Shown here one piece after another: positions 1 to 64,000 of a stretch of 64,000 bases of DNA. The DNA lies in assembly GCA_004524445.1 (NCBI GenBank), contig SDNP01000014.1, positions 9,013 through 73,012 on the forward strand, written 5' to 3'. The notes beneath the pieces are model-generated. The model was not told the origin of the DNA. It worked only from the letters and a program-made list of their open reading frames with translations, and did not search any database. The position numbers were made by a program, and so were the translations under genes. Origin of the DNA: Candidatus Thorarchaeota archaeon. Its GTDB lineage: Archaea; Asgardarchaeota; Thorarchaeia; Thorarchaeales; Thorarchaeaceae. The first letter of the stretch is position 1, and each line of letters opens with the position of its first letter.

Positions 1-1
1 T

Positions 2-499
2 GAACAACTAATTACAGTAGATGCCATGGTTGAAGGTGGCAAGGCTTCGGGAGGACCACCAATCGGTCCGGCACTAGGCCCTACTGGCGTGAACATTTTT
101 CAAGTGGTCACAAAGATCAACGAGATTACTGAACCTTTTGCGGGATTGAAAGTACCAGTCACCATCACGGTGAATCCCCAGACCAAGGAATTTGAAGTTG
201 AGGTAGGTACACCTCCAACCAGCGCGCTCATCTTGAAAGAGATCGGAGCACCCAAGGGTTCAGGAGAACCAGATGAGAATATCATTGGAAACATGACAAT
301 TGACCAAGTGAAGAATGTCGCCAAGGGGAAGGCAGCGGACCTTACCGCTCTGACAATGAAGACTGCTGCCATGATTGTCGCAGGCACCTGTGTTTCAATG
401 GGTGTTACGATAGAAGGGAAGCCTCCGAAGGAGTTCCAGCAGGAAGTCCGGGAAGGAAAATGGGATGAGCAGTTAGACGAACCTTTGAAGGAGGACTAG
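2..499 (+). CDS. rpl11: 50S ribosomal protein L11 (uL11); true start probably upstream of the window
   Basis: GGKASGGPPIGPALGP and EVGTPPTSALI motifs; frame is open from position 2 (EQLITVDAMVEGG); first gene of the L11-L1-P0-L12 operon. Confidence 0.96.
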   Translation, partial: EQLITVDAMVEGGKASGGPPIGPALGPTGVNIFQVVTKINEITEPFAGLKVPVTITVNPQTKEFEVEVGTPPTSALILKEIGAPKGSGEPDENIIGNMTIDQVKNVAKGKAADLTALTMKTAAMIVAGTCVSMGVTIEGKPPKEFQQEVREGKWDEQLDEPLKED

Positions 500-503
500 C
501 CAA

Positions 504-1166
504 ATGTCATATGACTATGATATGGAAGCAGTCGAGAAGGCTGTGGCCGAGGCGAGAGAGAAAGGACAAGAAAGAGGCATCAATTTCGAACAAAGCATTG
601 ATGTCGCAGTCAATTTCAGAAGCAAAGAGCTTGATATGTCGGACTCAGAAAATAGAATCAACCAAGAGGTAGTTTTGCCTAACCATCTGGTTCCGCCGCC
701 TACGATATGTGCAATTGGTGACGGTGAATTTGCTGAAAATGCAGAGGCGGCTGGTGTCGATAGAGTCATTGCGAAGGATGATATCGCTACTATCGCTGAA
801 GACAAGAAAGCTCGGAAAACTCTTGCAAAAGAGTTTGATTTCTTTGTATCTGTCACTGACGCAATGCCCCTGGTGGGAAGATATCTAGGTCAGGCGCTTG
901 GCCCGAGAGGGAAGATGCCTAGACCATATCCACCCCAAGCAGATCTTGAACCAGTGGTAGAGCAATATCGTCGCACAGTACGAATCAGAATGAGAAACAC
1001 GCCAACCTTCCACACAAAAGTGGGACATGTGAACATGAGTGACAGGAAGATTGCTGAGAACATTGCAGCAATCCTCAACTTCGTTCAACGAAAGGAGCTC
1101 ATTCAACGAGTTGGAAGTGTTCTTGTCAAGACTACCATGGGACCCCCAGTGGAGGTACCCTACTAA
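504..1166 (+). CDS. rpl1: 50S ribosomal protein L1 (uL1)
   Basis: NFEQSID, LGPRGKMP and VKTTMGPPV motifs; operon context. Confidence 0.97.
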   Translation: MSYDYDMEAVEKAVAEAREKGQERGINFEQSIDVAVNFRSKELDMSDSENRINQEVVLPNHLVPPPTICAIGDGEFAENAEAAGVDRVIAKDDIATIAEDKKARKTLAKEFDFFVSVTDAMPLVGRYLGQALGPRGKMPRPYPPQADLEPVVEQYRRTVRIRMRNTPTFHTKVGHVNMSDRKIAENIAAILNFVQRKELIQRVGSVLVKTTMGPPVEVPY

Positions 1167-1178
1167 AGGTGAAACACA

Positions 1179-2201
1179 TTGAGCGTTTATGAAAAGAAAA
1201 TCCCTCAATGGAAAATTGACTTGGTAGATAAGCTGGCTGAAACCATCAAGAATAGCAAGATGGTTGGCCTAGTCAACGTAGAGGGCGTTGGTGCCAAGCA
1301 GCTCCAAGGAATCCGGGATAGTTTGAGAGGCTCTGCCAAAATCAAAATGGCCCGGAATACACTGATGAAGAGAGCAATCGATGAGTCAGAACAAGAAGGT
1401 ATTGAGGACTTAGCAGCCCATCTCAAGGGACCTGTTTCGTTCATCTTCAGTGATGAAGACCCCTTCTTGTTGAGCAAGTTTCTCAGTGAAAACAAGGCAG
1501 CTGCACCTGCAAAGGGAGGCCAAGTGTCGCCCAAGGACATCATAGTACCTGCTATGAACACGGGTGTCGCACCCGGCCCGTTCATCAGTGAACTTGCAGC
1601 GCTGGATATTCCATCTCGAGTAAAGGGTGGAGTCATCCATGTGACTGAAGACACTGTTGCTGTAGAAGCTGGAGAAGTGATCTCCAATGCAATGGCACAG
1701 ATGCTCGGGAGACTGGGTATCGAGCCAATGGAGCTTCAGCTCAAGCTCGTTGCGGCATATGCTGATGGCACGGTGCTCACAACTGAGGACCTAGAGATAG
1801 ACCTCGAAGCATTATTCGGGAACGTCTTACTCGGTCATCAGTACGCAGTCAATCTGTCAGTCAATACTGGATACCCAACCTCGGAAACAATACCACTGAT
1901 TATCGCCAAGGCCAATATGGAGGCAAAGAACCTGGCACTGACTATTGGATTCTTTACTCCCGAACTCTTGAACGAATTCTTGGCAAAGGCGAATTCAGAG
2001 GCAGCCATGCTGGCTGGTTTGATAGCCGATAAGGATCCAGATGCAATACCCTCAGACCTCGTTAATCAGATTCAAGCTGCAGCAGCAGCACCTCCCGAGG
2101 CACCCTCAGCAGAGGAGAGCCCCGATGAGGAGGAAGAAGCTGAAGAAGAGGAAGATGAGGAGGAAGAAGCTGTAGCAGGCCTAGGCGGCCTGTTTGGTTA
2201 A
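1179..2201 (+). CDS. rplP0: Acidic ribosomal protein P0 (uL10), TTG start
   Basis: IPQWKIDLV N-terminus, KMARNTL, acidic hinge and GLGGLFG C-terminus; AGGTGA SD upstream. Confidence 0.97.
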   Translation: MSVYEKKIPQWKIDLVDKLAETIKNSKMVGLVNVEGVGAKQLQGIRDSLRGSAKIKMARNTLMKRAIDESEQEGIEDLAAHLKGPVSFIFSDEDPFLLSKFLSENKAAAPAKGGQVSPKDIIVPAMNTGVAPGPFISELAALDIPSRVKGGVIHVTEDTVAVEAGEVISNAMAQMLGRLGIEPMELQLKLVAAYADGTVLTTEDLEIDLEALFGNVLLGHQYAVNLSVNTGYPTSETIPLIIAKANMEAKNLALTIGFFTPELLNEFLAKANSEAAMLAGLIADKDPDAIPSDLVNQIQAAAAAPPEAPSAEESPDEEEEAEEEEDEEEEAVAGLGGLFG

Positions 2202-2222
2202 ATAATAAAGAGGTAATAAAAA

Positions 2223-2525
2223 ATGGAGTACGTATACACAGCACTTCTGCTTCACAAAGCAGGCCAAGATCTTACCGATGCCAATATGGAGTCTGTTCTC
2301 AGCGCCGCAGGCGTTAAGCCAGATAAAGGTAGGATAAAGGCCATGCTTGCAGCACTCGAGGGTGTCGACATTGAAGATGCCCTGAAATCGGCCGCAGCGG
2401 TTCCGACCGCCGCCGCACCAGCAGTAACTGGTGGAGAGGCTGCCGCAGCAGAAGAAGAGAAGGAAGAGGAAGAAGAGGAAGAGGAAGAAGAGTTCACTGC
2501 TGGACTTGGAAGCCTGTTTGGTTAG
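2223..2525 (+). CDS. rpl12: Ribosomal stalk protein P1/L12
   Basis: [11 protein letters not shown] start, Ala-rich linker, poly-Glu, GLGSLFG end. Confidence 0.97.
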
Positions 2526-2570
2526 AGTATAAGCTTTGCCCTCCAAATCCTAGCCTTCATTCAGTTTAGA

Positions 2571-2615
2571 CGGGCCAGCGGGCCGCAAGCCTGCTCGCCC
2601 ATCAACGTCTTTTTC
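2571..2615 (+). terminator. GC-rich hairpin followed by a T-tract; candidate terminator of the r-protein operon
   Basis: AGCGGGC/GCCTGCT stem with outer GGGC/GCCC, then TCTTTTT, between convergent genes. Confidence 0.5.
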
Positions 2616-2631
2616 GTTCAAAACACATGAA

Positions 2632-3441
2632 CTACCGCTTTTTATGAAGATGAAATACCACTATAGCAATCATAACTAATGAGACTCCGAAAACCACATA
2701 CAACAGAAGTATTGGGGGAAAGTTGGTTTTTCCTCGCAACGTGGCTCGAAATGATGTCCAATCACTATCAAACTCTGAGGCGTTGAAGTCCCAAATTCCC
2801 CGTGCATTGGCACCATCATAAGTTGACGTGAAATAATCCTCAGGATAGAAGCTGTGTTCGATAAACTGAGAATACCCACGAATCTCCATATCAACAGTTT
2901 CATGACTGTCACTAGCCCATGTGGAGGCGGATCCTACATAATATCGAATATTTATGGCATTGCCAAACCAATTCGGAGTGAATTTCACGAACGAGTCAAT
3001 AATGCGAACCTGAGTTTCAAAAAAGCTCACATTGAAAATGGCGAACATGAGCTCATGGGTGGGAACATAGAGGGTAAGGTCGGATATACTGATGCTTGAT
3101 CCATTTACAAGGTCATAACCAACCTCTGTGCCATCAACCAGTATCTCCAACTCCAGTCCATCGTCATCACCGGTGACAGGTTGCCAATCGTATGTAGGAA
3201 ATAAAAACGCGACCCGAAGACCTTCTTCAGAAGGAGACTCCAGTCTGAAGGTGGAATTGAAAGTAACCGAGCCATAGGCATCAATTGACACATTCACCTC
3301 TGCAAGTGGCATGGATACTGTAGTGTTCAGACCGAAACAACCGCCCGCACTAATGTCTTCAAGAACCATCACGTCGGCGGCGACTGGAGAGAGAAACTGG
3401 ATGCTTGCTGCAAGTAGAAGGATGACTAGTATGGATTTCAT
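2632..3441 (-). CDS. Secreted, C-terminally membrane-anchored hypothetical protein
   Basis: Signal peptide MKSILVILLLAASIQFLSPVAA (preferred start 3441), beta-rich body, C-terminal TM helix plus basic tail HKKR. Confidence 0.75.
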   Translation of the reverse strand: MKSILVILLLAASIQFLSPVAADVMVLEDISAGGCFGLNTTVSMPLAEVNVSIDAYGSVTFNSTFRLESPSEEGLRVAFLFPTYDWQPVTGDDDGLELEILVDGTEVGYDLVNGSSISISDLTLYVPTHELMFAIFNVSFFETQVRIIDSFVKFTPNWFGNAINIRYYVGSASTWASDSHETVDMEIRGYSQFIEHSFYPEDYFTSTYDGANARGIWDFNASEFDSDWTSFRATLRGKTNFPPILLLYVVFGVSLVMIAIVVFHLHKKR

Positions 3442-3565
3442 CTGAACACTGTTTACTTCCATCATACTACTAACTATATCAAAAAAGGAATTAAGGATTG
3501 ACCTCGGCTGACTTCTGAACCAAGTGACCCACAGAATCATATTCTCTGACGCATATTTTCCAATC

Positions 3566-4348
3566 ATGAAGATTGTCTTCCACCCGAAGATGAGAGAGAG
3601 TTATGACCACACCCCGGCAGGAGCTCCAAACCGATTAAACTCAGCGGTGGAGATACTCAGTAGGCACCCAGACTATGAGTTTGTTGAGGCGAGACAAGCC
3701 ACAGAAGAAGAGATCTATCGTGCCCATGTACAAGGTCATATTGAGAAAATCAAAGAGGAGAGAAACTCTAGGATTGGGGGGCGGCTCTATGAAATGGCAA
3801 TGCTTGCAGCTGGAGGATCCGTCATGACCGCAGAAATTGCAGCAGAGGGAGAGCCCGCATTTGGGCTCATACGTCCACCAGGACATCATGCCTCATATTC
3901 ATCATATTGGGGATTCTGTTACTTCAACAACATGGCAATCGCCATCTTAGCCTTGAGGGCACAGGGGCTGATTCAATCAGCATACATTTTGGACTTCGAC
4001 CTTCATACTGGCGACGGCAATATCAACATTCTTGGAGATGACCCTGATATTGTGATTCACAACCCGAGTGGATTTGGGGAAGAGGAATACCTTGAGAATG
4101 TGAGAAGGGGTCTGGACAGATCACCTGAGGTAGACATCATCGCTGCATCTGCAGGGTTTGATCAATACATAGACGACTGGGGAGGAAAGCTCTCGACTGA
4201 GGCTTTTGCCACGATTGGAGCCATATTGAATGAGTTTGCTGAAGAAAACTGCAAGGGGCGCCGTTTCGGGCTGCTTGAGGGCGGATACAACTTTGAGGAC
4301 CTTGGTAAGAATGTCTTAGCCTTCTGTGAAGGATTAAGGGGAAAGTAG
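3566..4348 (+). CDS. Histone deacetylase family (Zn-dependent) protein
   Basis: RPPGHHA, GFCYFNN, DFDLHTGDG, SAGFD and LEGGY motifs. Confidence 0.93.
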   Translation: MKIVFHPKMRESYDHTPAGAPNRLNSAVEILSRHPDYEFVEARQATEEEIYRAHVQGHIEKIKEERNSRIGGRLYEMAMLAAGGSVMTAEIAAEGEPAFGLIRPPGHHASYSSYWGFCYFNNMAIAILALRAQGLIQSAYILDFDLHTGDGNINILGDDPDIVIHNPSGFGEEEYLENVRRGLDRSPEVDIIAASAGFDQYIDDWGGKLSTEAFATIGAILNEFAEENCKGRRFGLLEGGYNFEDLGKNVLAFCEGLRGK

Positions 4349-4379
4349 GTTCTATCGCAGAAACTGGAGGGCAAATCTG

Positions 4380-5240
4380 ATGAGATGTATCGAATTTCTC
4401 GCAGAAGACGCACCAGTGTTTTTGGACGCACATAATGCATGCATACTCCTTAAAGCACGACAGAAGGAACTAGCCTCGGTCGAAGTTTCACTAGACCTTG
4501 GTCTCTCAACCCAGAGTGTTGATTTCTCAGAGTGGGATTGCGATGCTCAGGAACTGGATAAAATTGTAAAAAAACCGAATTCTGCTTACATCATACGAGA
4601 TGGAACTGCAAATGAGATTGCAATTCGTAATTCTATTGAGTACAGACTCCGTCCTACAGAGAAGGGACAGGCTCCGGCACTTGTAATAGACGAAGAATTG
4701 ATGCATCAGATTGCCCCCCTTGGACCAATGGAATACGCAAGGAGGAGGGCTGAACTCGCTGTAAATCCCGGATGGCGGGTCCTAGATATCGGTACAGGAC
4801 TTGGCTACTCAGCAATTGCCTCTCTTGACAGAGATGCACATGAAGTTGTATCAATCGAGAAGCACCCTGAAGTCATTGAACTTTCACGGATGAATCCCTG
4901 GTCTCAAAGGCTTCATGAAGATGAAAGAGTAAGCATAGTCATTGGTGATGCATTCGAAGTGGTCAGCACGTTGCGAGTCGATAGCTTTGATTCTGTGTTT
5001 CACGACCCGCCTCAGATCCAGCTCACCCCCAAACTCTACTCTACCAAAATGTATCGTTTGATTGGTCAGGTTTTGGTACCAGATGGACAATTATGTCACT
5101 ATGTTGGACCAGAGGGATTCTCCTACAGGGGGCAAGAGGTTGCAAAGTTGGTCGAAAATAGATTACGAGGGAATGGATTTCACAGCATTGAGTTCATTCC
5201 AAAGCTTCAGAGTATTCTTGCTACGTATGGGGACAAGTAG
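4380..5240 (+). CDS. Class I SAM-dependent methyltransferase (archaeal, spermine-synthase-like)
   Basis: VSLDLGLS, VLDIGTGLGYSAI, NPWS, GDAF and HDPP motifs. Confidence 0.85.
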   Translation: MRCIEFLAEDAPVFLDAHNACILLKARQKELASVEVSLDLGLSTQSVDFSEWDCDAQELDKIVKKPNSAYIIRDGTANEIAIRNSIEYRLRPTEKGQAPALVIDEELMHQIAPLGPMEYARRRAELAVNPGWRVLDIGTGLGYSAIASLDRDAHEVVSIEKHPEVIELSRMNPWSQRLHEDERVSIVIGDAFEVVSTLRVDSFDSVFHDPPQIQLTPKLYSTKMYRLIGQVLVPDGQLCHYVGPEGFSYRGQEVAKLVENRLRGNGFHSIEFIPKLQSILATYGDK

Positions 5241-5288
5241 AGCTCTCAAGTTTCTAAGGTGCTTAAATCACTCCGGTATGAATAAGAA

Positions 5289-5552
5289 GTGGTGCATCCA
5301 ATGAGATTCTTGACTCTGCTAAGCCCGCTCTCTAACTTTGCTCAGATGATCTCCGTTTATTTTGCAGAGATTTGGGAGTTCTTGATTTTTATCGGAAGGG
5401 TCTCTGGAATCATTATTGTACTGGCAGGCGCAATAATCTGGTTCACCGATGCAAATCCTAAGCGTGGAAAGGGCCTAGTATTTGGCGGTATTGTGCTATC
5501 CATTGTTGTCCAATATTTCGTTATCTATCCACCTGCTTTCGTCGTTATTTGA
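5289..5552 (+). CDS. Small two-TM membrane protein (pilin/VirB2-like hairpin pattern)
   Basis: Two hydrophobic helices separated by FTDANPKRGKG; similar to both halves of ORF 62292-62807. Confidence 0.7.
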   Translation: MVHPMRFLTLLSPLSNFAQMISVYFAEIWEFLIFIGRVSGIIIVLAGAIIWFTDANPKRGKGLVFGGIVLSIVVQYFVIYPPAFVVI

Positions 5553-5631
5553 GGTGCCTAGAATCCCAACGCCCGTCATGTCATGCGGAAAGGTTTATGT
5601 CTACATCCCTCAGGTCATTCCAGTGATGCTC

Positions 5632-5739
5632 GGGCCCGTTGCCTAGCCCGGATAGGGCGCTACCCTTCTATATTGCCTGACTTGCTCCGGCTTGTAGGAC
5701 AGGTAGATCTCGAGCGTTCGAATCGCTCCGGGCCCGCCA
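5632..5739 (+). tRNA. tRNA-Arg(TCT) with a 30-nt intron at canonical position 37/38 (5671-5700); CCA encoded
   Basis: Acceptor GGGCCCG/CGGGCCC; anticodon arm CTACC-CT-TCT-A[intron]A-GGTAG; T-arm GAGCG-TTCGAAT-CGCTC. Confidence 0.92.
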
Positions 5740-5978
5740 CCAACCATTCCAATCTGTTTTGGGTCATCAAAATTCGTTCTTCAGAAAATGACAAAAAGTC
5801 GGAAGTCGTTGTGCCGGTTGCGATGAAGGAAGTGCGAAATGGAGGTTATGAGGACACTGCAATAGAAACGGGGCATTAATAGCGCTATTTCAATTCGTCA
5901 ATCGGTTCTTCACACCATTTAATGCATGGTGAGAGCTTTTTCGTTCTCTTGCGGATGCAAATGAAATTTGGATTCCGC

Positions 5979-8900
5979 TTATTGCCGCTGAAGAAGAGCC
6001 GCCTTTAGTTTCTCCCGTAGATGCCATGATAGATTTGCCTTCTCAATCACCATCAAACACTCTTTTCGTTCGAGTTGGAGTTCTCCGCAATAGCCGAGGA
6101 ATAGCTTCAATATGTCCATGTTTCGAATTCCCTCTGGTGGTGTATGGCACACCTCTAGCTGATTTGCAAAGAGGGCAATCTTCTGATGTTTAGGAATATC
6201 TAGCTGCATTACTTTGGAAAAGAGGTCAAGCAACCCAGACCAGACCCCAATTGACCAGACCTGATTGCACTGCTTTCTCCAGGCTGATTCCGCTGTTTCC
6301 CGTATTCTTACCATCGGATTTGCTGGTGCATAGTAGCCAGAGGAACCAGACGTCAGGGCTTTAAATCTAGGATCACCTATGAGTTTTGCCATAAGATTGT
6401 CAAATGCTGGACCGTTGAGTAGCCGTTTGACAACTTGATTGATTTGGTTGAAGGACTGCGCTTTCCGTGCTGCATTTAGTACTCTCATTGCCACAGTAGG
6501 ATTTTCGATAGGCGTCTGGCCTGCAACCTTTGAGCCCAAAACAGCAGTACATGCCTTAAGAGCCAACTCATTGTCTGGCATAATGGGAACTTCCAAGAAG
6601 AAATCCTTGGTTTGATTCAGGATATGTGTCCATAGCGCTCGTTCCAATCTGTCGAGTTCATCACGAATCAGTCCACCACCGATATCAGTGGCCGTAGGAA
6701 GAGCTATTCGCATTGCTTGAGAAGCCTTTGCTATCTCCGTGATATTGCCCTGAGAGTTATCAGATAGATTTGGCAGACTCCTTAGAATTCGCTCCATTAC
6801 CATCGAGGCAGTCATCGTATCTTTCGATTCAGCCACGAATTTCACCAGTAATTCCAAAGCTACCGGCCCTGCCGAATCTGCATCTTCCTCATTCAGAAAT
6901 GTGATAACTTCAAAGGTACTTTTGATTCGCGACTTCGTACTTGGCCCGGCGTTTTGAGCTATGGTCTTGAGCAATCCTTCGATTTTTTCATCTTTGGGAT
7001 ATTCAAAATAGCTTTCCACAATGGGCGAGATTACAGTCAGCATTGCATCGTCATCCAATTCAATCTTTTTGAGTAATCCTTTGAGACGCCGAAATCTTGA
7101 TTCTTGGAGCAAAATCCCTACAACCTCTAGGGCAACAACAGAATAGTGAGTCTTTTCTAACATGCCGAGTAACTCTAACGCCTTGGCTTGGGTTTTTGCG
7201 TATGCAATCTCTTGTGCCACTATTTCAAGTCGACCAACCTGAAGCAATAGATTGATACGAAGATTGGAATCCTCCAAAGACTGAGCCAACTGGCTCAGCT
7301 CTCTTGCAGCTTCAGTATCCTTTGCAATGCTGAATAGCCCAAATGAAAGGTCAGGCATAGCATTAATCAACTTCCTTGCATCTTCATCTTGGTTATTGGT
7401 CATCAGCAACACAAGAAGGTTAACTGCTTCACGTCTATAGCTCTGCAATATCATATTTCTAAACTGAGTAATCGCCAAGTCTAAATTGCCCTCTTTGAGG
7501 GAGGAAACTACTGCAACACGATATGCATCCTCCTGAAGACTCAACGCAGTAAATATACGATAGGTTTCTTCCCAATGTGATGCCTCTAATACGTTGGCTA
7601 GTTCAAGCAACTGATTTCTACACGGGGATATTCCTGCCAAGGTTGATAGCATATTTTCTGGACAGTTGTTCTTCTGAGCAAGTCGGACAGCAGACTCAAA
7701 CATGTTATTCTTCAAGTATATCAAAAGCGCTTGTTCCTGATTGGATTCTGAATTAGATTCGATTTCAACAGCCTTTGTGATTTCATCATATCGGGAAACC
7801 CACGATTTTCGTTTGTATATTGCAGCGCCCACAGCCACTAAGAGTGCAGGTATCATGAAATAAAGCGCATAAGTCTGCCAAATAGTTGTCATGGCGTAAG
7901 ACTCAGAGCTCAAATCCACCAGTATCTCTGCTGTACCAACCAAGATCTCTGCAGAGATGTCAACATTTCCGCCCATAAGAGATAGATCTAGCATTTCGAA
8001 TTGAAATGAATATGTGTTTATTCCAGGTTCGATTACAACGAATCTTGAGTCTATGATCGCTCCATTCCTCAGTATTTTGATTGTCGCAGGAAATGACGAG
8101 TCTTCAGTATTAGATACAATAACATCAATATGCCATACGCCGACCTGTTTGGTTTCGGGTATACGTATTTCCGATACCCATATTCTAGGCGCCCTTGAAG
8201 TCACAATTTGAGTGAACTCATAGACGCTTCCTTCAGGGAAAAAGTGAATCTCATAGTCTCCATTTATCGCCTCTATTGGCAAATCTAATTCAATCTCAGA
8301 TTGATATCCATCATCGCAAACAGCTTGTCCTGTGAATAACAGAGACTCATCTGGTGCAATTATGAAATAGTCGAAGTATGCAACGGGAATCGGGTAGCCT
8401 TCAGATGTTTCGAGTCCTAGTGTATACGCTGTTGATGCACCCAATACGGCATATGTAACAGAAATGGATTTCGCAATTGGTGCCTGTACTTCTATAGGCA
8501 AAGTGTAGTGGCGGTCACTATCGGGAATCCCGTACACAAGAGTGTAGTTACCGATAGAATCACAGAAAGAGAATGAGAGTGATAATTCCGCAATCGAATT
8601 TTCACTACATCTTAGAATCCCAGAGCAGAACACAGTGCCATTCGGACAAAATACTTGATATTCAAATGAGTGTGAAGGCACTCTATTACCGTTCAAATCC
8701 TCCAAACCGAGGGTGATGTTGATGCGCAAACCCAGTGTAGTTGAAATGTTCGGAATGAGTGTCGTAGGAGGGATAAAATCAATTGTTGTAGAAAAGGTAA
8801 GCATTGTATCAGGATCTATCAAATCAAACCGCCATCTTCCATCAGCATCATCATCAGACAGAGCCAAATCATAGCTACCCGTGTATCCATTTGTGAGAAG

Positions 8901-11762
8901 CGTCACATTTTCAAACAGAGAACCGTGCGGACTATAGAGATTCACGAGCAGTGTATCTGCGGCAACGGTTCTGTTGAAGTGGTCACGGAGCCCCAACTCC
9001 ACTACTAAACTGGTACCCAAGGTCATCTTAGACGGGACATCGTATACACAATCAGTCCGCTTTATTATGGGTAGTGGATTGGCTTGATAATCAGAGAACT
9101 TTGCAGTGGGGTTTCCAAACAGGACAAACTGGTTAGAGGTAGCTGCTATGACTCGAATGTACGACCCAGAAATGTAGTAATTGCCGCCCTCTTGATTAAT
9201 TGCGTAGATGTGGGAGTTAACCATAAAGGAATCGTTCATTGCTTGGGAAATGGTCTTATCTTCCTCGACAAGCCCCTTGAGTACGTTCTTCTCCAACAAA
9301 TCAGAAGGCCCAAACAGCGAATCAAGCCAGCATGCAGCAATCGAATCAGCTCCACTCTCCAACATTCTAGCCGGCCCATAGCTCGAACCTAATTGACAAG
9401 TGTCCCAGTATGCGATGACACCTCCCAAGTCAGAACCGTTTATAATCTGAGATATATTCCACGAATCTATGAGGGAGCTCTCTGGATTAACGATATTGTC
9501 TCCATTTCTATCAGGATTACTACAGGACCCTCCTTCTTCATATCCCCATGCTGCAGTGATATTGAAGAGTATGGCCACTCCATCGTCTGAATACATTTCC
9601 TTTCCCATGCCCCCGTGACTTGAGAATTGCCACCATACCTTTGATGACGAAAGCAGATTTACAATATCAGGGCCCGCCTGTTGTACATAGTTGATATCAG
9701 TGGCATCCATAGTTGTTGAAAATGCCACAGGCGTATCTACAATTGTCCATGAATGGGAATTATCAGGTACCCCAAGCCCGTCAGCATATGCGACATGACT
9801 AGCAAGTGCAGGAATATCATAGGATGTACTGGGTACAAGAATGGGCCGGAGGTGTGCCCGCATAATTTGTGCATACGTGGAAATAGAACTGGAAGAGGGA
9901 TATCGTCCGTTTTGAGCCATGCCGGCGATAGCCCTATCAAAGGAGGGAGGAAGAGTTTCACCTGGCCCTCTAAATGGTGCGATATTTACAATCACTGATG
10001 GATTCGTTATTCCAGTGGTGTATGATAGCCAATTCTGGAATTCATCATAGATGCGATACATGGAACTGAATGAAGGATGAAGATATGAGAGGTAGAAACT
10101 GTTTCTCCAATAGTTGTAGTAATGGTAGCCTCCACCAAAGGGGAACTGATAGTCCCCATGGTAGGCCATCTGTTCGCATACCAGAGCCTTTGTCGTATAA
10201 TTTTGCCCCCCGTAGCAGGAAGGGAGAGCTATTCCCCTTCTAGAAGCGGCTGAAAGTCCCGCAGCCCCAAAGAAGCCACCTAAGGGGTCAAATAGAGTCA
10301 CGTTTGTTGTGTTCAGAGTTGCGCCACTAGCAGATACATGATATGCCCAAATGCTAGATGAAGAATCCAAGTGAGTTACAGTCCCATACATCTCCAAATC
10401 GGCAATGAGAGATCCTGCAAAGGTGTTTCCAGAATCAAGGATGATGATCTTAGAGGGGGATATCGCATCGAGGGCGGATATTGTATCTGAATGAAGAGTT
10501 AGCCCGTCGCAATACAGCAGTGGTGCATCACATAGGGAGGCTATGCTAAGACCGTTCGAAGTGGAGATGGCGGTATTAATAAGATCCTCTCCAATCTGCC
10601 GTTTCGTTACCGTAAGATTATATGATGCTCCTGTAGCCTCGTGGGTTGTTAAGTACGCGCGATACGTTCCTGGGCCGGGATAGGAAAGGCGTGCATGTAA
10701 TCGAGTTTTTTCCATCTCATCAGAAACAAGAGCATATCGATTTGCATCAAGTATCAACTCACCACTAGGGTCTAGAACATAGAGGCCCACGGATGTTTCG
10801 AGATTGGCGACCGACAAGTCGAAATCTACTACAGACATCTCTCCAGGAGCCACATCAAAGGAGTATGTGTTCTTAGGCAATGTGTGAACATTCAAAGTGA
10901 AGGAGGTCGTTCTGTCATAGGGATACATATCTATGAAATTAAAGTGCCAAGTATCGCCATAACCTTCAAAATAGGGATATGCCATTACATGGTCCCCATA
11001 CCACGGATAATCCAAACCATATCGACGCCCGTCTTTGTAACAGCCCATCTGTGCTAATTGGTAGTTCAGCACGGAGGAAGATCCGGTCACCCATGCATAT
11101 ATACCTCCGCCTGACCGGGGTATGTCATAGTGACGCTCCCAGTAGTTTGAGCTTGAGGTAGAGAGTGAGTAGGTGCTCAATGTCGGAGCTGGAAGAGTAC
11201 CACTCACATTGTACAGCGTTGTCACTTCATCAAATTTGGACACGCTTTCAGGGGCGTATGATAGAACGACGGTGTCACTCAATGGGAAAAACTCCTCAGC
11301 CAGCATTCCTGAAAGTTCGTAGACATTCTCGCCACCTATCCTCATCACGGTCCGCGCATCACCGATTATTGATGGATAATTGATTTCCTTTACATCTCCC
11401 ACCAGATTGAGTTCATCTGTTTGCCCCCCCAACAAGTTTATCCATTCATCAAGTGGAGTTTCTAGTTCCGTGCCAGACAAATCGGGAACAACAAGACTGT
11501 CAACCTGAAGAGGTCCGGATCGACGAATAGCCAAGGCAGAGCTGGATAAGAGATTCAGTGAGTCGGTATAATCATCGCCACTCATCCCCACAATAGTTGT
11601 CATATTCAAAGCAGCCCTGTTTCCAGTAATTCCTGATTCAATGTAGTCGGCACCCTCAGGCGAAGTATCTGTGACCGAGTCCCTAGAATAGGGAATGACC
11701 GCAGATGGAAAGCTCAGGAATAAAATGGAAACCAGTATTAGTAAAGAACCACGCCATTTCAT
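5979..11762 (-). CDS. Giant single-pass membrane protein: signal peptide, cell-wall-binding-2-like repeats, C25/gingipain-like peptidase, Ig-like repeats, TM helix, cytoplasmic alpha-solenoid
   Basis: RIGGENVYELSGMLAEEF and APLLY..L...TISAL repeats; FSSHGG, WDTCQLG and VLFGNP motifs; TM YALYFMIPALLVAVGAAIY followed by KRK; ~600-aa helical tail. Confidence 0.7.
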   Translation of the reverse strand: MKWRGSLLILVSILFLSFPSAVIPYSRDSVTDTSPEGADYIESGITGNRAALNMTTIVGMSGDDYTDSLNLLSSSALAIRRSGPLQVDSLVVPDLSGTELETPLDEWINLLGGQTDELNLVGDVKEINYPSIIGDARTVMRIGGENVYELSGMLAEEFFPLSDTVVLSYAPESVSKFDEVTTLYNVSGTLPAPTLSTYSLSTSSSNYWERHYDIPRSGGGIYAWVTGSSSVLNYQLAQMGCYKDGRRYGLDYPWYGDHVMAYPYFEGYGDTWHFNFIDMYPYDRTTSFTLNVHTLPKNTYSFDVAPGEMSVVDFDLSVANLETSVGLYVLDPSGELILDANRYALVSDEMEKTRLHARLSYPGPGTYRAYLTTHEATGASYNLTVTKRQIGEDLINTAISTSNGLSIASLCDAPLLYCDGLTLHSDTISALDAISPSKIIILDSGNTFAGSLIADLEMYGTVTHLDSSSSIWAYHVSASGATLNTTNVTLFDPLGGFFGAAGLSAASRRGIALPSCYGGQNYTTKALVCEQMAYHGDYQFPFGGGYHYYNYWRNSFYLSYLHPSFSSMYRIYDEFQNWLSYTTGITNPSVIVNIAPFRGPGETLPPSFDRAIAGMAQNGRYPSSSSISTYAQIMRAHLRPILVPSTSYDIPALASHVAYADGLGVPDNSHSWTIVDTPVAFSTTMDATDINYVQQAGPDIVNLLSSSKVWWQFSSHGGMGKEMYSDDGVAILFNITAAWGYEEGGSCSNPDRNGDNIVNPESSLIDSWNISQIINGSDLGGVIAYWDTCQLGSSYGPARMLESGADSIAACWLDSLFGPSDLLEKNVLKGLVEEDKTISQAMNDSFMVNSHIYAINQEGGNYYISGSYIRVIAATSNQFVLFGNPTAKFSDYQANPLPIIKRTDCVYDVPSKMTLGTSLVVELGLRDHFNRTVAADTLLVNLYSPHGSLFENVTLLTNGYTGSYDLALSDDDADGRWRFDLIDPDTMLTFSTTIDFIPPTTLIPNISTTLGLRINITLGLEDLNGNRVPSHSFEYQVFCPNGTVFCSGILRCSENSIAELSLSFSFCDSIGNYTLVYGIPDSDRHYTLPIEVQAPIAKSISVTYAVLGASTAYTLGLETSEGYPIPVAYFDYFIIAPDESLLFTGQAVCDDGYQSEIELDLPIEAINGDYEIHFFPEGSVYEFTQIVTSRAPRIWVSEIRIPETKQVGVWHIDVIVSNTEDSSFPATIKILRNGAIIDSRFVVIEPGINTYSFQFEMLDLSLMGGNVDISAEILVGTAEILVDLSSESYAMTTIWQTYALYFMIPALLVAVGAAIYKRKSWVSRYDEITKAVEIESNSESNQEQALLIYLKNNMFESAVRLAQKNNCPENMLSTLAGISPCRNQLLELANVLEASHWEETYRIFTALSLQEDAYRVAVVSSLKEGNLDLAITQFRNMILQSYRREAVNLLVLLMTNNQDEDARKLINAMPDLSFGLFSIAKDTEAARELSQLAQSLEDSNLRINLLLQVGRLEIVAQEIAYAKTQAKALELLGMLEKTHYSVVALEVVGILLQESRFRRLKGLLKKIELDDDAMLTVISPIVESYFEYPKDEKIEGLLKTIAQNAGPSTKSRIKSTFEVITFLNEEDADSAGPVALELLVKFVAESKDTMTASMVMERILRSLPNLSDNSQGNITEIAKASQAMRIALPTATDIGGGLIRDELDRLERALWTHILNQTKDFFLEVPIMPDNELALKACTAVLGSKVAGQTPIENPTVAMRVLNAARKAQSFNQINQVVKRLLNGPAFDNLMAKLIGDPRFKALTSGSSGYYAPANPMVRIRETAESAWRKQCNQVWSIGVWSGLLDLFSKVMQLDIPKHQKIALFANQLEVCHTPPEGIRNMDILKLFLGYCGELQLERKECLMVIEKANLSWHLREKLKAALLQRQ

Positions 11763-11923
11763 TCTCTTCCCTCCATGATTGAACGACTCTCGTTTCTCTT
11801 GATAGTTTCACTGATATTCTCTGAGTATCTTCTAATGCCTTTGAGTGCCCAAAGGAAACTAGCTGATAACATAAAAATCGCAATCGCCACTCCTAGAGCT
11901 AAGATTAATTCGATGCTTTGCAT
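11759..11923 (-). CDS. 54-aa single-TM protein translationally coupled to the 1927-aa gene (absent from the ORF track)
   Basis: MQSIELILALGVAIAIFMLSASFLWALKGIRRYSENISETIKRNESRSIMEGRE; GAGGTG SD; its TGA overlaps the downstream ATG (ATGA). Confidence 0.75.
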   Translation of the reverse strand: MQSIELILALGVAIAIFMLSASFLWALKGIRRYSENISETIKRNESRSIMEGRE

Positions 11924-12177
11924 CGCTTACACCTCTCGCAATATGTACAACTTAGAAGCAGCATTTATTCAAAGCCATAGAACTAATGCCACTCATTAAC
12001 CCCAATAGAAAGCACACCAACCAACTTATTAATGTTCTCCTAAAAAGCCAAAATTACCTACTGACGATTTCCTGAATGTGCACTAGTCACTGCTAGCACA
12101 TTCAAGACCCGCTCGTTCATGGGACATTTAAGTGCAATCAGCTATCAGGAACCTAATACAAAGATACTGAATAAACA

Positions 12178-12201
12178 GTTCAAATCTGGCCGGGCCCGCC
12201 A
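12178..12201 (+). repeat. tRNA 3'-end fragment (att-like direct repeat of tRNA-Arg 5716-5739)
   Basis: GTTCAAATCTGGCCGGGCCCGCCA vs GTTCGAATCGCTCCGGGCCCGCCA: 20/24 identical, last 12 nt identical; no 5' tRNA half upstream. Confidence 0.7.
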
Positions 12202-12368
12202 TTTTCATCATTATTGTTCTGACACGGACTACTTCCTCTATTGGATTTCATTTGTCCACGAAATGAAGATCTTGTTCCTTTCTGATGTGATTCCAGTGTC
12301 AAGCTTGAAACCGCCCTATCCAGAAGAAATATGTTATTGATGTGATGTTCTACAAATCGGTAATTCAT

Positions 12369-13406
12369 ATGTCCGATGAGCTTACTATTGGGACTGCAAC
12401 TGCAAAAAAGGGTGAACTTGCAAAGGGAGTAATCCCTGGTATTGAATTGAACACGGGTACAAAGATAGACATTCCAGTGCTGGTGTTGAATGGAAAGCAG
12501 GATGGCCCTGTTCTGCTCCTAGTTTCGACACAACACGGGATTGAGATACAGGGCATCGAGGTTATACATAGAGTCATGAGAAAGCTGGTGAATCCGGATG
12601 ACCTACGAGGATCAATAATCGGAATCCCAGTGGAGAACCCTCTTGCATACATGCATCACCAATATCTCTCATGGATAGATAATCTTGATTTGGGTGGTGG
12701 GGGTAGCGGTAGTCTTCTTACTGCCGACAATCCTGACGGCACTGCAACAGAGAGGCTGGCCAATATGCTCTGGCAAGAGGCATGGAGCAAGGCTGACATG
12801 GTGATCAATATTCACTGCAATGTCCGTCCTGATGACCTCATATTCCAAGAGATTCTTACAGGCAATCCCAAGACAAAGCCGGCATTAGAGAAAATGGCAG
12901 AGGCCTTTGGCGTTACCACGATAGTAGATGATACTCCTATCGACCCGAATGCGCCTCCAACTCTTGGAAATCTAGCCGATCAAAATGGAGTGCCCGTATT
13001 GCTGATGGAGCTTATAGACGGCAGATGGATCTCTGAACCATCAACGAGTGCTGGCGTAAGGGGGGTCCTGAATATCATGAAGGCATTCGATATGCTTGAT
13101 GGTGAACTCGAGCAACAGACAGGCTTTCCAATCATCCCAGGAAAATGCAAATTTCAGGGGATTGTACGTGCCAACAAGGGAGGTCTCATTCGGTTCCTGA
13201 AGAAGCCTGGTGAATATCTCAAACAAGGCGAAGTCTATGCGGAGATTTTCAACCTGCATGGAGATGTCGTTGAAGAGGTGAAGATGCCTGTGGATGGCTA
13301 TATCTGGGCATATCCCTGTGGAGATATTCTGGGGACTCCAGGAAGCATGCAGGCGGTTCAGACCGGAGCCAATATTGGATATACATTTTCACAGGTTGAA
13401 GACTAA
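12369..13406 (+). CDS. Succinylglutamate desuccinylase/aspartoacylase family (M14-like) protein
   Basis: GPVLLLVSTQHGIEIQG, IPVENP, INIHC and ELIDG motifs; C-terminal barrel-sandwich hybrid domain. Confidence 0.88.
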   Translation: MSDELTIGTATAKKGELAKGVIPGIELNTGTKIDIPVLVLNGKQDGPVLLLVSTQHGIEIQGIEVIHRVMRKLVNPDDLRGSIIGIPVENPLAYMHHQYLSWIDNLDLGGGGSGSLLTADNPDGTATERLANMLWQEAWSKADMVINIHCNVRPDDLIFQEILTGNPKTKPALEKMAEAFGVTTIVDDTPIDPNAPPTLGNLADQNGVPVLLMELIDGRWISEPSTSAGVRGVLNIMKAFDMLDGELEQQTGFPIIPGKCKFQGIVRANKGGLIRFLKKPGEYLKQGEVYAEIFNLHGDVVEEVKMPVDGYIWAYPCGDILGTPGSMQAVQTGANIGYTFSQVED

Positions 13407-13435
13407 CAAGTTTCTAGTAAAATCATCCGCGGATT
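13327..13435 (+). repeat. Direct repeat copy 1 (3' end of the desuccinylase gene plus 3' UTR)
   Basis: Ungapped 109-bp alignment to 16720-16828; last 24 bp identical. Confidence 0.9.
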
Positions 13436-13513
13436 GCCTTCACTAGGAAGACCATTCTATGTTATAGTAGAAACTGTTCATAGAAGGGGTAAATCAGTGC
13501 CAATAAGTGATGC

Positions 13514-14167
13514 CTACCCATAGATTCTACCCGACTCCATTTCCTTGAGGAATCCCTCTCTATTGTCCTCTGGAACGCAATTCAAGGCACACCCAAAATT
13601 GGGACAGGATGAACAAGCCCAATGACGCAGGGTTGCAAGGAATGTGAATGCTATGAGCAGATAGGCGACCAACCAGTCAAGGCGATCCCAGAGATAGAGT
13701 GTTTGAAACAAGAAACTGAATCCGATGCCCCAAGCCAAAAACACGACCCTTCCTGCCATGCTGACTGAAGAAGGTTCATACTGGAAGAGCTTTGGACTGC
13801 CCCAATTTGCAAGGCAGTAGAATTTGTCTTTATTTCCGTGTTCCTTTCCTGAGTACTCATAGCATGGGCAATGTCTACAGAGAACATACCACTCTACACC
13901 CGCAAAGAAGATCATTGCAATGAAGAAGTGGAGGGGTATCATAATCATGGACTCTGAAACAATGATTGAGGGCAACGAGAGAAAGCTTCCGATATCGAAG
14001 GAAAAACCGAAGTACCTGATTGATGAATTAATCATTCCAATGTAGCTTATGAGCATCGTGGCTAGAGAAACTATGGCAAACCATCTTGCATCTTTGCTAT
14101 GGTATCTTGCATGGATGCCATGTAACACATCAGATTCAGAGCAATTATTCATTCTATCGCTTGGCAA
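13514..14167 (-). CDS. Four-TM membrane protein with Cys clusters
   Basis: CRHCPCY, FYC and CSSCPNFGCALN motifs flanking TM helices. Confidence 0.75.
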   Translation of the reverse strand: MPSDRMNNCSESDVLHGIHARYHSKDARWFAIVSLATMLISYIGMINSSIRYFGFSFDIGSFLSLPSIIVSESMIMIPLHFFIAMIFFAGVEWYVLCRHCPCYEYSGKEHGNKDKFYCLANWGSPKLFQYEPSSVSMAGRVVFLAWGIGFSFLFQTLYLWDRLDWLVAYLLIAFTFLATLRHWACSSCPNFGCALNCVPEDNREGFLKEMESGRIYG

Positions 14168-14351
14168 TTCGACACTTCCTCAGTTCAGTAACTTCATAGA
14201 CTTAGTTTCAGCAGCTCATTAGCGGAGGTTCTACCATAAAAATTCCCGGCAGGAGATAAGAAATGCAGTCTGCTCCTATTGACAAAATCGGATAGAAGCT
14301 TTATTACCATTAGTGAAGAAATGTTTCACGAACTTATGATAACGGAACTGG

Positions 14352-16592
14352 ATGGGGCCAATTATGGGTAGAAGATTGGTGGCAGATTTGCTTCTGGTTT
14401 CATTTCTCGTGCTATTGGTTTATTCATGTCCGATAGCCAATGAATCACAACCAAGGGGAATTAATCAGTTTGCATATTCGGTTGATGCGTTCCATGAGCC
14501 GATTCTAATCGTATCTGATAACGACTTTGAAACTCAGGAATGGCCAGGAAGTGGAAGTCCTTCAGATCCATATGTGATTGCAAACCTAACCTTTGGTGAC
14601 AGCGATCTGCCGTACATCAACATAAGCAATGTGGAAAGCGTTTTTGTCATTGAGAATTGCACCATGCTGGAACCAGCGGAGGATGCTGAGTCACATGTTG
14701 GTATTGCTTTATCATTCTTTTCAGACTGCCGCGTTCAGAATAATGACATGTCAAGGATGGAAAATAGGCTATATTTAAGGAACGCAACAAGTTGTATAAT
14801 CGAAGGCAATGAATTCGGCGAAAGTGTTGGGGTTTCGCCATTCGGGGTTCAGAAGGTTCTGGTCATCAATAATGTCTTTCAAGGAGCTGGTTATCCCATC
14901 GATTGTGCTTCAGCTGATGAGCTTGTGGTCAATGACAATGATATCAGTCAACCAGGTTCAGCTCACATATCTTTGTTCTCATATGTACCCCCTTATTTTG
15001 AGTTCACTCACAATAATGTAATTGGTAATATTCATTTTAGTATCGGAGTTGGAAGTCTAAATATCTCATGTAACAATTTCAGGCAGCTGTCTAAGCCCCT
15101 ATTAGTTGGTGATTTTCACCATGAAAACACACTGCCTTCGCCCTATATTTTCGCGAATAACAGATTTGAATCTCACGGAATTGAATTTCATAATCCGGCA
15201 GACTTGAGATTACTAGAAAGTGCTGTGTTTCAAAATAACAGTATCCAAGATGTTGAGATTCCGGTGATTTCTGGACTGGTGGACGAAATAATCGATTGTT
15301 CAGAATACCCGCAGGTTATAGCCTACAATTGCACAGAAGTTTCATTTATCAATGCGGACTTTACCCAAATTGGTACAGCTCTCTCGCTTTTCTTATGCAC
15401 GGACTCCCAAGTTCCCGATCTCTCAGCTGTCAATTGCAGTGATGCCGTTCATCTCTATCGCTGTAAGGCGACCTTCATTGATAACCTGCATGTAGAGTCC
15501 TGTTCTGAGGGGATATCTGTCAGTCTATGCAACGATACAAGAATAATCAATAGCTCATTCATAGAAGGCGGTAGGGCTATCGAACTTGTACACACGTTTA
15601 ACGTCACCATAATTGACAATCGGTTTGAAAATAATCATTATGGAATGGTTCTGCAAGGAACGGCCAATAGCTACATCGTTGGTAACTCATTTGTACAGAA
15701 CAATCATCATGTATACTACCGTCATTACCTGGGACACCCAATTGATAGGTGGGACGACGGTCACGGAAATGGAAACTACTGGGATGACTACATTGGATTT
15801 GGGTCATATATCCTCAATATTGAAGACTATACGATTGCCGATCATTATCCCACTCCGTTATTGCCATGGTACTACAGTCCTGCAGGAATTCTTCTTTCTG
15901 GCATCATAGTTGTATCTGCGATTGCCATTCTTCTAATCATGATTGGTTTCCTTTTGAGCCGACGGAAGGATGGACAGCTTGCTTTAGCACTGACAAATAA
16001 AAACAACTGGCTTCTTCTTGTTTCTTTGCTTGTGATTCTTTTTACACCCCAACTATACGCCTGGGAGATATTGGGTTGGTACGAACCTCGGGTGTGGATT
16101 GCTAGCTATAGCTACGTGATATGGAGCGAGCTTGACTGGACATACCTTCAAGCAACATTGCCTTTCTTCGGTCATGGACAATCGCTTATCAGTTCCGGCA
16201 TTATAATTCTGCTCCTTATTGGGGCGTGGAACTCGGCAGGAAAGGAAGCAGGTAATAGATCAATAGCCAAGTACTTGTTAGGCTTGATGATAGCAATGGC
16301 GATTTCTGCCATGTTGTTTCCCATTTCGCCTTCAGGCCGTGCGTATGGATACCGGTCAGTAGTCGTTCCCCTTCCACTTGCACCACTGCTTATCTATCCC
16401 CTACTCCGAGCGGTTGAAAGAGAGAAAGTGTCCGAGAAGATAGATACCTACTCTATGGAGGGCGGCAAGAGATACACATGTCCGAATTGTGGGGCATCCT
16501 ACATTTACAAGGAAGATACTCTTTACGAACCTGGACGGATAGTCTGCCAGAATTGCAGCAAGAAGTTCAGAGCACAAGCTGTGCCGGACTGA
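14352..16592 (+). CDS. NosD/parallel beta-helix surface protein with a multi-TM segment and a C-terminal zinc ribbon
   Basis: HEPILIVSDNDF...WPGSGSPSDPYVIANL, beta-helix repeats, WDDGHGNGNYWDDY, ~5 TM helices, CPNCG..CQNC. Confidence 0.85.
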   Translation: MGPIMGRRLVADLLLVSFLVLLVYSCPIANESQPRGINQFAYSVDAFHEPILIVSDNDFETQEWPGSGSPSDPYVIANLTFGDSDLPYINISNVESVFVIENCTMLEPAEDAESHVGIALSFFSDCRVQNNDMSRMENRLYLRNATSCIIEGNEFGESVGVSPFGVQKVLVINNVFQGAGYPIDCASADELVVNDNDISQPGSAHISLFSYVPPYFEFTHNNVIGNIHFSIGVGSLNISCNNFRQLSKPLLVGDFHHENTLPSPYIFANNRFESHGIEFHNPADLRLLESAVFQNNSIQDVEIPVISGLVDEIIDCSEYPQVIAYNCTEVSFINADFTQIGTALSLFLCTDSQVPDLSAVNCSDAVHLYRCKATFIDNLHVESCSEGISVSLCNDTRIINSSFIEGGRAIELVHTFNVTIIDNRFENNHYGMVLQGTANSYIVGNSFVQNNHHVYYRHYLGHPIDRWDDGHGNGNYWDDYIGFGSYILNIEDYTIADHYPTPLLPWYYSPAGILLSGIIVVSAIAILLIMIGFLLSRRKDGQLALALTNKNNWLLLVSLLVILFTPQLYAWEILGWYEPRVWIASYSYVIWSELDWTYLQATLPFFGHGQSLISSGIIILLLIGAWNSAGKEAGNRSIAKYLLGLMIAMAISAMLFPISPSGRAYGYRSVVVPLPLAPLLIYPLLRAVEREKVSEKIDTYSMEGGKRYTCPNCGASYIYKEDTLYEPGRIVCQNCSKKFRAQAVPD

Positions 16593-16719
16593 TATCCAAA
16601 GGCAATTCAATCAATCTCCGCTCAAGAGCATCATTCAGATAAGACTTGATGAAGACCAATTTGTGCGTGCTATAGTCCCACTTAATTATCCGCAATTCTA
16701 TCGATAACAGACAATATAC

Positions 16720-16828
16720 TTCTAGGCACTCCGGAAAGCGTGCAGACGGTCCAAACTGGAGCTAATATTGGATATACCTTCTCATCGATTGAGGACTGGC
16801 AGGCTTCTAGTAAAATCATCCGCGGATT
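16720..16828 (+). pseudogene. Direct repeat copy 2: orphan 3' fragment of a diverged desuccinylase allele
   Basis: Encodes LGTPESVQTVQTGANIGYTFSSIED vs LGTPGSMQAVQTGANIGYTFSQVED in the intact gene. Confidence 0.85.
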
Positions 16829-16991
16829 TATTACCATGAGGGGAACCACCGTAGCTGGCTACTCCATCAGAGAACACAATTGCGAACCAGAACGTGACAA
16901 GAGTTTGGCAACTGGTTGTTTGGCCACAGAATACTTGGAAATGCGGTTCCACAAGCAAAGATTATATTAATCAGCAATTTTCTCAACAGAT

Positions 16992-18311
16992 ATGTCAGTT
17001 ATCGAAGAAAAAGTGTTTAACAGGGATATTGGCGTCTTTGGACTTACAATGCTTGGTGTTGGCGCAACCATAGGTGCTGGTGTTTTCGTTTTGCTTGGTG
17101 ACGCAACTGCAATAACCGGACCTTCGGTCATCATTGCGTTCATTTTCAATTTCTTCCTAGCTCTAGCAATTGCTATGCATTATGGCGAGATGGCCGCTAT
17201 GTTCCCTGTTGAAGGCGGCGGGTTCTCTTTTGTTGAAGAGGCATTTGGAGGGTCTGCATACTATGTGGGTTGGCTCATCTGGATGGGAAACATGGCCTAT
17301 GCGTCTTTTAGCGCTTCGGCTTTTGCCTTGTACATGACTAGTGGTACAATCATTCCAGCACTCCCGGTTGCTGTGATAACATTCCTGATTTTCACAGCTG
17401 TGAACTTCTCAGGGATAACCAGAGTTGTTAAAGTTGAGAAGCTGGTCACCGCCCTATTGATCGGTATGCTTGTCATATTCATCTTCAGAGGGGCGATTAT
17501 AACTGACGTATCAACTTATCAAAATATGTTTCCAAATGGTGTGCTGGCACTGCTGCCTGCGACAAGCCTTGTATTTCTGTGCTACATTGGATTTGAAACG
17601 ATAACAACAATCTCTGCTGAGGTCAAAGAACCCAAGATTACTATTCCAAAGGCATTGATAGGGGCAGTTATCATATCTGGCATCCTTTACACATCTTTCG
17701 CCTTCGTCTTTGCAGGAGCTGTAAGTGTTGGAGACATATCAAATCCAGAGACTGCTCTACTTCAGTTCTTCGCAACTGACATCATGAGAGAGCTGCTCCT
17801 CTTTGCGGCTGCTCTTGCAACGCTTTCGACCTTGAACATAGCGCTCATGGCAGCCTCTAGGAACGCCTATGCCCTCGCACGAGATAGCTTCTTGCCAAAG
17901 ACGTTTTCCAAGGTGTCGAAGAAGGATGTGCCAATTAATGCCATCATTCTCACCGCAGTCATCTGTTTGGTTCTCATTTTGTCTGAAGGTGCTACAGCAA
18001 TCGCAGAGCTCTCGAACTTCGCTTATATGCTGGTGGTTTCGATGGTGTGCCTATCAGTCTTAGCGCTTAGAAAGAGATGTGCCGACAGAGAGAGAGCCTA
18101 CGCGGTTCCGCTGTTTCCCTATATCACATACTTTGGGATAATCACACCATTAATCCTCATACCATTCCTTGGCACACATGCGTTGCTCATTGGCGCCGGA
18201 TGGCTCATAATCGGGTTCCTTTTCTATAACATCTGGAGATCCCAAGCATTTCGAGAATCTTGGAATAATCATATTGGAAATATCGACCCACGACTGAGAT
18301 GTGAGGAGTGA
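16992..18311 (+). CDS. APC-family amino acid permease
   Basis: GATIGAGVF, GEMAAMFPVEGG, YIGFETI and EVKEPK motifs; ~12 TM. Confidence 0.93.
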   Translation: MSVIEEKVFNRDIGVFGLTMLGVGATIGAGVFVLLGDATAITGPSVIIAFIFNFFLALAIAMHYGEMAAMFPVEGGGFSFVEEAFGGSAYYVGWLIWMGNMAYASFSASAFALYMTSGTIIPALPVAVITFLIFTAVNFSGITRVVKVEKLVTALLIGMLVIFIFRGAIITDVSTYQNMFPNGVLALLPATSLVFLCYIGFETITTISAEVKEPKITIPKALIGAVIISGILYTSFAFVFAGAVSVGDISNPETALLQFFATDIMRELLLFAAALATLSTLNIALMAASRNAYALARDSFLPKTFSKVSKKDVPINAIILTAVICLVLILSEGATAIAELSNFAYMLVVSMVCLSVLALRKRCADRERAYAVPLFPYITYFGIITPLILIPFLGTHALLIGAGWLIIGFLFYNIWRSQAFRESWNNHIGNIDPRLRCEE

Positions 18312-18521
18312 CAGAATTCCTGCTAACCGGATGGATATTGCTGCAATCTAAATGAGGGTGCTAGAGTTCGTTCAGAAACCAGATGAGGGGCAAGTTAGTA
18401 AGAATTGCAGGATGGCTATTCATGAGATATACAATTCCCTATTACGGAGAAGAATACGACTACACCTAGAATCTCCAAAGCCTCATATGGATTGAGGGAC
18501 CATACTCTGGTTTTCATAAGT

Positions 18522-18790
18522 TTAGCCGCGAGAGCCATTCGCCTTGAGTCCACATCTCTTTGCTTCGTCACGAACATGTACGACACGAGTTTCGTCCGTG
18601 TCTATTCCGATGGCCTCATCTGTGGGACCTATTCTACGCACTGCGGCAAGAAGTGTAGAGCCACCTCCTGATCCAATGTCAAGGACTCTTGAGCAGGCAG
18701 TTATGCCCATTAGAGAAACAAGTCTATTGGCAAGGAGGTCCCAGATTCTACTCCAAGTATGGAAATTGCTTCTTGAATTAGTTATCTTTT
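18522..18790 (-). pseudogene. Truncated class I methyltransferase remnant
   Basis: RVLDIGSGGG and AIGID (motifs I and II) followed by an early stop; upstream ATG at 18801 is out of frame. Confidence 0.65.
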
Positions 18791-18802
18791 CGCCTGCCCA
18801 TT

Positions 18803-20212
18803 CTAGACAACATCCTCTGTTATCTCATCCTCAGCGCGTACAATTTCTATCTTACTTTCTTTGCCCAGTTCGTTTTCCAACTCCTCTACGCTGACTCGAG
18901 GTTCTATATCCATCCTTACTAGGACGATTAAAATCCCAATGTTTATGATGAGGGTGATGAGAAGGAGAGGTAGTCCCTGCCAATTAGTGTAAATCCACCC
19001 AGCAGGTATTGGGCCCAGAGATACAAAGGCCATAACGAGGACATTTGTCAGGCTGAAGAGTTTCCCGAGATCCTGCCGAGGCAGTGATTTCTGAATATAG
19101 GTACCAAGAACCGACCACCAGAGTGTATCATTTATTGATTTCATGGCGGTTGCCAAGAATGCTAACGTAAACAATACGCCGAGTCCAGGATAAATCGAAT
19201 CAAGGAAATATCGCCAATCAGGAGGAGTGTAATAAGGAAAGAATCGCGCAATGATGAGAAGGCTGATAGAAACAGGCATGACGGAATAGACAGCGATGGT
19301 AAGTTTCCTCCCTCCGTGCTTATCGAAGAAGCGACCGAGATAGAGTGTTAGAGGGACTGAGATTATGAGCGTGATGAGGAACATGAGATTGATGTCGCCA
19401 AGCCCATACTGCAGAGTTTCATTGAGATAGTACGTATTGGCAAACTGGTAGAAGCTATCGCTCAACGCATCGATGCAAATCAGCCCCACAAACACAGGGA
19501 ATACCCGAATGAGAAGCTTGAGTCCTCTGATGTTTTCTTTCAAAAAGTGACGTATGATACCTTCGTCAGAATGCTCCCGCCTTGGTTGAGGAATGGATTC
19601 GAGGGCAAATGCCCGAATACCTGCGGCAATGAAGTAAAGAATGGCGGCTAGGAGAAGCAAGAGACGCATTACATAGACAAATCCCAGGCCTGCACCAAGA
19701 AGGATGCTGATCATATACAAGGGGAGTAGGCCTAGTGATGTGCCCAGTTGAAAGAGGCTCTGTGCCACTCCACCGAATCTTCGATCCACTTGCTGCATCT
19801 GATATGCAATGCCCGCTGTACCGGTGAATGATGCAAGCCCCATAATCAAAAGCCCTATAGCAACAAGTGCGATACCATCGGCAAATACCAGGGTGAAGTA
19901 GCCTAGTGCACTAGCAACCATTGTGAAGACGGAAAGCTTTCTTCTATCATAGTTGTCTGTCAGATACCCGGACACGAAGTTTCCTAGCAGCCTCACAGCA
20001 AGCATGGCTGAAAATAGAACCCCAATCGCAATATACGAGATTCCAATATCTCTAAAGAAGAGATTGAAGTACTGATACAGGACATTTAGTGCACTGTATA
20101 TCCAGACGGTTAGGAGGTACAGAGTCCAGTTTTTGTTTCTTGTGACCATCCAAACAGACTGAAACCAGCTGAGTTCTGATGCATGGGTATCTTGGGTCAT
20201 CTCTTGAGGCAC
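18803..20212 (-). CDS. MFS transporter
   Basis: GYLTDNYDRR and GRFFDKHGGR loop motifs; ~12 TM. Confidence 0.9.
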   Translation of the reverse strand: MPQEMTQDTHASELSWFQSVWMVTRNKNWTLYLLTVWIYSALNVLYQYFNLFFRDIGISYIAIGVLFSAMLAVRLLGNFVSGYLTDNYDRRKLSVFTMVASALGYFTLVFADGIALVAIGLLIMGLASFTGTAGIAYQMQQVDRRFGGVAQSLFQLGTSLGLLPLYMISILLGAGLGFVYVMRLLLLLAAILYFIAAGIRAFALESIPQPRREHSDEGIIRHFLKENIRGLKLLIRVFPVFVGLICIDALSDSFYQFANTYYLNETLQYGLGDINLMFLITLIISVPLTLYLGRFFDKHGGRKLTIAVYSVMPVSISLLIIARFFPYYTPPDWRYFLDSIYPGLGVLFTLAFLATAMKSINDTLWWSVLGTYIQKSLPRQDLGKLFSLTNVLVMAFVSLGPIPAGWIYTNWQGLPLLLITLIINIGILIVLVRMDIEPRVSVEELENELGKESKIEIVRAEDEITEDVV

Positions 20213-20340
20213 ATCTACACACTCGTGGCTAATACTTCAACATTCTATGAATTTGGGTAGAATTGGTTCACCAATTGAATCATATAACTGCAATTAAATG
20301 CGCCAATGTTTGTTTATAGAAAAGGTTGAGCGCGCGCAAG

Positions 20341-20796
20341 TCAGAATTCTCTGCGTTCAGCTCGCATATGGTGCCCACAATAAGGGCATTCGAAAGTCAA
20401 TGGACCGACCCAATTCAATTGCTCGTAACTGAGTTCTGAATCACAGTGTCGACATTTCTCCGGGATGTCAATTGTGGGGACAGGTCTGTAGCCCGATGTT
20501 CGAGTAGATGTATACTCATCAAAAGATGAATCGGCGACTGAAGTGATCCGAATATCTTCGGGTGTGGATCCATCATCCTTTACATACCCCCAGATTGAGC
20601 CAAAGATGCAGACTATACCGAGTGCGCCAAAGGCGAACGGAATCCAACTGAAAAGATAGGGACTAGGTCCAAAGTCAGTGGGCCATGTGGCCGCGAAATC
20701 AAGCATGAACATTCCCATTGTAAATGCCATTCCCGTCCAGATAAGACCAAAAATCACGGTTGCGATAGTTCCACCTTTACTTCCCTTTTGTGGCAT
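20341..20796 (-). CDS. Two-TM membrane protein with a C-terminal zinc ribbon
   Basis: Two TM helices, then CRHC...WVGP..CPYCG. Confidence 0.75.
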   Translation of the reverse strand: MPQKGSKGGTIATVIFGLIWTGMAFTMGMFMLDFAATWPTDFGPSPYLFSWIPFAFGALGIVCIFGSIWGYVKDDGSTPEDIRITSVADSSFDEYTSTRTSGYRPVPTIDIPEKCRHCDSELSYEQLNWVGPLTFECPYCGHHMRAERREF

Positions 20797-21250
20797 GGCA
20801 CAAACTCCTCAGGTTTCCTGAGTCGAGAAATGGTTTTATGACTTATAGGTGATTCCCTCTAATTTGGCGCTTGTTCGATTGAGCCGTAATACAGAGCACC
20901 ATGGTTGATTTGGGCGCCATATGTTTCGAACATCGAGTCAACCATTTTCGGATTATTCACTGAAGACAACCTTGTGGAGATTGACAGGATAGCGAGAAGA
21001 ATCAGAAAACAAGATTTCATTAGAGGCGTAAAGGTCATGATAGCTACACATCACAAGTATTTCACGTCAAAGAGGATTCTCTGGTTAGTTGACAGAATTC
21101 GCGAAACGGGTTATGATGTTCCAGACAGATGGAAATCATTGGGAAATAAGCCAGCTGTAAGAATCAATGAGCGTCGTTCTTTTGCTCCAAGATTTTGTTT
21201 GAGAGAGTCCTGTATGGAAAAAATGTCCAGAGGCAGGAATCCTAGGATAC

Positions 21251-22972
21251 TCATGAGCCACTGAAGTCAATCGATTCTCTTAACCAATCAGGAATTTCAA
21301 ACTCCATAACATTCTCTAATTCTATAATGTTTGAGAGAGGCGAATTTATTTTGATTCTTGCTGCGCGTTTCGAGCCCATACCAGGGATTGATTCTAACTG
21401 TGACAGGGACGCGTTATTGATTTGAAACGGATGTGGTACAACACTCACAGAGCGAGGGCCATGGTCAACCACCATGACGTCTATACGATCCAGAGGCTTG
21501 ATTCCATTGCTCATGTGACAGAGAAGAGGATATGTTCCAAGTGGCCTGTAGAGTAAGGATTTGCCTTGATATTTATCTAGGTAAACTGACTCTATCACCG
21601 TACCGCGGGGAGCCACCTTTTCGAGTATCTTAATATCAACAAGGTTTCGAACCTGTTTCTTATGTCTGAAGAATTGATTTCTCTTGACTCTTCCTTTGGT
21701 TGCATCACTAGCTCTAGTATCCTCAAAACCAATCATTTGCCTGATGTTTATTCTTCGGACAAGAAGATTCTCTTCAAGAATATCTAGGAGAAATTCTAAG
21801 TTGTGTTCTAGAGTTTGTGCACTTTCACCAGGCAGACCGTAAACTAGATTGATGCCAGGAAGCAAATGGGGTAGTGAACGACCCTCCCTCTTGGAGCCCA
21901 CTTCATTAAGTAGCCTTATTGCATCAAGAACCTGGTCTGGTGTTGCTTTGAGATTATTCTTCCTGATAACAACAGGATCAAGCGACTCGACACCAAAGGC
22001 AGCCACATCTCCAACCGTATGATACTTCATTATCTCCTTGGCGACTAATCTGCTCTCGGTGGGGTGCCGAGCTAGTGTTCCTGGATTCACGTTATCGATA
22101 TGAAGAGTTTCAATCTCCGGGGCAACCTCACGAATCTTGGAGAACAAGACAGCCACCGCCGATGGGTTGGGAGTGGGAAATTCCTCTTCGCCCATTTCAG
22201 GAGATCCATAAACAAATAGGTCAGCTTGCTTCCCGATACGGAAAGCTCTTACTCCTTGAGCATATAGAGCCTCAATTTCTCTCACAATCTGCTCAGCCGG
22301 CCTTTGATTCGGTTCACCGTATAATGGTTCTGTACAGAAACTACACCCACCTGTGAGATAGCGGGGACATCCTCGATACGTTTCGATTTCACATATTATA
22401 TGACCACGCTCAAATCCGGGTGCCTGTTTCACGACCTGCGCCCCTCTCAATATCAACTCCCCAGTATTAGCGATGGCGTCTTTCATTGTGAAGTCCGTGT
22501 CCGAAAACCTCCATCCAGAACGTGCAAGGGTGGCAATAACAAGCCCTGTATCGCCTTTCACGAGATAGTCAAAAGGAGGTGATAATTCCGCAGGACTGAC
22601 TGCAACGCGCCCTCCTTCGATACCACACCCATATTTTGCCCAAGGTCCAGCCAGCAACTTAGGTATGCCTGCCAGCACTTGGTGAGAGAAAAGTTCCTTC
22701 GTTTCTCGAACAGAGATTGGAGTACCGCCAATATACTTGCCCGGTACCACCATGCCTGCAACCAGAATCAGCATATCTGAGTTAGACCACAGTTCTATTG
22801 CATCTGCAAAGCTCTCTCGTACAGCGTCAATAGTCTGGTAGATTATATTGGTCTTCGGCGAGTGCTGCCAGATGGCTCCTGCAATGTATCGTGGGTAGGT
22901 ACTGAGATAGGGGGGTACCCCCAGACATGTTGGTTCATCCACATATCCATCCACGATTACAACTCTTTGCAG
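21251..22972 (-). CDS. Radical SAM protein with C-terminal TRAM-like and helix-hairpin-helix domains; probable CTG start at 22972
   Basis: DGYVDEP N-terminus, ETYRGCPR....GCSFC, INNASLSQLESIPGMGSKRA (HhH). Confidence 0.85.
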   Translation of the reverse strand: MQRVVIVDGYVDEPTCLGVPPYLSTYPRYIAGAIWQHSPKTNIIYQTIDAVRESFADAIELWSNSDMLILVAGMVVPGKYIGGTPISVRETKELFSHQVLAGIPKLLAGPWAKYGCGIEGGRVAVSPAELSPPFDYLVKGDTGLVIATLARSGWRFSDTDFTMKDAIANTGELILRGAQVVKQAPGFERGHIICEIETYRGCPRYLTGGCSFCTEPLYGEPNQRPAEQIVREIEALYAQGVRAFRIGKQADLFVYGSPEMGEEEFPTPNPSAVAVLFSKIREVAPEIETLHIDNVNPGTLARHPTESRLVAKEIMKYHTVGDVAAFGVESLDPVVIRKNNLKATPDQVLDAIRLLNEVGSKREGRSLPHLLPGINLVYGLPGESAQTLEHNLEFLLDILEENLLVRRINIRQMIGFEDTRASDATKGRVKRNQFFRHKKQVRNLVDIKILEKVAPRGTVIESVYLDKYQGKSLLYRPLGTYPLLCHMSNGIKPLDRIDVMVVDHGPRSVSVVPHPFQINNASLSQLESIPGMGSKRAARIKINSPLSNIIELENVMEFEIPDWLRESIDFSGS

Positions 22973-23965
22973 CTAAGTCCACTCCCTAAAGGTATCGTAA
23001 CCCAAAAATCCAATCTCGTGGCTTCTGTCGCCATCGTTCCATTCCACAGGACCTTCAGGGGTTATTTTCCCGATAGCATGTAATGGTATGTTCAGTTTTC
23101 TAGCGTTGGTTCTAGCAGTCTCCCATTTGCCGGATGGAACCGTTAGAACTACGATAAACTCCTCACCACCGCCCATTATCAGCTCAATTATATCTAGGTC
23201 GTTTTCCTCGGCAACTTCCGTTATGCCAGAGGCAATTGGCAGGTTGTCTATCACAATGCCCTTCCCGTTGAGTTCTGCCATTGTGTTCAGTGTTATCCCA
23301 AGACCATCACTACTATCCATAGCTGATGTGACCGCCCCTTTCTCAGCAAGCGCTTTGACTATTCCAAATGGAATCGATGGTTTGTATACTGCTTGAAGTG
23401 CTCTTCTTTGAAGGGCATCGGGAACATCGAGCCCTTCAAGTAGAATCTTGAAGCCTATTGATGTCAAGCCGAACTTGCCGGTCACAGCGACTATGTTGCC
23501 TGTAGTCGCTCCCCGACGTGTAATAATATCATCTGGGCTTGCAAAACCAAAAGCGACACCCGTTAGAATGACACTATTGGTTGCTCCCAAATCACCTCCC
23601 AAGAATGGGATTTTGTGCTTTAGACCGTATTGAGAGAACCCACGAATAATTTCTGAAGCGTCCTCTGTCTGATAGTCTTCAGGAACACACATGGATAGCA
23701 GTGTTGACTGTGGTTGGACACCCTTCGCAACTAAATCGCTTAAGGTCATTACTGCTGTCTTCCGACCCACTTGAGCTGGAGTCATATTAGGAAGCCAATC
23801 GGTATCACCGACGAAGGTGTCCACATTCAGAACCAGATTCTTTCCTTCATGTATAGGAAAGTCTGAGGCATCATCATCAAATCCCAGTTTCGTTCCAGGG
23901 ACCTGATTTATCATATGACTGATACTCTTGAGAAAAGGACGTTCTCCAAGCTCTTTAGTCTTCAT
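22973..23965 (-). CDS. thiL: Thiamine-monophosphate kinase
   Basis: LGE, DDA, SDLVAKG, GGD, MDSSDGL and GGEEF motifs. Confidence 0.93.
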   Translation of the reverse strand: MKTKELGERPFLKSISHMINQVPGTKLGFDDDASDFPIHEGKNLVLNVDTFVGDTDWLPNMTPAQVGRKTAVMTLSDLVAKGVQPQSTLLSMCVPEDYQTEDASEIIRGFSQYGLKHKIPFLGGDLGATNSVILTGVAFGFASPDDIITRRGATTGNIVAVTGKFGLTSIGFKILLEGLDVPDALQRRALQAVYKPSIPFGIVKALAEKGAVTSAMDSSDGLGITLNTMAELNGKGIVIDNLPIASGITEVAEENDLDIIELIMGGGEEFIVVLTVPSGKWETARTNARKLNIPLHAIGKITPEGPVEWNDGDRSHEIGFLGYDTFREWT

Positions 23966-24080
23966 TCTACGGCCTCTCTACTTGTTGAATTTCCAACTCT
24001 GTTAAGTGTTTATTCAAACACGAAATACTAACCGCACGTATATGTTTATTAGAGAAATCTGAGGCATCAGCCCTAGTTTT

Positions 24081-24186
24081 GCCTCGGTGGCTAAGTGGCT
24101 AAGGCGTCTGCCTCGTAAGCAGAAAAACACGGGTTGCTTGCCAGCCCATGGTCGAATCGCGGGTTCAAATCCCGCCCGGGGCTCCA
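24081..24186 (+). tRNA. tRNA-Thr(CGT) with a ~30-nt insertion/intron in the variable loop (~24127-24156)
   Basis: Acceptor GCCTCGG/CCGGGGC plus TCCA; anticodon arm TCTGC-CT-CGT-AA-GCAGA; T-arm GCGGG-TTCAAAT-CCCGC; 35 nt in place of a 5-nt variable loop. Confidence 0.88.
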
Positions 24187-24287
24187 TTCTCAATTACAAT
24201 CCGTTGATTGACTGTATTTTATTGTGCAGATTCCCAAGAGATTATATGAGTACTTTGGTAAATGGAATATCCGAGAGGTGAGAGTTA

Positions 24288-24374
24288 ATGAGTGAAAAAC
24301 AGTCTAAGAAAGAAAAAGAGCAGAGAAAACGAAAACTGCCACCATTTGAATGGTTCGTCGCCGCAACAAGATAA
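24288..24374 (+). CDS. Candidate 28-aa basic small protein
   Basis: MSEKQSKKEKEQRKRKLPPFEWFVAATR; strong GAGGTGA SD upstream; hairpin downstream. Confidence 0.45.
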   Translation: MSEKQSKKEKEQRKRKLPPFEWFVAATR

Positions 24375-24545
24375 CAGTTCTGTGGCAATGACAGCCATCT
24401 TGTGGCAGACGGGTGTATTCCCGACTCTGCTTCTATAGTATAATGCTTGTTTAAAATTCGTGCTACTTTTGATTATCACTGCTGTCCCGAAAAGGTAAAA
24501 AGAGTCACTTGTTCCGCTACCCCTGCGACCCAATAGCTTGCAAAT

Positions 24546-24665
24546 GCGGAGGTTGCCAAGCCAGGCCAAAGGCGCTAGGTTGAGGGCCTAGTCCTGTAGG
24601 GGTTCGCGAGACTCCGAGGACGTCACAGACTCGGGGCGTGAATTCAAATCTCGCCCTCCGCACCA
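24546..24665 (+). tRNA. tRNA-Leu(GAG) with a 32-nt non-canonical intron at 53/54 (24611-24642)
   Basis: Acceptor GCGGAGG/CCTCCGC plus ACCA; CTAGG-TT-GAG-GG-CCTAG; long variable arm; bulge-helix motif AG|A, CGCG/CGTG, AA|T. Confidence 0.92.
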
Positions 24666-24756
24666 TCTCTTGTTATATTATTGCTTTACTGGTACAACGC
24701 TTACCTGGACATAATAGATTATTATGTAGTATGTCAGAGATTGATTGTATTAGTTA

Positions 24757-25269
24757 ATGGATGCGATAACCCTGCGAGTGTTTGCCGTTTCCGGATTTTC
24801 TGGCACTGGGAAGACATCGTTGATTGAGGACCTGATTAAGGAGCTTAAGTCGCGAGGTTACTCAGTTTCGGTGGTAAAAAGTTCGAGAGAGGACATTGAA
24901 CCTCCAAAGGGTACAGATACATATCGACACCTCACAGCATCAGCGAGTCCCGTTGTCCTTCTCGGACCAAATACCACAACTATCAGATATCAGCACAGAT
25001 TGAATTCAGGGGCGATATTCTCGCAAGTTGATGCAGACATAGTTTTGCTAGAAGGCTTCAAATCAGCTCTTATTCCGCGCGTGTTCTGCGTGGGCAAACG
25101 CGGCCTCAATGAAGACACTATCCCAGAACAAACACATGCCATAGTAACTTGGAATAGGACAGATATGAAAAAACATAGTGAAATTCCAATCCTCTATACA
25201 AGAGAGACTGACAGGATCGCGGATTTAATCCTACAGAATGCGGTCCAACCGAATCAAGTAGATTTCTAA
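24757..25269 (+). CDS. mobB: Molybdopterin-guanine dinucleotide biosynthesis protein B
   Basis: GFSGTGKTSLIE P-loop, GTDTYRH, DIVLLEGFK. Confidence 0.9.
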   Translation: MDAITLRVFAVSGFSGTGKTSLIEDLIKELKSRGYSVSVVKSSREDIEPPKGTDTYRHLTASASPVVLLGPNTTTIRYQHRLNSGAIFSQVDADIVLLEGFKSALIPRVFCVGKRGLNEDTIPEQTHAIVTWNRTDMKKHSEIPILYTRETDRIADLILQNAVQPNQVDF

Positions 25270-25294
25270 TGTGTTCTGGGAAATACTAAGGGTG

Positions 25295-25430
25295 GGTCGA
25301 ATTGGGAGATAGGTTGACTAGAAGGTGGACCCGCCCAAAGACGGGAGGGAGGCAGGTTTAAGGCAAGAGGGGCGGGTCCGTTTTGTGGAAGCCTTGTGGG
25401 AGGCGTGAGTCAGGACATTGGCATCCACGG
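25295..25430. ncRNA. Candidate structured small RNA: three hairpins with GGGAG-containing loops
   Basis: Stems GTCGA/TTGAC, GGACCCGCCC/GGGCGGGTCC (perfect 10 bp) and GTGGA.GCC/GGC.TCCAC. Confidence 0.4.
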
Positions 25431-25623
25431 TTGTTTTTGTTCAATCATTATTTGGTACTGACCGTCCCATTTAAGAAGCACATACAAAGAGTTGCTGTTT
25501 TCACTGATACTTTTCAGGCAAATTACCATCCGTGTTGGTTGAATATATATCCGAAATAGAAGAATAACAAGATATTAAGGCAATATGTAGGGCCTTGAAA
25601 TCACAAGAGCAGGATGATTTGTT

Positions 25624-26616
25624 ATGTTAACCGCCAAAATCGGAATAATTGGGATTGGCAACATGGGCCGGATTCATGCGCGAATACTGAGTAGTCTTGA
25701 TTCTCTTGCAGGTGTAACGGATATAGACTTTGAAAATGCAAAGACAGTCGCAGAGAATTACGATGTGATGGCATACGAGGATTATAATCACATGCTTGAT
25801 GAGCTAGCGCTTGACGGGGTGATAGTTTCCACCCCTACTTCAACTCATGCAGACATAGCTACTGAAGTTGTGAACAATCATAACCTGAAGGGGATAATGA
25901 TTGAGAAACCCTTGGCTAGTACTCTTATCGAAGGAGAGCAATTAATGAAATCCATCAGGAAGAAGGGGATGGGAGGAGTTGTTTGCCATTCTGAAATATA
26001 CAATCCAGTTGTTGATCGTGCCTTGGCAATGATTGGAGAAGGCGCCATTGGAGAAACCAAAGTGGCAATTCACGATCGTCGAGGATTTGTGCACCCGTCA
26101 AGGATTCCATCGCTAGGCGACGTATTCGAGGACTTGGGAGTACATGATTTCGATATTATGGCAAGGATGAACACGGGTCCTGCAAAAGTCTATGCACAAG
26201 GCAATCTAAGCGAGGGGGTATACAATTCAGGAACGGTCCTAGTGAAATTCAAGGATGGCGTACAGCATTCATTTCATCTCTCTAGAGAATACGCGGGCAG
26301 AAGCCGATCTATGGATGTTTCTGGAACGAAGGGAGCATTGGTGTTAGATTTATTGGGCCAAATAATCAAGGTGAAGGACTTGGATCAAGAACCTTCGGCA
26401 GGCGATAGAACAATAAGATTGCCAGAGCGCGGTGCCACCATCAAGGTGTATGGAGAGCCAATTCTTGAAGCAATCAAAGATTTCATTCGTGTCATAAAGA
26501 CAGGTTCGGAACCGATTGTAGGTTTAGAAGATGGGATTAATGCCCTTAGAGTAGTTGAGGCGGCACGAGAAAGTGCTAAGACTGGCGATGTGATTGACCT
26601 CAAGATACACGGCTAG
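25624..26616 (+). CDS. Gfo/Idh/MocA family oxidoreductase
   Basis: GIIGIGNMG, STPTSTH, EKPLA and DLGVHDFD motifs. Confidence 0.92.
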   Translation: MLTAKIGIIGIGNMGRIHARILSSLDSLAGVTDIDFENAKTVAENYDVMAYEDYNHMLDELALDGVIVSTPTSTHADIATEVVNNHNLKGIMIEKPLASTLIEGEQLMKSIRKKGMGGVVCHSEIYNPVVDRALAMIGEGAIGETKVAIHDRRGFVHPSRIPSLGDVFEDLGVHDFDIMARMNTGPAKVYAQGNLSEGVYNSGTVLVKFKDGVQHSFHLSREYAGRSRSMDVSGTKGALVLDLLGQIIKVKDLDQEPSAGDRTIRLPERGATIKVYGEPILEAIKDFIRVIKTGSEPIVGLEDGINALRVVEAARESAKTGDVIDLKIHG

Positions 26617-28189
26617 TCCGCTCGCTCAAGAGATGGGATTTGGTGGCAGAAATAATCCTAACATCTAGCTTTGTGCCAATGGGAATCTCAGATTTTAGGA
26701 TGATGGGTTTGTAAGAAAAATTGCGGGCCATCATACCACCTGTAGATCCCTTCTCAGTCACGATTGCCTGTCCTTCCCATCCGACCCAATCCTTGTTTAT
26801 TGATGCTGTCAATCGGTTTACGTATTTTGACAACTTCCTGCTTCTGTTTTTTTTCACTGTTGTGTCTGTTTTCTGGTCAGATTTAGAAGCCAATGTACCT
26901 GGTCGGTCGCCATACTTGGATATATTCACCAGGGTTGGCCGTGTTTCTTTAATCAACTCCATGGTCTTATCAAAGTCTTTGTCTGATTCTCCCGGAAAGC
27001 CAACTATGATATCAGTTGCAATAGTCGCCATGGGAAACCTGTTGCGAATGCTTTCAATCACTTTCACCCAATCTTCAACCACATAGCGCCTGCGCATAAG
27101 CCGTAGAATGTCATTGCTTCCTGATTGAATTGGAATATGGAAGAACTGGAAGAAGTGGCTTGATGTCATTGTATCTAGCAGGTCTGGTAGATATCCCTTG
27201 ACCGCATTGGGGTTGAACATGCCCAATCTGAATCGATGTGTCCCTTGTATTTCATCTAGTGCACTAAGAAGCTGGGGAAGCGTTTCAGAAGTATCAAATC
27301 CATAAACACCGGTGTCTTGACCTGTCAATCGAATCTCCTTATAGCCAAGATGAACACATCTCTTTGCAATATCCATTATTTCGGAGATTGGATAACTGTT
27401 CAACTCCTCGCGGGCAAATTTCACTGCACAATAGGCACACTCACCGATACAACCCTCAGCTATCGGGATTGTACAAATGACTGACTGAGGTGGGCCCTCA
27501 AAGTATTGGAGTTTAGATTCCGAATCCGATGATAGATGTTCTATACCTCTCTCACCCCTCAGGATTCTATTGAGAATTTCAGGTAGAGTAGTGATACACT
27601 GAGGCCCAACAATGGCCCCGAAATTAGGTATTGCACGTCGTACTCTATTCAAGGAGATTTTTGGAAGACATCCCGCTACTACAACAGGAAGAGAAAGCTC
27701 GGCTAATTCACTTAGGCGATAGATGATACGGTCCTCAGTCGGTTCCTTGACTCCGCATGTATTCACAATCATGATATCAGCGAGTTCGGGGTCCGAGACC
27801 CTTTTTGCACCCAATCGATTCAGATGGCCGGCTATTAGGTCGGAGTCAGCAGTATTTAAGGCACAGCCGTAGGTTTCCAAATAATACTTGATATCCACTG
27901 GAATCGCACTCCCCCCCTGGATGTGAGGGAGAATTGTGATGGTGTCCCCCTCATTCACCGGCGTATTCCATCCATCTAGTCGACCAATTTCTTTTCTATT
28001 CAACAGAATAATGAGATTGCCACTAATGCCGTCTGAATTCATAATTAGACGACGAACTCTCTTACCGTATCGCTTTGCCATGTCATGAATAACATAACCA
28101 ACAGAAGATTCGGGTGGTACATCCACCGCTATGGTCTTCGAACCTATCTCTCGCCTGATAGGACCGAAGAATTTGATATTCACTTTCAT
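26600..28189 (-). CDS. Fusion of an N-terminal MoaD/SAMP/Urm1-like ubiquitin-fold domain (aa 1-93, ending IQGG) with an archaeal MtaB/CDKAL1-like tRNA methylthiotransferase
   Basis: MKVNIKFFG...NEGDTITILPHIQGG, then ETYGCALN, NTCGVK, AGCLP, CIGECAYC, DIIVGFPGE and a TRAM domain. Confidence 0.9.
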   Translation of the reverse strand: MKVNIKFFGPIRREIGSKTIAVDVPPESSVGYVIHDMAKRYGKRVRRLIMNSDGISGNLIILLNRKEIGRLDGWNTPVNEGDTITILPHIQGGSAIPVDIKYYLETYGCALNTADSDLIAGHLNRLGAKRVSDPELADIMIVNTCGVKEPTEDRIIYRLSELAELSLPVVVAGCLPKISLNRVRRAIPNFGAIVGPQCITTLPEILNRILRGERGIEHLSSDSESKLQYFEGPPQSVICTIPIAEGCIGECAYCAVKFAREELNSYPISEIMDIAKRCVHLGYKEIRLTGQDTGVYGFDTSETLPQLLSALDEIQGTHRFRLGMFNPNAVKGYLPDLLDTMTSSHFFQFFHIPIQSGSNDILRLMRRRYVVEDWVKVIESIRNRFPMATIATDIIVGFPGESDKDFDKTMELIKETRPTLVNISKYGDRPGTLASKSDQKTDTTVKKNRSRKLSKYVNRLTASINKDWVGWEGQAIVTEKGSTGGMMARNFSYKPIILKSEIPIGTKLDVRIISATKSHLLSERTSRVS

Positions 28190-28220
28190 AATGGTACCCG
28201 GATGTTATCATGCATTCGTT

Positions 28221-28613
28221 CTATTCGGATTCTTGATACTTCTCGATTAGCTCGTCAACCATTGATTCTACAATGGAAATAATCTTCTCGATAAGCTCCC
28301 AGGAGGCATCTTCTACATGAATACCAACGGCAACGACAACAGTTACTTCAAGTGCTTCGGATAGTTTCTCTGCAGCAGAATTTGCCAGTACATAGTCTTT
28401 GTGACCCGGGGACGTTATGGTATTCACGCTTATTGTGGTAGCGTCTCTATAATGGCTTTTTGTGGGGTAGGCCAGGGCGACACCGCCAATATGAGATTCA
28501 TCGCCGCCATAGATTCGAACAAGTATGTCTTTGCCCACCCTTTCACTCTGGAGTATCATCTCATGCGAGTTGGCATTTCTACGAATCACAATTGGATTCA
28601 TATCAGTCTTCAT
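28221..28613 (-). CDS. LpdD-like / proteasome-assembly-chaperone-4-fold small protein
   Basis: IYGGDESHIGGVALA, PGHKD and VVAVGIHVEDA motifs. Confidence 0.7.
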   Translation of the reverse strand: MKTDMNPIVIRRNANSHEMILQSERVGKDILVRIYGGDESHIGGVALAYPTKSHYRDATTISVNTITSPGHKDYVLANSAAEKLSEALEVTVVVAVGIHVEDASWELIEKIISIVESMVDELIEKYQESE

Positions 28614-30159
28614 CCTCCTGTTGCTGATGCATACGCCAAGACAGGGTTAAGGTCTTCGGATGAGCTGCCCGATATTCGTCAAGTAATCCAATGGCTGTGG
28701 AATGAGGTGCTACCTTTACCTTTTCGGGTTCATCATATGCCTCATCCGAGATTTTTTGATACACCGCAATCATATCATCGAGACTATCTTTCGTTTCAAC
28801 TTCAGTAGGCTCTATCATTAGCGCTTCATCAACAATGAGAGGGAAGTAGACAGTGGGGGCATGTATGCCATAATCCAGCAATCTTTTGGCGATATGCTTT
28901 GCAGTTACCTCAGTTTCATCCTTCATTTCCTCAGCTGAGATTACGCACTCATGCATCCGTGGAGCGTTTTGGGAGTAAGGCAGTGTAAAACCGCGTATTT
29001 TGCTGATATGTCTCGCAACATAATTGGCATTGAGAACAGCTGCCTTAGAGGTTGCAAAAAGGCCATCTTTCCCTAGAGCATAAATGTATGAATAAGCCCT
29101 GACAAGTACACCGAAGTTTCCGTAGAAGCCGTGTACCTTGCCAATCGAGTTTGGAAGATCGTAATCAAGAGTGAAAATACCATTCTCATCTCGCCGTATT
29201 CTAGGTACAGGAAGGTATTCTGCAAGTTTTTCTTTGACGCCAACCGGTCCTGCCCCGGGGCCTCCACCACCATGCGGAGTTGAAAAGGTCTTGTGCAAAT
29301 TGAGATGTACTACATCAAAGCCCATATCTCCCGGACGTACAACACCCATAATTGCGTTGAAGTTTGCACCATCATAGTAAAGCAAGCCACCTGCATCATG
29401 AACAATTCCCGCTATTTCAGCGATATCCTTCTCAAAAACACCGATGGTATTGGGATTGGTAAGCATCAAACCAGCAGTCTTTGGGCCAGCAACCTCCTTC
29501 AGGGCTTCAATATCAACTCTTCCTTCATCATTAGATGGAATGACGACAACCTCATAACCAGCCATGGAGGCAGATGCTGGATTAGTTCCATGCGCAGAAT
29601 CTGGAATCAGCATCTCATTTCTCTGGTCGCATTCATCGGACACACATTTGTGGTATTCTCGAATTACGAGGACGCCAGTAAGCTCACCTTGAGCGCCTGC
29701 GGGAGGCTGAAGAGTAACTGCATCCATGCCAGTTATTGCACCTAACCATTTCTCGAGTTCCCACATCAGTTCAAGGGCACCCTGTGTTGTAGATGTGTCC
29801 TGATATGGATGTAACCTTGCAAAGCCCGGAAGGGACGCAGCCCAATCATTCTCAGCAGGATTATACTTCATGGTACAGCTTCCCAGAGGGTAAGTACCTT
29901 GACTCACTGAGAAGTTCATCTGGGATAGCCTAGTGAAGTGGCGGACAATGGTGGGTTCAGATACTTCAGGAATGCTCGGAGGGCTTTTTCGTTTCATCAC
30001 AGATGGAATCACTGAATCGAGATTGCCGACCACATCTTGAATTGCTGGTGGGATTGCTGGAAATTGATGTCCAATAACTCCTGGACTCGTCTTCTCAAAG
30101 ATAATAGGCTCGCTCCATTTGGCTTGCCGATACTTTTCAGAACTCGGTTTGTTTGACAT
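28603..30159 (-). CDS. gcvPB: Glycine dehydrogenase (decarboxylating) subunit 2
   Basis: YPLGSCTMKYNP, SAHGTNPASA, HLNLHKTFSTPHGGGGPG (PLP lysine). Confidence 0.97.
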   Translation of the reverse strand: MSNKPSSEKYRQAKWSEPIIFEKTSPGVIGHQFPAIPPAIQDVVGNLDSVIPSVMKRKSPPSIPEVSEPTIVRHFTRLSQMNFSVSQGTYPLGSCTMKYNPAENDWAASLPGFARLHPYQDTSTTQGALELMWELEKWLGAITGMDAVTLQPPAGAQGELTGVLVIREYHKCVSDECDQRNEMLIPDSAHGTNPASASMAGYEVVVIPSNDEGRVDIEALKEVAGPKTAGLMLTNPNTIGVFEKDIAEIAGIVHDAGGLLYYDGANFNAIMGVVRPGDMGFDVVHLNLHKTFSTPHGGGGPGAGPVGVKEKLAEYLPVPRIRRDENGIFTLDYDLPNSIGKVHGFYGNFGVLVRAYSYIYALGKDGLFATSKAAVLNANYVARHISKIRGFTLPYSQNAPRMHECVISAEEMKDETEVTAKHIAKRLLDYGIHAPTVYFPLIVDEALMIEPTEVETKDSLDDMIAVYQKISDEAYDEPEKVKVAPHSTAIGLLDEYRAAHPKTLTLSWRMHQQQEDED

Positions 30160-31556
30160 TAGTCTATACCTCCGGGTTGAAGAATTTCTTCAATGATTTT
30201 CGCTAGTTCATCAATTGTTTCTTTATTATGCATCTCAGTGACACTCAGCAACATTGACTCGCCTAAATGTGGAAAGTCTTCAGACAATAAACGCCCACCA
30301 TGGAATCCCTCAGAGAGGAGCTTCTTGTGAACTTCTGTCGCCTGAGCATTTTCAAATCGAATAACGAAATCCTGCCAGATGCTACTGCCAATAGCCGGAG
30401 CCGTCACACCTGAGATATCATTCAGTATCTTTGCGGCGTAATGAGATTGGTAGGCAATGTTTTTACTTAATTCCTGAATCCCATTTCGGCCAAGTAACGA
30501 TGTGTATATCGCCGCTGTGACAGCCATGAGAGCTTGATTGGTGCAAATATTGCTGGTCGCCTTTTCGCGCCGAATATGTTGCTCTCGAGCACTCAAGGTG
30601 AGAGTATAACCCTGTTCATAAGGCTCTTCTTCTGTTCTTGTAAGGCCTACAAGGCGGCCAGGCATTTGGTAGACCAGTTTTCTCTCCATTTTACATCCAA
30701 AGACGCCCAATAGAGGACCTCCATAACTCATGTCGATCCCAAGAGGCTGTCCCTCCGCAATCACAATATCAGCATCGTAATCCCCTGGCGGACGAAGCAG
30801 ACCCAGTGATAGAACGTTAACACCAACCACCAAGAGGGCACCCGCTTCATGTACTAGTTTGGATATGTCATCCACTTGTGTTTCTATGAATCCAAGGTAT
30901 GACGGATTTTCAAGATACACTCCTGCAACATCTTCATCCAATTTGGCATCCAAATCAGATAGTGACAGTAGGCCCGTGCCTTTGTCATAATCAATTTTCT
31001 CAAGAGTGATATCTGCAGGTTCCGCGTATGTCTTGGCGACTTGGTAGTGCTCCGGTTTTATTGTTCCGGGAACCAAGAATTTTGATGACCTCTTGACTCG
31101 CGATGCCATCCTTAATGCTTCACCTAGACTCGTAGCCATGTCATACATGCTACTATTTACAACATCCAAATCCAGAATTTCTGCCAACAGACTCTGATAC
31201 TCAAAAAGAGTCTGGAGCATGCCCTGACTTATTTCGGCTTGATATGAGGTATAGGATGTAACAAACTCTGATCGAGATGCTAGAGACTTCACTACTGCCG
31301 GGACATAGTGTATTCCGGCACCGGCGCCGAGGAATGATCTCCCATCCTCCGTTAGTGCATTCTTTGAGGCTAGTTCTTTGAGCCGCTTTGTAACCTCCAT
31401 CTCTGAATGGGGGCGTGGAAGGTCTACCTCCTTGTGCAGCCTAAGTTTCTCAGGTACATCTCTGAATAGCTCGTCGATATCGTCCAATCCAATCGAGTTC
31501 AAAATATCTTCTTGGGAGTCATCTGTCATTGGAATCCAGGGGTGTTTATAGCTCAT
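30159..31556 (-). CDS. gcvPA: Glycine dehydrogenase (decarboxylating) subunit 1
   Basis: TSYTSYQAEISQGMLQ and REQHIRREKATSNICTNQAL motifs. Confidence 0.97.
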   Translation of the reverse strand: MSYKHPWIPMTDDSQEDILNSIGLDDIDELFRDVPEKLRLHKEVDLPRPHSEMEVTKRLKELASKNALTEDGRSFLGAGAGIHYVPAVVKSLASRSEFVTSYTSYQAEISQGMLQTLFEYQSLLAEILDLDVVNSSMYDMATSLGEALRMASRVKRSSKFLVPGTIKPEHYQVAKTYAEPADITLEKIDYDKGTGLLSLSDLDAKLDEDVAGVYLENPSYLGFIETQVDDISKLVHEAGALLVVGVNVLSLGLLRPPGDYDADIVIAEGQPLGIDMSYGGPLLGVFGCKMERKLVYQMPGRLVGLTRTEEEPYEQGYTLTLSAREQHIRREKATSNICTNQALMAVTAAIYTSLLGRNGIQELSKNIAYQSHYAAKILNDISGVTAPAIGSSIWQDFVIRFENAQATEVHKKLLSEGFHGGRLLSEDFPHLGESMLLSVTEMHNKETIDELAKIIEEILQPGGID

Positions 31557-31705
31557 GTTGGGTATCACCAGGTTGATTAGCTACTTGTGGATGCGAGAGG
31601 CCATCCCAATAGGCTTTTTGATTTGTAGCTTCATTGAACAGTCGGGCTTGGAATTGTTTTTAAGTGCTAAGAAGATGACCCGAACGACTGGAGGTTGCGT
31701 ACAAG

Positions 31706-32026
31706 ATGAAACGCTGGTTGATGGATATTCTTGCTTGCCCCGCAAAAGATTGTAGAAGTGAGCTGGGCTTGGAGGTGTTCGAGTCTCATGACATCGAAAC
31801 AGGAGACGGAACTGTTGAAGAAATCGATGCGGCACTGATAACTTGCCCAAAATGCGGAAGATGGTATCCAGTCATTGATGGCATAGCATGTATGCTACCG
31901 GATGACCTCCGAATGGAAGGAAAACAACGCAGAGAAGAAACTGCCTTTCTTGAGAATTGGAAAGGAAAGATAGACGACGATATCCTTGAAAATGGCATGC
32001 CTTTTGGTCTGCAACCTGAAAGCTAA
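31706..32026 (+). CDS. trm112: Trm112 family methyltransferase activator
   Basis: LMDILACP...CPKCGRWYPVIDGIACMLPD. Confidence 0.88.
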   Translation: MKRWLMDILACPAKDCRSELGLEVFESHDIETGDGTVEEIDAALITCPKCGRWYPVIDGIACMLPDDLRMEGKQRREETAFLENWKGKIDDDILENGMPFGLQPES

Positions 32027-32057
32027 AATGTAATTCTCCTTTCGCATGTAGTAACTT

Positions 32058-32133
32058 AGCCCCGTAGTGTAGTGGTCCAGCATAAGGGGTTTTGGTCCCC
32101 TCGACCCAGGTTCAAATCCTGGCGGGGCTACCA
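32058..32133 (+). tRNA. tRNA-Gln(TTG), no intron, CCA encoded
   Basis: AGCCCCG/CGGGGCT acceptor; AGGGG-TT-TTG-GT-CCCCT; CCAGG-TTCAAAT-CCTGG. Confidence 0.96.
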
Positions 32134-32143
32134 CTTTCTTCTG

Positions 32144-33007
32144 TCATTCACCGTCTGACCGACTCACAGGCGGCTCGGGCATATCACCATGATGATCCAC
32201 ATGAAGCCGCGTGATTTGGGATAGCACCAACCGATCCCCATTGACAAGAACTTCAATATTGATGTGGTCATCAAGGCCACTAGTGGATAGCTTCTTGACA
32301 AGGACAGCTTCAACTTGGAAGACGCCCGCTGGATTATCCATTGCAACTGTTATTCGCAAAGGCTTGTCGTCACCCTTCTCAAGGATTACATTATTGATAG
32401 CCATTGCGCTGACACTATGTATGTCAACCTTCCCTTGGTGGAAGGGGACCATCGTTCTGCCCTTGGTCATGTCACATCCATCACCGATTTTCGTTATTCC
32501 TGCTTCAAAGGTAAGACAGGGAGTGTCATCATCGTGGGCATAGATTCCGTGAAGAATTGCAGACAGGATGTCCGTCGCTTTTGCAGAGTCATCATAGATT
32601 TGCTCCAATTTCGGTTCTAGAATAGGAGCAGAGAGCTGAATGGCTGCTTGGTAATGTTCCTTTCGATGAATAACCATTCCTAGATCATGTAGGTATGTAG
32701 ATGCCAATACAACAAGGCGAGCATCATCTGTATCGCCAATACCTTCAGCAACAACATTGGGCATGAAGGCTTCGTCCAAAATCGTGAAGGCTTGAAGTGC
32801 ATTCCAAGTAGCAACTTCTGCATGAATGGGTCCGTGGTCAGTATACCCTAGTCTTGAAACGGCCATTCTATTAGCAGTTCGTAGATAGGACTGAACTTTG
32901 GGTGAACCCGTTAGATATTGATACATCTCCAGTGCTTTCGTTCCGGTTTCGAGCAAGTCTCTTGCCTTTACCTTATCTCTATCCAAAACAGATTGAGTTT
33001 CAGTCAT
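32144..33007 (-). CDS. HD-domain phosphohydrolase
   Basis: RLGYTDHGPIHA, LHDLGM, DGCDMTKGR and DIHSVSA motifs. Confidence 0.88.
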   Translation of the reverse strand: MTETQSVLDRDKVKARDLLETGTKALEMYQYLTGSPKVQSYLRTANRMAVSRLGYTDHGPIHAEVATWNALQAFTILDEAFMPNVVAEGIGDTDDARLVVLASTYLHDLGMVIHRKEHYQAAIQLSAPILEPKLEQIYDDSAKATDILSAILHGIYAHDDDTPCLTFEAGITKIGDGCDMTKGRTMVPFHQGKVDIHSVSAMAINNVILEKGDDKPLRITVAMDNPAGVFQVEAVLVKKLSTSGLDDHINIEVLVNGDRLVLSQITRLHVDHHGDMPEPPVSRSDGE

Positions 33008-33082
33008 GTAATCAGTCCCCGAAGGGACAATTAGGTGTTACAGTGACTGTGATAAGGATTGCGAAGGAGGAAGGGAGGCTAG

Positions 33083-36031
33083 TTATAGCTCTCCAGCTTC
33101 CTCTTGCAGGGATAGGAGAATTCTATCTGTTGCACTAGTGGCTTTTTTGATTGTGTTCAAGTAGTCCTGTCGCGATTTCTCGAATGCAACCCGACTAATC
33201 CTCTGCTTTTTCCTACGAAGCAATAGTTGACGAAGGCCAGCTTTGGCTCCTTCGATTTTCTCGTTCTGGAGCTCGAGCTGAGAAACAATGTCACGGTATT
33301 TAGTACCATACTCAATCAATTTGTCCTTGAGTTCTGGTAGTTTATCATCAATTTCCTCTAGCTGACCCTTTATCTCTCGCTCTCTTATCATATACTCCTT
33401 TTTGCTGACTTTACCTCTTCTTCGCGATGCCTCCAGCTTCTCAAGATCCATATTCAGTGAGATACGCTTAGAATATGCATTGGCGAACTCAATCAAGAGG
33501 CCAGGCGGGGCCCCCGTCTGCACCCTTTGTTGCTCCTTTTCTTCGACTTCTGAAGGAGGAGTTCCTCCCGGCTCAATTACAGATCTCCGTGATAAGATGT
33601 AGGCTATTCCAATAAAGCCAAACAGAAGAGCAAACACGAAGGGTCGAGCGGCGATTCCAATGGAGAGTTGATATATCAGGTTGATTTCCGCAGGATTCTT
33701 TTCAGTAGTGTTGTATATCTCATAACGCAAACGTGTATCAAATATCCCAAATAGAAGTCTATAATCACCTTCAGCCTCTATTGCATTGACTGAGGGCGGC
33801 ATTGCAATGTCTACGATATGCTTTGTTATCAGTATATCACCAAGAGTTACAAAGGGGAATTTTATGCGGTTTCCAGAAGAGACACCACTCTGATATTCAG
33901 AGAGTTGAATTGTGTAATCCATCTGGAAGGTGTAAGTGAATCCCTTGAAGAAGCCCTCTGGACCGAATCTGTCCTTTCTTAAATCAAGGCCGATAGGTAT
34001 TGTTTCATTAGATGCCCATAGCTTAGGCTGTGAATCTGCCAGAATTCCTACCTCATCGTAGATGGAAATTGTGTCGACATATGCTGGTGCTTCAAGATCA
34101 AATTCATTCTGTTTTGCCGGTCCAAGATTGCGAAAAGTGATTGTTTCCTCATAGGAAAGCCAACCCCATGGATCCATTGTAATCTTGGTATAGCGATCAG
34201 CGACTATGAACGGAGTAAATGATCTAATCTCCATTGTAAATTCTTCAATCGTCATGGGAGATATGGTTTTCCAGTTTCCGGATGGTGATTTTCCACTCAA
34301 CGAATCGCCACTTCTGAACTCGATTGACAACTGAGCGCTTCGTAATGGATATGGTAGCACAGGATATTTGAGAAAAGTGATCTCGTAGAGGTTATCATCG
34401 AATACCGTCAACTCATGCAATGAATGCAAAAAGGTGGTCATTGTGAATCTATAGGTTCCACCAAATCCAACAGGTGATGGTAAATAGACTCTCCACCGTA
34501 GCATAGTATTTGTATCACTAAGTCGAATGACTTTAACCTCTTCTTCTTCCGAATCTGTTGCAGAGGTGGAGAGAAGGTAGGTTTCCCATTTCAGAGGCAA
34601 TACTACATCAAAAGCGGTAATGGGCGCAGAACCGTTGTTAGTAACAGTATAATCATCTTGGATCTCGGTAGTATGATACTCTCGAGTGTACAGAGTTCGA
34701 GATACATCCAATCTCATTCCCTGAAGGGGGATGAAAGGCCAAACTACAGTGATATTGACGTGGGTCGTTGTATTGTAGTTGGAGGCATCAGTTGCTTTGA
34801 ACCAGATTGTATAATTGCCCGCCTCATAATCGGTAAGGTCTAATCGGTATTCCCACAGGTCTGTTTGAAAATTATGTGATATATCAGTCCAGTTCTCATC
34901 ATCCACTTTATAGTAGGTTCGTCTGACGAAACTATTGTCAGTGACATTTACTTCGAGTTCAACAGACCAAGATACCTCTTGATTCGGAGCAGGGGATAGG
35001 ATGTCAATATGTGGTGCTGTGTTTGTTTCTATCGTTGCCTGGGGAGAATCAACCCAACTTGAATGCTGAACTGGCAAATCTCGAATATCTTCAGTATTGG
35101 CGAACAAGACTGTAAGTGGATACTGCAGGTCAGTTGCATTGAGAAGGGGGATGCCTTCTGTACTATTCATATTAATGGCGTATTCGACTTGTGTACGTAT
35201 TCCGTCATCGCGTGCATTAGCGGACAGAATTCTTCCTTGATCCGTATAAGGAAGGTGCTGGTATGTGCTGATACCATAATCATATCTATAGTCGATTTCA
35301 TTTGCATCTGCAGGATTGTCATAATTGTCTTCAATGCGCTGGAGAGTGATTTCGTACTCTAAGTCATAACCGTAAAGAGGATGGTCCTCTTGATTATATG
35401 CATCCTCAGCAGGGATGATGAAGTGTCTTACCTCGCCAATACGCATCCCAATTATTTGATTCTTGTACTCTTCAAGAAGCTGTTCCTCTGATATCGGAGT
35501 ATCGGATGAGTCATCAGGTACTTCTCCTTCCTCAAGTATCGTGCCATTTCTTGTCTTCAGTACATAGTGCACCGTGACTGCTTCAGAACCCGTCACTCTC
35601 ACAATATCCTCATGAGGTGTGCCAGGGGCATAGCCGTAAATTAGGTCACTACGGTTAAGTCCGTCTATACCGAATGAGTCCGTGTAGTTTTTCCAACCAA
35701 AACCAATCCAGCCATTTGTGGAGGCTGACAGTCCGACATAGAGAATGGATGAATTATGTTCTAGATACACTTCTACACCTGTTATGGGATCAGTGTAGGA
35801 TGCTGCATATTCTGTGGGGTCTATTATGCCATCAGCAAAACCATAATGGGCATCGACATACGGAATGGTAACGTTTGTGAATGTCTGGGCCAGAGATGGT
35901 TGTCGCTGATCTATATTGTTGACTGTATTGGGTTCAGTAGTAACATTACTGGAATCAAGCGCCACGAAGCAGCTTGTTAGCATCAGTACTACCAGAGCCA
36001 TTGTTGCTATTCTTCTGTGCAGCATACTCAA
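33083..36031 (-). CDS. Ribophorin-I (OST1/RPN1)-like membrane protein with an N-terminal DOMON-like domain, inserted FKBP domain and Ig-like domain
   Basis: MDPWGWLSYEETITFRNLG, ISIYDEVG, RF...FTYTFQMDY (ribophorin-like); VTVHY..IIGMRIGEVRHFIIPAEDAY (FKBP); GWIGFGW..SDLIYG (DOMON); TM plus cytoplasmic coiled coil. Confidence 0.8.
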   Translation of the reverse strand: MSMLHRRIATMALVVLMLTSCFVALDSSNVTTEPNTVNNIDQRQPSLAQTFTNVTIPYVDAHYGFADGIIDPTEYAASYTDPITGVEVYLEHNSSILYVGLSASTNGWIGFGWKNYTDSFGIDGLNRSDLIYGYAPGTPHEDIVRVTGSEAVTVHYVLKTRNGTILEEGEVPDDSSDTPISEEQLLEEYKNQIIGMRIGEVRHFIIPAEDAYNQEDHPLYGYDLEYEITLQRIEDNYDNPADANEIDYRYDYGISTYQHLPYTDQGRILSANARDDGIRTQVEYAINMNSTEGIPLLNATDLQYPLTVLFANTEDIRDLPVQHSSWVDSPQATIETNTAPHIDILSPAPNQEVSWSVELEVNVTDNSFVRRTYYKVDDENWTDISHNFQTDLWEYRLDLTDYEAGNYTIWFKATDASNYNTTTHVNITVVWPFIPLQGMRLDVSRTLYTREYHTTEIQDDYTVTNNGSAPITAFDVVLPLKWETYLLSTSATDSEEEEVKVIRLSDTNTMLRWRVYLPSPVGFGGTYRFTMTTFLHSLHELTVFDDNLYEITFLKYPVLPYPLRSAQLSIEFRSGDSLSGKSPSGNWKTISPMTIEEFTMEIRSFTPFIVADRYTKITMDPWGWLSYEETITFRNLGPAKQNEFDLEAPAYVDTISIYDEVGILADSQPKLWASNETIPIGLDLRKDRFGPEGFFKGFTYTFQMDYTIQLSEYQSGVSSGNRIKFPFVTLGDILITKHIVDIAMPPSVNAIEAEGDYRLLFGIFDTRLRYEIYNTTEKNPAEINLIYQLSIGIAARPFVFALLFGFIGIAYILSRRSVIEPGGTPPSEVEEKEQQRVQTGAPPGLLIEFANAYSKRISLNMDLEKLEASRRRGKVSKKEYMIREREIKGQLEEIDDKLPELKDKLIEYGTKYRDIVSQLELQNEKIEGAKAGLRQLLLRRKKQRISRVAFEKSRQDYLNTIKKATSATDRILLSLQEEAGEL

Positions 36032-36222
36032 TATTAATCACCGATTGCCATCTAGGGTGCTAGCTCACGTAGGCGTGACACCTAGAACGATGCGCTCCAG
36101 CTTCGGGTCGGTTAAAATAGTTTCTGTTAGACTAGTTGATGTACAACAGGAAAGAACGTCTTTCGTCCCGAAAAGTGTAAATTGGATATGGAAGACGAGG
36201 ATGTAATGAGGAGAAACACATC

Positions 36223-37260
36223 TTGCTGAATATCATACTGGCATTTGCTCTATCGTCACTTGTCGTCATTGGCGCAATGCCGACAATTATTAAGATGCTT
36301 GAAGAGAAGAAAATGTGTGGAATAGACGTACACAAACCCGAAAAACCTGAAGTGCCCAAAGGAGCTGGGTTCATACTCCTCTTCGCAATAGTAGGATCGC
36401 TCTTATTCTGGATAGGGATTACAACATTTCAAGCCCAGCAGGTTGTTAATCCGGGGCTTCTAGCGGCACTTGTATCGATTCTTATGGCAGGAATGATTGG
36501 GCTTCTTGATGATAACTTCGATTTCAGGAATAGAACGAAGGTTCTGCTTCCGCTAATAGCATCCATACCCATGATGGCCATGCAAGTAGGGGTTTCTAAA
36601 ATGACTATTCCATTTATCGGCACTCTTGATCTTGGACTTGTCTATCCTCTCATCATTGTTCCCCTCATGATGACCTTCATCATCGATTCCACGAATATGT
36701 ACGGTGGGATGAATGGGCTCGAAGTAGGATTGGCTGTTGTGAATTCGTCAGCCATTGTTGTGTTCATGTTGTTGTCGCCCAGCTTTACAGGAGTGCCTTT
36801 GAACCAAGGACAGACTGATGCGGTCACCATTGCTGCCGCTCTTCTCGGTGGATCCATTGCATTCTATATTTATAATCGATATCCAGCGAAGGTGCTCCCA
36901 GGAGATGTCGGAAGACTGCCTCTTGGAGCAACAATGGCTGCAGCACTCATACTTGGAAACATGGATAGATTGGCAGTTTTCCTTTACATCACATTCATGG
37001 TTAATTTCTTAATGTACCTCGGCTATCGAATATATGTTAAGAGGAAAAATAGCGAGTGGGCGAAATTTGCGGATGTGCAGGAGGATGGCTCTCTGGAAGT
37101 AGTGGGGCCGTTCACGATGTACTGGCTCTTTCCTTGGCTGCTGGGTGGTATAGACGAAAAGAAAAACGTCATCATTCTCATAACGCTACAAGCAATCATA
37201 GCATATTCAGCAGTTGTCCTACTACTGGTCGGTATTCCGTTGGGCATAGGATGGATTTGA
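36223..37260 (+). CDS. aglH: UDP-GlcNAc:dolichyl-phosphate GlcNAc-1-phosphate transferase (AglH/Alg7, MraY family)
   Basis: GIDVHKP..PEVP, IGLLDD, NMYGGMNGLE and YNRYPAKVLPGDVG motifs. Confidence 0.85.
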   Translation: MLNIILAFALSSLVVIGAMPTIIKMLEEKKMCGIDVHKPEKPEVPKGAGFILLFAIVGSLLFWIGITTFQAQQVVNPGLLAALVSILMAGMIGLLDDNFDFRNRTKVLLPLIASIPMMAMQVGVSKMTIPFIGTLDLGLVYPLIIVPLMMTFIIDSTNMYGGMNGLEVGLAVVNSSAIVVFMLLSPSFTGVPLNQGQTDAVTIAAALLGGSIAFYIYNRYPAKVLPGDVGRLPLGATMAAALILGNMDRLAVFLYITFMVNFLMYLGYRIYVKRKNSEWAKFADVQEDGSLEVVGPFTMYWLFPWLLGGIDEKKNVIILITLQAIIAYSAVVLLLVGIPLGIGWI

Positions 37261-37282
37261 CTCGGGACCTGGGTTTGGTATT

Positions 37283-38335
37283 TCAAATGATTTTAGCTGG
37301 TAGATACGAGTCAACAACAAAGTCCATGCCATGACGACTAAAGGCCTGTTGTTCAGCCTTCTTTCGAATATCCTTGAATTTCAGTATATGATTCTGCCAA
37401 TATGCTGTCTGGTATCGAGGGTCAAGAGATAGCTCATCTAACCGTTTGAGATCGGAATCACTCATTTTCTCAGTAGGCAAATCATATTCTTCTATATCTC
37501 TCGCGGTAACTCCAATCCATTCAGCATCAGGAACAGCCAAGTCAGAAATGTGTGCTGCATTTGCGCTCCCCGCCATGATTACTCTAGCAATATGAAGACC
37601 CCACGGATCTCCATCAGTGAATATATAGACGGGCAGATTCAAATCACAATGAAGGCGTTTCAGGAGATTACGGGTTGATCGGGGAGCCTGCCCGCCAAGG
37701 TGTACAAGTACTGCTCCAAATTTTTCCCAACAGCGGGTTTCAATCAAGCGGGAGAATATTCCTCCTGATTCCACCGCTAGAACTAGGTCAGCCTCTGTTT
37801 CGACCAGTTCTGCAGTCATTAGAGCAGCTCCAATTGGAAGCCCATCAGGACTGGTGGTCAATTCTATCTCCTTGCCCTCGTAGCCTGGTACTGTATACTG
37901 CATTGTAACTTGCCCAAAAATCGATGAGTGCTCTTCGGGAAAAATGCCCAAATCCTCTCTGGAAAGACCGGTAAGACATTCCAAGTCAGATACTATTCGA
38001 TCTGATTCTGATTGGTCCCTAAATTCGACCCCAAAGGCCTCGCTGGAGTAGTAGAGGTCTCTAAGAGAACTAGTTCTGCCTGTTTCAAGCAGCCGTTTTG
38101 TATAGGATGCAACCCAGAGTAGTTTCGAGAAACTACTTACATGTCGCAAATTCCCCGAGTCTCTAACAACCTTTGATTTTCCTAGTCTGAAGCGTTTTGA
38201 AACTGGATCATAGCTCATGTTGTCAGTACTTCGATCGCTAAGCTCCAATGTTGGGAATTGATGATTTCTAACAGAGGTGATTATATCTTCGCCGATATTC
38301 CTAAGAAGTGTGATTCTGGGGTCAGTTTCAGTCAA
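37283..38335 (-). CDS. top6A: DNA topoisomerase VI subunit A (TTG start after GAGGTG)
   Basis: SLRDLYY (catalytic Tyr), AVESGG, FTDGDPWG and KKAEQQA motifs. Confidence 0.95.
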   Translation of the reverse strand: MTETDPRITLLRNIGEDIITSVRNHQFPTLELSDRSTDNMSYDPVSKRFRLGKSKVVRDSGNLRHVSSFSKLLWVASYTKRLLETGRTSSLRDLYYSSEAFGVEFRDQSESDRIVSDLECLTGLSREDLGIFPEEHSSIFGQVTMQYTVPGYEGKEIELTTSPDGLPIGAALMTAELVETEADLVLAVESGGIFSRLIETRCWEKFGAVLVHLGGQAPRSTRNLLKRLHCDLNLPVYIFTDGDPWGLHIARVIMAGSANAAHISDLAVPDAEWIGVTARDIEEYDLPTEKMSDSDLKRLDELSLDPRYQTAYWQNHILKFKDIRKKAEQQAFSRHGMDFVVDSYLPAKII

Positions 38336-38336
38336 T

Positions 38337-39854
38337 TTATTCCACCTCAAAGAGTGACTTGACCATGTGGGCAGAGTCTGGGAAATGGTCAATATCTGCA
38401 AGGGAGGCGGCGGACTCGATGATAGTTTCAAAATATGATTCGAATTTCCTCATTCTTCGTTCAGCGCGACCAGCATTTCTTTTGGTCCTAACCCTTTTCC
38501 TTAATGAACGCCCTAGATAGCGTAACAGAGTGAGAGCTTCTTCAGAAATATTGCAGGCCGATGCAATTGACTGCTTGCCTGCCGCTTTGTAAGGCACCCT
38601 AGTTGAGCAGAAATGGAGATAAACAGCAACTCTCATTCCTGAGTCCAGTCCATAACGCGTCCAGTTTAGTTGGCGTATTACTTTAGAGAAGACATCCTCA
38701 GTTGGGTCGTAGAGAAGAGGCACCCTATTTGCGAATCTATAGAGACTTGGGACTTTTCCTGTTGGAAACATTTCACCTGTTGCAAGAACAGCTTCTATTA
38801 TGAATGGAAATCCATCACAATCTGAAGGATCCGTACATGCATAATCAATGATTTCACTATTGGTAGAAGCCTGTACTGATTTTACGAAGGATTCCTTGCC
38901 AATTGGACTTAGGCAACTGCTGTCAGGTCGCCCAAAACCATCAAATTTGCGCAACCCATCACTCAGGAGGGCTACTTCTTTCCTGCTCAAATTGGAAACA
39001 TTGGTTCTACTGCTGAAATTCAGGAAGTTAAGGATTTTTGAGGCTCTCTTTCTGCCTAGCTGCTGAAAGGAGTTCACAAGCAGTTCCTCCAATGATTTGG
39101 TGGGGCTGGATTTGATAATCCGTCGCAAGAGCTCGACATCTGCTGATCGCGGATGTGGCTTGTTATCCTGTGGAAGAGGAGGGAGCAGTTCGTCATAGGG
39201 ACCGAATGAATCTTTGAAATCATCTGTGATGTTGACCAGAATTTGAGCATGGGGAGTACCTACAGCACTAAGTCTAAGATATTCAATAATCCGCTCCCTT
39301 GAGCGTAGGCTATCTCCACGCATATGGATTGTGACTGTTGTACCAGGGGTTTCCCGTGGTTTGGCCTGAACGGAATCTACAATTGGTTCGTTCTTTTGGA
39401 CATCTATAAGGACTCTATATTCTCTCCCCTCATTATTAGTTGGCCGAGTGTGGATAAGTGCAGCACTATCAGTTGTAATTTGGCCGTAAAGTACTGCCAT
39501 TGTCACGCCAAGACCAAAAGTGCCTCTTCTCTGTCGCGAACTATACTTACTCCCGTACAAGATTCTGCCAAAAGCATCAGGAACCTGTTCATGAGGAACA
39601 CCTGTTCCGTTGTCTGAAACAGTGATTACCACCTCATCCGATACAGGATTTGAAACACTAACCTGTACATCAGGAAATTGCCTTGCAGTATCACAGGCAT
39701 CTAAGCTGTTTTCTACTAGCTCTCGAACTACCGTATAGACAGCCTGGGTTGGATTACTGAACCCAGCCATCTGCTTATTCCGGTAAAAGAACTCTGCAGG
39801 CGAGATGCTACTGAATGTTTCCTCAAGAACAGACTCTGCTGTCATATTATCCAC
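38337..39854 (-). CDS. top6B: DNA topoisomerase VI subunit B
   Basis: SPAEFFYRN, ELVENSLDA, DNGTG, RGTFGLG and RFANRVPLLY motifs. Confidence 0.95.
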   Translation of the reverse strand: MDNMTAESVLEETFSSISPAEFFYRNKQMAGFSNPTQAVYTVVRELVENSLDACDTARQFPDVQVSVSNPVSDEVVITVSDNGTGVPHEQVPDAFGRILYGSKYSSRQRRGTFGLGVTMAVLYGQITTDSAALIHTRPTNNEGREYRVLIDVQKNEPIVDSVQAKPRETPGTTVTIHMRGDSLRSRERIIEYLRLSAVGTPHAQILVNITDDFKDSFGPYDELLPPLPQDNKPHPRSADVELLRRIIKSSPTKSLEELLVNSFQQLGRKRASKILNFLNFSSRTNVSNLSRKEVALLSDGLRKFDGFGRPDSSCLSPIGKESFVKSVQASTNSEIIDYACTDPSDCDGFPFIIEAVLATGEMFPTGKVPSLYRFANRVPLLYDPTEDVFSKVIRQLNWTRYGLDSGMRVAVYLHFCSTRVPYKAAGKQSIASACNISEEALTLLRYLGRSLRKRVRTKRNAGRAERRMRKFESYFETIIESAASLADIDHFPDSAHMVKSLFEVE

Positions 39855-39899
39855 TGAAGATTGTGGATTAAGCTATTTTCAGACCAAGTATTACATATC

Positions 39900-40472
39900 T
39901 TAGAGCGGTTGTTCCCATAATTCGGCTTCGTATCGATTGATTGCTCTTCTTGCCCGCTCAAGGTACTTGTAGACAGAGGAGTGAGGAGCGCCATCAATCA
40001 ACATAGTGACCGCACGTCGAGCGTAATCTAGACCGGGATTTGGGCCGATAAGAGATACTGTCTTTCCATAGACGGAAACAAGAACATCGGTGGTCTGTTC
40101 AATGAATTTGCGTGTCCGTCCGTTTTCTCCAATAATACGACCTGCTACTCTCTTTATTTGGCTTGGCGAAGTCCCCACCAAATCGCGTAGTGATATGATA
40201 ATCAGTCTGTAGTCCTCTTCTATCAACGACAAAGCTTTCTTGGGGCTGAATCCTCGAGCCATAGCTCGTATAATGTCGCGTGCTTTCCAAGCCAAGATTG
40301 GACTCGCATTCTCTTCATCAGGCGGAGTTGTAATCGTCACAGCCCCTTCTTGAGAAGAAACATCTATCTTTGTATTAGTCAGCTTTTCAACTCTCTTCCT
40401 CACGCGACCATTCTTGCCAACTATGACACCTATTCGTTCGCTAGGTACTCGAATTGTTTCGTGGAAATACAT
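39900..40472 (-). CDS. KH-domain ribosome biogenesis protein (Dim2/Pno1)
   Basis: RIGVIVGKNG, ARGFSP, GRIIGENG and GAPHSSVY motifs. Confidence 0.92.
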   Translation of the reverse strand: MYFHETIRVPSERIGVIVGKNGRVRKRVEKLTNTKIDVSSQEGAVTITTPPDEENASPILAWKARDIIRAMARGFSPKKALSLIEEDYRLIIISLRDLVGTSPSQIKRVAGRIIGENGRTRKFIEQTTDVLVSVYGKTVSLIGPNPGLDYARRAVTMLIDGAPHSSVYKYLERARRAINRYEAELWEQPL

Positions 40473-40473
40473 T

Positions 40474-41259
40474 TTATTCCTCATCCGATGATAATATGTA
40501 GTCAGTAATGTCTTGGGTATCTGCGGTTTCTACTTCTAGCTTGTTGAAGTAAGATGTGATGTTTTGAATATCTCTATAGAGGTATTTCTCTGCGTAGTCA
40601 TGGGCTTTGAGAACAGCTTGAGAAACGTCTATGAAATAGGGCTTCTCTAGCCAGAGTATATTGAATTCGCTAAGATCAGCGTGGACCAATTGTGCTTCCG
40701 TGTAACCAATTTCTATCATACCAATTATCTCATTAAAGGCTTCTACTGGTGACTCCAGCTCGACATCCTTAAGCAGCGGTGCCGGTAATTTTGATTCATC
40801 ATCACCTATGAACTCCATGACTAATACATTCTTGTCTACTGCAATGGGTTCCGGTACACTCACGCCCGCCTCATGATATCTCTTTAGATTCTTGAACTCT
40901 TTTGCAGCCCATTGTGGAATTAGTGTTCGGCTTCGTCTGCTCACTCTAGAAAATCGAGGGTCGCTTATCATGTACTCTCGCATATAGTGAGTTTCAGCAG
41001 TTGAAACGCGATATATCTTGACGGCAAGTGGTTTGCCATCGGGATCCGCTCCCCTGTAGACACCAGCCTCCTTACCTGTGCTTATCGCCCCATAAACTGC
41101 ATCCAACACGCCTTTGTTCAACAGGCGATACAATACCTTTAGGGTTGGCGGGTCTATTACACCCTCAACAACCTTGAACTCGTCCGAGTCCTTCCTTTTG
41201 GACTTCTGGCGATCCAACTCATCTTGAATGGATTGCCACTCTTGTTCAGCATCTTTCAA
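40474..41259 (-). CDS. rio1: RIO1 serine/threonine kinase
   Basis: ISTGKEAGVY, AVKIY, LVHADLSEFN and IDVSQAV motifs. Confidence 0.95.
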   Translation of the reverse strand: MKDAEQEWQSIQDELDRQKSKRKDSDEFKVVEGVIDPPTLKVLYRLLNKGVLDAVYGAISTGKEAGVYRGADPDGKPLAVKIYRVSTAETHYMREYMISDPRFSRVSRRSRTLIPQWAAKEFKNLKRYHEAGVSVPEPIAVDKNVLVMEFIGDDESKLPAPLLKDVELESPVEAFNEIIGMIEIGYTEAQLVHADLSEFNILWLEKPYFIDVSQAVLKAHDYAEKYLYRDIQNITSYFNKLEVETADTQDITDYILSSDEE

Positions 41260-41340
41260 TTCCTGATTTCACCTGAGACACTAATTACAAGCTCTCTATC
41301 AGCCTTGGATGTTCAGAGAGAAAAAGTTTGGGCATGGAAC

Positions 41341-41658
41341 TCAGAACATCTTCAGGATGCCCTTTCTCTTAAGCCAATCCACTTCATTTCCACGATATCG
41401 CCAGACAACATCGCATTTCTCATCGCTCTGGAAAGCCCACGGTACTACTAGTACTGTATCCCCCATTCGCATCCATATCCTCTTCTTCATTCTACCGGGG
41501 ATACGGCCGATTCTCATTTCGCCATCTTCGCATCTTACTCTGACACGATCATGGCCAAGCATCTGCACAATGATACCAAACATTTCGCCTTCATCTCGAT
41601 GTGGAGTCCTTACTCTAAAGGTTGCTTCATCAGATGAGTCGTTATTTCTTGGTGACAA
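41341..41658 (-). CDS. eif1a: Translation initiation factor aIF-1A
   Basis: RIPGRMKKRIWMRMGD, VVPWAFQ, VWRY. Confidence 0.95.
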   Translation of the reverse strand: MSPRNNDSSDEATFRVRTPHRDEGEMFGIIVQMLGHDRVRVRCEDGEMRIGRIPGRMKKRIWMRMGDTVLVVPWAFQSDEKCDVVWRYRGNEVDWLKRKGILKMF

Positions 41659-41789
41659 AATAATCCTCCAATATGCCGCAGGCTTAGAATCCGCGGTGTG
41701 TAAATTTGATGGTGAAAAGTGGGCATTTAAGAGTACCGAAACATCATTGGCAAGTTCACTAATTGAGGGTCAAAATTCATGAAGCAGCA

Positions 41790-42899
41790 TTATGAGTCAT
41801 TTGTTTCTTCTGTGGAGGACGGCAAAATATGGATGTCACCCTCATATTCGATTCCTTTGACTATGGCGCCTGGTTGAATATCCTCTGACTTGAGGACAGC
41901 CGATTCAACTTCCACAACTTGGAAGGATTCTTGGTCCATAAGCTGAATTGGTTGATCATAGGCATTAGCAACCACCATGAACTCTTTTGCAGCTGAATTG
42001 GGTGCAATGAATTGTATTGACTGCCAGCGAGAGCTTTTTGGATTAATAGTGAAGTGTTCGCGAGTGACCAAGTCATAGCATGCCAGTCCGCCTCGACCCA
42101 TATCTAGAACTTGACATAAGTTTCCCGACACTTGGATGAAGTCGTCTCTTGAGAAGCGAGGAAGGCGTAGCAAGATTGTAATCCTGAATTTCTCTTTGCC
42201 ATCTTTTTCTTGACCAATCAGTTTGTAATTCTCTTTGCGTTCAGCTAAGTATCGTGCCTCGACCTCATCTGCAATACGGCGGGCTAGGTGTTCTGAACCA
42301 ATATAGAAGTCCAATCCAAATTTCGTATCATCTACTTCTATTATGAAAGCTCTTTCATCCCTGCCATATTCAGAGACCGTAAGGTCAGTTGCGAGGTCAG
42401 CAATGCTCTCTTCTTCGCTTTCAGAAACGGGTCGTTCATCTGCTCTAATCTGGATGATGGCTTCATGATAGCCACCGCTCATCATTCCACAGGTGTCACA
42501 AGTTCCATAGTCAAACCGAATTTCAACTGGGTATTCCTCAGTGTGAGGGGCGAGGTCATCATGGGATTTGCCTCGGGCTACGAGATTTATGTGGAGAACT
42601 CTATCTAGTTTATTCGTTTCAACAATAGTAACTTCGAGGTCGTTTCCAAGTGCCTCTATTTCTCTATCAAGAACAATCGACACATGTTCTTCTCTTGTTG
42701 TCACCTTATCCTCCGGTGATGATTTTATGGTCTGCCAGCCCCCAGGTACTTTGACTGCCCCACATCTCTTACATACAACTAGTCTGACAAGTGGGTCTAC
42801 TTTCATGAGTGGATGTTCTTCGTTGTAGCAGTCAGCGCATAGACCGTCAACTACTGAAGGGGCTCCACATAGATAACATGGCGCTGGCAAAGTATTCAC
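41790..42899 (-). CDS. nmd3: NMD3 family 60S export-factor homologue
   Basis: Four CxxC pairs, GGYHEAIIQIR, C-terminal eIF5A-like OB region. Confidence 0.9.
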   Translation of the reverse strand: MNTLPAPCYLCGAPSVVDGLCADCYNEEHPLMKVDPLVRLVVCKRCGAVKVPGGWQTIKSSPEDKVTTREEHVSIVLDREIEALGNDLEVTIVETNKLDRVLHINLVARGKSHDDLAPHTEEYPVEIRFDYGTCDTCGMMSGGYHEAIIQIRADERPVSESEEESIADLATDLTVSEYGRDERAFIIEVDDTKFGLDFYIGSEHLARRIADEVEARYLAERKENYKLIGQEKDGKEKFRITILLRLPRFSRDDFIQVSGNLCQVLDMGRGGLACYDLVTREHFTINPKSSRWQSIQFIAPNSAAKEFMVVANAYDQPIQLMDQESFQVVEVESAVLKSEDIQPGAIVKGIEYEGDIHILPSSTEETNDS

Positions 42900-43021
42900 A
42901 CATCCGGGTCTTTCACGAGGACTTATGAGAGTGATTCAATAAGCACTTTGAAAACTTCTTGTAAAAGTGATAAGGACATTGATAACGGATATTATTTATG
43001 ATTTAGTAGCTAGTAAGGCCC

Positions 43022-43483
43022 ATGCCTCGAAGAAAGACAAGAAGACGAGTTTCCAAGGAACCGATTATTTCAGTGTACAAACCAGCTGGAATACCTGCCA
43101 ATGAGTTAGAAGAGATACTTCTATCCGTAGATGAATTTGAGGCGATTCGCCTTGCGGACTTGGAGGGGATTAATCAGCGAAAAGCGTCACAAAGAATGCA
43201 TGTGAGCCAGCCTACTTTTAATAGAATCTTGTCTTCAGCACGCACAAAAGTAGCACGGGGACTAGTAGAAGGAAATGTGCTTCGAATTGAGGGAGGAAAT
43301 TACATCTTGGCAGATGGTACAGGGTTCCTGAAATGCTTGGATTGTGGTGCTGCTATTTCCACTAATTTGGAACAGGTAAGAAATTGTCCTGAGTGTGAAT
43401 CTTCCAAACTAAGATGGCGTCGAATGAAACCCAAAGAGGACAATAAGGGGAAGGACCCGATTACAAAAGAAACTGTGTTATAA
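43022..43483 (+). CDS. DUF134 DNA-binding protein with a C-terminal zinc ribbon
   Basis: MPRRK.RRRV, DEFEAIRLAD, VSQPTF, IEGG, CLDC..CPEC. Confidence 0.9.
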   Translation: MPRRKTRRRVSKEPIISVYKPAGIPANELEEILLSVDEFEAIRLADLEGINQRKASQRMHVSQPTFNRILSSARTKVARGLVEGNVLRIEGGNYILADGTGFLKCLDCGAAISTNLEQVRNCPECESSKLRWRRMKPKEDNKGKDPITKETVL

Positions 43484-43789
43484 TTTGACCCATTGAGCGT
43501 GAGGGTGACCTTCAATGTATATGACTGCGTTCTTATGAACATAACCAGCTTCAATTGCAGCCTCAACGCTATCCGTACCTACCATGTTGGCAATAGTCGC
43601 ATTTTTCAGATGTCGTAGGCAGGTATCAACATCAACGAGGTCACCGCCATAAAATTCCTCGTTCACGTTGAATTTTATCTTGCCTTCGGAGAGGGTTCTA
43701 CCCAATAGTTTCTCATCACAGACAGAGACCACAACATGATCAAGACGTTCTCGAACTCTGATATATACAGACGGCATTCGTCCCTTCAC
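43478..43789 (-). CDS. DUF424 family protein
   Basis: VCDEKLLG, EFYGG, ATIANMVG, PHAQ. Confidence 0.88.
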   Translation of the reverse strand: MKGRMPSVYIRVRERLDHVVVSVCDEKLLGRTLSEGKIKFNVNEEFYGGDLVDVDTCLRHLKNATIANMVGTDSVEAAIEAGYVHKNAVIYIEGHPHAQWVKL

Positions 43790-43792
43790 CTC

Positions 43793-44209
43793 TTAAACGG
43801 GTCTGATTGATGTCGATGCTCCACATGCAGTACACTTGAGATAATATGCGTTACCTTGCTTCTCCATATGGGTATCAGGACGGCCACAAACTGGACAAGT
43901 AACATATGCTGCAATATAACCGTTCAAAACATCTTCAATCAGCTCAGCGTTGAATTTGCCCTGGAAAACTGCTCCTCCACCTTCGATATTGCCCGCGGTA
44001 GCCAGTTGACCTGACACATATTTCAGGACCTCTTTCCCAGGTCTATTGAGTACAGTTAGAACCTCCTGAAAGTTTTGCCAAATTGTCCGATTCCCTTGAA
44101 TAATTGCTTGAACATCTGGCACTTGAAACCGCTCACCAGACTTCTCGAAAGCGTCCTGCGGCACGTTTGACCGGGCTCGATCTAATAGGTTCTCGTAGTC
44201 TTCGTCCAT
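43793..44209 (-). CDS. eif2b: Translation initiation factor aIF-2 beta
   Basis: YENLLDRA, ERF, GNRT..NF, YVTCPVCGRPDT..CTACGA. Confidence 0.95.
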   Translation of the reverse strand: MDEDYENLLDRARSNVPQDAFEKSGERFQVPDVQAIIQGNRTIWQNFQEVLTVLNRPGKEVLKYVSGQLATAGNIEGGGAVFQGKFNAELIEDVLNGYIAAYVTCPVCGRPDTHMEKQGNAYYLKCTACGASTSIRPV

Positions 44210-44260
44210 ATCAACTTTGACTCCTTGTTGCTACTTGAAGCTTCTGATTAAGTACTCAAC

Positions 44261-44950
44261 CTATCTATCGGTTGGTCGATAAACCCCGACACTTTGCTCT
44301 GCTATTGTCCCGTTTGCGCCCAGCTCGATAATCTCGCGATTGACCGCAGTCTTACTCACACCTTGTTCTTGGAAATGGTCGGCTATTTTCTGTATCGGAA
44401 CTCCCTCAGGCGAATCATTCTCCCGGATAAACTCAAGGATTTCTCCCTTGAGCCCTCTGAGAGTGATAGTCTGTTGAGCAGGCTGCGAAGGTTCCTGTTT
44501 ACGAGGCCCCTGTTCAATCTCCTCCATATCAATTGACTTCTTGCTTGAGTCATCACCCATAAGGAGAATGGACCTGTAACGTTCTAAATGATGTAAAGTC
44601 ATCAGATTAGGGTCATCGATTTCTTTGATAATCTCTGGAACTATGTAAATTTCATCATTATAGTTTCTAACCTTCCCTATAACCATTGCATAGATATCCT
44701 GACTCACTTTTTCAAGAGCTTCTGCTTCAGCGCCCCAGGCTTTTGCGCGAATGGTTTCAGTCCCGTCATCGATAGTAATGCTGGCGAAATTGTCTTTTCC
44801 CGATATTTTATCCACAATTTGACCCTGAATCTTCACCCTTCGCAACTCAACACCCTGTGGTGATAGGACTTTCGGACCATCTTCATCGCCATATTGTCCA
44901 TTTACAATATCCGAAATCCATGCGCGGATGGCCGTTAATCTTTCTCTCAT
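44261..44950 (-). CDS. RPA32-like ssDNA-binding protein (OB fold plus C-terminal winged helix)
   Basis: RVKIQG, IDDGTETI and IGKVRNY..EIYIVPEII motifs; C-terminal ILEFI..PEGV..I winged helix. Confidence 0.85.
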   Translation of the reverse strand: MRERLTAIRAWISDIVNGQYGDEDGPKVLSPQGVELRRVKIQGQIVDKISGKDNFASITIDDGTETIRAKAWGAEAEALEKVSQDIYAMVIGKVRNYNDEIYIVPEIIKEIDDPNLMTLHHLERYRSILLMGDDSSKKSIDMEEIEQGPRKQEPSQPAQQTITLRGLKGEILEFIRENDSPEGVPIQKIADHFQEQGVSKTAVNREIIELGANGTIAEQSVGVYRPTDR

Positions 44951-45055
44951 CTCACAAAATCACCTTGCTTCATTAATCTTTCAAGTTGCCCATATTTAGA
45001 GTTCTCGGAACCGCTTTTGATTATATCTCTTCATCATCTTGATTTGGAGTGTATG

Positions 45056-46090
45056 CTACAAAAAGTCAGCTAGTGAGCTCTGTTGACCGCTTTCTTCTAT
45101 TTCACGTAGCGCTTTCTCTAAACGACCAAGTGTACTATTCACTCGGTTCCTGCTAAAATCGTGTACATCACACAATAATCCCCTCACCGCATCTGGATCT
45201 GGGTCAGTCCATTCCAATTTTTCAATATGTGATTCAGGAGGATGAAGAAAGATTTCTCTAATTCTCTCATATGGAAAATCTACCTCCAAGTCCTTGGTTT
45301 CCACTGCGGTCTCTAAATCACCGTATTCTTGGATTAGTTTTAGAGCAGTCTTTGCACCGACACCAGGAATATTGTCGTTATAGTCTGTTCCAACCATGAT
45401 GGCAATGTCGATTAGTTGTGGCCTAGTAACTTCAAGCAGTTTTAAATTCATATCAAGGTCGATTATCTCGGGGTGTACAGTTTTGTACCGTTTAGATCTT
45501 GCCACTCGTCTTCTTCCAGTAATGGATAGATTTCGAACCATGAGAGGACAATCGTACAACAGGGAGTCATAGTCTTGACTTGCACTCGCCCAAACCATGT
45601 TGTTTCTTGCAATCTGCGCGGCCAGTGCCTCTCCTTCTGATGGTGCCTGAATGACGGGAATGCCAAGGGCTCGAAGAAGTGATTTGCTCCCTTCAATCAT
45701 ATTGGTAGTGAGGCGAGAACTTGCTTGCGCAGCCTTTCTGGCATCTTCGATACGACCCTCTGCCTTGGCTTTTTTCCATTCTTTCTCGGCATCCGTCCGT
45801 ATCTCGCGTCTACGTTCCACCTCTTCAGATTTCAACGAGGGGGCTTCGCCATCGTACACGTATGCTGGCAGAATACCATGTTCCAGAAGTCGCACATTGC
45901 GATAAAACAGTCCACTGAGATGACTGGTAATTCGCCCTTGTCGATCTTTCAAAGGAGTTCCATCTGGCTGACGGATAATGGAAAGGAATTGATACAAGGT
46001 GTTGAATGCATCGATTGCAATCCTTCGCCCAGAAAGAGCTTCGAGTGAGCTCTCGTCAGCTCGAATGATATCTCCGATGTTCGTTCCCAT
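45056..46090 (-). CDS. fen: Flap endonuclease 1
   Basis: IDAFNTLYQFLSIIRQPDG, APSEGEA, SQDYDSLL, GTDYN and C-terminal PIP box QSSLADF. Confidence 0.97.
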   Translation of the reverse strand: MGTNIGDIIRADESSLEALSGRRIAIDAFNTLYQFLSIIRQPDGTPLKDRQGRITSHLSGLFYRNVRLLEHGILPAYVYDGEAPSLKSEEVERRREIRTDAEKEWKKAKAEGRIEDARKAAQASSRLTTNMIEGSKSLLRALGIPVIQAPSEGEALAAQIARNNMVWASASQDYDSLLYDCPLMVRNLSITGRRRVARSKRYKTVHPEIIDLDMNLKLLEVTRPQLIDIAIMVGTDYNDNIPGVGAKTALKLIQEYGDLETAVETKDLEVDFPYERIREIFLHPPESHIEKLEWTDPDPDAVRGLLCDVHDFSRNRVNSTLGRLEKALREIEESGQQSSLADFL

Positions 46091-46227
46091 GGTATGCATC
46101 CTCTGAAGTTATGCTATCTGAAGTTGGCATGGCAATATATCAGTTGAGTTTTTAGAAGGAATGTTTTGATGGTTTGGAGAGGGCATCAACAACGAGCTCT
46201 TCGGTAGGTTTATAATCTGTTCAAAAA

Positions 46228-46449
46228 TTGGCCCCACGAACTCGGACTAAGTCAGTTCAACTTGGTGATAGCTTGTCAAAAATTAAGGTCATTCGATGCA
46301 CTTCATGTCACGGTTCCGTTTCGCCTAAAGAGGATAGTGTGAAGTTTCAGTGTCCATCCTGTGGTGAGTTCACCATATGGCGCTGTGAGGACTGTAGAAG
46401 ATTTTCAAATCGATACACCTGCCCAAATTGCGGGTTTGAGGGGCCGTAG
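46228..46449 (+). CDS. Small double zinc-ribbon protein (DUF1610-like)
   Basis: CTSC, FQCPSCG, RCEDCR, YTCPNCGFEGP; conserved position upstream of aEF-1beta. Confidence 0.9.
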   Translation: MAPRTRTKSVQLGDSLSKIKVIRCTSCHGSVSPKEDSVKFQCPSCGEFTIWRCEDCRRFSNRYTCPNCGFEGP

Positions 46450-46471
46450 TCTATTGAGAGATGGATAAGAA

Positions 46472-46738
46472 ATGGCACGAGTAATCATAACACTTAGAGT
46501 GATGCCAGAGGATGTAGACGTCGATTTAGACGACCTACTTGAGAGAATAAAGAAGGCCATTCCAGAAGGAACTGATGTACGAGCTACTGAGATTGTTCCC
46601 ATTGCATTTGGCCTCAAGGCGCTGAGGATGAATGTCGCTCGTGATGAATCAATGGGTGGCACTGATGATATAGAAGAGGCCATTGGTGCTCAGGATGGGG
46701 TTTCACAAGTAGAGGTAGAAATGGTTTCTAGAATGTAG
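46472..46738 (+). CDS. ef1b: Translation elongation factor aEF-1 beta
   Basis: RVMPEDVDVDLD and PIAFGLKAL motifs. Confidence 0.95.
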   Translation: MARVIITLRVMPEDVDVDLDDLLERIKKAIPEGTDVRATEIVPIAFGLKALRMNVARDESMGGTDDIEEAIGAQDGVSQVEVEMVSRM

Positions 46739-46908
46739 AAAAGGAATCCTTATGGTAGAAAAATATCATCTGGCGCTAATAACATCTGCAAACTCATAGT
46801 TTAAATTAACAGTTTCCTCGCGTTTCAAGACTACCAACTTTGGTAGTTGGTTAAATGCATTGAATGAATACTCATTAGCAGTTCACCAGATCCACTAACG
46901 GGCGGTAA

Positions 46909-49167
<2,259 letters not shown>

Positions 49168-49184
49168 AGGAGCAGTGAATTGAT

Positions 49185-49445
49185 TTGGCACCATGGAATG
49201 CTATTCCGTTACGTAATCTAATAATGAACATCCTAGACAAGCGGAAAGGCGTCATCCTAGATGACGAATTAGAGCGCGCTCTGAAGAAGGAGATGGGAAG
49301 CGAGCCTAGCGCGGCAGAACTTAATCATGCTCTTATGCAACTAGAGATAAATGGTCTGATTCATGTCAATCAGATTACAAAGACAAAACGGCATATTGAA
49401 GTTGCAGCTGAAGGCACTGAATTCCTAGCAGTAGACGAGGATTGA
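49185..49445 (+). CDS. Small winged-helix protein downstream of cdc48
   Basis: W..IPL, ELNHALMQLEINGLIHV; AGGAG SD. Confidence 0.75.
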   Translation: MAPWNAIPLRNLIMNILDKRKGVILDDELERALKKEMGSEPSAAELNHALMQLEINGLIHVNQITKTKRHIEVAAEGTEFLAVDED

Positions 49446-49475
49446 TTCACACCTCAATCTTGAGGATGAAGGGCA

Positions 49476-49937
49476 ATGAGTAATCAAAGAGTACTAGCTG
49501 CAGGAAAATTCGATATATTGCATTTGGGTCACATCGCCTACCTGAAACAAGCCAAAGAGCTAGTTGGAAAAGAGGGGGAGCTAGTAGTGATTATTGCACG
49601 GGATGATACTATTGAACGCGAGAGGGGTGCACCTCCGGTATTCCCCCAAGAACAACGCAGAGCAATTGTAGAATCTCTGGAAATGGTCGACACAGCAGTG
49701 ATCGGCTATAAAACAAGAGACCATTGTAGGATAGTTGTTGACGTGAATCCAGATATCCTAGCTTTGGGTTATGACCAAGAAGCAGACACAGATTCATTGC
49801 AGAAATGCTTCGAAACAAACAATATGACAACAGAGATTGTTCGTCTGGAAAAAAGGGAAGCAGACGGTCTATGTTCCTCAACCCAAATACGGAAACGGAT
49901 ACTTGATTATTATCGAGAAAATGGAAAAGTCCGTTAA
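49476..49937 (+). CDS. ribL: FAD synthase (cytidylyltransferase family)
   Basis: GKFDILHLGH, IARD, PDILALGYDQ and SSTQI motifs. Confidence 0.85.
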   Translation: MSNQRVLAAGKFDILHLGHIAYLKQAKELVGKEGELVVIIARDDTIERERGAPPVFPQEQRRAIVESLEMVDTAVIGYKTRDHCRIVVDVNPDILALGYDQEADTDSLQKCFETNNMTTEIVRLEKREADGLCSSTQIRKRILDYYRENGKVR

Positions 49938-49941
49938 CATC

Positions 49942-51297
49942 CTAGATGACTATTTCTCCTCTTGCCTTTGCCTTTCGAATATCCCTTTCTCTTTGCTCCC
50001 TTCTATTGAATGTCCATCTCCAAAGTACAAATGCCGCCGCTGAGCCTGCAAACATCCCAGCTAAGCCCAGAAGAGTCCACCACCCAAAGGGGAAGTGTCC
50101 ACTAAAATCAATTATAGGGCCAGAGAGGAAGTATGGGGCATTGAGTAGAGAACCAAATGCATACAGGAATCCAACGATGGTTAGCTCCTTGAGATAGCCA
50201 ACGGCGTGTTCATCCTCGTCAAAGAAGAATATCATCCCGCCCATCCAGAAGAGATACCAAGGCATAACCCATCTGAAGACAAATAGAATAGCAGGTAGTA
50301 GATATACATACAAAGGAATCAACTTCCGCAACCTTTCCATCAAAGTGCCTTTCTTGAGCTCTGATAATTCTGGGAGATATTGAGGCAAAGTGTACAGCAT
50401 AAATCCGATGTAAATGATGAGCGGGATTATAGCTGGCGGCCATACATACGTTCCACCGTTTGAGGAGAATAAATCCGGAGTCGCCCATGAGAGACCGGGA
50501 TACATGGGATTGACTATGACCTCACTGTAGTTTGATGTATTCAAGAAGTGAGAGATCAACGAATCAAAGCTTGCTCCTAAGAATAGGAATGGTATGACTG
50601 TGAGTAAGGACGAAATAAGAAACCAGATTATGCTGGTAGGAGCAGAGATGAACAACAGTGGAAAGGCTACAGCAGAATATATCTTCGTTTGAACTGAGAG
50701 ACCTAATGTTAGCATTGCTTTTCCGTACTGTTTTTCTTGCCTCAGAAGAAGTGCCATTAGAAGTAAACAATCAACAATAGGCTCAAGCTTCCCTCCTCCG
50801 GCAGACATGATAAGACCATAAACAAAGTACCCTGCAAAGAAAAACCTCGCCCACTGTACCTCGTAAAGCTTCTCTTTCAACAGACAAGCAATAAGAACCA
50901 AGTTAAGATTGAAGACTAACACCAACAGAAAATTCAACCAGAGGTGCTGCATCATGCCTACTCCCGGATATAACCAAGTCGCAATCGCAAAGAAGATGAG
51001 CCCGAAGACAGGATACTCATACGTGATGTTACCCAAATATGATGGAAGAGTATGGTAACCATCTGTGAATGGAGGCCCCAAAGCCTCTGCCACTTCGGTA
51101 TCGGTCATATCATAGACGCCAAATCCAAACACCCAGAAGGCTTCTCCATACATTTCATTTCTATTTCTATCTCTTTGAATAACTAAGGTGTTGGCAATGG
51201 GAATTGCAATCAATGAGATTGCAAGACTCAAAACCAGATACTTGCGCATCTCGTAAATCTTGAATGAGATTGCACTTAGCACTTCGACGTCAACCAT
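49942..51297 (-). CDS. Polytopic GT-C-type (GT87-like) glycosyltransferase
   Basis: YEYP motif in the first external loop, S.QTKIY, PWYLFW; ~11 TM. Confidence 0.6.
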   Translation of the reverse strand: MVDVEVLSAISFKIYEMRKYLVLSLAISLIAIPIANTLVIQRDRNRNEMYGEAFWVFGFGVYDMTDTEVAEALGPPFTDGYHTLPSYLGNITYEYPVFGLIFFAIATWLYPGVGMMQHLWLNFLLVLVFNLNLVLIACLLKEKLYEVQWARFFFAGYFVYGLIMSAGGGKLEPIVDCLLLMALLLRQEKQYGKAMLTLGLSVQTKIYSAVAFPLLFISAPTSIIWFLISSLLTVIPFLFLGASFDSLISHFLNTSNYSEVIVNPMYPGLSWATPDLFSSNGGTYVWPPAIIPLIIYIGFMLYTLPQYLPELSELKKGTLMERLRKLIPLYVYLLPAILFVFRWVMPWYLFWMGGMIFFFDEDEHAVGYLKELTIVGFLYAFGSLLNAPYFLSGPIIDFSGHFPFGWWTLLGLAGMFAGSAAAFVLWRWTFNRREQRERDIRKAKARGEIVI

Positions 51298-51412
51298 CCT
51301 GTTATACTATAATGGGGTTAGGCTCTTGCATGGGGGTTCTGCCGTATCAATTAACTCTTTTGCAAAGCTGTGAGGTCCTTCGAGTGGCTAGATTTCCATT
51401 TCGTTGAAAATC

Positions 51413-53371
51413 TCATGCTAAGTAAGTGGGGCAAGGCCAGTTATCACATTGTAGACAATTGACACACTTTTCTTCATCGACAACAATTCCATCATCGGTC
51501 AAAATCAATGCCGCATGTTCGCATTGTGCTACACAGGTTCCGCATCTTTGACAAAAAATAGCTCGTTTGACCGCCCTGTTCATCATCTCTGTTAGTTTGC
51601 TGATACTATCTTCGCCGTCTCCTCTCACAATCACAGATCCAGAGGTGAATAGGTTAATTGTACCATTTTCGGACTTAGTTCGCAATGCACCTATTTCTTC
51701 ACTAGTTTTGGTAGGCCCAAAGATGGGAAATACCTTGGAAACCCGAGTAATATCAACGCCTCCCGAAAACTGCCCCTCAAGGCTATATGGAGCTGCAACG
51801 CAGGGAGAGATTCCCTTGGTGATGCTGAGGTTTAGAGTATCAGATGGAGAGGGACGCTCAGATTTGATTGAAAGATTCATTCGTTTTGCTAACTTCCTTT
51901 GCCCACTGGGCAAGCTCTTCCAGCGCCAAAAGCCATGGGTGACCCATTCTTCTGGATAATCTAACCTCTTTGACCAATCATGAAGAGTTTCCATTAACTG
52001 TTTGAATTCTTCTGGATGGGTTTCTTCCAAGCTGTTTAACTCCTCTAGTGGCGAAGAGGGGCAAAGGTAGCAGCCAATCCTATGATACCCCATATTATAG
52101 AGCGCGTTGAACGGTGCCTGTTCCCGAAAGATGTAAAGCCATACTTCTAGCGCATTCCAATTCTGTATTGGGTTGGCACCAGTCTGTCCGGGTACCCAGG
52201 GATTTGAGGTGACACGTGGTTCCTTTGATCGTTGAAAGGATTCAAGTTTTCTCTGACCCATGAATGAGAGACTCTCTCCACCGAGTTCTTCCGAAATGGT
52301 GGTTGCTGCAGGCCCAAGTTTCAGAATCTTACAACACCAGCGAAAGTCCCTAGCGGGAGGACCAAAAACCTCTACAGATTCCCAAAAATGATCGCGAGCC
52401 TTGGCACCAAGAACTTCAACCCCCCGGTCTTTCGCAAACTCCCTCACATATCGTACCGTTTCAGGGAATTCAAGACCGGTGTCTACAAAGAACAACGGGG
52501 GACTATAATCAAGAGCCTTCTCTACAACAAGATATGTTGCAAGAGAATCTTTGCCACCGCTGAAACCGACTACTGGAGTTGCTTCTGTTCGATGGACTAT
52601 ACGTTTGATAAAGGAGATGGCTTCTTCTTCAATCGATTCCAAGTCAGTCTGATTTGCTGCAACAGCCTTATCCCATGAAGAGGACACTGAGTTGACGCGT
52701 GGTGGTTCTGGATCTGCTGCCTCTCTTATCTTAATTGCATAACCTTTCTCAGCCTTGGCCATCTCATCGCCTGACATTCTGGCTGTACCGACTGCTATAA
52801 CTTCTCCATCTGGATTCAGAATCCAGACTTCATCCCCAACCTCTATTTCTGAGTCACAACCTATAATCCCAGGCATCAGCAAGTTTGCACCATCCTTGAG
52901 AAACTTCAAAATGCCATCATGGCTCGAAACCCATTTCTGCTTACTGACTGGTGCTAACCGACGGGCACCCTCCAGAGTCAGAAGTAGAGAATAATCTAGT
53001 TCCGGGATATCAAAACGAAGACGAGCGATAACCAACCCATCTACAATAATCTCATACATCGAATCAAGGCCTGAGATTTTGCTCATAACTACAGTCTTAT
53101 CGGGCGGAAGTAGTTTTTCAGCCACGCCCTCGCCAAATTGCCTGTCAATTACCCGTTTGGCTCGCCTTAGATGGCCTTCCATTGCTGGAAAGGGGTCTCC
53201 TGGAGGAGAGATTTGAACGCGTCTAGACTCTTCTCCACACAAGGAACATTCTGTTTCGGATATCCTCGGAACATTGCAGTTATCACACCAGAATAACCTT
53301 ATCTCAGCTAAGAAGGGGGCATGGCCTCCTCTATGCTTACTACCTCTGGATTTCCGAGCCAGCCAAATCAA
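51413..53371 (-). CDS. PAPS-reductase family protein with PUA and 4Fe-4S domains
   Basis: WCDNCNVP, GANLLMPGI (PUA), FSGGKDS, RWCCKILKLGP, RIGCYLCP and C-terminal ferredoxin motifs. Confidence 0.9.
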   Translation of the reverse strand: MIWLARKSRGSKHRGGHAPFLAEIRLFWCDNCNVPRISETECSLCGEESRRVQISPPGDPFPAMEGHLRRAKRVIDRQFGEGVAEKLLPPDKTVVMSKISGLDSMYEIIVDGLVIARLRFDIPELDYSLLLTLEGARRLAPVSKQKWVSSHDGILKFLKDGANLLMPGIIGCDSEIEVGDEVWILNPDGEVIAVGTARMSGDEMAKAEKGYAIKIREAADPEPPRVNSVSSSWDKAVAANQTDLESIEEEAISFIKRIVHRTEATPVVGFSGGKDSLATYLVVEKALDYSPPLFFVDTGLEFPETVRYVREFAKDRGVEVLGAKARDHFWESVEVFGPPARDFRWCCKILKLGPAATTISEELGGESLSFMGQRKLESFQRSKEPRVTSNPWVPGQTGANPIQNWNALEVWLYIFREQAPFNALYNMGYHRIGCYLCPSSPLEELNSLEETHPEEFKQLMETLHDWSKRLDYPEEWVTHGFWRWKSLPSGQRKLAKRMNLSIKSERPSPSDTLNLSITKGISPCVAAPYSLEGQFSGGVDITRVSKVFPIFGPTKTSEEIGALRTKSENGTINLFTSGSVIVRGDGEDSISKLTEMMNRAVKRAIFCQRCGTCVAQCEHAALILTDDGIVVDEEKCVNCLQCDNWPCPTYLA

Positions 53372-53383
53372 TCCTCACTAAAT

Positions 53384-54049
53384 CTATTTCTTTGCACCTT
53401 TAATTATGTCAATGCCTCTGCTTGCGCCAATCCTAGTAGCACCGGCATCAATCATCGAGATTGCATCTTCATAGGTTCCAATTCCGCCAGCGGCCTTGAT
53501 GCCGAGGGCATCACCGACTGTGTCTTGCATGATTCTAACGTCCTCAATGGAAGCGCCACGTGGACCAAATCCTGTTGATGTCTTTACAAAATGAGCCCCG
53601 GCTTTCTTCACCGTTTTACAGGCAGTTACAATCTCATCCTCTGTTAGGTACCCAGTTTCGAGGATTACTTTTACCGTATTGCTTTTTGCGGCTTTGACAA
53701 CGGCAGCTATGTCTTTTTCCACCCCTTTCAGATTTCCAGATTTCAACATACCGAGGTTCATCACCATGTCAATCTCTGTGGCTCCCTTCTCCACGGCTGA
53801 TTTCGTTTCAAAGGCCTTGGCATCCGTCAACATAGCACCAAGAGGAAACCCCACAACACTGCAGACCTCAACATCACTATCCTTGAGTTCTTCCAAGGCG
53901 ATTTCAACACAGCAGCTATTTACGCATACTGTTCCAAATTCATTTTCAACCGCCTCATGACAGAGCTCCCGAATCCTGTCCTCAGTGGCAATAGGCTTCA
54001 ATTCCGTATGGTCAATCATCTTGGCGAGTTTCTTCGCTGAGAGTTCCAA
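53384..54049 (-). CDS. deoC: Deoxyribose-phosphate aldolase
   Basis: IDHTELKP, VGFPLG, EIDMV, FVKTSTGF, IKAAGG, RIGAS. Confidence 0.97.
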   Translation of the reverse strand: MELSAKKLAKMIDHTELKPIATEDRIRELCHEAVENEFGTVCVNSCCVEIALEELKDSDVEVCSVVGFPLGAMLTDAKAFETKSAVEKGATEIDMVMNLGMLKSGNLKGVEKDIAAVVKAAKSNTVKVILETGYLTEDEIVTACKTVKKAGAHFVKTSTGFGPRGASIEDVRIMQDTVGDALGIKAAGGIGTYEDAISMIDAGATRIGASRGIDIIKGAKK

Positions 54050-54117
54050 TCATATCAGCTCCGAAATTGAAGCACGTTTTGGAAGGCTATTAATCCCTTC
54101 GAAAGCACAATTTCCTA

Positions 54118-54453
54118 CTATCTTCCACCAAGATAACTACGAATATCATCAAGAACTTCTTTCTGGAGCCGTATCACATCATGTACCTCGATCTCTTCCG
54201 CATCTTTGACTACAGAATTTAGTTGTACAACGGTTCCAACCGCTTCGACTTTGGCAAAATCAACAGGGAACTCAACTTCTGCTCCCTTCACAATAAGCTC
54301 AGATCTAGTAGGATGGAGAGCAATTCTGATACTTCTGACAATACCAATGCGACGAGCATTACTATCTAAGACCTCTTTCCCGAGAATACGTCCGGGCATA
54401 CTGAGCTCGTAAAGCTCTGCTTCAATACTTGGCATGGCCTCCTTGGTTGTCAT
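54118..54453 (-). CDS. PRC-barrel domain protein
   Basis: ILGKEVLDSNARRIGIVRSI...VEAVGTVVQL. Confidence 0.75.
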   Translation of the reverse strand: MTTKEAMPSIEAELYELSMPGRILGKEVLDSNARRIGIVRSIRIALHPTRSELIVKGAEVEFPVDFAKVEAVGTVVQLNSVVKDAEEIEVHDVIRLQKEVLDDIRSYLGGR

Positions 54454-54550
54454 ATATTGTTGGCTCCTTATACTATGATAAACGTGTAGGAGTCTTTTTA
54501 GACTGAGTATTATCAAGAATATTGGAAGCAATCAATACAAGCGTGCGTGT

Positions 54551-56878
54551 TTGATGTTGTCAAGAATAGAACCTGCAGTCGAATGGCCCCTCATCAAAAA
54601 GGGAGCAATAGAATACAGAGAGTACCAATTCAACTTGGCGGAAATTGCCTCAAAGGAGAGTACATTGGTTGTATTGAGCACTGGTCTAGGAAAGACAATA
54701 ATTGCAGTTCTAGTAGCTGCAAAGGTTCTTTCAAAGGATTCCGATGCTAAGGTGTTATTCTTAGCTCCATCGCGGCCTCTTGCAGATCAACAGGCACGGT
54801 TTCTGAAGAGGACACTGGATATTGACAACGACCAAATCGCATGCCTCACTGGACAGGACGGCCCCGAGGCAAGAGCCGATGCCTGGAACGGCCTTAGAGC
54901 TATTGCTATGACTCCGCAATCACTACAAAACGATATAGTACAAAGAAGCTATGATTTGAGCGATGTCGCATTAATCGTATATGATGAGGCACATCGTGGC
55001 GTCGGTGATTATGCATATACGTTCATTGCTGAGATGTATCAGAAACAAAGAGAAACGCCACTTAGTCTTGGCCTGACAGCATCACCAGGTCATGAGAGTG
55101 AGCAGATTAAGATTGTCTGTAAAAATCTTCGATTACCACATGTGGAGGTTAGAACCGTGCGTAGCCCAGATGTGCGCGACTACGTGGTTTCGGTGGAGTC
55201 TGATATTAGATACATAACACTGCCATCTGAGATAGAGGTATTGCGGGATATCTTGTATGCTCTCCTCGATGACTACGCTTCTCCAATAAGGGATTACGGC
55301 TATTCTCTTCCCAATAGTCGCCGAATGTCTAAAAAGGACATTCTCAGGACACAGGGTGAAGTCAGGCAGGAGATTGGTTCACAGACGGATCCAAACCCGA
55401 AACTATTCCTCCTGATTCGGAATCTTACAGCATGCATTAGAATTGTGCACCTCATTGAATTTGTCGGGACTCAGGGTCTTGCACCTACCTTCAGATATGT
55501 GCAAGGAATGTACGAGGAAGTAAGAAACAAGAAGAGCTCGAAAGGAGTTCAAAACCTGATTTCGAAAGCTGAGTTCCATCAATTCGAGAATCTTCTACAA
55601 GCCTTGATTGCCAAAGGCTATCGTCACCCCAAAGCAGACACACTGTTGGAAATAGTGAGCGAGCAACTCTCGTCCAATTTGGACTCTCGCATTCTAGTCT
55701 TTACCAGATTTCGAGATACCGCTGCAGAGGTGACAGAAACACTAGAGCAACTGGATGAAGTGAGAATCAGCAGATTTGTGGGACAGAGTTCAAGAGGGTC
55801 GGACAAGGGATTCACGCAGAAAAAGCAGATCGAAGTGCTTGACGGCTTCCGTAAGAACGAATACAACGTTCTTGTCGCAACACAAGTTGGCGAGGAAGGA
55901 CTGGATATCCCTGAATGCAATCTGGTGATATTTTATGACTGTGTGCCCTCAGTTGTACCTTATATACAGAGAAGAGGACGAACAGGCCGACAATCGCCAG
56001 GCAAAGTAGTCATTTTTGTTGCCCGAGGAACTCATGACGAGTTCTATCACTGGAGTGTCCTTAAGAAACTCAAGAAAGTGCCCACAGCCTTAGAAGAGGC
56101 AGAACAAGACGAGGCACAGACCAGTCTTGAAGAGTTTGATACGGAAGAAGACTATCCTGTCATTAAAGATGTATCAGAAAAGAGAAAGAGCAAACCAACA
56201 GTAGATGGAAACTCTATCAGCCTGATAGTAGATAGTAGGGAACTTTCAACTTCAGTAGCCCGAGAATTGACGAGGTTGGGGGTAAGGATCTCTGGAGAAA
56301 CTCTGGATATTGGAGACTATATTGCGTCCGATGAGGTGGCAATAGAACGAAAAGAGTCGAATGACTTCATTCAATCCCTAATCGATGGAAGACTATTTGC
56401 TCAGTTGACAACTTTAAGGACTGCTTACCGTCGGCCAGTCCTGTTAATTGAAGGAGAACAGTTAACCGGTTTACGCGCCATTAATCCAGCGTCACTCTAC
56501 GGCGCATTAGCATCCATTGCTGTAAGAATCCAAGTTCCTATAATTTGGGCACGTAACGCTGAAGAAACTGCTCATATCTTGTATAGAATTGCATATCTTG
56601 AACAAATCAAGTCCCAGAGACCCCTACGAACAAGAAGCGGAGAAACCAAAGGCACGGATGCAGAGGCATTAGAATACATCCTATCCGGATTTCCAGGCGT
56701 AGATACGGTGACCTCACGCAATATTCTTGTGGAATTTGGGACGCTGGATAAAATATTCTCGGCCAGTAAGGAGGACCTTCAAAAAGTAAGGGGCGTGGGG
56801 CCCAAGATAGCTGGAAGAATACGACGTCTACTAACAACCGAGTATCCTGATTATAGCCCACATCAAAAGGAGGAATAA
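54551..56878 (+). CDS. hef: Hef helicase-nuclease (FANCM/XPF-like)
   Basis: REYQ, TGLGKT, DEAH, TASPG, QRRGRTGR; VDSRE..GDY..ERK nuclease; HhH pair. Confidence 0.95.
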   Translation: MMLSRIEPAVEWPLIKKGAIEYREYQFNLAEIASKESTLVVLSTGLGKTIIAVLVAAKVLSKDSDAKVLFLAPSRPLADQQARFLKRTLDIDNDQIACLTGQDGPEARADAWNGLRAIAMTPQSLQNDIVQRSYDLSDVALIVYDEAHRGVGDYAYTFIAEMYQKQRETPLSLGLTASPGHESEQIKIVCKNLRLPHVEVRTVRSPDVRDYVVSVESDIRYITLPSEIEVLRDILYALLDDYASPIRDYGYSLPNSRRMSKKDILRTQGEVRQEIGSQTDPNPKLFLLIRNLTACIRIVHLIEFVGTQGLAPTFRYVQGMYEEVRNKKSSKGVQNLISKAEFHQFENLLQALIAKGYRHPKADTLLEIVSEQLSSNLDSRILVFTRFRDTAAEVTETLEQLDEVRISRFVGQSSRGSDKGFTQKKQIEVLDGFRKNEYNVLVATQVGEEGLDIPECNLVIFYDCVPSVVPYIQRRGRTGRQSPGKVVIFVARGTHDEFYHWSVLKKLKKVPTALEEAEQDEAQTSLEEFDTEEDYPVIKDVSEKRKSKPTVDGNSISLIVDSRELSTSVARELTRLGVRISGETLDIGDYIASDEVAIERKESNDFIQSLIDGRLFAQLTTLRTAYRRPVLLIEGEQLTGLRAINPASLYGALASIAVRIQVPIIWARNAEETAHILYRIAYLEQIKSQRPLRTRSGETKGTDAEALEYILSGFPGVDTVTSRNILVEFGTLDKIFSASKEDLQKVRGVGPKIAGRIRRLLTTEYPDYSPHQKEE

Positions 56879-56882
56879 GGTG

Positions 56883-57566
56883 CTAGTAGACGTGGGGATT
56901 GTCGCCTTTTCCGTGGCGATATGCTTCTCTTAATCTATCTGCGATGGATCTACTGATTTCCCAATACTCCTCGTAATCTTGGTTGTTTAGTCGCACTAAA
57001 CTAAGGAATTTGCGAAAAACCACATATAACATCGGGTCAATCGAGCAGACTTCCTCAAGGGACTCTTGTACCTTCTCTCGCCCCTTGATGTAGATTTTTT
57101 CCCGCTCAACAAAGGCATCTGCAATTGCCTTCATTTCTTCTTCAGTCAGCTCTAAACCTAGCTCTCTCATAGTTCCTATGATATCAAGAGTCTTGTCCAA
57201 ATCATAGGTTTCTCTGGCCGGAAGACTATCCATATCGCCAGTAGCGATGAATATGCTTTCAGCTGTGGCACGCCAGAGTTTCTTCATGATGTGAGTATCG
57301 CCATTTCCAGCAGGCTCATAGCCGTCCTGCTCAACCAGACCGCATTTTTCCAGCTCCTTAATATGATAACGTACGGTCTGTGGCTTCAATTCCCTCTCAG
57401 GATCTCGATGTGATAGAAAGTCGCATAGGTCAGAGGTAGACATCCTCTTAGCTCTTAGAGCGTGAAGAATTTGTCTACGATTCTCGTCATTAAGTGCTCT
57501 AACAGCATCGATTGCATCCTGACCGGTGAGAATCCTCAGGGTATCTAATTGCTTCATTTCCTGCAA
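56883..57566 (-). CDS. ArsR-type winged-helix transcriptional regulator
   Basis: ALNDENRRQILHAL...QTVRYHIKELEKCGLVE. Confidence 0.85.
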   Translation of the reverse strand: MQEMKQLDTLRILTGQDAIDAVRALNDENRRQILHALRAKRMSTSDLCDFLSHRDPERELKPQTVRYHIKELEKCGLVEQDGYEPAGNGDTHIMKKLWRATAESIFIATGDMDSLPARETYDLDKTLDIIGTMRELGLELTEEEMKAIADAFVEREKIYIKGREKVQESLEEVCSIDPMLYVVFRKFLSLVRLNNQDYEEYWEISRSIADRLREAYRHGKGDNPHVY

Positions 57567-57621
57567 GAGTCTTACCTCCTATGGGATGAGGGTAAAGACA
57601 CTAGCATTGTGTCTGTCCCTA

Positions 57622-57867
57622 CTATGCTGGTACATAGATGAACTGCCTCATGTCTTGCAGACATGGAACCCTCTTGACTAACTTCATTTTGAGAAGCTTT
57701 CTTAGGGCGTATCTAACAGTTCGTGGAGCAAAAGATACCTCATCAAGTAGCTGCTTTGGAGTAATACCGTCCTTACCGTCTGTACGGAGGATGTCCAGTA
57801 CAACTCTCTGACTCTTGGTCAGTTTCTTTCCTTCTAATTCATTTTCTAGTTCTTCTTTGCTTAACAT
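57622..57867 (-). CDS. Small MarR-type winged-helix protein, tandem copy 3
   Basis: LTKSQ..VLDILR..G.TPK.L...SFAPRTVRYALRKL..DMRQ..Y. Confidence 0.85.
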   Translation of the reverse strand: MLSKEELENELEGKKLTKSQRVVLDILRTDGKDGITPKQLLDEVSFAPRTVRYALRKLLKMKLVKRVPCLQDMRQFIYVPA

Positions 57868-57871
57868 AATA

Positions 57872-58090
57872 TCACCGTTCTGATGGTAGGTAGATGTGTT
57901 GTCTCATATCGGAGAGATTAGGTATTCTATCAGCCAACCCTTTTCGTAATAATTTTCGAAGGGCGTGGCGTACCGTCCTCGGAGCAAAGGAAACACGTTC
58001 CATTAGCTCATTAGGGGTCATCCCATTTCGACCGCGTGTCCTCAGGATATTAACAATCTCTCTCTGACTTCTGGTTAATTGGTCATTCAA
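57872..58090 (-). CDS. Small MarR-type winged-helix protein, tandem copy 2
   Basis: LTRSQ..ILR..SFAPRTVRHALRKL..DMRQHIY. Confidence 0.85.
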   Translation of the reverse strand: MNDQLTRSQREIVNILRTRGRNGMTPNELMERVSFAPRTVRHALRKLLRKGLADRIPNLSDMRQHIYLPSER

Positions 58091-58105
58091 ATTCGTTCAA
58101 CTCTT

Positions 58106-58351
58106 TCAGGCAGGCAGATAGATGTACTGCCGCATATCTTGAAGGCATGGTACTCGTTTGATCAATTTTTTCTTCAGAAGTTTCCTGAGTGCGTACCTAA
58201 CGGTTCGCGGAGCAAAGGACACCTCATCAAGTAGCTCTTTAGGAGTGACTCCATTCTTTCCACTGTCACGTAGAATATCAAGAACAATCTTCTGACTCTT
58301 GGTCAGCTTAAGATTCTTCAACTCTTGTTCGAGTTCCTTTTCGCTCATCAT
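58106..58351 (-). CDS. Small MarR-type winged-helix protein, tandem copy 1
   Basis: LTKSQ..VLDILR..SFAPRTVRYALRKL..DMRQYIY. Confidence 0.85.
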   Translation of the reverse strand: MMSEKELEQELKNLKLTKSQKIVLDILRDSGKNGVTPKELLDEVSFAPRTVRYALRKLLKKKLIKRVPCLQDMRQYIYLPA

Positions 58352-58615
58352 CGCGTTTCTACCTGTTTGTGATTTCTCTTGGTTGATGACTCTCTCCCCG
58401 AGATGTCGTAACCAACACGTGATTAACCGTACAACAATCCTTATTAACTTATCGCAGGATGGGGCTGCTTTATCGCGGTCTGGTACTGCGGATTAAAAGG
58501 CGTATTGGATTTAATCGCTGTTCGTTGGATTTAGGCAATTTAAGGTTTCTATCATAGCAACTTCAGCGGTCAACAAACTCTATATTGGAGCACCCCTCTA
58601 AAGACCTGATCAAAC

Positions 58616-59899
58616 ATGAAGAAGGCAGCAATTCTCGCGGCAGGCGATTCCACTAGAATGCGTCCACTTTCGAGTAATCGTCCCAAGCATCTATTGCCAA
58701 TTGCAGGGAAACCCCTCCTTTTTCACACGCTAGATGCTCTGAAAGATGCCGGTATGGAGGAGGTCCTCGTTGTATACGGATATGAAGGGCAAGCACTGAG
58801 GGATGCCATTGATGCCCGCGACTGGGGACAAATGAGGATTTCATATATCCGTCAGGACAAAAGAATGGGAACTGCCCACGCAGCAGGACATGCACAGAAA
58901 TTTGCTGAAGATGATCATATCCTTCTCATGTATGGTGATGTCTTGGTAGGACCGGAAACCTACACGAAATTGATTGACCAGCACAAGCAGACCAATGCAA
59001 ATCTCACTCTGACAGTCTATCCTGTTGAAGATCCTGCTGCATATGGAGTTGTATCTGTTGAGGGCAAGAAAGTCAAAGATTTGATAGAGAAACCCAGAGA
59101 AGACCAGATGGTCAGCAATTTAGTAAATGCGGGTATTTATGCTGTTGGGCCAGAACTGTGGGAAGCCATCGCAAAGACTAAGAAGTCTGACCGTGGAGAA
59201 TATGAGATTACAGACTCAATCATGATGCTTGTACACATGGGTAAAGTAGGAGCCTTCACCATCGAGAATTGGTGGATTGATGTGGGAAAGCCCTGGGACC
59301 TGCTTGAGGCTAATGAGATAATCATGAAGAACGCATTGCGTGCAGTTGCGGGCAAGCTTGAGGACGGAGTCACTATCAAGGGCGATGTGGTGGTTGACCC
59401 CAGTGCACATATCAAGAGTGGAGCATACATCGAAGGACCTGTGTATATTGGACCAGAGTGTGTCGTCGGTCCAAATTGCTATATCCGGGCATATACGGCC
59501 CTAGTGGCGCGAGTTAAAATAGGTAACGCTGTAGAAATAAAGAACTCTATAATAATGGAGAACACAAATATTGGGCACCTCTCTTATGTAGGGGACTCAA
59601 TAATTGGCAGAAACTCGAATTTTGGAGCTGGAACCATTACTGCAAACTTGCGTCACGATGACCAAACTGTAAGAGTGGCTGTGAAGGAAGAAAGAGTGGA
59701 TTCTGGTAGAAGGAAGCTGGGAGCAATCATCGCAGATGATGTTAAGACAGGTATCGGTACTTCAATCGCTCCAGGAGTTGTCATGGCTACGGGTGCAAGG
59801 ACAGGAGTAGGGACAATAGTGGAGAGAGACGTCCCAGAGAACGTCCTTGTCAGGCCAAAACAGAAGACTGAAACTGTTCATCTCAACCCAAAGGATTGA
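58616..59899 (+). CDS. glmU: Bifunctional sugar-1-phosphate nucleotidylyltransferase/acetyltransferase (GlmU-like)
   Basis: ILAAG.STRMRPL..RPK, EKP, SDRGEYEITD, left-handed beta-helix, ANLRHD, GRRKLGA. Confidence 0.9.
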   Translation: MKKAAILAAGDSTRMRPLSSNRPKHLLPIAGKPLLFHTLDALKDAGMEEVLVVYGYEGQALRDAIDARDWGQMRISYIRQDKRMGTAHAAGHAQKFAEDDHILLMYGDVLVGPETYTKLIDQHKQTNANLTLTVYPVEDPAAYGVVSVEGKKVKDLIEKPREDQMVSNLVNAGIYAVGPELWEAIAKTKKSDRGEYEITDSIMMLVHMGKVGAFTIENWWIDVGKPWDLLEANEIIMKNALRAVAGKLEDGVTIKGDVVVDPSAHIKSGAYIEGPVYIGPECVVGPNCYIRAYTALVARVKIGNAVEIKNSIIMENTNIGHLSYVGDSIIGRNSNFGAGTITANLRHDDQTVRVAVKEERVDSGRRKLGAIIADDVKTGIGTSIAPGVVMATGARTGVGTIVERDVPENVLVRPKQKTETVHLNPKD

Positions 59900-59909
59900 G
59901 GAGGCGACA

Positions 59910-61436
59910 TTGGTATCCGATTTAGTTCGTGAGTATAATACGGTAATTAAAGACCGGAATGATGTTAATCTATCATTCGGCTTTGCATATCCGTCCACAT
60001 ATAGAGCAGGCATGACTAGTCTCGCAACCCATCTTTTCTATTTTCTAATCAACTCGAGGCCAGATGCATCTTGTGAGAGATATTTCCGTTTTCAAGTCCC
60101 CTCGCCTGCGGAGTCTGTTGAGTCTGGCAGATCTCTACGTGATAATCACATCATAGGATTCTCCCTGACATATGAAGAGGACATCATAAATATCATTCAA
60201 ATGCTAAGGGCAGGAAGGGTACCCATAGAAAGCAAAAATCGTACAGACCAGGACCCCGTAGTTATCGCGGGGGGACCTGCGTCTAGTGCAAATCCAGAAC
60301 CATATGCTCAGTTTTTTGATGCATTTGTTATCGGAGAAGGAGAATACGTCATTAATGATATTCTGGACATGTCATCGAAATCGAACTCTCGGGAAGATGT
60401 AATTGAGAATTTCGCTCATTTAGAGGGAGTCTATGTCCCCAGCATTACCCAAGGCTCCGTTTCTAGGCAGATAGTTGCAAATCTGAATGATTCATTTCAT
60501 CCGACTGCACAAATCGTACCTGATGTTCCAGAAGATTCGACACATGCACCAGTATTTGGGCGCTCACTTCTGGTTGAAGTGAGTCGCGGGTGTGGTCATA
60601 GTTGCAAGTTCTGTCTTGTTGGACATGTATGCAAGCCAAGACGAATACGTTCAACAAGTCGACTGAAAGAGATTATATCAGAGGGTATGCAGAAGACGCC
60701 GATAGAAAAGGTTGCGCTAATTGCATCGTCCCTGGGAGAAGGTGATAATCTTGCCGAGATCGCCAAATGGATAGTCGACCAAGGACTCAAACTATCTGTG
60801 CCTTCAATGCGTGCTGATGCGGTCAGTGAAGACATCCTGCTTGCGTTGAAAGAGGGGGGCCAACGCACCCTCACAATCGCTCCTGAGGCGGGTTCAAGCA
60901 GACTTCGCCAGGAGATTGGAAAAGGATTGAGCGATGAAGAAATCAACAGAGCTGTTTTCTTAGCTGACAAGATAGGGATGTACGCTGTGAAGGCTTACTT
61001 CATTATTGGACTCCCCGAAGAGTCTGATGAAGACATAGATGCAATTGGGAAGATGATGAAAGATTTTGCAAATGCTTCTAATCTAAAACTGACCGCCAGT
61101 GTCAATCCATTTGTCCCAAAAGCCCATACCAAATGGCAGAGGCACGCACAACCTACCCTTCCCTCTTTACGTAGAAAAATCAAATTGCTTCAACACAGTC
61201 TCAATAATATTCCAAGAGTGGATCTAGAAACGCTTGATCCGCGAAAGGCGCGCATTCAAGCGGCTCTTTCTTTAGGAGACCAGTCCTTAGGTGCAGTGAT
61301 TGCACGAGCCAGCGAATATGGTGGGCTAGGTGGGTGGCGAAGAGCAGAAAAGGAAACAGGTGTTGAATTCTTTTCTGTTGCAAATGATGCCGAACGATTG
61401 AAGGGTGAGCTTCCGTGGAGCTTTATCAAGGCCTAA
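59910..61436 (+). CDS. Radical SAM protein with an N-terminal B12-binding-like domain (TTG start after GAGGAGG)
   Basis: YPSTYRAGMTSL, IAGGP, IGEGE, EVSRGCGHSCKFC, TIAPEAGS, FVPKAHT. Confidence 0.88.
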   Translation: MVSDLVREYNTVIKDRNDVNLSFGFAYPSTYRAGMTSLATHLFYFLINSRPDASCERYFRFQVPSPAESVESGRSLRDNHIIGFSLTYEEDIINIIQMLRAGRVPIESKNRTDQDPVVIAGGPASSANPEPYAQFFDAFVIGEGEYVINDILDMSSKSNSREDVIENFAHLEGVYVPSITQGSVSRQIVANLNDSFHPTAQIVPDVPEDSTHAPVFGRSLLVEVSRGCGHSCKFCLVGHVCKPRRIRSTSRLKEIISEGMQKTPIEKVALIASSLGEGDNLAEIAKWIVDQGLKLSVPSMRADAVSEDILLALKEGGQRTLTIAPEAGSSRLRQEIGKGLSDEEINRAVFLADKIGMYAVKAYFIIGLPEESDEDIDAIGKMMKDFANASNLKLTASVNPFVPKAHTKWQRHAQPTLPSLRRKIKLLQHSLNNIPRVDLETLDPRKARIQAALSLGDQSLGAVIARASEYGGLGGWRRAEKETGVEFFSVANDAERLKGELPWSFIKA

Positions 61437-61523
61437 AGAAAGGACACCATCAAATGGATTATAAGAGCTAACAAAGAATTCTGTTACAGAAACGCCACGA
61501 CTGAAATTGCTTCGTGCAGTCGG

Positions 61524-61922
61524 GTGAAACCTATGGATATAGATGAAAACTTCAGGCAGTTGTATCCCGCTATTGCAGAAGAGCTGGAAACACCAGATGC
61601 TAAGAAATTAAAAATTGACGGGGTTCGTAATGTGTCAGATCCACCAAAAAGACCGGTAAAAAAGCAAACCTTTGTTCCGAACGTTGTTGATTATATTAGA
61701 AGATGCGATACTGTTTCGCAAGCAGTAGAGATAGTAGACTATCTGAATAATCAAGGGGAGATTACAAGTGGGGAGGCTCGTGCGATTAAGAGACAACTGA
61801 AGTCGGAGGGGCTACGAAGCTTTGGCACAAAGAAGGAGAAGGATTACTACCTAAAACATGGTTTGGAACAAGAAGACAAGGATGAAGAGGAGGAAGACCA
61901 GGACAAATATCCTGAGATTTAG
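61524..61922 (+). CDS. DUF2095 family protein
   Basis: YPAIAEEL, PNVVDYIRRCDT, GEIT, GLRSFGTKKEKDYY. Confidence 0.85.
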   Translation: MKPMDIDENFRQLYPAIAEELETPDAKKLKIDGVRNVSDPPKRPVKKQTFVPNVVDYIRRCDTVSQAVEIVDYLNNQGEITSGEARAIKRQLKSEGLRSFGTKKEKDYYLKHGLEQEDKDEEEEDQDKYPEI

Positions 61923-62291
61923 ACTTCTGGTCTTGAATATTGATATTTTTGATACTGACTGGCAAAAGGATTGATTGAGAGTCATATATGCCCTAAATGG
62001 TCTTCAAGCATTACCGGAGGACCATCTTCAAGAGGGTTTCTTGCCCCATCCAATAATCTACCTAGAACTTAAGTTGATACTGTCAGCTTCATGTACTTCC
62101 TGTAAAGCGCATAGAAGTGACTTCGGTAACCAGTCTGCTGGTACCTTCGAATACTTGGATTATGGCTTTGCCCCTACCTGTTTCAAGTAGAGTACCCGAC
62201 AGAATCTTACCATTGCTTGCCTCAATTTTCACCACCTCGTTTTAACCAACATCATGGGTACTTTCTAGGATGAGAAGAGATTCACTGAATC

Positions 62292-62807
62292 CTAAATCAT
62301 GCTTGAAAAATGAAAGAAAACAAGGACTGGAGAGAGAATCAGACTGCGTGTTATGAGGGCCTCGCCCTTGTTCTTTAGGTCCTTAGATGAGGGGGTGAAG
62401 TAGAGTATAGCTCCCGCGAGTATTAAAACAGCAAAGAGGGCATCTCCTATCATCAAGATTAGGCTAAGTATGTCTAGGTCTCCGATGCCGAATAGGCCTC
62501 GCCATGCCACTTCTGCCTTCTCTGAATCAATAGGCCCAAGCCCTGCAGCATTCATCATGTAGGCTACCACGAATGGACCTAGAAAATACAGGGAAATACC
62601 AGCAATTACCAAGCCTTTGGCAGTTCCATCTCCCAGTGATGTCGCATAAAGCATCATTCCAGCAAGAATGAAAATTATGTAGCCCCTCACAGAGAGAGCA
62701 TAGAGTGTATGCAGTATCCCATCCAGCATATCAAGATATGATGGTACAGCTATCTCTTCGAAAGGGATTTGCATGATTACAGCTGCTGCGCCAATTTGGG
62801 CTCTCAT
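62292..62807 (-). CDS. Four-TM membrane protein built from two pilin-like hairpin repeats
   Basis: ILAGMMLYAT..AKGLVIAGI and ILAGAILYFT..KGEALI repeats. Confidence 0.7.
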   Translation of the reverse strand: MRAQIGAAAVIMQIPFEEIAVPSYLDMLDGILHTLYALSVRGYIIFILAGMMLYATSLGDGTAKGLVIAGISLYFLGPFVVAYMMNAAGLGPIDSEKAEVAWRGLFGIGDLDILSLILMIGDALFAVLILAGAILYFTPSSKDLKNKGEALITRSLILSPVLVFFHFSSMI

Positions 62808-62831
62808 GTAAGTACATTTCTTCCGGATGTT

Positions 62832-63389
62832 TTAATCTCCACCAAGCCTGTGTTTTAGATTCATAAGATCCTCTCTAAGGCGTTGCTTATACTCTGGAAA
62901 ACGGAGGGCAGCTGCAGGATGATAGGTGATGAAAAATGTTCTATCATCCGTCTTATGAAAAGTCCCATGGTAGTCCAAGAGTCTTCTGTTACCGATAACA
63001 CTTGATACAGCCACACCACCCAGCAATGCAATAAATTGTGGATCTATTAGCTCGATTTGACGATGGAGATATGGAAGACATGCATTGATTTCATTTTTTC
63101 TTGGTTGTCTGTTGTTGGGAGGATGTGATTTGAGGACAGAGGTGATATATACTTCATCTCTGGGAATGCCTGCTTCCTCAAGCATTTCTGTTAGAAGCTG
63201 ACCTGATCTTCCCACAAATGGTCTACCAGTTTCGTCTTCTCTTGCACCTGGTGCCTCACCAACAAACATCACCTCTGCATCTATTGGCCCTTCGCCCGGC
63301 ACTGCATTCTTTCTGGACTTATGTAGAGGGCATTTCTTACAGTTTCTAATTTCCTTGTAGAGTAATTCAAGTTTTTCAGCGGTGCTCAT
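62832..63389 (-). CDS. udg: Family 4 uracil-DNA glycosylase
   Basis: CKKCPL, VGEAPG, GRPFVGRSG, PPNNR and YHPAAAL motifs. Confidence 0.95.
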   Translation of the reverse strand: MSTAEKLELLYKEIRNCKKCPLHKSRKNAVPGEGPIDAEVMFVGEAPGAREDETGRPFVGRSGQLLTEMLEEAGIPRDEVYITSVLKSHPPNNRQPRKNEINACLPYLHRQIELIDPQFIALLGGVAVSSVIGNRRLLDYHGTFHKTDDRTFFITYHPAAALRFPEYKQRLREDLMNLKHRLGGD

Positions 63390-63477
63390 GATATCTCCTA
63401 CTACTTCTTATGAGATAAAAAGACACATGTCATTAACTCAACCTCTATTTGGAGTTAGATGGCATCCATATTTTCGT

Positions 63478-63750
63478 TATAGATATCCCAAATAGCAATC
63501 GTCATACGGAGAATATTGTCCAAAACTGAGAAATCGCCGCCATGTAGCGAAACCGCTCCATAGATTGAGATTGCCCCCAACCATTCATCTGAGCCAAGTA
63601 CCCCCACATTCAATATACAATACTACCTGAGCATCAGCCCACTTTGCAAACTGATGACGAGTAACAGTTTTTCCTGTTTGAAACCGCTACATACCGCTCC
63701 CGCTCCTTCCTTTGCCATTGGCGTGAACATATCAATGACCATTTGCCCCA
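63478..63750 (-). pseudogene. atpA: Degenerate, internally deleted fragment of A/V-type ATP synthase subunit A
   Basis: GQMVIDMFTPMAKEG...GF/(frameshift)[25 protein letters not shown] joined to [29 protein letters not shown]. Confidence 0.8.
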
Positions 63751-63814
63751 CAAATTACGCAACTTTGCATTGCACCAGAAGGCATCTGCGAATCGTCCGA
63801 GGCGTTTTTGATGA

Positions 63815-64000
63815 TTAGGACTTAAACTGAGAAATGATGTCGTCTTCAGTGACGTGAGTCCAACAATAGATGCATTTCAATTTAACCGGATCTCGGGACA
63901 GAACCTTATATTTTGCCGATACGGGCTCGCGTTCTTTGTTAGTCACACAGCGTTTATTCGGACAGACGATGACATTTGTTATTTCATCAGGCAGCTCTAC
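63815..64000 (-). CDS. pyrI: Aspartate carbamoyltransferase regulatory chain, 3' part (runs off the window)
   Basis: VELPDEITNVIVCPNKRCVTN..EPV...LKCIYC zinc domain. Confidence 0.92.
   Translation of the reverse strand, partial: VELPDEITNVIVCPNKRCVTNKEREPVSAKYKVLSRDPVKLKCIYCWTHVTEDDIISQFKS

Follow-up and report, generated by a model that had tools for sequence, protein, structure and literature searches.

A thorarchaeal membrane protein joining a gingipain-fold ectodomain to a cytoplasmic helical solenoid, with a small membrane partner: a possible surface scaffold

Why should a Thorarchaeota gene place a predicted surface protease and a large helical tail on opposite sides of the membrane in one polypeptide? 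The gene lies on the reverse strand of the window, the whole stretch of 64,000 nucleotides analysed here (Table 1). An earlier note had described a signal peptide, CWB2-like segments, about four Ig-like repeats and one TM helix; all were recovered, and each of its sequence motifs was found in place. Just two hydrophobic segments occur in the protein, the signal peptide and the TM helix. Type I topology was assigned from the charge bias around the TM and from a K/R-poor ectodomain and K/R-rich tail in the protein and six relatives. Three CWB2 units were found in the trimer fold, the third overlapping the gingipain N-terminal subdomain. The PPC inserts, detected by Pfam in 14/27 members, were all-beta in the structure model, with a collagen-binding tandem as best Foldseek match to the region. 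Macroglobulin-like Ig repeats vary from 0 to 4 copies across relatives. Single-sequence searches of Pfam, NCBIfam and the PDB matched MG2 alone. A separate assembly of the probable source run is continuous from the catalytic Cys through Ig and TM into the beginning of the tail. The proposed Asgard origin agrees with the nearest named relatives of both the paralogue described below and the tail-bearing proteins, which are Candidatus Thorarchaeota.

Table 1. Features of the locus, in window coordinates.
Feature	Position	Strand	Remark
Intron-containing tRNA-Arg(UCU), left edge of variable slot	5632..5739	+	aragorn -i
Whole gene, 1927-aa type I membrane protein	5979..11762	-	
Cytoplasmic all-helical stacked tail, aa 1320-1927	5982..7805	-	
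IFT140/IFT172-type helical repeats next to membrane, aa 1322-1420	7503..7799	-	most conserved part of tail
Single TM helix, about aa 1297-1316	7815..7874	-	invariant Trp; near-invariant Pro, Leu
Juxtamembrane Ig domain	7878..8180	-	no linker to TM
Three macroglobulin-like Ig repeats	8181..9047	-	MG2 E 6e-8
Gingipain-fold (C25, clan CD) protease domain, aa ~485-905	9048..10310	-	
Predicted catalytic Cys789, behind beta strand	9396..9398	-	invariant 27/27
Predicted catalytic His716 (His-Gly behind beta strand)	9615..9617	-	invariant 27/27 and 15/15
CWB2-like alpha/beta trimer, aa ~49-617, split by PPC inserts	9912..11618	-	
Two PPC-like beta-sandwich inserts, aa ~177-390	10593..11234	-	
Signal peptide, about aa 1-24	11691..11762	-	hydrophobic aa 5-23 behind N-terminal K/R
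54-aa single-TM partner gene	11759..11923	-	4-nt overlap with large gene's start codon
Second copy of tRNA-Arg 3' end, right edge of slot	12176..12201	+	

The suggestion of a peptidase C25-like ectodomain was examined by structure prediction and Foldseek. The model showed a caspase-haemoglobinase fold with the two-subdomain layout of gingipains, in which His-Gly and then Cys each follow a core strand. Pfam PF01364 did not match the 1927-aa protein, but matched 15/27 relatives and scored the paralogue above cut-off; sequence profiles of the catalytic region reached no gingipain in the PDB, and the structure search alone did so. The modelled fold and the invariant dyad would make this protease a new member of C25; it probably cuts extracellular or surface proteins. 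Like gingipains RgpB/Kgp and PorU, it has the caspase-like two-subdomain fold, the His-Gly/Cys order and, ahead of an Ig-like domain, an FG[DN]P end motif. It differs from them in having CWB2/PPC in the prodomain's place, ~9% identity, a 73-aa spacing from His to Cys that includes an Asp-rich insert loop, its own TM anchor and a cytoplasmic tail of about 610 aa. Clostridial Cwp6, Cwp8 and SlpA likewise fuse a CWB2-like trimer to an enzyme, but these bind wall polysaccharide and have neither TM nor tail.

The same genome encodes a paralogous CWB2-PPC-C25 protease of 1286 aa (L025:6609-10469), which belongs to a class-wide type present as a single copy in 76/85 family genomes, with relatives in several other Asgard families. 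It shares the ectodomain and dyad of the 1927-aa protein but has a short charged tail, no partner gene and a separate clade. That tail ends in a conserved aromatic-rich motif, and the protease, near-universal in Thorarchaeia, has apparently been undescribed so far. Other Asgard families (L112-L116) encode C25-like surface proteins of 1700-2070 aa with an insertion, apparently lacking the His/Cys motifs, whose cytoplasmic tails are one or two MIT/TPR-like three-helix units. Homology of these units to the thorarchaeal tail was rejected (hhalign 1-3%), and they are an independent coupling of such an ectodomain to a helical cytoplasmic module.

The all-helical solenoid tail of ~600 aa that had been claimed was borne out by the structure model. 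Built with 15 homologues (16-24% identity), it comprised 35 stacked helices and no strands (pLDDT 86.9, pTM 0.60). No P-loop, CxxC, HExxH or other enzyme or Zn motif was found in the tail, and CxxC was absent from 15/15 tails. The further claim that the tail is coat-like held in part. With a profile of its first 100 residues the matches were IFT172 (E 3.3e-7, with 0.005 for the best single stretch) and IFT140 (6e-4 and 7.5e-4), besides weak ones to IFT122, IFT144 and Nup93; a control helical tail gave none of them. This resemblance extends over the membrane-proximal ~100-150 residues; whole-tail structure searches returned generic solenoids with no specific coat match, although the missing clathrin/COP matches there say little. 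No beta-propeller precedes the solenoid, since the tail starts right behind the TM and is free of strands, and for want of a propeller the protein is not a protocoatomer. Compared with the solenoids of IFT172/IFT140/IFT-A and HOPS/CORVET, the repeat type of the first ~100 residues is alike, whereas the thorarchaeal protein is integral to the membrane, lacks the propeller and has ~450 further tail residues unmatched. Bacteria and Woesearchaeota have clathrin/SNAP-like repeats of a similar kind, and a survey of Asgard solenoids stresses convergence of repeat folds (10.64898/2026.10.28.762692). Weak matches to an MIT domain fell below cut-off, and matches to designed PPR/ARM proteins were repeat-summing artefacts; atlas feature scores <0.9 were counted as leads only. 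Two other helical repeat proteins were seen, a SNAP-like protein of the same genome (Pfam SNAP E 6e-14; L124:1501-3162) and an Asgard protein in which a clathrin/COPA-like solenoid at the N terminus is fused to Hsp70 (Pfam Clathrin E 6e-6; L136:421-3261).

The profile of the tail start also found Asgard proteins of ~440 aa with an N-terminal TM, matching repeats directly behind it and a terminal RING finger (for example NHJ00617.1), one of them labelled Heimdallarchaeota. This family is conserved as a single copy in 65 genomes, all from one block of families to which Thorarchaeia do not belong (L132, L133, L135, L138-L172, labelled Heimdallarchaeia). By hhalign it aligned with the tail at 95.6% (E 1e-8, 139 columns), against 0.1% for a reversed control and 3.3% for another helical tail, and its members outranked every other protein of the tail gene's own genome. 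The reverse search into that genome was weak, not reaching E 0.001, and the homology is therefore remote. In the PDB, the solenoid profile of the RING proteins matched almost exclusively IFT172 (E 1.8e-7), IFT121, IFT144/WDR19 and IFT122. The family corresponds to the solenoid and Zn-finger half of IFT-A/HOPS subunits, set on a membrane anchor. As in the thorarchaeal tail, the TM leads in register into helical repeats, homologous over ~140 residues; unlike the thorarchaeal module, these proteins end in a RING finger and have neither ectodomain nor partner gene. No C-terminal RING finger was found in the thorarchaeal tails (no CxxC in the 15), and in a RING search of the gene's own genome the control was silent. 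The membrane-proximal solenoid is probably of IFT type and related to this Heimdallarchaeia-wide family.

The 54-aa partner gene was absent from the earlier note. A similar gene, nearly always overlapping, occurred at 12/12 tail-bearing loci with upstream DNA on the contig, a count that overstates the association because the kin are not independent, and at 0/3 tail-less loci. Among 58 comparable large membrane genes of the same genome, the only one with such a neighbour was the 1927-aa gene itself. Modelled as a complex with Ig, TM and the start of the tail, the partner scored 0.58 and the best control 0.00, which is weak support; the mark was attained by 58 of 80 solved pairs and 2 of 110 mismatched pairs, and 7 solved pairs plus both mismatches lay at ≤0.60. 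Contacts agreed between runs at ≥90%, with a partner pLDDT of ≥82. From the complex model and the genomic prior together, the 54-aa protein probably associates physically with the large subunit.

Full tails were present in 9/87 Thorarchaeia genomes and 0/~313 other Asgard genomes searched, and a word-limited search found no stand-alone tail. Protease-less forms, with the tail on one to three Ig domains, occurred in 3 genomes of one genus, and their tails are sister to that of the 1927-aa protein (support 90). Three close relatives are tail-less; these carry the protease, end after a Thr-rich linker and TM, and nest with the protease of the 1927-aa protein (support 98). One tail-less relative has a frameshift between a DUF2341 extension and the protease region (L044:3787-8615). 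Another relative keeps the partner gene with a truncated tail of only ~75 homologous residues. Common to all tail-bearing forms are the first tail helices and a last Ig joined to the TM with no linker, where the tail-less ones have the Thr-rich linker instead. Tail dN/dS was 0.05-0.10 where measurable, indicating purifying selection, and in protease-less forms tail identity was 63-76% compared with 46% for the ectodomain. Branches of the tail tree were 2-3x those of the protease.

The two-gene pair sits between tRNA-Arg(UCU) and a duplicate of its 3' end. In a sister species (94% complete) both flanks lie 1.2 kb apart with unrelated DNA between them, and the gene is absent. The tRNA T-stem differs on both sides from that species, and the copy at 12176-12201 matches the sister version. 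GC and GC3 of the locus equal those of the genome. A clean attL/attR island was rejected, as the DNA next to the intact tRNA is host flank and the slot contains no integrase. A joint of 5684-12176 in the source run, considered as an excision, is most simply a relative's tRNA-Arg gene, and a 98-aa ORF at 5583-5879 is a shadow over the intron-containing tRNA. The variable slot is consistent with an accessory cassette that Thorarchaeia exchange or lose. No conserved neighbourhood was found among relatives beyond an iorAB-trxB site in two genera, the neighbours being genes for further surface proteins or for metabolism. At three related loci (L046:10257-13111; L038, L040), genes for small GTPases (Arf/Ras/Roc) follow a short way downstream; they are candidate tail partners, and the linkage may be host synteny. 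Within the window, 14352-16592 encodes a 746-aa membrane protein of receptor-like layout (NosD beta-helix, C-terminal cytoplasmic zinc ribbon) that is unmatched at that site in the sister-species alignment. Elsewhere in the genome, aragorn called a tRNA-Sec (contig C49, 39356-39446).

We favor, at a probability of roughly 0.45, a two-subunit membrane scaffold of Thorarchaeia by which an interchangeable enzyme or adhesin is placed or clustered at the surface. The large subunit is secreted as a type I membrane protein, as its sequence shows, and its last Ig, TM and solenoid may form one rigid unit packed against the small single-TM subunit. The solenoid would be a non-enzymatic interaction scaffold binding an intracellular partner or itself, and would hold or cluster the displayed part at chosen membrane sites. 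That part is exchangeable, a CWB2-PPC-C25 protease on Ig repeats or, in one genus, Ig domains only; the protease would have been copied from the class-wide one, and the gene pair would travel as an accessory cassette from one lineage to another. The scaffold is the best reading because both tail and partner outlast the loss of the protease and because neither an output domain nor a regulator is linked. It is also favored by the all-helical tail lacking catalytic motifs, purifying selection, a partner that tracks the tail, and the homologous Heimdallarchaeia TM-solenoid, which carries no ectodomain. No cytoplasmic partner of the tail was identified, and scaffold function is something we infer from fold class only. 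The originally proposed device linking surface proteolysis to an internal scaffold is weakened by independent losses of protease and tail.

Those losses also bear on a proteolysis-gated receptor like DdvA of Myxococcus, in which (auto)cleavage outside would be set off by a ligand or substrate, the tail or a factor that it sequesters would be released by shedding or by a cut within the membrane, and the small subunit would gate the TM. The transmembrane anti-sigma factor DdvA is likewise single-pass with a clan-CD domain outside the cytoplasm (PMC11506125). However, it carries TPR-CHAT outside, a small Zn anti-sigma domain inside and a linked sigma factor, whereas the thorarchaeal solenoid is inside and neither Zn anti-sigma domain nor linked sigma factor was found at these loci. 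With the tail conserved after protease loss, the protease persisting without the tail, and no output domain or conserved regulator gene nearby, such a receptor is somewhat unlikely. A cassette for defence or contact recognition, whose protease or Ig meets a virus or neighbour cell while the tail recruits an effector, would suit the patchy, fast-evolving tail, the slot beside a duplicated tRNA 3' end and the swapping of ectodomains; purifying selection and the lack of any linked effector or defence gene make it quite unlikely. The IFT matches of the tail start and of the Heimdallarchaeia family would agree with a receptor bearing its own coat, a protocoatomer-derived tail that polymerises under the membrane and bends it or gathers cargo for vesicles or protrusions, which we consider quite unlikely too. 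An ordinary nutritional protease with a functionless passenger tail would agree with the absence of the tail from the class-wide paralogue and the three close relatives, but is very improbable given that the partner gene tracks the tail and that tail length, fold and selection are kept at 20% identity and without the protease.

To our knowledge, the C25 proteases described from prokaryotes are simple enzymes of the cell surface. The published literature searched contained none that combines a large cytoplasmic solenoid with a dedicated TM partner, and Asgard/Thorarchaeota literature on gingipain, C25, clan CD and IFT did not describe the architecture; the protein is neither DdvA nor a RING family member. 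That the module is patchy and accessory among Thorarchaeia speaks against a direct ancestor of a eukaryotic receptor or coat, and the bearing on their origins that had been proposed is indirect. A bolder and unlikely proposal is an Asgard single-pass receptor or self-coating complex, combining an IFT/protocoatomer-type solenoid shared with the Heimdallarchaeia RING proteins, a two-helix membrane unit and an interchangeable ecto-protease or adhesin. If true, it would be a living example of coat-type solenoids in integral membrane receptors before eukaryotes. The pair is a two-gene target whose make-up favors soluble domains. By testable homology, the module of Thorarchaeia, archaeal relatives of eukaryotes, connects a thorarchaeal surface protease with a membrane solenoid-RING family found across Heimdallarchaeia and with the IFT-type solenoids of eukaryotes. 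It suggests that solenoids of IFT type, anchored in the membrane, served Asgard archaea as a reusable building block.

Follow-up and report, generated by a model that had tools for sequence, protein, structure and literature searches.

A MoaD-type ubiquitin-like domain fused to an e-MtaB/CDKAL1-type methylthiotransferase by stop-codon loss in one Asgard genus, a candidate JAMM-processed precursor

Ubiquitin-like proteins (Ubls) act as sulfur relays in the synthesis of tRNA 2-thiouridine, as in the TtuB-TtuA and Urm1/SAMP2-Ncs6/NcsA systems covered in reviews (PMC5372739, PMC8584467), where the 2-thiouridine synthases receive sulfur at their cluster from TtuB and Urm1. For the methylthiotransferases MiaB, RimO, MtaB and human CDKAL1, the source of the sulfur regained after each turnover is a standing question, and to our knowledge no Ubl sulfur donor has been described for any of them. 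In vitro work on such enzymes, archaeal ones included, has relied on the simple addition of sulfide, and archaeal members of the e-MtaB/CDKAL1 family (TIGR01578), the ms2t6A37 synthases, have been studied in this way (PMC10702137). A sulfur-carrier role in methylthiolation was already suggested by Makarova and Koonin 2010 (PMC2948915), who described ThiS genes adjoining stand-alone TRAM genes in Pyrococci and PAC2 genes in Thermoplasma, as well as a fusion of a Ubl with Cgi121 (KEOPS, t6A) in Thaumarchaea. Among linear fusions, MoaD-MoaE proteins cleaved at the Gly-Gly (GG) are represented by MoaX of M. tuberculosis (PMC4326299), by Deinococcus DrMoaD-MoaE, which is cut by DRJAMM (PMC8832034), and by Haloferax SAMP1-MoaE, which is cut by HvJAMM1 (PMC4443979).

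Anatomy and authenticity of the fused reading frame

The window, by which we mean the whole stretch of 64,000 nucleotides of a Candidatus Thorarchaeota archaeon that was analysed, carries on its minus strand an uninterrupted frame joining a Ubl to MtaB, as the initial annotation had proposed. Its features and the gene preceding it are as follows.

28221..28613, minus strand: upstream co-directional PAC_bac/LpdD-like gene, 130 aa (PF21758, 109.8 bits)
26600..28189, minus strand: complete fused ORF of 529 aa, closed by TGA, no internal stop; also fused in the sister species G001
27911..28189, minus strand: Ubl domain, aa 1-93, archaeal MoaD/SAMP1-type beta-grasp ending in LPHIQGG (PF02597 and TIGR01687 above cut-off)
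27911..27917, minus strand: G7 run with both Gly codons inside (GGG GGG, 27911-27916); absent from the fused G001
27890..27910, minus strand: linker, aa 94-100, SAIPVDI, occupying the place of the relatives' stop codon and intergenic spacer
27896..27898, minus strand: in-frame GTG, codon 98, possible internal start, 10 nt after GGGGAG
27605..27889, minus strand: methylthiotransferase N-terminal domain UPF0004 (Pfam), aa 101-195, with auxiliary-cluster Cys109, Cys145 and Cys174
26951..27469, minus strand: radical SAM core (Pfam Radical_SAM), aa 241-413, with C247xxxC251xxC254
26630..26767, minus strand: TRAM-like C-terminal beta domain, aa 475-520 (TIGR01578 extends to aa 521; modelled strands 472-524)

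The anatomy described earlier was borne out. The chain consists of a Ubl of residues 1-93 ending in QGG, a 7-residue linker and an intact methylthiotransferase, and profile searches matched ThiS, UPF0004 and Radical_SAM in this one ORF, with Pfam TRAM at the C-terminus scoring 16.3 bits, below its cut-off of 21. Pfam ThiS (PF02597) aligns over its entire length (profile positions 1-76 of 76) with residues 5-93 at 36 bits (cut-off 22.5) and ends exactly at G92-G93, the NCBIfam model TIGR01687 (moaD_arch) gives 57.1 bits (cut-off 49.5), and a PDB profile search with this domain matches MoaD/SAMP1 structures. The SAMP1 equivalog NF041918 reaches 48.8 bits, below its cut-off of 60, and the Ubl is described here as SAMP1-like, not filed as SAMP1. 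The fused Ubl is not the molybdopterin-synthase subunit MoaD, and MoaE (PF02391) was not found in the genome of the window (G000, 90% complete) or in G001; 11 of 41 family genomes have it. The GG at residues 92-93 marks the end of the profile, yet 436 residues follow and the polypeptide does not terminate in GG; because the chain runs on, a free GG would need proteolysis. In the other half, TIGR01578 (archaeal/eukaryotic MtaB type) matches residues 101-521 over its full length at 384.7 bits (cut-off 314.7), and the six cluster cysteines, three auxiliary and three of the CxxxCxxC motif as previously listed, are invariant in the alignment. Judged by its sequence, this half is an e-MtaB/CDKAL1-type radical-SAM methylthiotransferase of the ms2t6A37 synthase class.

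A structure model of the fused chain (mean pLDDT 88, pTM 0.76) gives the Ubl domain pLDDT block means of 73-89 with a beta-grasp pattern of secondary structure, and residues 91-97, at the GG and linker, are the sole segment with pLDDT below 50. The GG-linker junction is predicted to be flexible, disordered rather than packed. A complex prediction of the Ubl with MtaB, two 4Fe-4S clusters included, gave a score of 0.00, which bears neither way on binding.

The junction-spanning peptide of the fused protein reads …LPHIQGGSAIPVDIK, and the position of the G7 homopolymer exactly at the GG codons raises the question of an assembly or sequencing error that conceals a stop. Such an artefact is refuted for practical purposes. 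Neither addition nor removal of one G yields a stop near the GG, the shifted frames running into tails of 17 and 21 residues with no GG-stop, as had been stated; independent contigs have no indel, among them one from an independent study (run X2), which spans 27400-27949 and carries V98L and I100L as its only junction substitutions; and G001, a sister species of the same genus at 84% identity, likewise has a 529-aa fused ORF, with junction DNA (GGA GGC AAT) that differs from that of the window and contains no G run. A metatranscriptome from one salt lake yielded two 151-nt contigs at 2x, located on the Ubl part and the upstream gene and not across the junction, which is too thin for a claim of expression.

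Loss of the Ubl stop codon in a single genus

Examination of the junction in 22 other genomes of the family showed two separate genes, the Ubl ending in ...LPHVQGG-stop with mtaB 3-30 nt downstream, and all 44 other mtaB frames of the family measure 430-460 aa as against 534 here. The stop codon after the GG is TAG in 17 of 23 relatives, and in the split arrangement the GG codons and TAG make up a GGAGG/AGGTGA Shine-Dalgarno site for mtaB. The ancestral Ubl gene thus lay directly before mtaB and was translationally coupled to it, and the loss of its stop codon in the ancestor from which one genus of this Thorarchaeia-like Asgard family descends gave one 529-aa ORF. Five relatives have the Ubl and mtaB ORFs in the same frame with a single stop between them, which places them one mutation away from fusion; as an alignment device, these five were read through that stop and served as anchors in a mixed alignment with Ubl-only rows. 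Tails of 1-7 residues after the GG occur in 7 of 25 family members, the mtaB-less G024 among them. Pyrrolysine at the relatives' TAG, or read-through of that codon, was considered and rejected: the excess of TAG is explained by the AGGTGA ribosome-binding site, and the roughly one third of relatives that are in frame equals the chance expectation.

Since the genes are separate in all relatives outside the genus, the fusion is a lineage-specific stop loss and not an ancient Asgard design. The initial annotation had envisaged, for the case that all relatives encode two genes, a stop loss confined to one strain; all relatives outside the genus do have separate genes, but the fusion is common to two species, in which it is fixed and under selection, and is therefore no strain accident. 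At dS of about 0.76, omega values of 0.119 (Ubl) and 0.105 (MtaB) show that after the fusion both halves have been under equal purifying selection, with drift of the 7-residue linker, of which 2 of 7 residues are common to the window and G001 (omega about 0.74). In genus g10, two species (G024 and G147, genomes 83-85% complete) have in common a clean deletion of mtaB with the Ubl intact (omega 0.155), so at least one role of the Ubl is independent of MtaB.

The PAC_bac/LpdD-like gene lies 31 nt before the Ubl start, overlaps gcvPB and precedes the Ubl in all family genomes examined. Within the family, linkage of the Ubl to this gene is as constant as that to mtaB and the whole block gcvPB-PAC_bac-Ubl-mtaB is syntenic, hence part of the Ubl-mtaB adjacency is inherited gene order. 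Outside the family, the two are adjacent as separate genes in Asgard families f7, f19 and f10, and in f4 they lie on one strand 2.2 kb apart; the context there comprises a divergent cobW-like GTPase and lacks PAC_bac. The pair was also present in 2 of 7 metagenomic Ubl clusters sampled, and a Ubl upstream of mtaB was absent in 15 other sampled Asgard families. Unlinked MoaD-like genes of other genomes score about 80 bits, equal to the mtaB-linked Ubls of other families, so that the latter are at most putative orthologues of the window's type. Further Ubl-methylthiotransferase fusions were found neither in the 150 top-ranking Ubl clusters from a set of 1.84 billion proteins nor in a word-based search of 5.8 billion proteins; the ESM Atlas, queried with residues 1-200, gave only fragments of methylthiotransferase N-domains, below 0.8, and is uninformative about other fusions.

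Possible processing and function of the fused protein

The genome encodes candidate Ubl machinery, namely two ThiF-type E1 genes (PF00899, 249 and 221 bits) and one intact JAMM protein (Prok-JAB, 62.9 bits, 137-aa ORF, E26 with H84-S-H86...S93..D96); a JAMM is present in 39 of 41 family genomes. The E1 genes are located on contig 6 (73998-74690) and contig 53 (30224-30928) of G000, and the JAMM on contig 8 (30453-30776). Family Ubl paralogues comprise a distinct type at the mtaB locus (121 bits) and a generic SAMP1-like type (63 bits). The genus has no second copy of the mtaB-locus Ubl, and the contexts of a further six ThiS-family genes in the genome show no clear division of labour, except that one adjoins an E1.

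By analogy with the MoaD-MoaE fusions, the fused ORF is best read as a putative linear Ubl precursor cut by a JAMM protease. The stand-alone JAMM metalloprotease would cut ...QGG-SAIPV... after Gly93, releasing in a 1:1 ratio a Ubl with free Gly-Gly and MtaB; such processing of a fused precursor is plausible, because relatives have tails after the GG and the junction has pLDDT below 50. More speculatively, one of the two E1s would adenylate and thiocarboxylate the freed Ubl, whose sulfur would go to the auxiliary [4Fe-4S] cluster of MtaB at the open iron site, and the sulfur would there be methylated and moved to t6A37 to form ms2t6A. A tethered sulfur relay within the uncut chain, as originally suggested, is excluded as written, since an internal GG offers no carboxylate to thiocarboxylate. 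The fusion hints at a carrier that feeds sulfur to MtaB, and gene context suggests that this Ubl may be the donor, against which stands some counter-evidence: the two g10 species without mtaB retain the Ubl under selection, and a Thermococcus kodakarensis strain in which all three Ubls are deleted shows no change in its levels of ms2t6A and ms2hn6A (PMC11323500). Taken together, a stop-loss fusion kept under selection, a JAMM-cleaved precursor and a Ubl sulfur relay to MtaB come slightly short of an even chance of all being true. The wider idea, in which e-MtaB/CDKAL1-type enzymes of several Asgard lineages have their auxiliary cluster reloaded by the thiocarboxylate of a dedicated MoaD-type Ubl as physiological sulfur donor and the present fusion is a zymogen-like precursor that JAMM splits, is possible and rather doubtful.

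A JAMM that trims anything after the GG would tolerate read-through whatever gene follows, which makes the fusion alone weak 'Rosetta stone' evidence. With such trimming the stop loss would have been cost-free, and drift could have fixed the fusion in one genus in the absence of any functional tie; the Ubl would then be a general SAMP-type modifier or a partner of the PAC_bac/LpdD-like protein, and mtaB an operon-mate only. We regard this as unlikely, with a chance that is still appreciable. In its favour, selection maintains the Ubl in the species that have lost mtaB, PAC_bac adjoins it in every family genome examined, the unrelated gcvPB sits in the same operon, the relatives' tails after the GG vary, five relatives are one mutation from fusion, ThiS-PAC2 neighbourhoods occur in Thermoplasma (PMC2948915) and the Ubl-less T. 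kodakarensis retains ms2t6A (PMC11323500). What argues for a tie to MtaB instead is that the Ubl-mtaB pair, and not PAC_bac, recurs across other families and contexts, that coupling is tight, with the Shine-Dalgarno site of mtaB built from the GG and stop codons, and that a distinct locus paralogue exists beside the generic SAMP1-like one.

That the fusion works uncut, with the Ubl as a cis module for folding, solubility, docking or regulation, for example as an inhibitory 'permanently SAMPylated' form, and with the Gly-Gly chemically unused, appears improbable. An uncut protein would fit with the inactive, regulated state of covalent SAMP1-MoaE in Haloferax (PMC4443979), with selection on the Ubl domain in its fused context and with the whole-chain pTM of 0.76. 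Against it, all three fused lineages conserve the GG and the strand LPHIQGG but not the 7 residues that follow, which drift; no additional copy of this Ubl exists in the genus as a source of free GG, whereas relatives keep the free form; and the model predicts disorder at the junction instead of packing. Very unlikely is a scheme of one mRNA with two products, in which MtaB is made mainly from the GTG at codon 98 by way of the leftover Shine-Dalgarno sequence GGGGAG and the fusion is a minor by-product. The GTG and the GGGGAG 10 nt ahead of it are present as annotated, one base off the position 27899 first given, split relatives have the ribosome-binding site of mtaB in this region, and the TTG that replaces the GTG in the X2 strain is still usable as a start. 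G001 lacks any ATG, GTG or TTG between the GG and codon 104, so the internal start has no counterpart there and is not conserved in the genus, and under this scheme cells would have no free Ubl, despite the selection that acts on it.

Relation to known Ubl precursors and sulfur relays

The conserved, translationally coupled Ubl-mtaB pair is a concrete and testable candidate for the sulfur donor of methylthiotransferases, and the fusion provides a natural single-polypeptide construct with which Ubl sulfur donation can be tested. As a JAMM-processed precursor, it would extend the few known linear Ubl-enzyme precursors of prokaryotes by one whose partner is not MoaE, and this in the archaea closest to eukaryotes. 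If it reflects mere operon hitch-hiking, C-terminal processing of MoaD-type Ubls in these archaea would be robust to a 436-residue tail.

Compared with other e-MtaB/CDKAL1 family members, the methylthiotransferase half has a full-length match above cut-off and both cluster motifs intact, and the fused protein differs by its N-terminal Ubl domain. If the proposal holds, this system would resemble the TtuB and Urm1 relays in that a ThiF-type E1 generates a thiocarboxylate on the Ubl, from which a tRNA-modifying enzyme takes sulfur at a [4Fe-4S] cluster whose iron site is free; here, in contrast, the sulfur would be accepted by the auxiliary cluster of a methylthiotransferase, and the chemistry would be methylthiolation of C2 of A37. 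The contexts of Makarova and Koonin similarly place archaeal Ubl genes beside genes for tRNA-A37 modification and proteasome-chaperone-like genes, whereas the neighbour here is the methylthiotransferase itself, fused in one genus. Eukaryotic ubiquitin-ribosomal protein and polyubiquitin precursors are also head-to-tail Ubl fusions requiring cleavage after the GG, but the Ubl here is of the MoaD/ThiS class and not ubiquitin, and a fusion this recent and limited to one genus does not attest to an ancestral connection with the eukaryotic arrangement. The MoaD-MoaE fusions have a different partner, in place of which the present protein carries a radical-SAM methylthiotransferase in a genome where MoaE was not found, and cleavage here is one that we infer. 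Like them, it has a MoaD-family Ubl N-terminal to an enzyme with the GG at the junction, is accompanied by a stand-alone JAMM in the genome, and is lineage-restricted and derived from adjacent genes.

Architecture and integrity of the fused reading frame

The fused gene and its upstream neighbour are:

26600-28189, minus strand: fused Ubl-MtaB ORF, a single frame of 529 aa
28221-28613, minus strand: PAC_bac (PF21758) protein of 130 aa, between gcvPB and Ubl

The initial annotation of a ubiquitin-like sulfur carrier (Ubl; SAMP/Urm1/MoaD fold) joined via an internal Gly-Gly to an intact methylthiotransferase is confirmed, as this one 529-aa ORF matches both ThiS and TIGR01578. The Pfam ThiS family aligns with its whole profile to aa 5-93, ending at Gly92-Gly93, and the Ubl domain passes the archaeal MoaD model of NCBIfam (57.1 bits vs cut-off 49.5) and misses the SAMP1 equivalog cut-off (48.8 bits vs 60). 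A profile of the Ubl and its relatives retrieves solved MoaD/SAMP1-type structures (2m19, Ta0895 (2g1e) and the Methanosarcina SAMP1 homologue 2l52) with E-values of 1e-17 to 1e-14. Seven linker residues, SAIPVDI, are followed by a complete e-MtaB/CDKAL1-type methylthiotransferase (TIGR01578, 384.7 bits vs cut-off 314.7, aa 101-521) with the auxiliary-cluster Cys C109, C145 and C174 and the radical-SAM motif C247xxxC251xxC254, the nearest homologues of which carry the source labels Thorarchaeota or Promethearchaeota. In the AlphaFold model (mean pLDDT 88.4, pTM 0.76) pLDDT falls below 50 solely at residues 91-97, and the junction has the appearance of an exposed tether.

Both Gly codons lie inside a G7 run (27911-27917), and a sequencing artefact at this site is excluded because indel simulation, the junction of the sister species G001 and an independent contig all agree. 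Addition or removal of one G leads to tails of 21 or 17 residues rather than to a stop after the Gly codons, as had been anticipated from the sequence. The same 529-aa ORF is present in G001 (84% protein identity), the sole other species of the genus within the genome set, whose junction DNA (GGA GGC AAT CAG...) lacks a homopolymer. The initial annotation had also proposed mapping reads across the junction, and a freshwater-sediment contig from an independent 2025 study spans 27400-27949 with seven substitutions, two of them at the junction (V98L, I100L), and zero indels. Two metatranscriptome contigs from a salt lake (sequencing run X4; 151 nt, 2x, 2 differences each) cover the Ubl part (27944-28094) and the upstream gene (28217-28367), which suggests, though only faintly, transcription of a close relative in another habitat.

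Origin of the fusion and recurrence of the gene pair

A search of relatives for the same fusion recovered it only within the genus, in G001; 22 other family genomes with an examined junction encode two separate genes on the same strand, the Ubl ending in ...LPHVQGG-stop and mtaB starting 3-30 nt on. Of 23 relatives (junctions of loci L003-L024; the mtaB-less genome G024 included), 17 use TAG as the Ubl stop codon. The mtaB ribosome-binding site of split relatives is the GGAGG of the Gly codons, often with AGGTGA spanning the TAG, and such a TAG-completed site shows that Ubl and mtaB are tightly coupled in translation. The long mtaB frame is limited to the two genomes of the fused genus among 46 family genomes with mtaB (534 codons vs 430-460 in the rest), and this genus forms one deep branch within the family in a quick MtaB tree (SH-aLRT 99 for the family, 100 for the genus). 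In five relatives both ORFs share one frame that a single stop interrupts, placing the fusion one substitution away. Split genes in relatives and a fused frame in one genus thus make the fusion a genus-level stop loss in a pre-existing two-gene unit. In family f25, MtaB carries an ~100-aa N-terminal extension, which is not a Ubl and has no Pfam match (L043:911-1240, G113; L044:1155-1500, G162; open frames of 541 and 539 codons).

Between the two fused species (dS ~0.76), the Ubl domain has an omega of 0.119 and MtaB one of 0.105, against ~0.74 over the seven linker codons, where 2/7 residues are identical. The former intergenic stretch hence evolves almost freely, and the Ubl must still have a role that constrains its sequence, GG included.

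Since the whole block of gcvPB, the PAC_bac/LpdD-like gene, Ubl and mtaB, with a convergent GFO-type oxidoreductase gene, is syntenic across the family, conservation inside the family alone says little about a Ubl-mtaB tie. When mtaB upstream regions were sampled from 200 genomes of the phylum, a MoaD-like Ubl was observed directly 5' of mtaB in the Asgard families f7 (3 genomes), f19 (2) and f10 (1; 329-nt gap) and 2.2 kb from it in f4; none was found 5' of mtaB in the genomes sampled from 15 further families. The f7 and f19 pairs have other surroundings, with a divergent cobW-like GTPase upstream and no PAC_bac. An FtsZ gene lies just 3' of the pair in f7 and f10 (L026:3419-4570; L028:3621-4766), and by gene order the cobW-like GTPase/FtsZ surroundings represent a second conserved context. 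Metagenomic look-up of seven Ubl cluster representatives placed two directly before an mtaB; the others adjoin an ABC-type ATPase, PGK, an AOR fragment or unassigned genes. Because the pair recurs in differing contexts, Ubl-mtaB is the unit common to them, with a patchy distribution.

Ubl processing and sulfur supply

A GG inside a chain can be neither adenylated nor thiocarboxylated, and hence canonical Ubl function in the fused genus needs cleavage. This defeats the uncut, tethered sulfur relay offered in the initial annotation; its other proposal, a linear precursor cut by a JAMM protease, gains from the presence of an encoded JAMM and from MoaD-MoaE precedents. Given these precedents and the need for cleavage, the fused ORF is read as a linear precursor that would be cut after Gly93. 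The freed Ubl may then feed sulfur to the MtaB auxiliary cluster, on which methylthiotransferases assemble the methylthio group (PMC10702137). Such a supply is suggested by gene pairing, translational coupling, the fusion itself and analogy with TtuB-TtuA and Urm1-Ncs6.

The genome, 90% complete, encodes seven ThiS-family ORFs, two ThiF-type E1 genes (one divergent from another Ubl) and one Prok-JAB JAMM of 137 aa that carries the Glu and the HSH...S..D motif. A search of the genome for a PF01398 JAB gave no hit. Its best match to the family-specific Ubl profile is the fused ORF (121 bits), followed by a generic ...FPPVGGG protein (63 bits). A Prok-JAB-type JAMM is present in 39/41 family genomes. 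Residues past the GG (1-7) occur in 7/25 family Ubls, mtaB-less G024 counted, and of the 150 closest Ubl clusters ~15% have tails as well; these fit a trimming activity, yet may be incidental. A molybdopterin-synthase subunit is rejected as the identity of the locus Ubl, which is universal while MoaE is scarce, being found in neither fused species and in only 11/41 family genomes. A MobB-like P-loop ORF, a candidate read from sequence, lies ~1.3 kb from the locus (24757-25269, plus strand) in this genome, which gave no MoaE hit.

Several observations weigh against sulfur supply to MtaB. In genus g10, two species have the same clean deletion of mtaB (L083, G024; L084, G147; ~1776-1825) with 48 nt left between Ubl and the convergent GFO gene, and no mtaB was found elsewhere in these genomes (83-85% complete); their Ubl, ending in QGGT-stop, is retained with an omega of 0.155. 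PAC_bac adjoins Ubl in all family genomes examined, mtaB-less ones included, and its product, weakly similar to LpdD structures (8p4w, E = 0.006), is a possible alternative partner; ThiS beside PAC2 in Thermoplasma was noted by Makarova and Koonin (PMC2948915). T. kodakarensis without its three Ubls has normal ms2t6A and ms2hn6A (PMC11323500). A read-through fusion would be nearly neutral, whatever gene is downstream, if residues past the GG are efficiently trimmed. On these grounds, the inference chain as a whole is given slightly less than an even chance, and the sulfur-donor step alone is considered rather unlikely.

Relation to known systems

Word-based searching of 5.8 billion proteins, with residues 1-100 as the query, retrieved solely the fused protein and its sister. 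In a profile search run exhaustively over 1.84 billion cluster representatives, no other long protein was among the best 150. The profile search did bring up two tandem Ubl-Ubl proteins, P0174 (195 aa) and P0183 (210 aa), with two copies of this MoaD-like Ubl each in a head-to-tail, polyubiquitin-like layout. Full-text literature searches found no description of a methylthiotransferase that is fused to a Ubl or otherwise linked with one, the closest published idea being a 2010 suggestion from ThiS-TRAM neighbours (PMC2948915). The fusion is new, as are the signature of selection on it and the counter-example of mtaB loss, the ORF itself being classed with the already known linear Ubl-enzyme precursors. 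Direct precedent for cleavage is provided by MoaX of M. tuberculosis, active only once cleaved (PMC4326299), the Deinococcus MoaD-MoaE fusion cut by DRJAMM (PMC8832034) and covalent SAMP1-MoaE, from which HvJAMM1 frees active subunits (PMC4443979); for the proposed hand-over of sulfur to MtaB, TtuB-TtuA and Urm1-Ncs6 serve as analogues.

Follow-up and report, generated by a model that had tools for sequence, protein, structure and literature searches.

An FKBP domain nested in a DOMON-like sandwich at the N-terminus of a Thorarchaeales ribophorin I (OST1) homologue

Ribophorin I (OST1) assists in N-glycosylation and secretion as an accessory subunit, and its role is unsettled, with substrate delivery, chaperoning and ribosome docking all having been proposed. 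The original prediction, made from the sequence alone, was that a gene in the 64,000-nucleotide stretch of Thorarchaeales DNA analyzed here (hereafter referred to as the window) encodes a ribophorin I homologue with an FKBP prolyl isomerase nested in a DOMON-like domain. More than 200 full-length homologues are found in public databases (930–1010 amino acids, 48–57% identity), mostly under the name ‘FKBP-type peptidyl-prolyl cis-trans isomerase’, and also as Ig-domain proteins.

The gene consists of one uninterrupted reading frame of 982 codons (Table 1). The frame opens at a TTG codon (position 36031), with a GGTGA motif 6 nt upstream, and ATG codons are found downstream, at positions 36025 and 36001. 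The product is a type I membrane protein, in which a signal peptide or anchor is followed by the DOMON-like sandwich with its nested FKBP domain, an Ig-like domain of the Big_7 family, the ribophorin I domains, a transmembrane (TM) helix and a cytosolic domain. Kyte-Doolittle windows exceed 1.6 for residues 6–30, and the first 28 residues show only 27% identity to relatives; poor conservation is usual for signal peptides. The ectodomain contains 16 N-X-S/T sequons and the tail none, the family means being 15.8 and 0.04 respectively, and 11 sequons are kept in at least 43 of the 55 members. Because the sequons are confined to the ectodomain, the head is placed outside the cell and the tail in the cytosol.

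Table 1. Features of the locus, with their positions in the window and the residues of the encoded protein.
Feature	Residues	Positions	Strand	Basis
Complete gene for the 982-aa OST1 (ribophorin I) homologue, DOMON(FKBP)-Ig head at the N-terminus		33083..36031	(-)	ORF list and translation
Signal peptide or membrane anchor	1–28	35948..36031	(-)	Basic n-region (HRR), then hydrophobic stretch
DOMON-like beta-sandwich, N-terminal half	53–143	35603..35875	(-)	VIA to DOMON-superfamily structures; family profile
FKBP domain nested in the DOMON sandwich (93-residue insert)	144–236	35324..35602	(-)	Pfam FKBP_C, profile, Foldseek, VIA
DOMON-like beta-sandwich, C-terminal half	237–335	35027..35323	(-)	Structural alignments resume past the FKBP insert
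Ig-like domain (Big_7)	336–432	34736..35026	(-)	Pfam PF17957
Ribophorin I luminal (here extracellular) region, two beta-sandwich domains	433–785	33677..34735	(-)	Pfam Ribophorin_I, Foldseek, VIA
Single TM helix	~786–815	33587..33676	(-)	Hydropathy peak 785–816; AF2 helix aligned with RPN1 TM helix
Cytosolic helical domain	839–982	33086..33517	(-)	Homologue of the four-helix bundle with which Asgard and human OST1 bind ribosomes
Divergent neighbor, GT4-family polyprenyl-phosphate sugar-1-phosphate transferase (AglH/Alg7-like)		36223..37260	(+)	Pfam Glycos_transf_4, E 4.9e-29

In its C-terminal 550 residues, the protein is orthologous to the OST1 of Asgard archaea and eukaryotes. Neither Pfam nor NCBIfam lists Ribophorin_I (PF04597) when the 982-residue protein is scanned at full length, and the match appears only when residues 433–812 are excised (E-value 4.2e-10, 39.7 bits, cut-off 25); the same family is matched by 28 of 55 relatives. 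A HMMER profile of the ribophorin region retrieved no RPN1 or Ost1 from the PDB sequences at E-values up to 10, and the link to ribophorin I therefore needed both Pfam and structure. The AF2 model of this region (pLDDT 92) was matched by Foldseek to human RPN1 and yeast Ost1, with E-values from 3.9e-25 (8b6l_O) to 2.3e-17 and TM-scores by query of 0.67–0.75. VIA alignment to the same proteins gave Z-scores of 27.8–32.2 over 353–367 residues, the highest being to human RPN1; the first unrelated fold followed at Z 13.5. The fold of both sandwiches and of the TM helix is thus common to human RPN1 (8B6L chain O, 6S7O chain E), yeast Ost1 (6EZN chain A) and the Thorarchaeal protein, at 13–16% identity, and the TM helix of the model (model residues 364–379) superposes on that of RPN1. 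Hydropathy places the hydrophobic helix of the protein at ∼789–815. The ribophorin I homology that had been proposed for the C-terminal part is borne out by these results.

The cytosolic helical domain, also anticipated along with the TM helix, is recognized at residues 828–975 by a match to PDB 8WHN_A, ‘Ribophorin 1 superfamily protein’ (phmmer, E-value 7.1e-6). It is the best conserved part of the protein, with 72% identity to relatives. 8WHN is the cytosolic domain of the 607-residue OST1 of ‘Ca. Prometheoarchaeum syntrophicum’ MK-D1, and ribosomes are pulled down by that domain (PMC11417166). The OST1 of MK-D1 and of other Asgard archaea has the ribophorin I luminal domains, the single TM helix and the cytosolic helical domain in common with the Thorarchaeales protein, but is devoid of its ∼400 extra N-terminal residues. 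Eukaryotic ribophorin I also begins directly with the ribophorin domain, with no FKBP, DOMON or Ig head, and resides in the ER, whereas the Thorarchaeal protein sits in the cell membrane. A profile search in all six frames detected this gene as the sole ribophorin I-like gene of the source genome, which is 90% complete and possesses one STT3/AglB gene.

An FKBP domain had been predicted at ∼35335–35600, and the Pfam FKBP_C (PF00254) match, covering residues 149–230 (E-value 1.3e-7, 32.2 bits, cut-off 21.1), places it at ∼35324–35602. The family profile retrieved FKBP2/FKBP13 from the PDB at an E-value of 1.6e-6. Foldseek ranked FKBP11 (9n9j_A, E-value 3.7e-5; VIA Z 10.3) first for the head model, and model residues 105–197, which have the FKBP half-barrel fold, also align with FKBP13 (Z 11.4). 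By Z-score and identity, the nearest FKBP structures are Thermus thermophilus SlyD (3CGM, VIA Z 11.8), M. jannaschii FKBP26 (3PRB, Z 10.0) and MtFKBP17 (1IX5, Z 8.7), with 26–29% identity over 84–86 residues. Unlike SlyD and the archaeal short FKBPs, the Thorarchaeal domain has no chaperone domain inserted in its flap, is extracytoplasmic and rich in glycosylation sites, and itself lies within another domain; its pocket is derived in the source clade. With the nested FKBP_C match and the ribophorin I identity combined, the proposal of an extracytoplasmic FKBP domain built into an OST-type subunit stands.

The domain that hosts this insert has a DOMON-like fold. The AF2 model of residues 40–335 is of high confidence (pLDDT 91, pTM 0.87), and the pTM of this two-domain head suggests that FKBP and DOMON are held in a fixed arrangement. 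VIA matches span both sides of the insert (model residues 15–296, Z 12.7–16.1, 137–170 aligned residues), in agreement with the predicted interruption of a DOMON-like sandwich by FKBP. They include the ethylbenzene dehydrogenase gamma subunit (2IVF_C, Z 16.1 over 166 residues), NxrC (7B04_C, Z 14.7), CBM9 (1I82, Z 12.9), the DOMON domain of dopamine beta-hydroxylase (4ZEL, Z 12.9) and the cytochrome domain of cellobiose dehydrogenase (1D7C, Z 12.7). While the beta-sandwich is common to the superfamily, the Thorarchaeal one is split by the 93-residue FKBP domain. A Pfam scan of the two halves, submitted separately as residues 40–146 and 236–335, returned no match at E-values up to 1; the A2 profile matches P0131, P0132, P0133, P0138 and P0143 (E-values 1.6e-33 to 8.7e-16), all five of which carry Pfam DOMON (PF03351). 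The Ig-like domain predicted to follow is identified by a Big_7 (PF17957) match at residues 340–409 (E-value 4.6e-9, 37.2 bits, cut-off 24.1).

In the N-terminal half of the sandwich, the invariant residues are the acidic D60, D67, D71, E74, D81, E91 and D129, together with W108 and W113, and H259, D275, E283, Y284 and W326 are conserved in the C-terminal half. No conserved Met, Lys or Cys was found in the sandwich in the family alignment, the conserved residues being His62, His92, His259 and many acidic residues; by this alignment, the sandwich appears to differ from heme-binding DOMON domains in their Met/His or Met/Lys ligand pairs. As the ligand of the DOMON part, a sugar or a metal is more probable than heme.

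I mapped the pocket of the FKBP domain through a HMMER alignment to FKBP13, with counts over 55 relatives, against the established canonical hydrophobic/aromatic pocket of FKBP12 (Y26, F36, D37, F46, V55, I56, W59, Y82 and F99). The equivalents of Y26 (Y156) and Y82 (Y212) are retained in 55/55 sequences. Conservative changes are found at I56 (L186, 55/55), W59 (Y189, 54/55), F99 (Y226, 52/55) and F36 (L or I). The D37 equivalent is Q in 39 of the 55 or E in 15, that of F46 is S in 46, and the beta-strand that bears F46 in canonical FKBPs is absent from the AF2 prediction. Judged by this alignment, the pocket is conserved but derived in the source family, and the replacement of D37 and F46 and the missing strand indicate that its catalytic efficiency may be low or lost there. 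The canonical pocket residues are kept in the sister-family orthologue (FD..VIEGF..GY..LIF) and in P0128, and the ancestral fusion therefore probably carried an active foldase.

The head is present in 73 of the 76 sampled genomes of the source family (f1), and in one genome of a sister family (f2). In other Asgard families, the same ribophorin profile finds frames of only 575–650 amino acids, and the DOMON(FKBP)-Ig head was found on ribophorin I only in these two families of one order; this is the outcome of the phyletic survey that the original prediction had called for. Among 1.84 billion representative proteins, the nested head occurs as a single stretch in 8 clusters, all of the protein's own family or of short paralogues. 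That the ∼400 N-terminal residues were added in the ancestor of Thorarchaeales is strongly supported. In the searchable literature, neither an FKBP-ribophorin fusion nor the DOMON(FKBP)-Ig-ribophorin architecture turned up in a paper, which fits the earlier remark that the architecture was not known from described proteins, though the databases hold many of them.

Among the extracellular parts, the N-terminal DOMON half is best conserved (66% identity to relatives), followed by FKBP (57%) and the ribophorin domains (44–46%). The near-universal presence in the source family, an identity higher than that of the ribophorin core, the conserved pocket and the confident model suggest that the head is functional, and not decaying. 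Paralogues of ∼570–595 amino acids that possess the head, but no ribophorin part, are found in two genera, implying that the head can work away from OST1.

A complex with the AglB of the same genome had been suggested as a check of the original proposal. Prediction with AglB residues 1–800 and residues 621–815 of the ribophorin protein gave weak support, with a score of 0.59 and a best control of 0.00; contacts agree to at least 80% between the three runs, and the pLDDT of the partner is at least 74. Of 80 solved complexes, 58 attain the mark used, as do 2 of 110 mismatched pairs, but only 7 of the solved complexes attain it with scores of 0.60 or below, the range that contains both of the passing mismatches. 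Since eukaryotic OST complexes have already been solved, the score may reflect memory of those structures. Homology, together with this weakly supported prediction, points to a possible association with AglB. An AglB-FKBP fusion was also sought among the long FKBP-containing matches to the head profile (P0149, P0155, P0204 and P0240), and none of these contained STT3.

A parallel is offered by the recently solved human translocon, in which FKBP11, a membrane FKBP, is present with ribosome-bound Sec61/OST-A as a chain of its own (PDB 9N9J/9YGY; PMC12804085). In both cases, the FKBP domain lies on the exoplasmic or luminal side of an OST-bearing translocon. However, FKBP11 is a recruited single-pass protein whose own C-terminal helix contacts the ribosome, while the Thorarchaeal domain is fused covalently into OST1, within DOMON; the two domains share only 18–19% identity, and no common descent is implied. 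In the human complex, CCDC134 buries the pocket of FKBP11, and the authors of the study argue against a role as nascent-chain isomerase (PMC12804085). The analogy therefore supports co-location, not catalysis.

I consider it reasonably probable that this protein is the Thorarchaeales OST1, equipped with a head that handles nascent chains, as a foldase or a holdase, at the Sec/AglB exit site. The cytosolic domain would dock the translating ribosome, and the TM helix and membrane-proximal domain would lie beside AglB/STT3 and the Sec channel in the cell membrane. The Ig domain would act as a spacer, positioning the rigid DOMON-FKBP head outside the cell, near the exit of unfolded, newly glycosylated chains, and the FKBP pocket would grip segments of these chains that contain proline or are hydrophobic, serving as a prolyl isomerase or, failing that, as a holdase. 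Such an arrangement may couple proline isomerization to glycosylation, in the ER-quality-control-like manner originally envisaged. A stable, order-wide fusion of OST1, FKBP and DOMON is a Rosetta-stone link, which argues that handling of the emerging chain belongs to the job of OST1. A bolder version is a long shot: DOMON would recognize the organism's own N-glycan as a lectin, with the nested FKBP as a foldase, and the head would form a one-chain calnexin-like station that binds the glycan and folds the chain, fixed to the oligosaccharyltransferase on the surface of the archaeal cell. If true, Asgard archaea would have evolved glycan-assisted folding control earlier than the eukaryotic ER system, or separately from it.

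A different reading, which I regard as rather unlikely but which has several observations on its side, is that FKBP is a non-catalytic binding or scaffolding module, whose Tyr-rich pocket holds a fixed partner, for instance another subunit, part of AglB, or a protein of the S-layer or cell surface. The derived pocket, with Q or E for D37, S for F46 and the F46 strand missing, is all the same strongly conserved, which fits a specific ligand; FKBP11, with its pocket buried by CCDC134, provides a precedent (PMC12804085). The predicted packing of FKBP on DOMON is rigid, and some FKBP alignments recruit the N-terminal strand of DOMON (model residues 22–25). Retention of the canonical pocket in the sister-family orthologue and P0128 is harder to reconcile with a scaffold, and no candidate partner for one emerged.

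I also considered that the head could be independent of N-glycosylation, as a surface receptor or redox module (DOMON with heme or an environmental sugar) for which ribophorin I is merely the anchor. This I consider improbable. In its favor, the sandwich is matched best by heme b subunits (ethylbenzene dehydrogenase gamma, NxrC and the cellobiose dehydrogenase cytochrome) and by CBM9, and the head also occurs in proteins with no ribophorin part. On the other side, the family alignment shows no conserved Met, Lys or Cys as heme ligand of the ethylbenzene or cellobiose dehydrogenase type. The fusion is moreover kept family-wide as the sole ribophorin I copy found, and its best conserved part is a cytosolic domain of the ribosome-binding type. 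Finally, many homologues are named by NCBI as if they were ordinary FKBP-type peptidyl-prolyl isomerases, and Big_7 and FKBP_C are all that Pfam lists for the full-length protein, as would be seen if the ribophorin resemblance were spurious. This I rejected, giving it almost no credence: the excised region exceeds the PF04597 cut-off, the Foldseek matches agree, the VIA Z-score of 32 to RPN1 extends over 367 residues including the TM helix, the tail matches 8WHN, and FKBP accounts for less than 10% of the protein.

The ribophorin I identity also corrects the public annotation, in which these proteins are named simply FKBP isomerases or Ig-domain proteins. The head is a compact 280-residue module with a high-confidence model, and is experimentally approachable; the canonical pocket of the sister family and the derived one of the source family form a natural pair for comparison.

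Two genomes deserve mention. In G209, a C-terminal fragment of the ribophorin gene is located at a contig end. G236, a single contig at 86% completeness, gave no match to the ribophorin gene or to the GT4 gene beside it; natural loss of the gene was rejected here, as the joint absence points to an absent region and not to an informative loss. G029, G001 and G007 have the two genes, GT4 and ribophorin I, at non-adjacent places, and in G267 they are adjacent and co-directional. The divergent pair is also found in the sister-family genome G112 and in G240, and the GT4 gene adjoins the ribophorin I gene in four Asgard families.

The original prediction assigned the C-terminal part of the protein to ribophorin I, and both profile and structure comparisons uphold this. 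Residues 433–812, when excised, match Pfam Ribophorin_I (E 4.2e-10, 39.7 bits, cut-off 25), and the same profile also matches 28 of 55 family members. An AF2 model of the ribophorin region (pLDDT 92), for which the input alignment held 55 sequences, retrieved human RPN1 and yeast Ost1 chains, which come from OST cryo-EM structures, as its best eight Foldseek matches (E 3.9e-25 to 2.3e-17); the first match after these stands at 1e-7. In VIA-align, 353–367 residues, TM helix included, align with RPN1/Ost1 at Z 27.8–32.2, and the next fold is the M1-aminopeptidase N-domain, at Z 13.5. Residues 828–975 match PDB 8WHN (E 7e-6), a four-helix bundle that forms the cytosolic domain of Prometheoarchaeum MK-D1 OST1 (607 aa) and that pulled down ribosomes, as did its human counterpart (PMC11417166). 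A six-frame profile search of its own genome (2.79 Mb, 90% complete) found this gene as the sole ribophorin I match. The genome also has one plain STT3/AglB gene, on another contig.

A Pfam hmmscan of the full 982 residues shows only Big_7 and FKBP_C and does not report Ribophorin_I, which is probably why public records name the protein for its FKBP or Ig domain only. More than 200 full-length relatives (930–1010 aa, 48–57% identity), nearly all from Thorarchaeota MAGs, are labeled "FKBP-type peptidyl-prolyl cis-trans isomerase", "Ig-like domain-containing protein" or "hypothetical". A plain FKBP isomerase annotation is refuted by the matches of the ribophorin region to Ribophorin_I and to the RPN1/Ost1 structures. 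Asgard ribophorin I has already been published (PMC10307638; PMC11417166), and the literature search found no paper on an FKBP or DOMON fusion to it.

The gene is a single open frame of 982 codons, with a candidate TTG start at 36031, a GGTGA motif 6 nt upstream of it, and further candidate ATG starts at residues 3 and 11. Hydropathy reveals two hydrophobic segments (residues ∼6–30 and ∼789–815); the 16 N-X-S/T sequons are all located between them, and the C-terminal 163 residues have none. In 55 relatives, the ectodomain averages 15.8 sequons versus 0.04 for the tail, and 11 sites are kept in at least 43 of them. Together, the segments and sequon placement predict a type I membrane glycoprotein, most of it outside the cell and only the tail in the cytosol.

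Coordinates of the gene, its neighbors and related loci (L-numbers are sequence stretches from relatives)
Feature	Position	Strand	Remarks
Ribophorin I gene	33083-36031	-	982 codons
GT4-family polyprenyl-phosphate sugar-1-phosphate transferase (AglH/Alg7-like)	36223-37260	+	Pfam E 4.9e-29
ORF directly downstream of ribophorin gene	32144-33007	-	287 aa; no Pfam/NCBIfam match
Upstream neighbors	37283-42899		
Sister-family orthologue	L004:2460-5516	-	1018 aa, 33% identity overall, same architecture
Sister-family GT4	L004:5690-6667		divergent from ribophorin gene
Second head gene, G299/G182 (two other genera of the family)	L003:2130-3890; L002:2534-4321	+; +	586-595 aa

The N-terminal head was predicted to be an FKBP nested in a DOMON-like sandwich followed by an Ig domain, and this architecture is borne out. 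The AF2 model of residues 40–335, which holds the sandwich and the FKBP, has pLDDT 91 and pTM 0.87. In an exhaustive structural search, the sandwich aligns with DOMON-superfamily structures on both sides of the FKBP insert (model residues 11–296), namely ethylbenzene dehydrogenase gamma (Z 16.1), NxrC (Z 14.7), CBM9 and the dopamine beta-hydroxylase DOMON domain (both Z 12.9), and the cellobiose dehydrogenase cytochrome domain (Z 12.7). For model residues 105–197 the matches are FKBPs, among them SlyD (Z 11.8) and FKBP13 (Z 11.4); Pfam FKBP_C matches residues 149–230, and against PDB sequences the family profile finds FKBP13 at E 1.6e-6. The DOMON halves, scanned alone, gave no direct Pfam match; the family profile of the head retrieves proteins carrying Pfam DOMON. 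The Big_7 Ig domain follows at residues 340–409. Some FKBP12-type alignments start at model residue 22–25, suggesting that the DOMON N-terminal strand may complete the FKBP sheet, and this reach into the DOMON, along with the pTM, suggests that the two domains form a rigid unit. On average, relatives share 72% identity with the window protein in the cytosolic domain, 66% in the DOMON N-half, 57% in the FKBP, 47% in the DOMON C-half, 44–46% in the ribophorin domains and 42% in the Ig.

A phyletic survey of the fusion, covering 301 genomes across the phylum, found the complete head in 73 of the 76 genomes sampled from the window's family, and in the only one from the sister family; outside these two families, only separate FKBP or DOMON pieces were found. 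Of 268 genomes, 207 have a match to the ribophorin profile, and the complete frames outside the two families are 575–650 aa among the matches listed, a size that the MK-D1 OST1 shares. In 1.84 billion representative proteins, the stretch spanning the whole nested head occurs in only eight clusters, consisting of ∼980-aa OST1 forms, fragments and ∼570–590-aa paralogues. The paralogues in G299 and G182 show 38% identity over residues 1–435 and lack the ribophorin part, so that the head is also found on its own, as a free-standing surface module. These proteins begin like the window protein, with signal, DOMON(FKBP) and Ig, and continue with further Ig/PKD-like sequence where ribophorin would be. 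By its distribution and the paralogues, the head is an addition specific to this order, made to the only OST1 gene and now and then duplicated as a surface module that stands alone. In one genome of the family (G236, a single contig, 86% complete), neither the ribophorin gene nor the neighboring GT4 gene was matched, and the locus is therefore probably missing from the assembly, rather than an informative natural loss.

The pocket residues of FKBP12 are well established, and were placed on the family through a HMMER alignment to FKBP13. Y26, I56, W59, Y82 and F99 correspond to Y156 (55/55), L186 (55/55), Y189 (54/55), Y212 (55/55) and Y226 (52/55); F36 is L or I in the majority, D37 is Q (39/55) or E (15/55), and F46 is S (46/55); the head model does not predict the strand on which F46 usually sits. 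In contrast to this remodelled, Tyr-rich pocket, that of the sister-family orthologue is canonical: it and the database protein P0128 retain F-D, V-I-x-G-F, G-Y and L-I-F at the pocket places, with an 11-residue insert after F-D in the orthologue. I read this as a canonical FKBP having been fused first, with the window's family later remodelling the pocket while it stayed under strong selection. The two versions are a natural pair for comparing activity. In the sandwich, no conserved Met, Lys or Cys was found that could serve as a heme ligand of the kind used by ethylbenzene dehydrogenase gamma or by cellobiose dehydrogenase; D60, D67, D71, E74, D81, E91, D129 and E283 are invariant, and His62, His92, His259, Trp108, Trp113 and Trp326 conserved. 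The putative ligand is more likely a sugar or metal than heme.

The reading I favor, with moderate confidence, is that the protein would serve as OST1 in a Sec/AglB translocon of the cell membrane. Its cytosolic domain would dock the ribosome, and the head, acting as a foldase or holdase, would offer nascent chains an FKBP binding site and a DOMON ligand site while they are emerging and being glycosylated. The remodelled but conserved pocket fits a working binding site, with isomerase activity or none. It might instead hold a fixed partner, by analogy with human OST-A, where the FKBP11 pocket holds CCDC134 (PMC12804085); this I regard as rather unlikely, although it is the main rival. That the head is a surface receptor or has a redox role, unrelated to glycosylation, appears improbable. 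For association with AglB, complex prediction of AglB 1–800 with residues 621–815 gave weak support, at a score of 0.59 (best control 0.00). Of 80 solved complexes, 58 reached the mark, but just 7 did so at 0.60 or below; of 110 mismatched pairs, 2 reached it, both at 0.60 or below. At least 80% of contacts recur across the runs, and partner pLDDT is at least 74; since eukaryotic OST structures exist, the prediction may be a memory of these.

The GT4 gene is divergent from the ribophorin gene, across a 191 bp spacer, and the same divergent pairing is found in the sister family. Of five other Asgard genomes that were checked, two also have ribophorin I next to GT4, divergent in G240 and co-directional in G267. 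The downstream ORF shows 45% identity to the syntenic sister-family gene, itself a weak match to an HD domain (E 1.9e-4), and the order HD-like, ribophorin, divergent GT4 is the same in the window and the sister family, across the order. The upstream neighbors have ordinary informational roles and encode topoisomerase VI subunits A and B (in overlapping frames), a KH-domain (Dim2/Krr1-like) protein, RIO1 kinase and NMD3.
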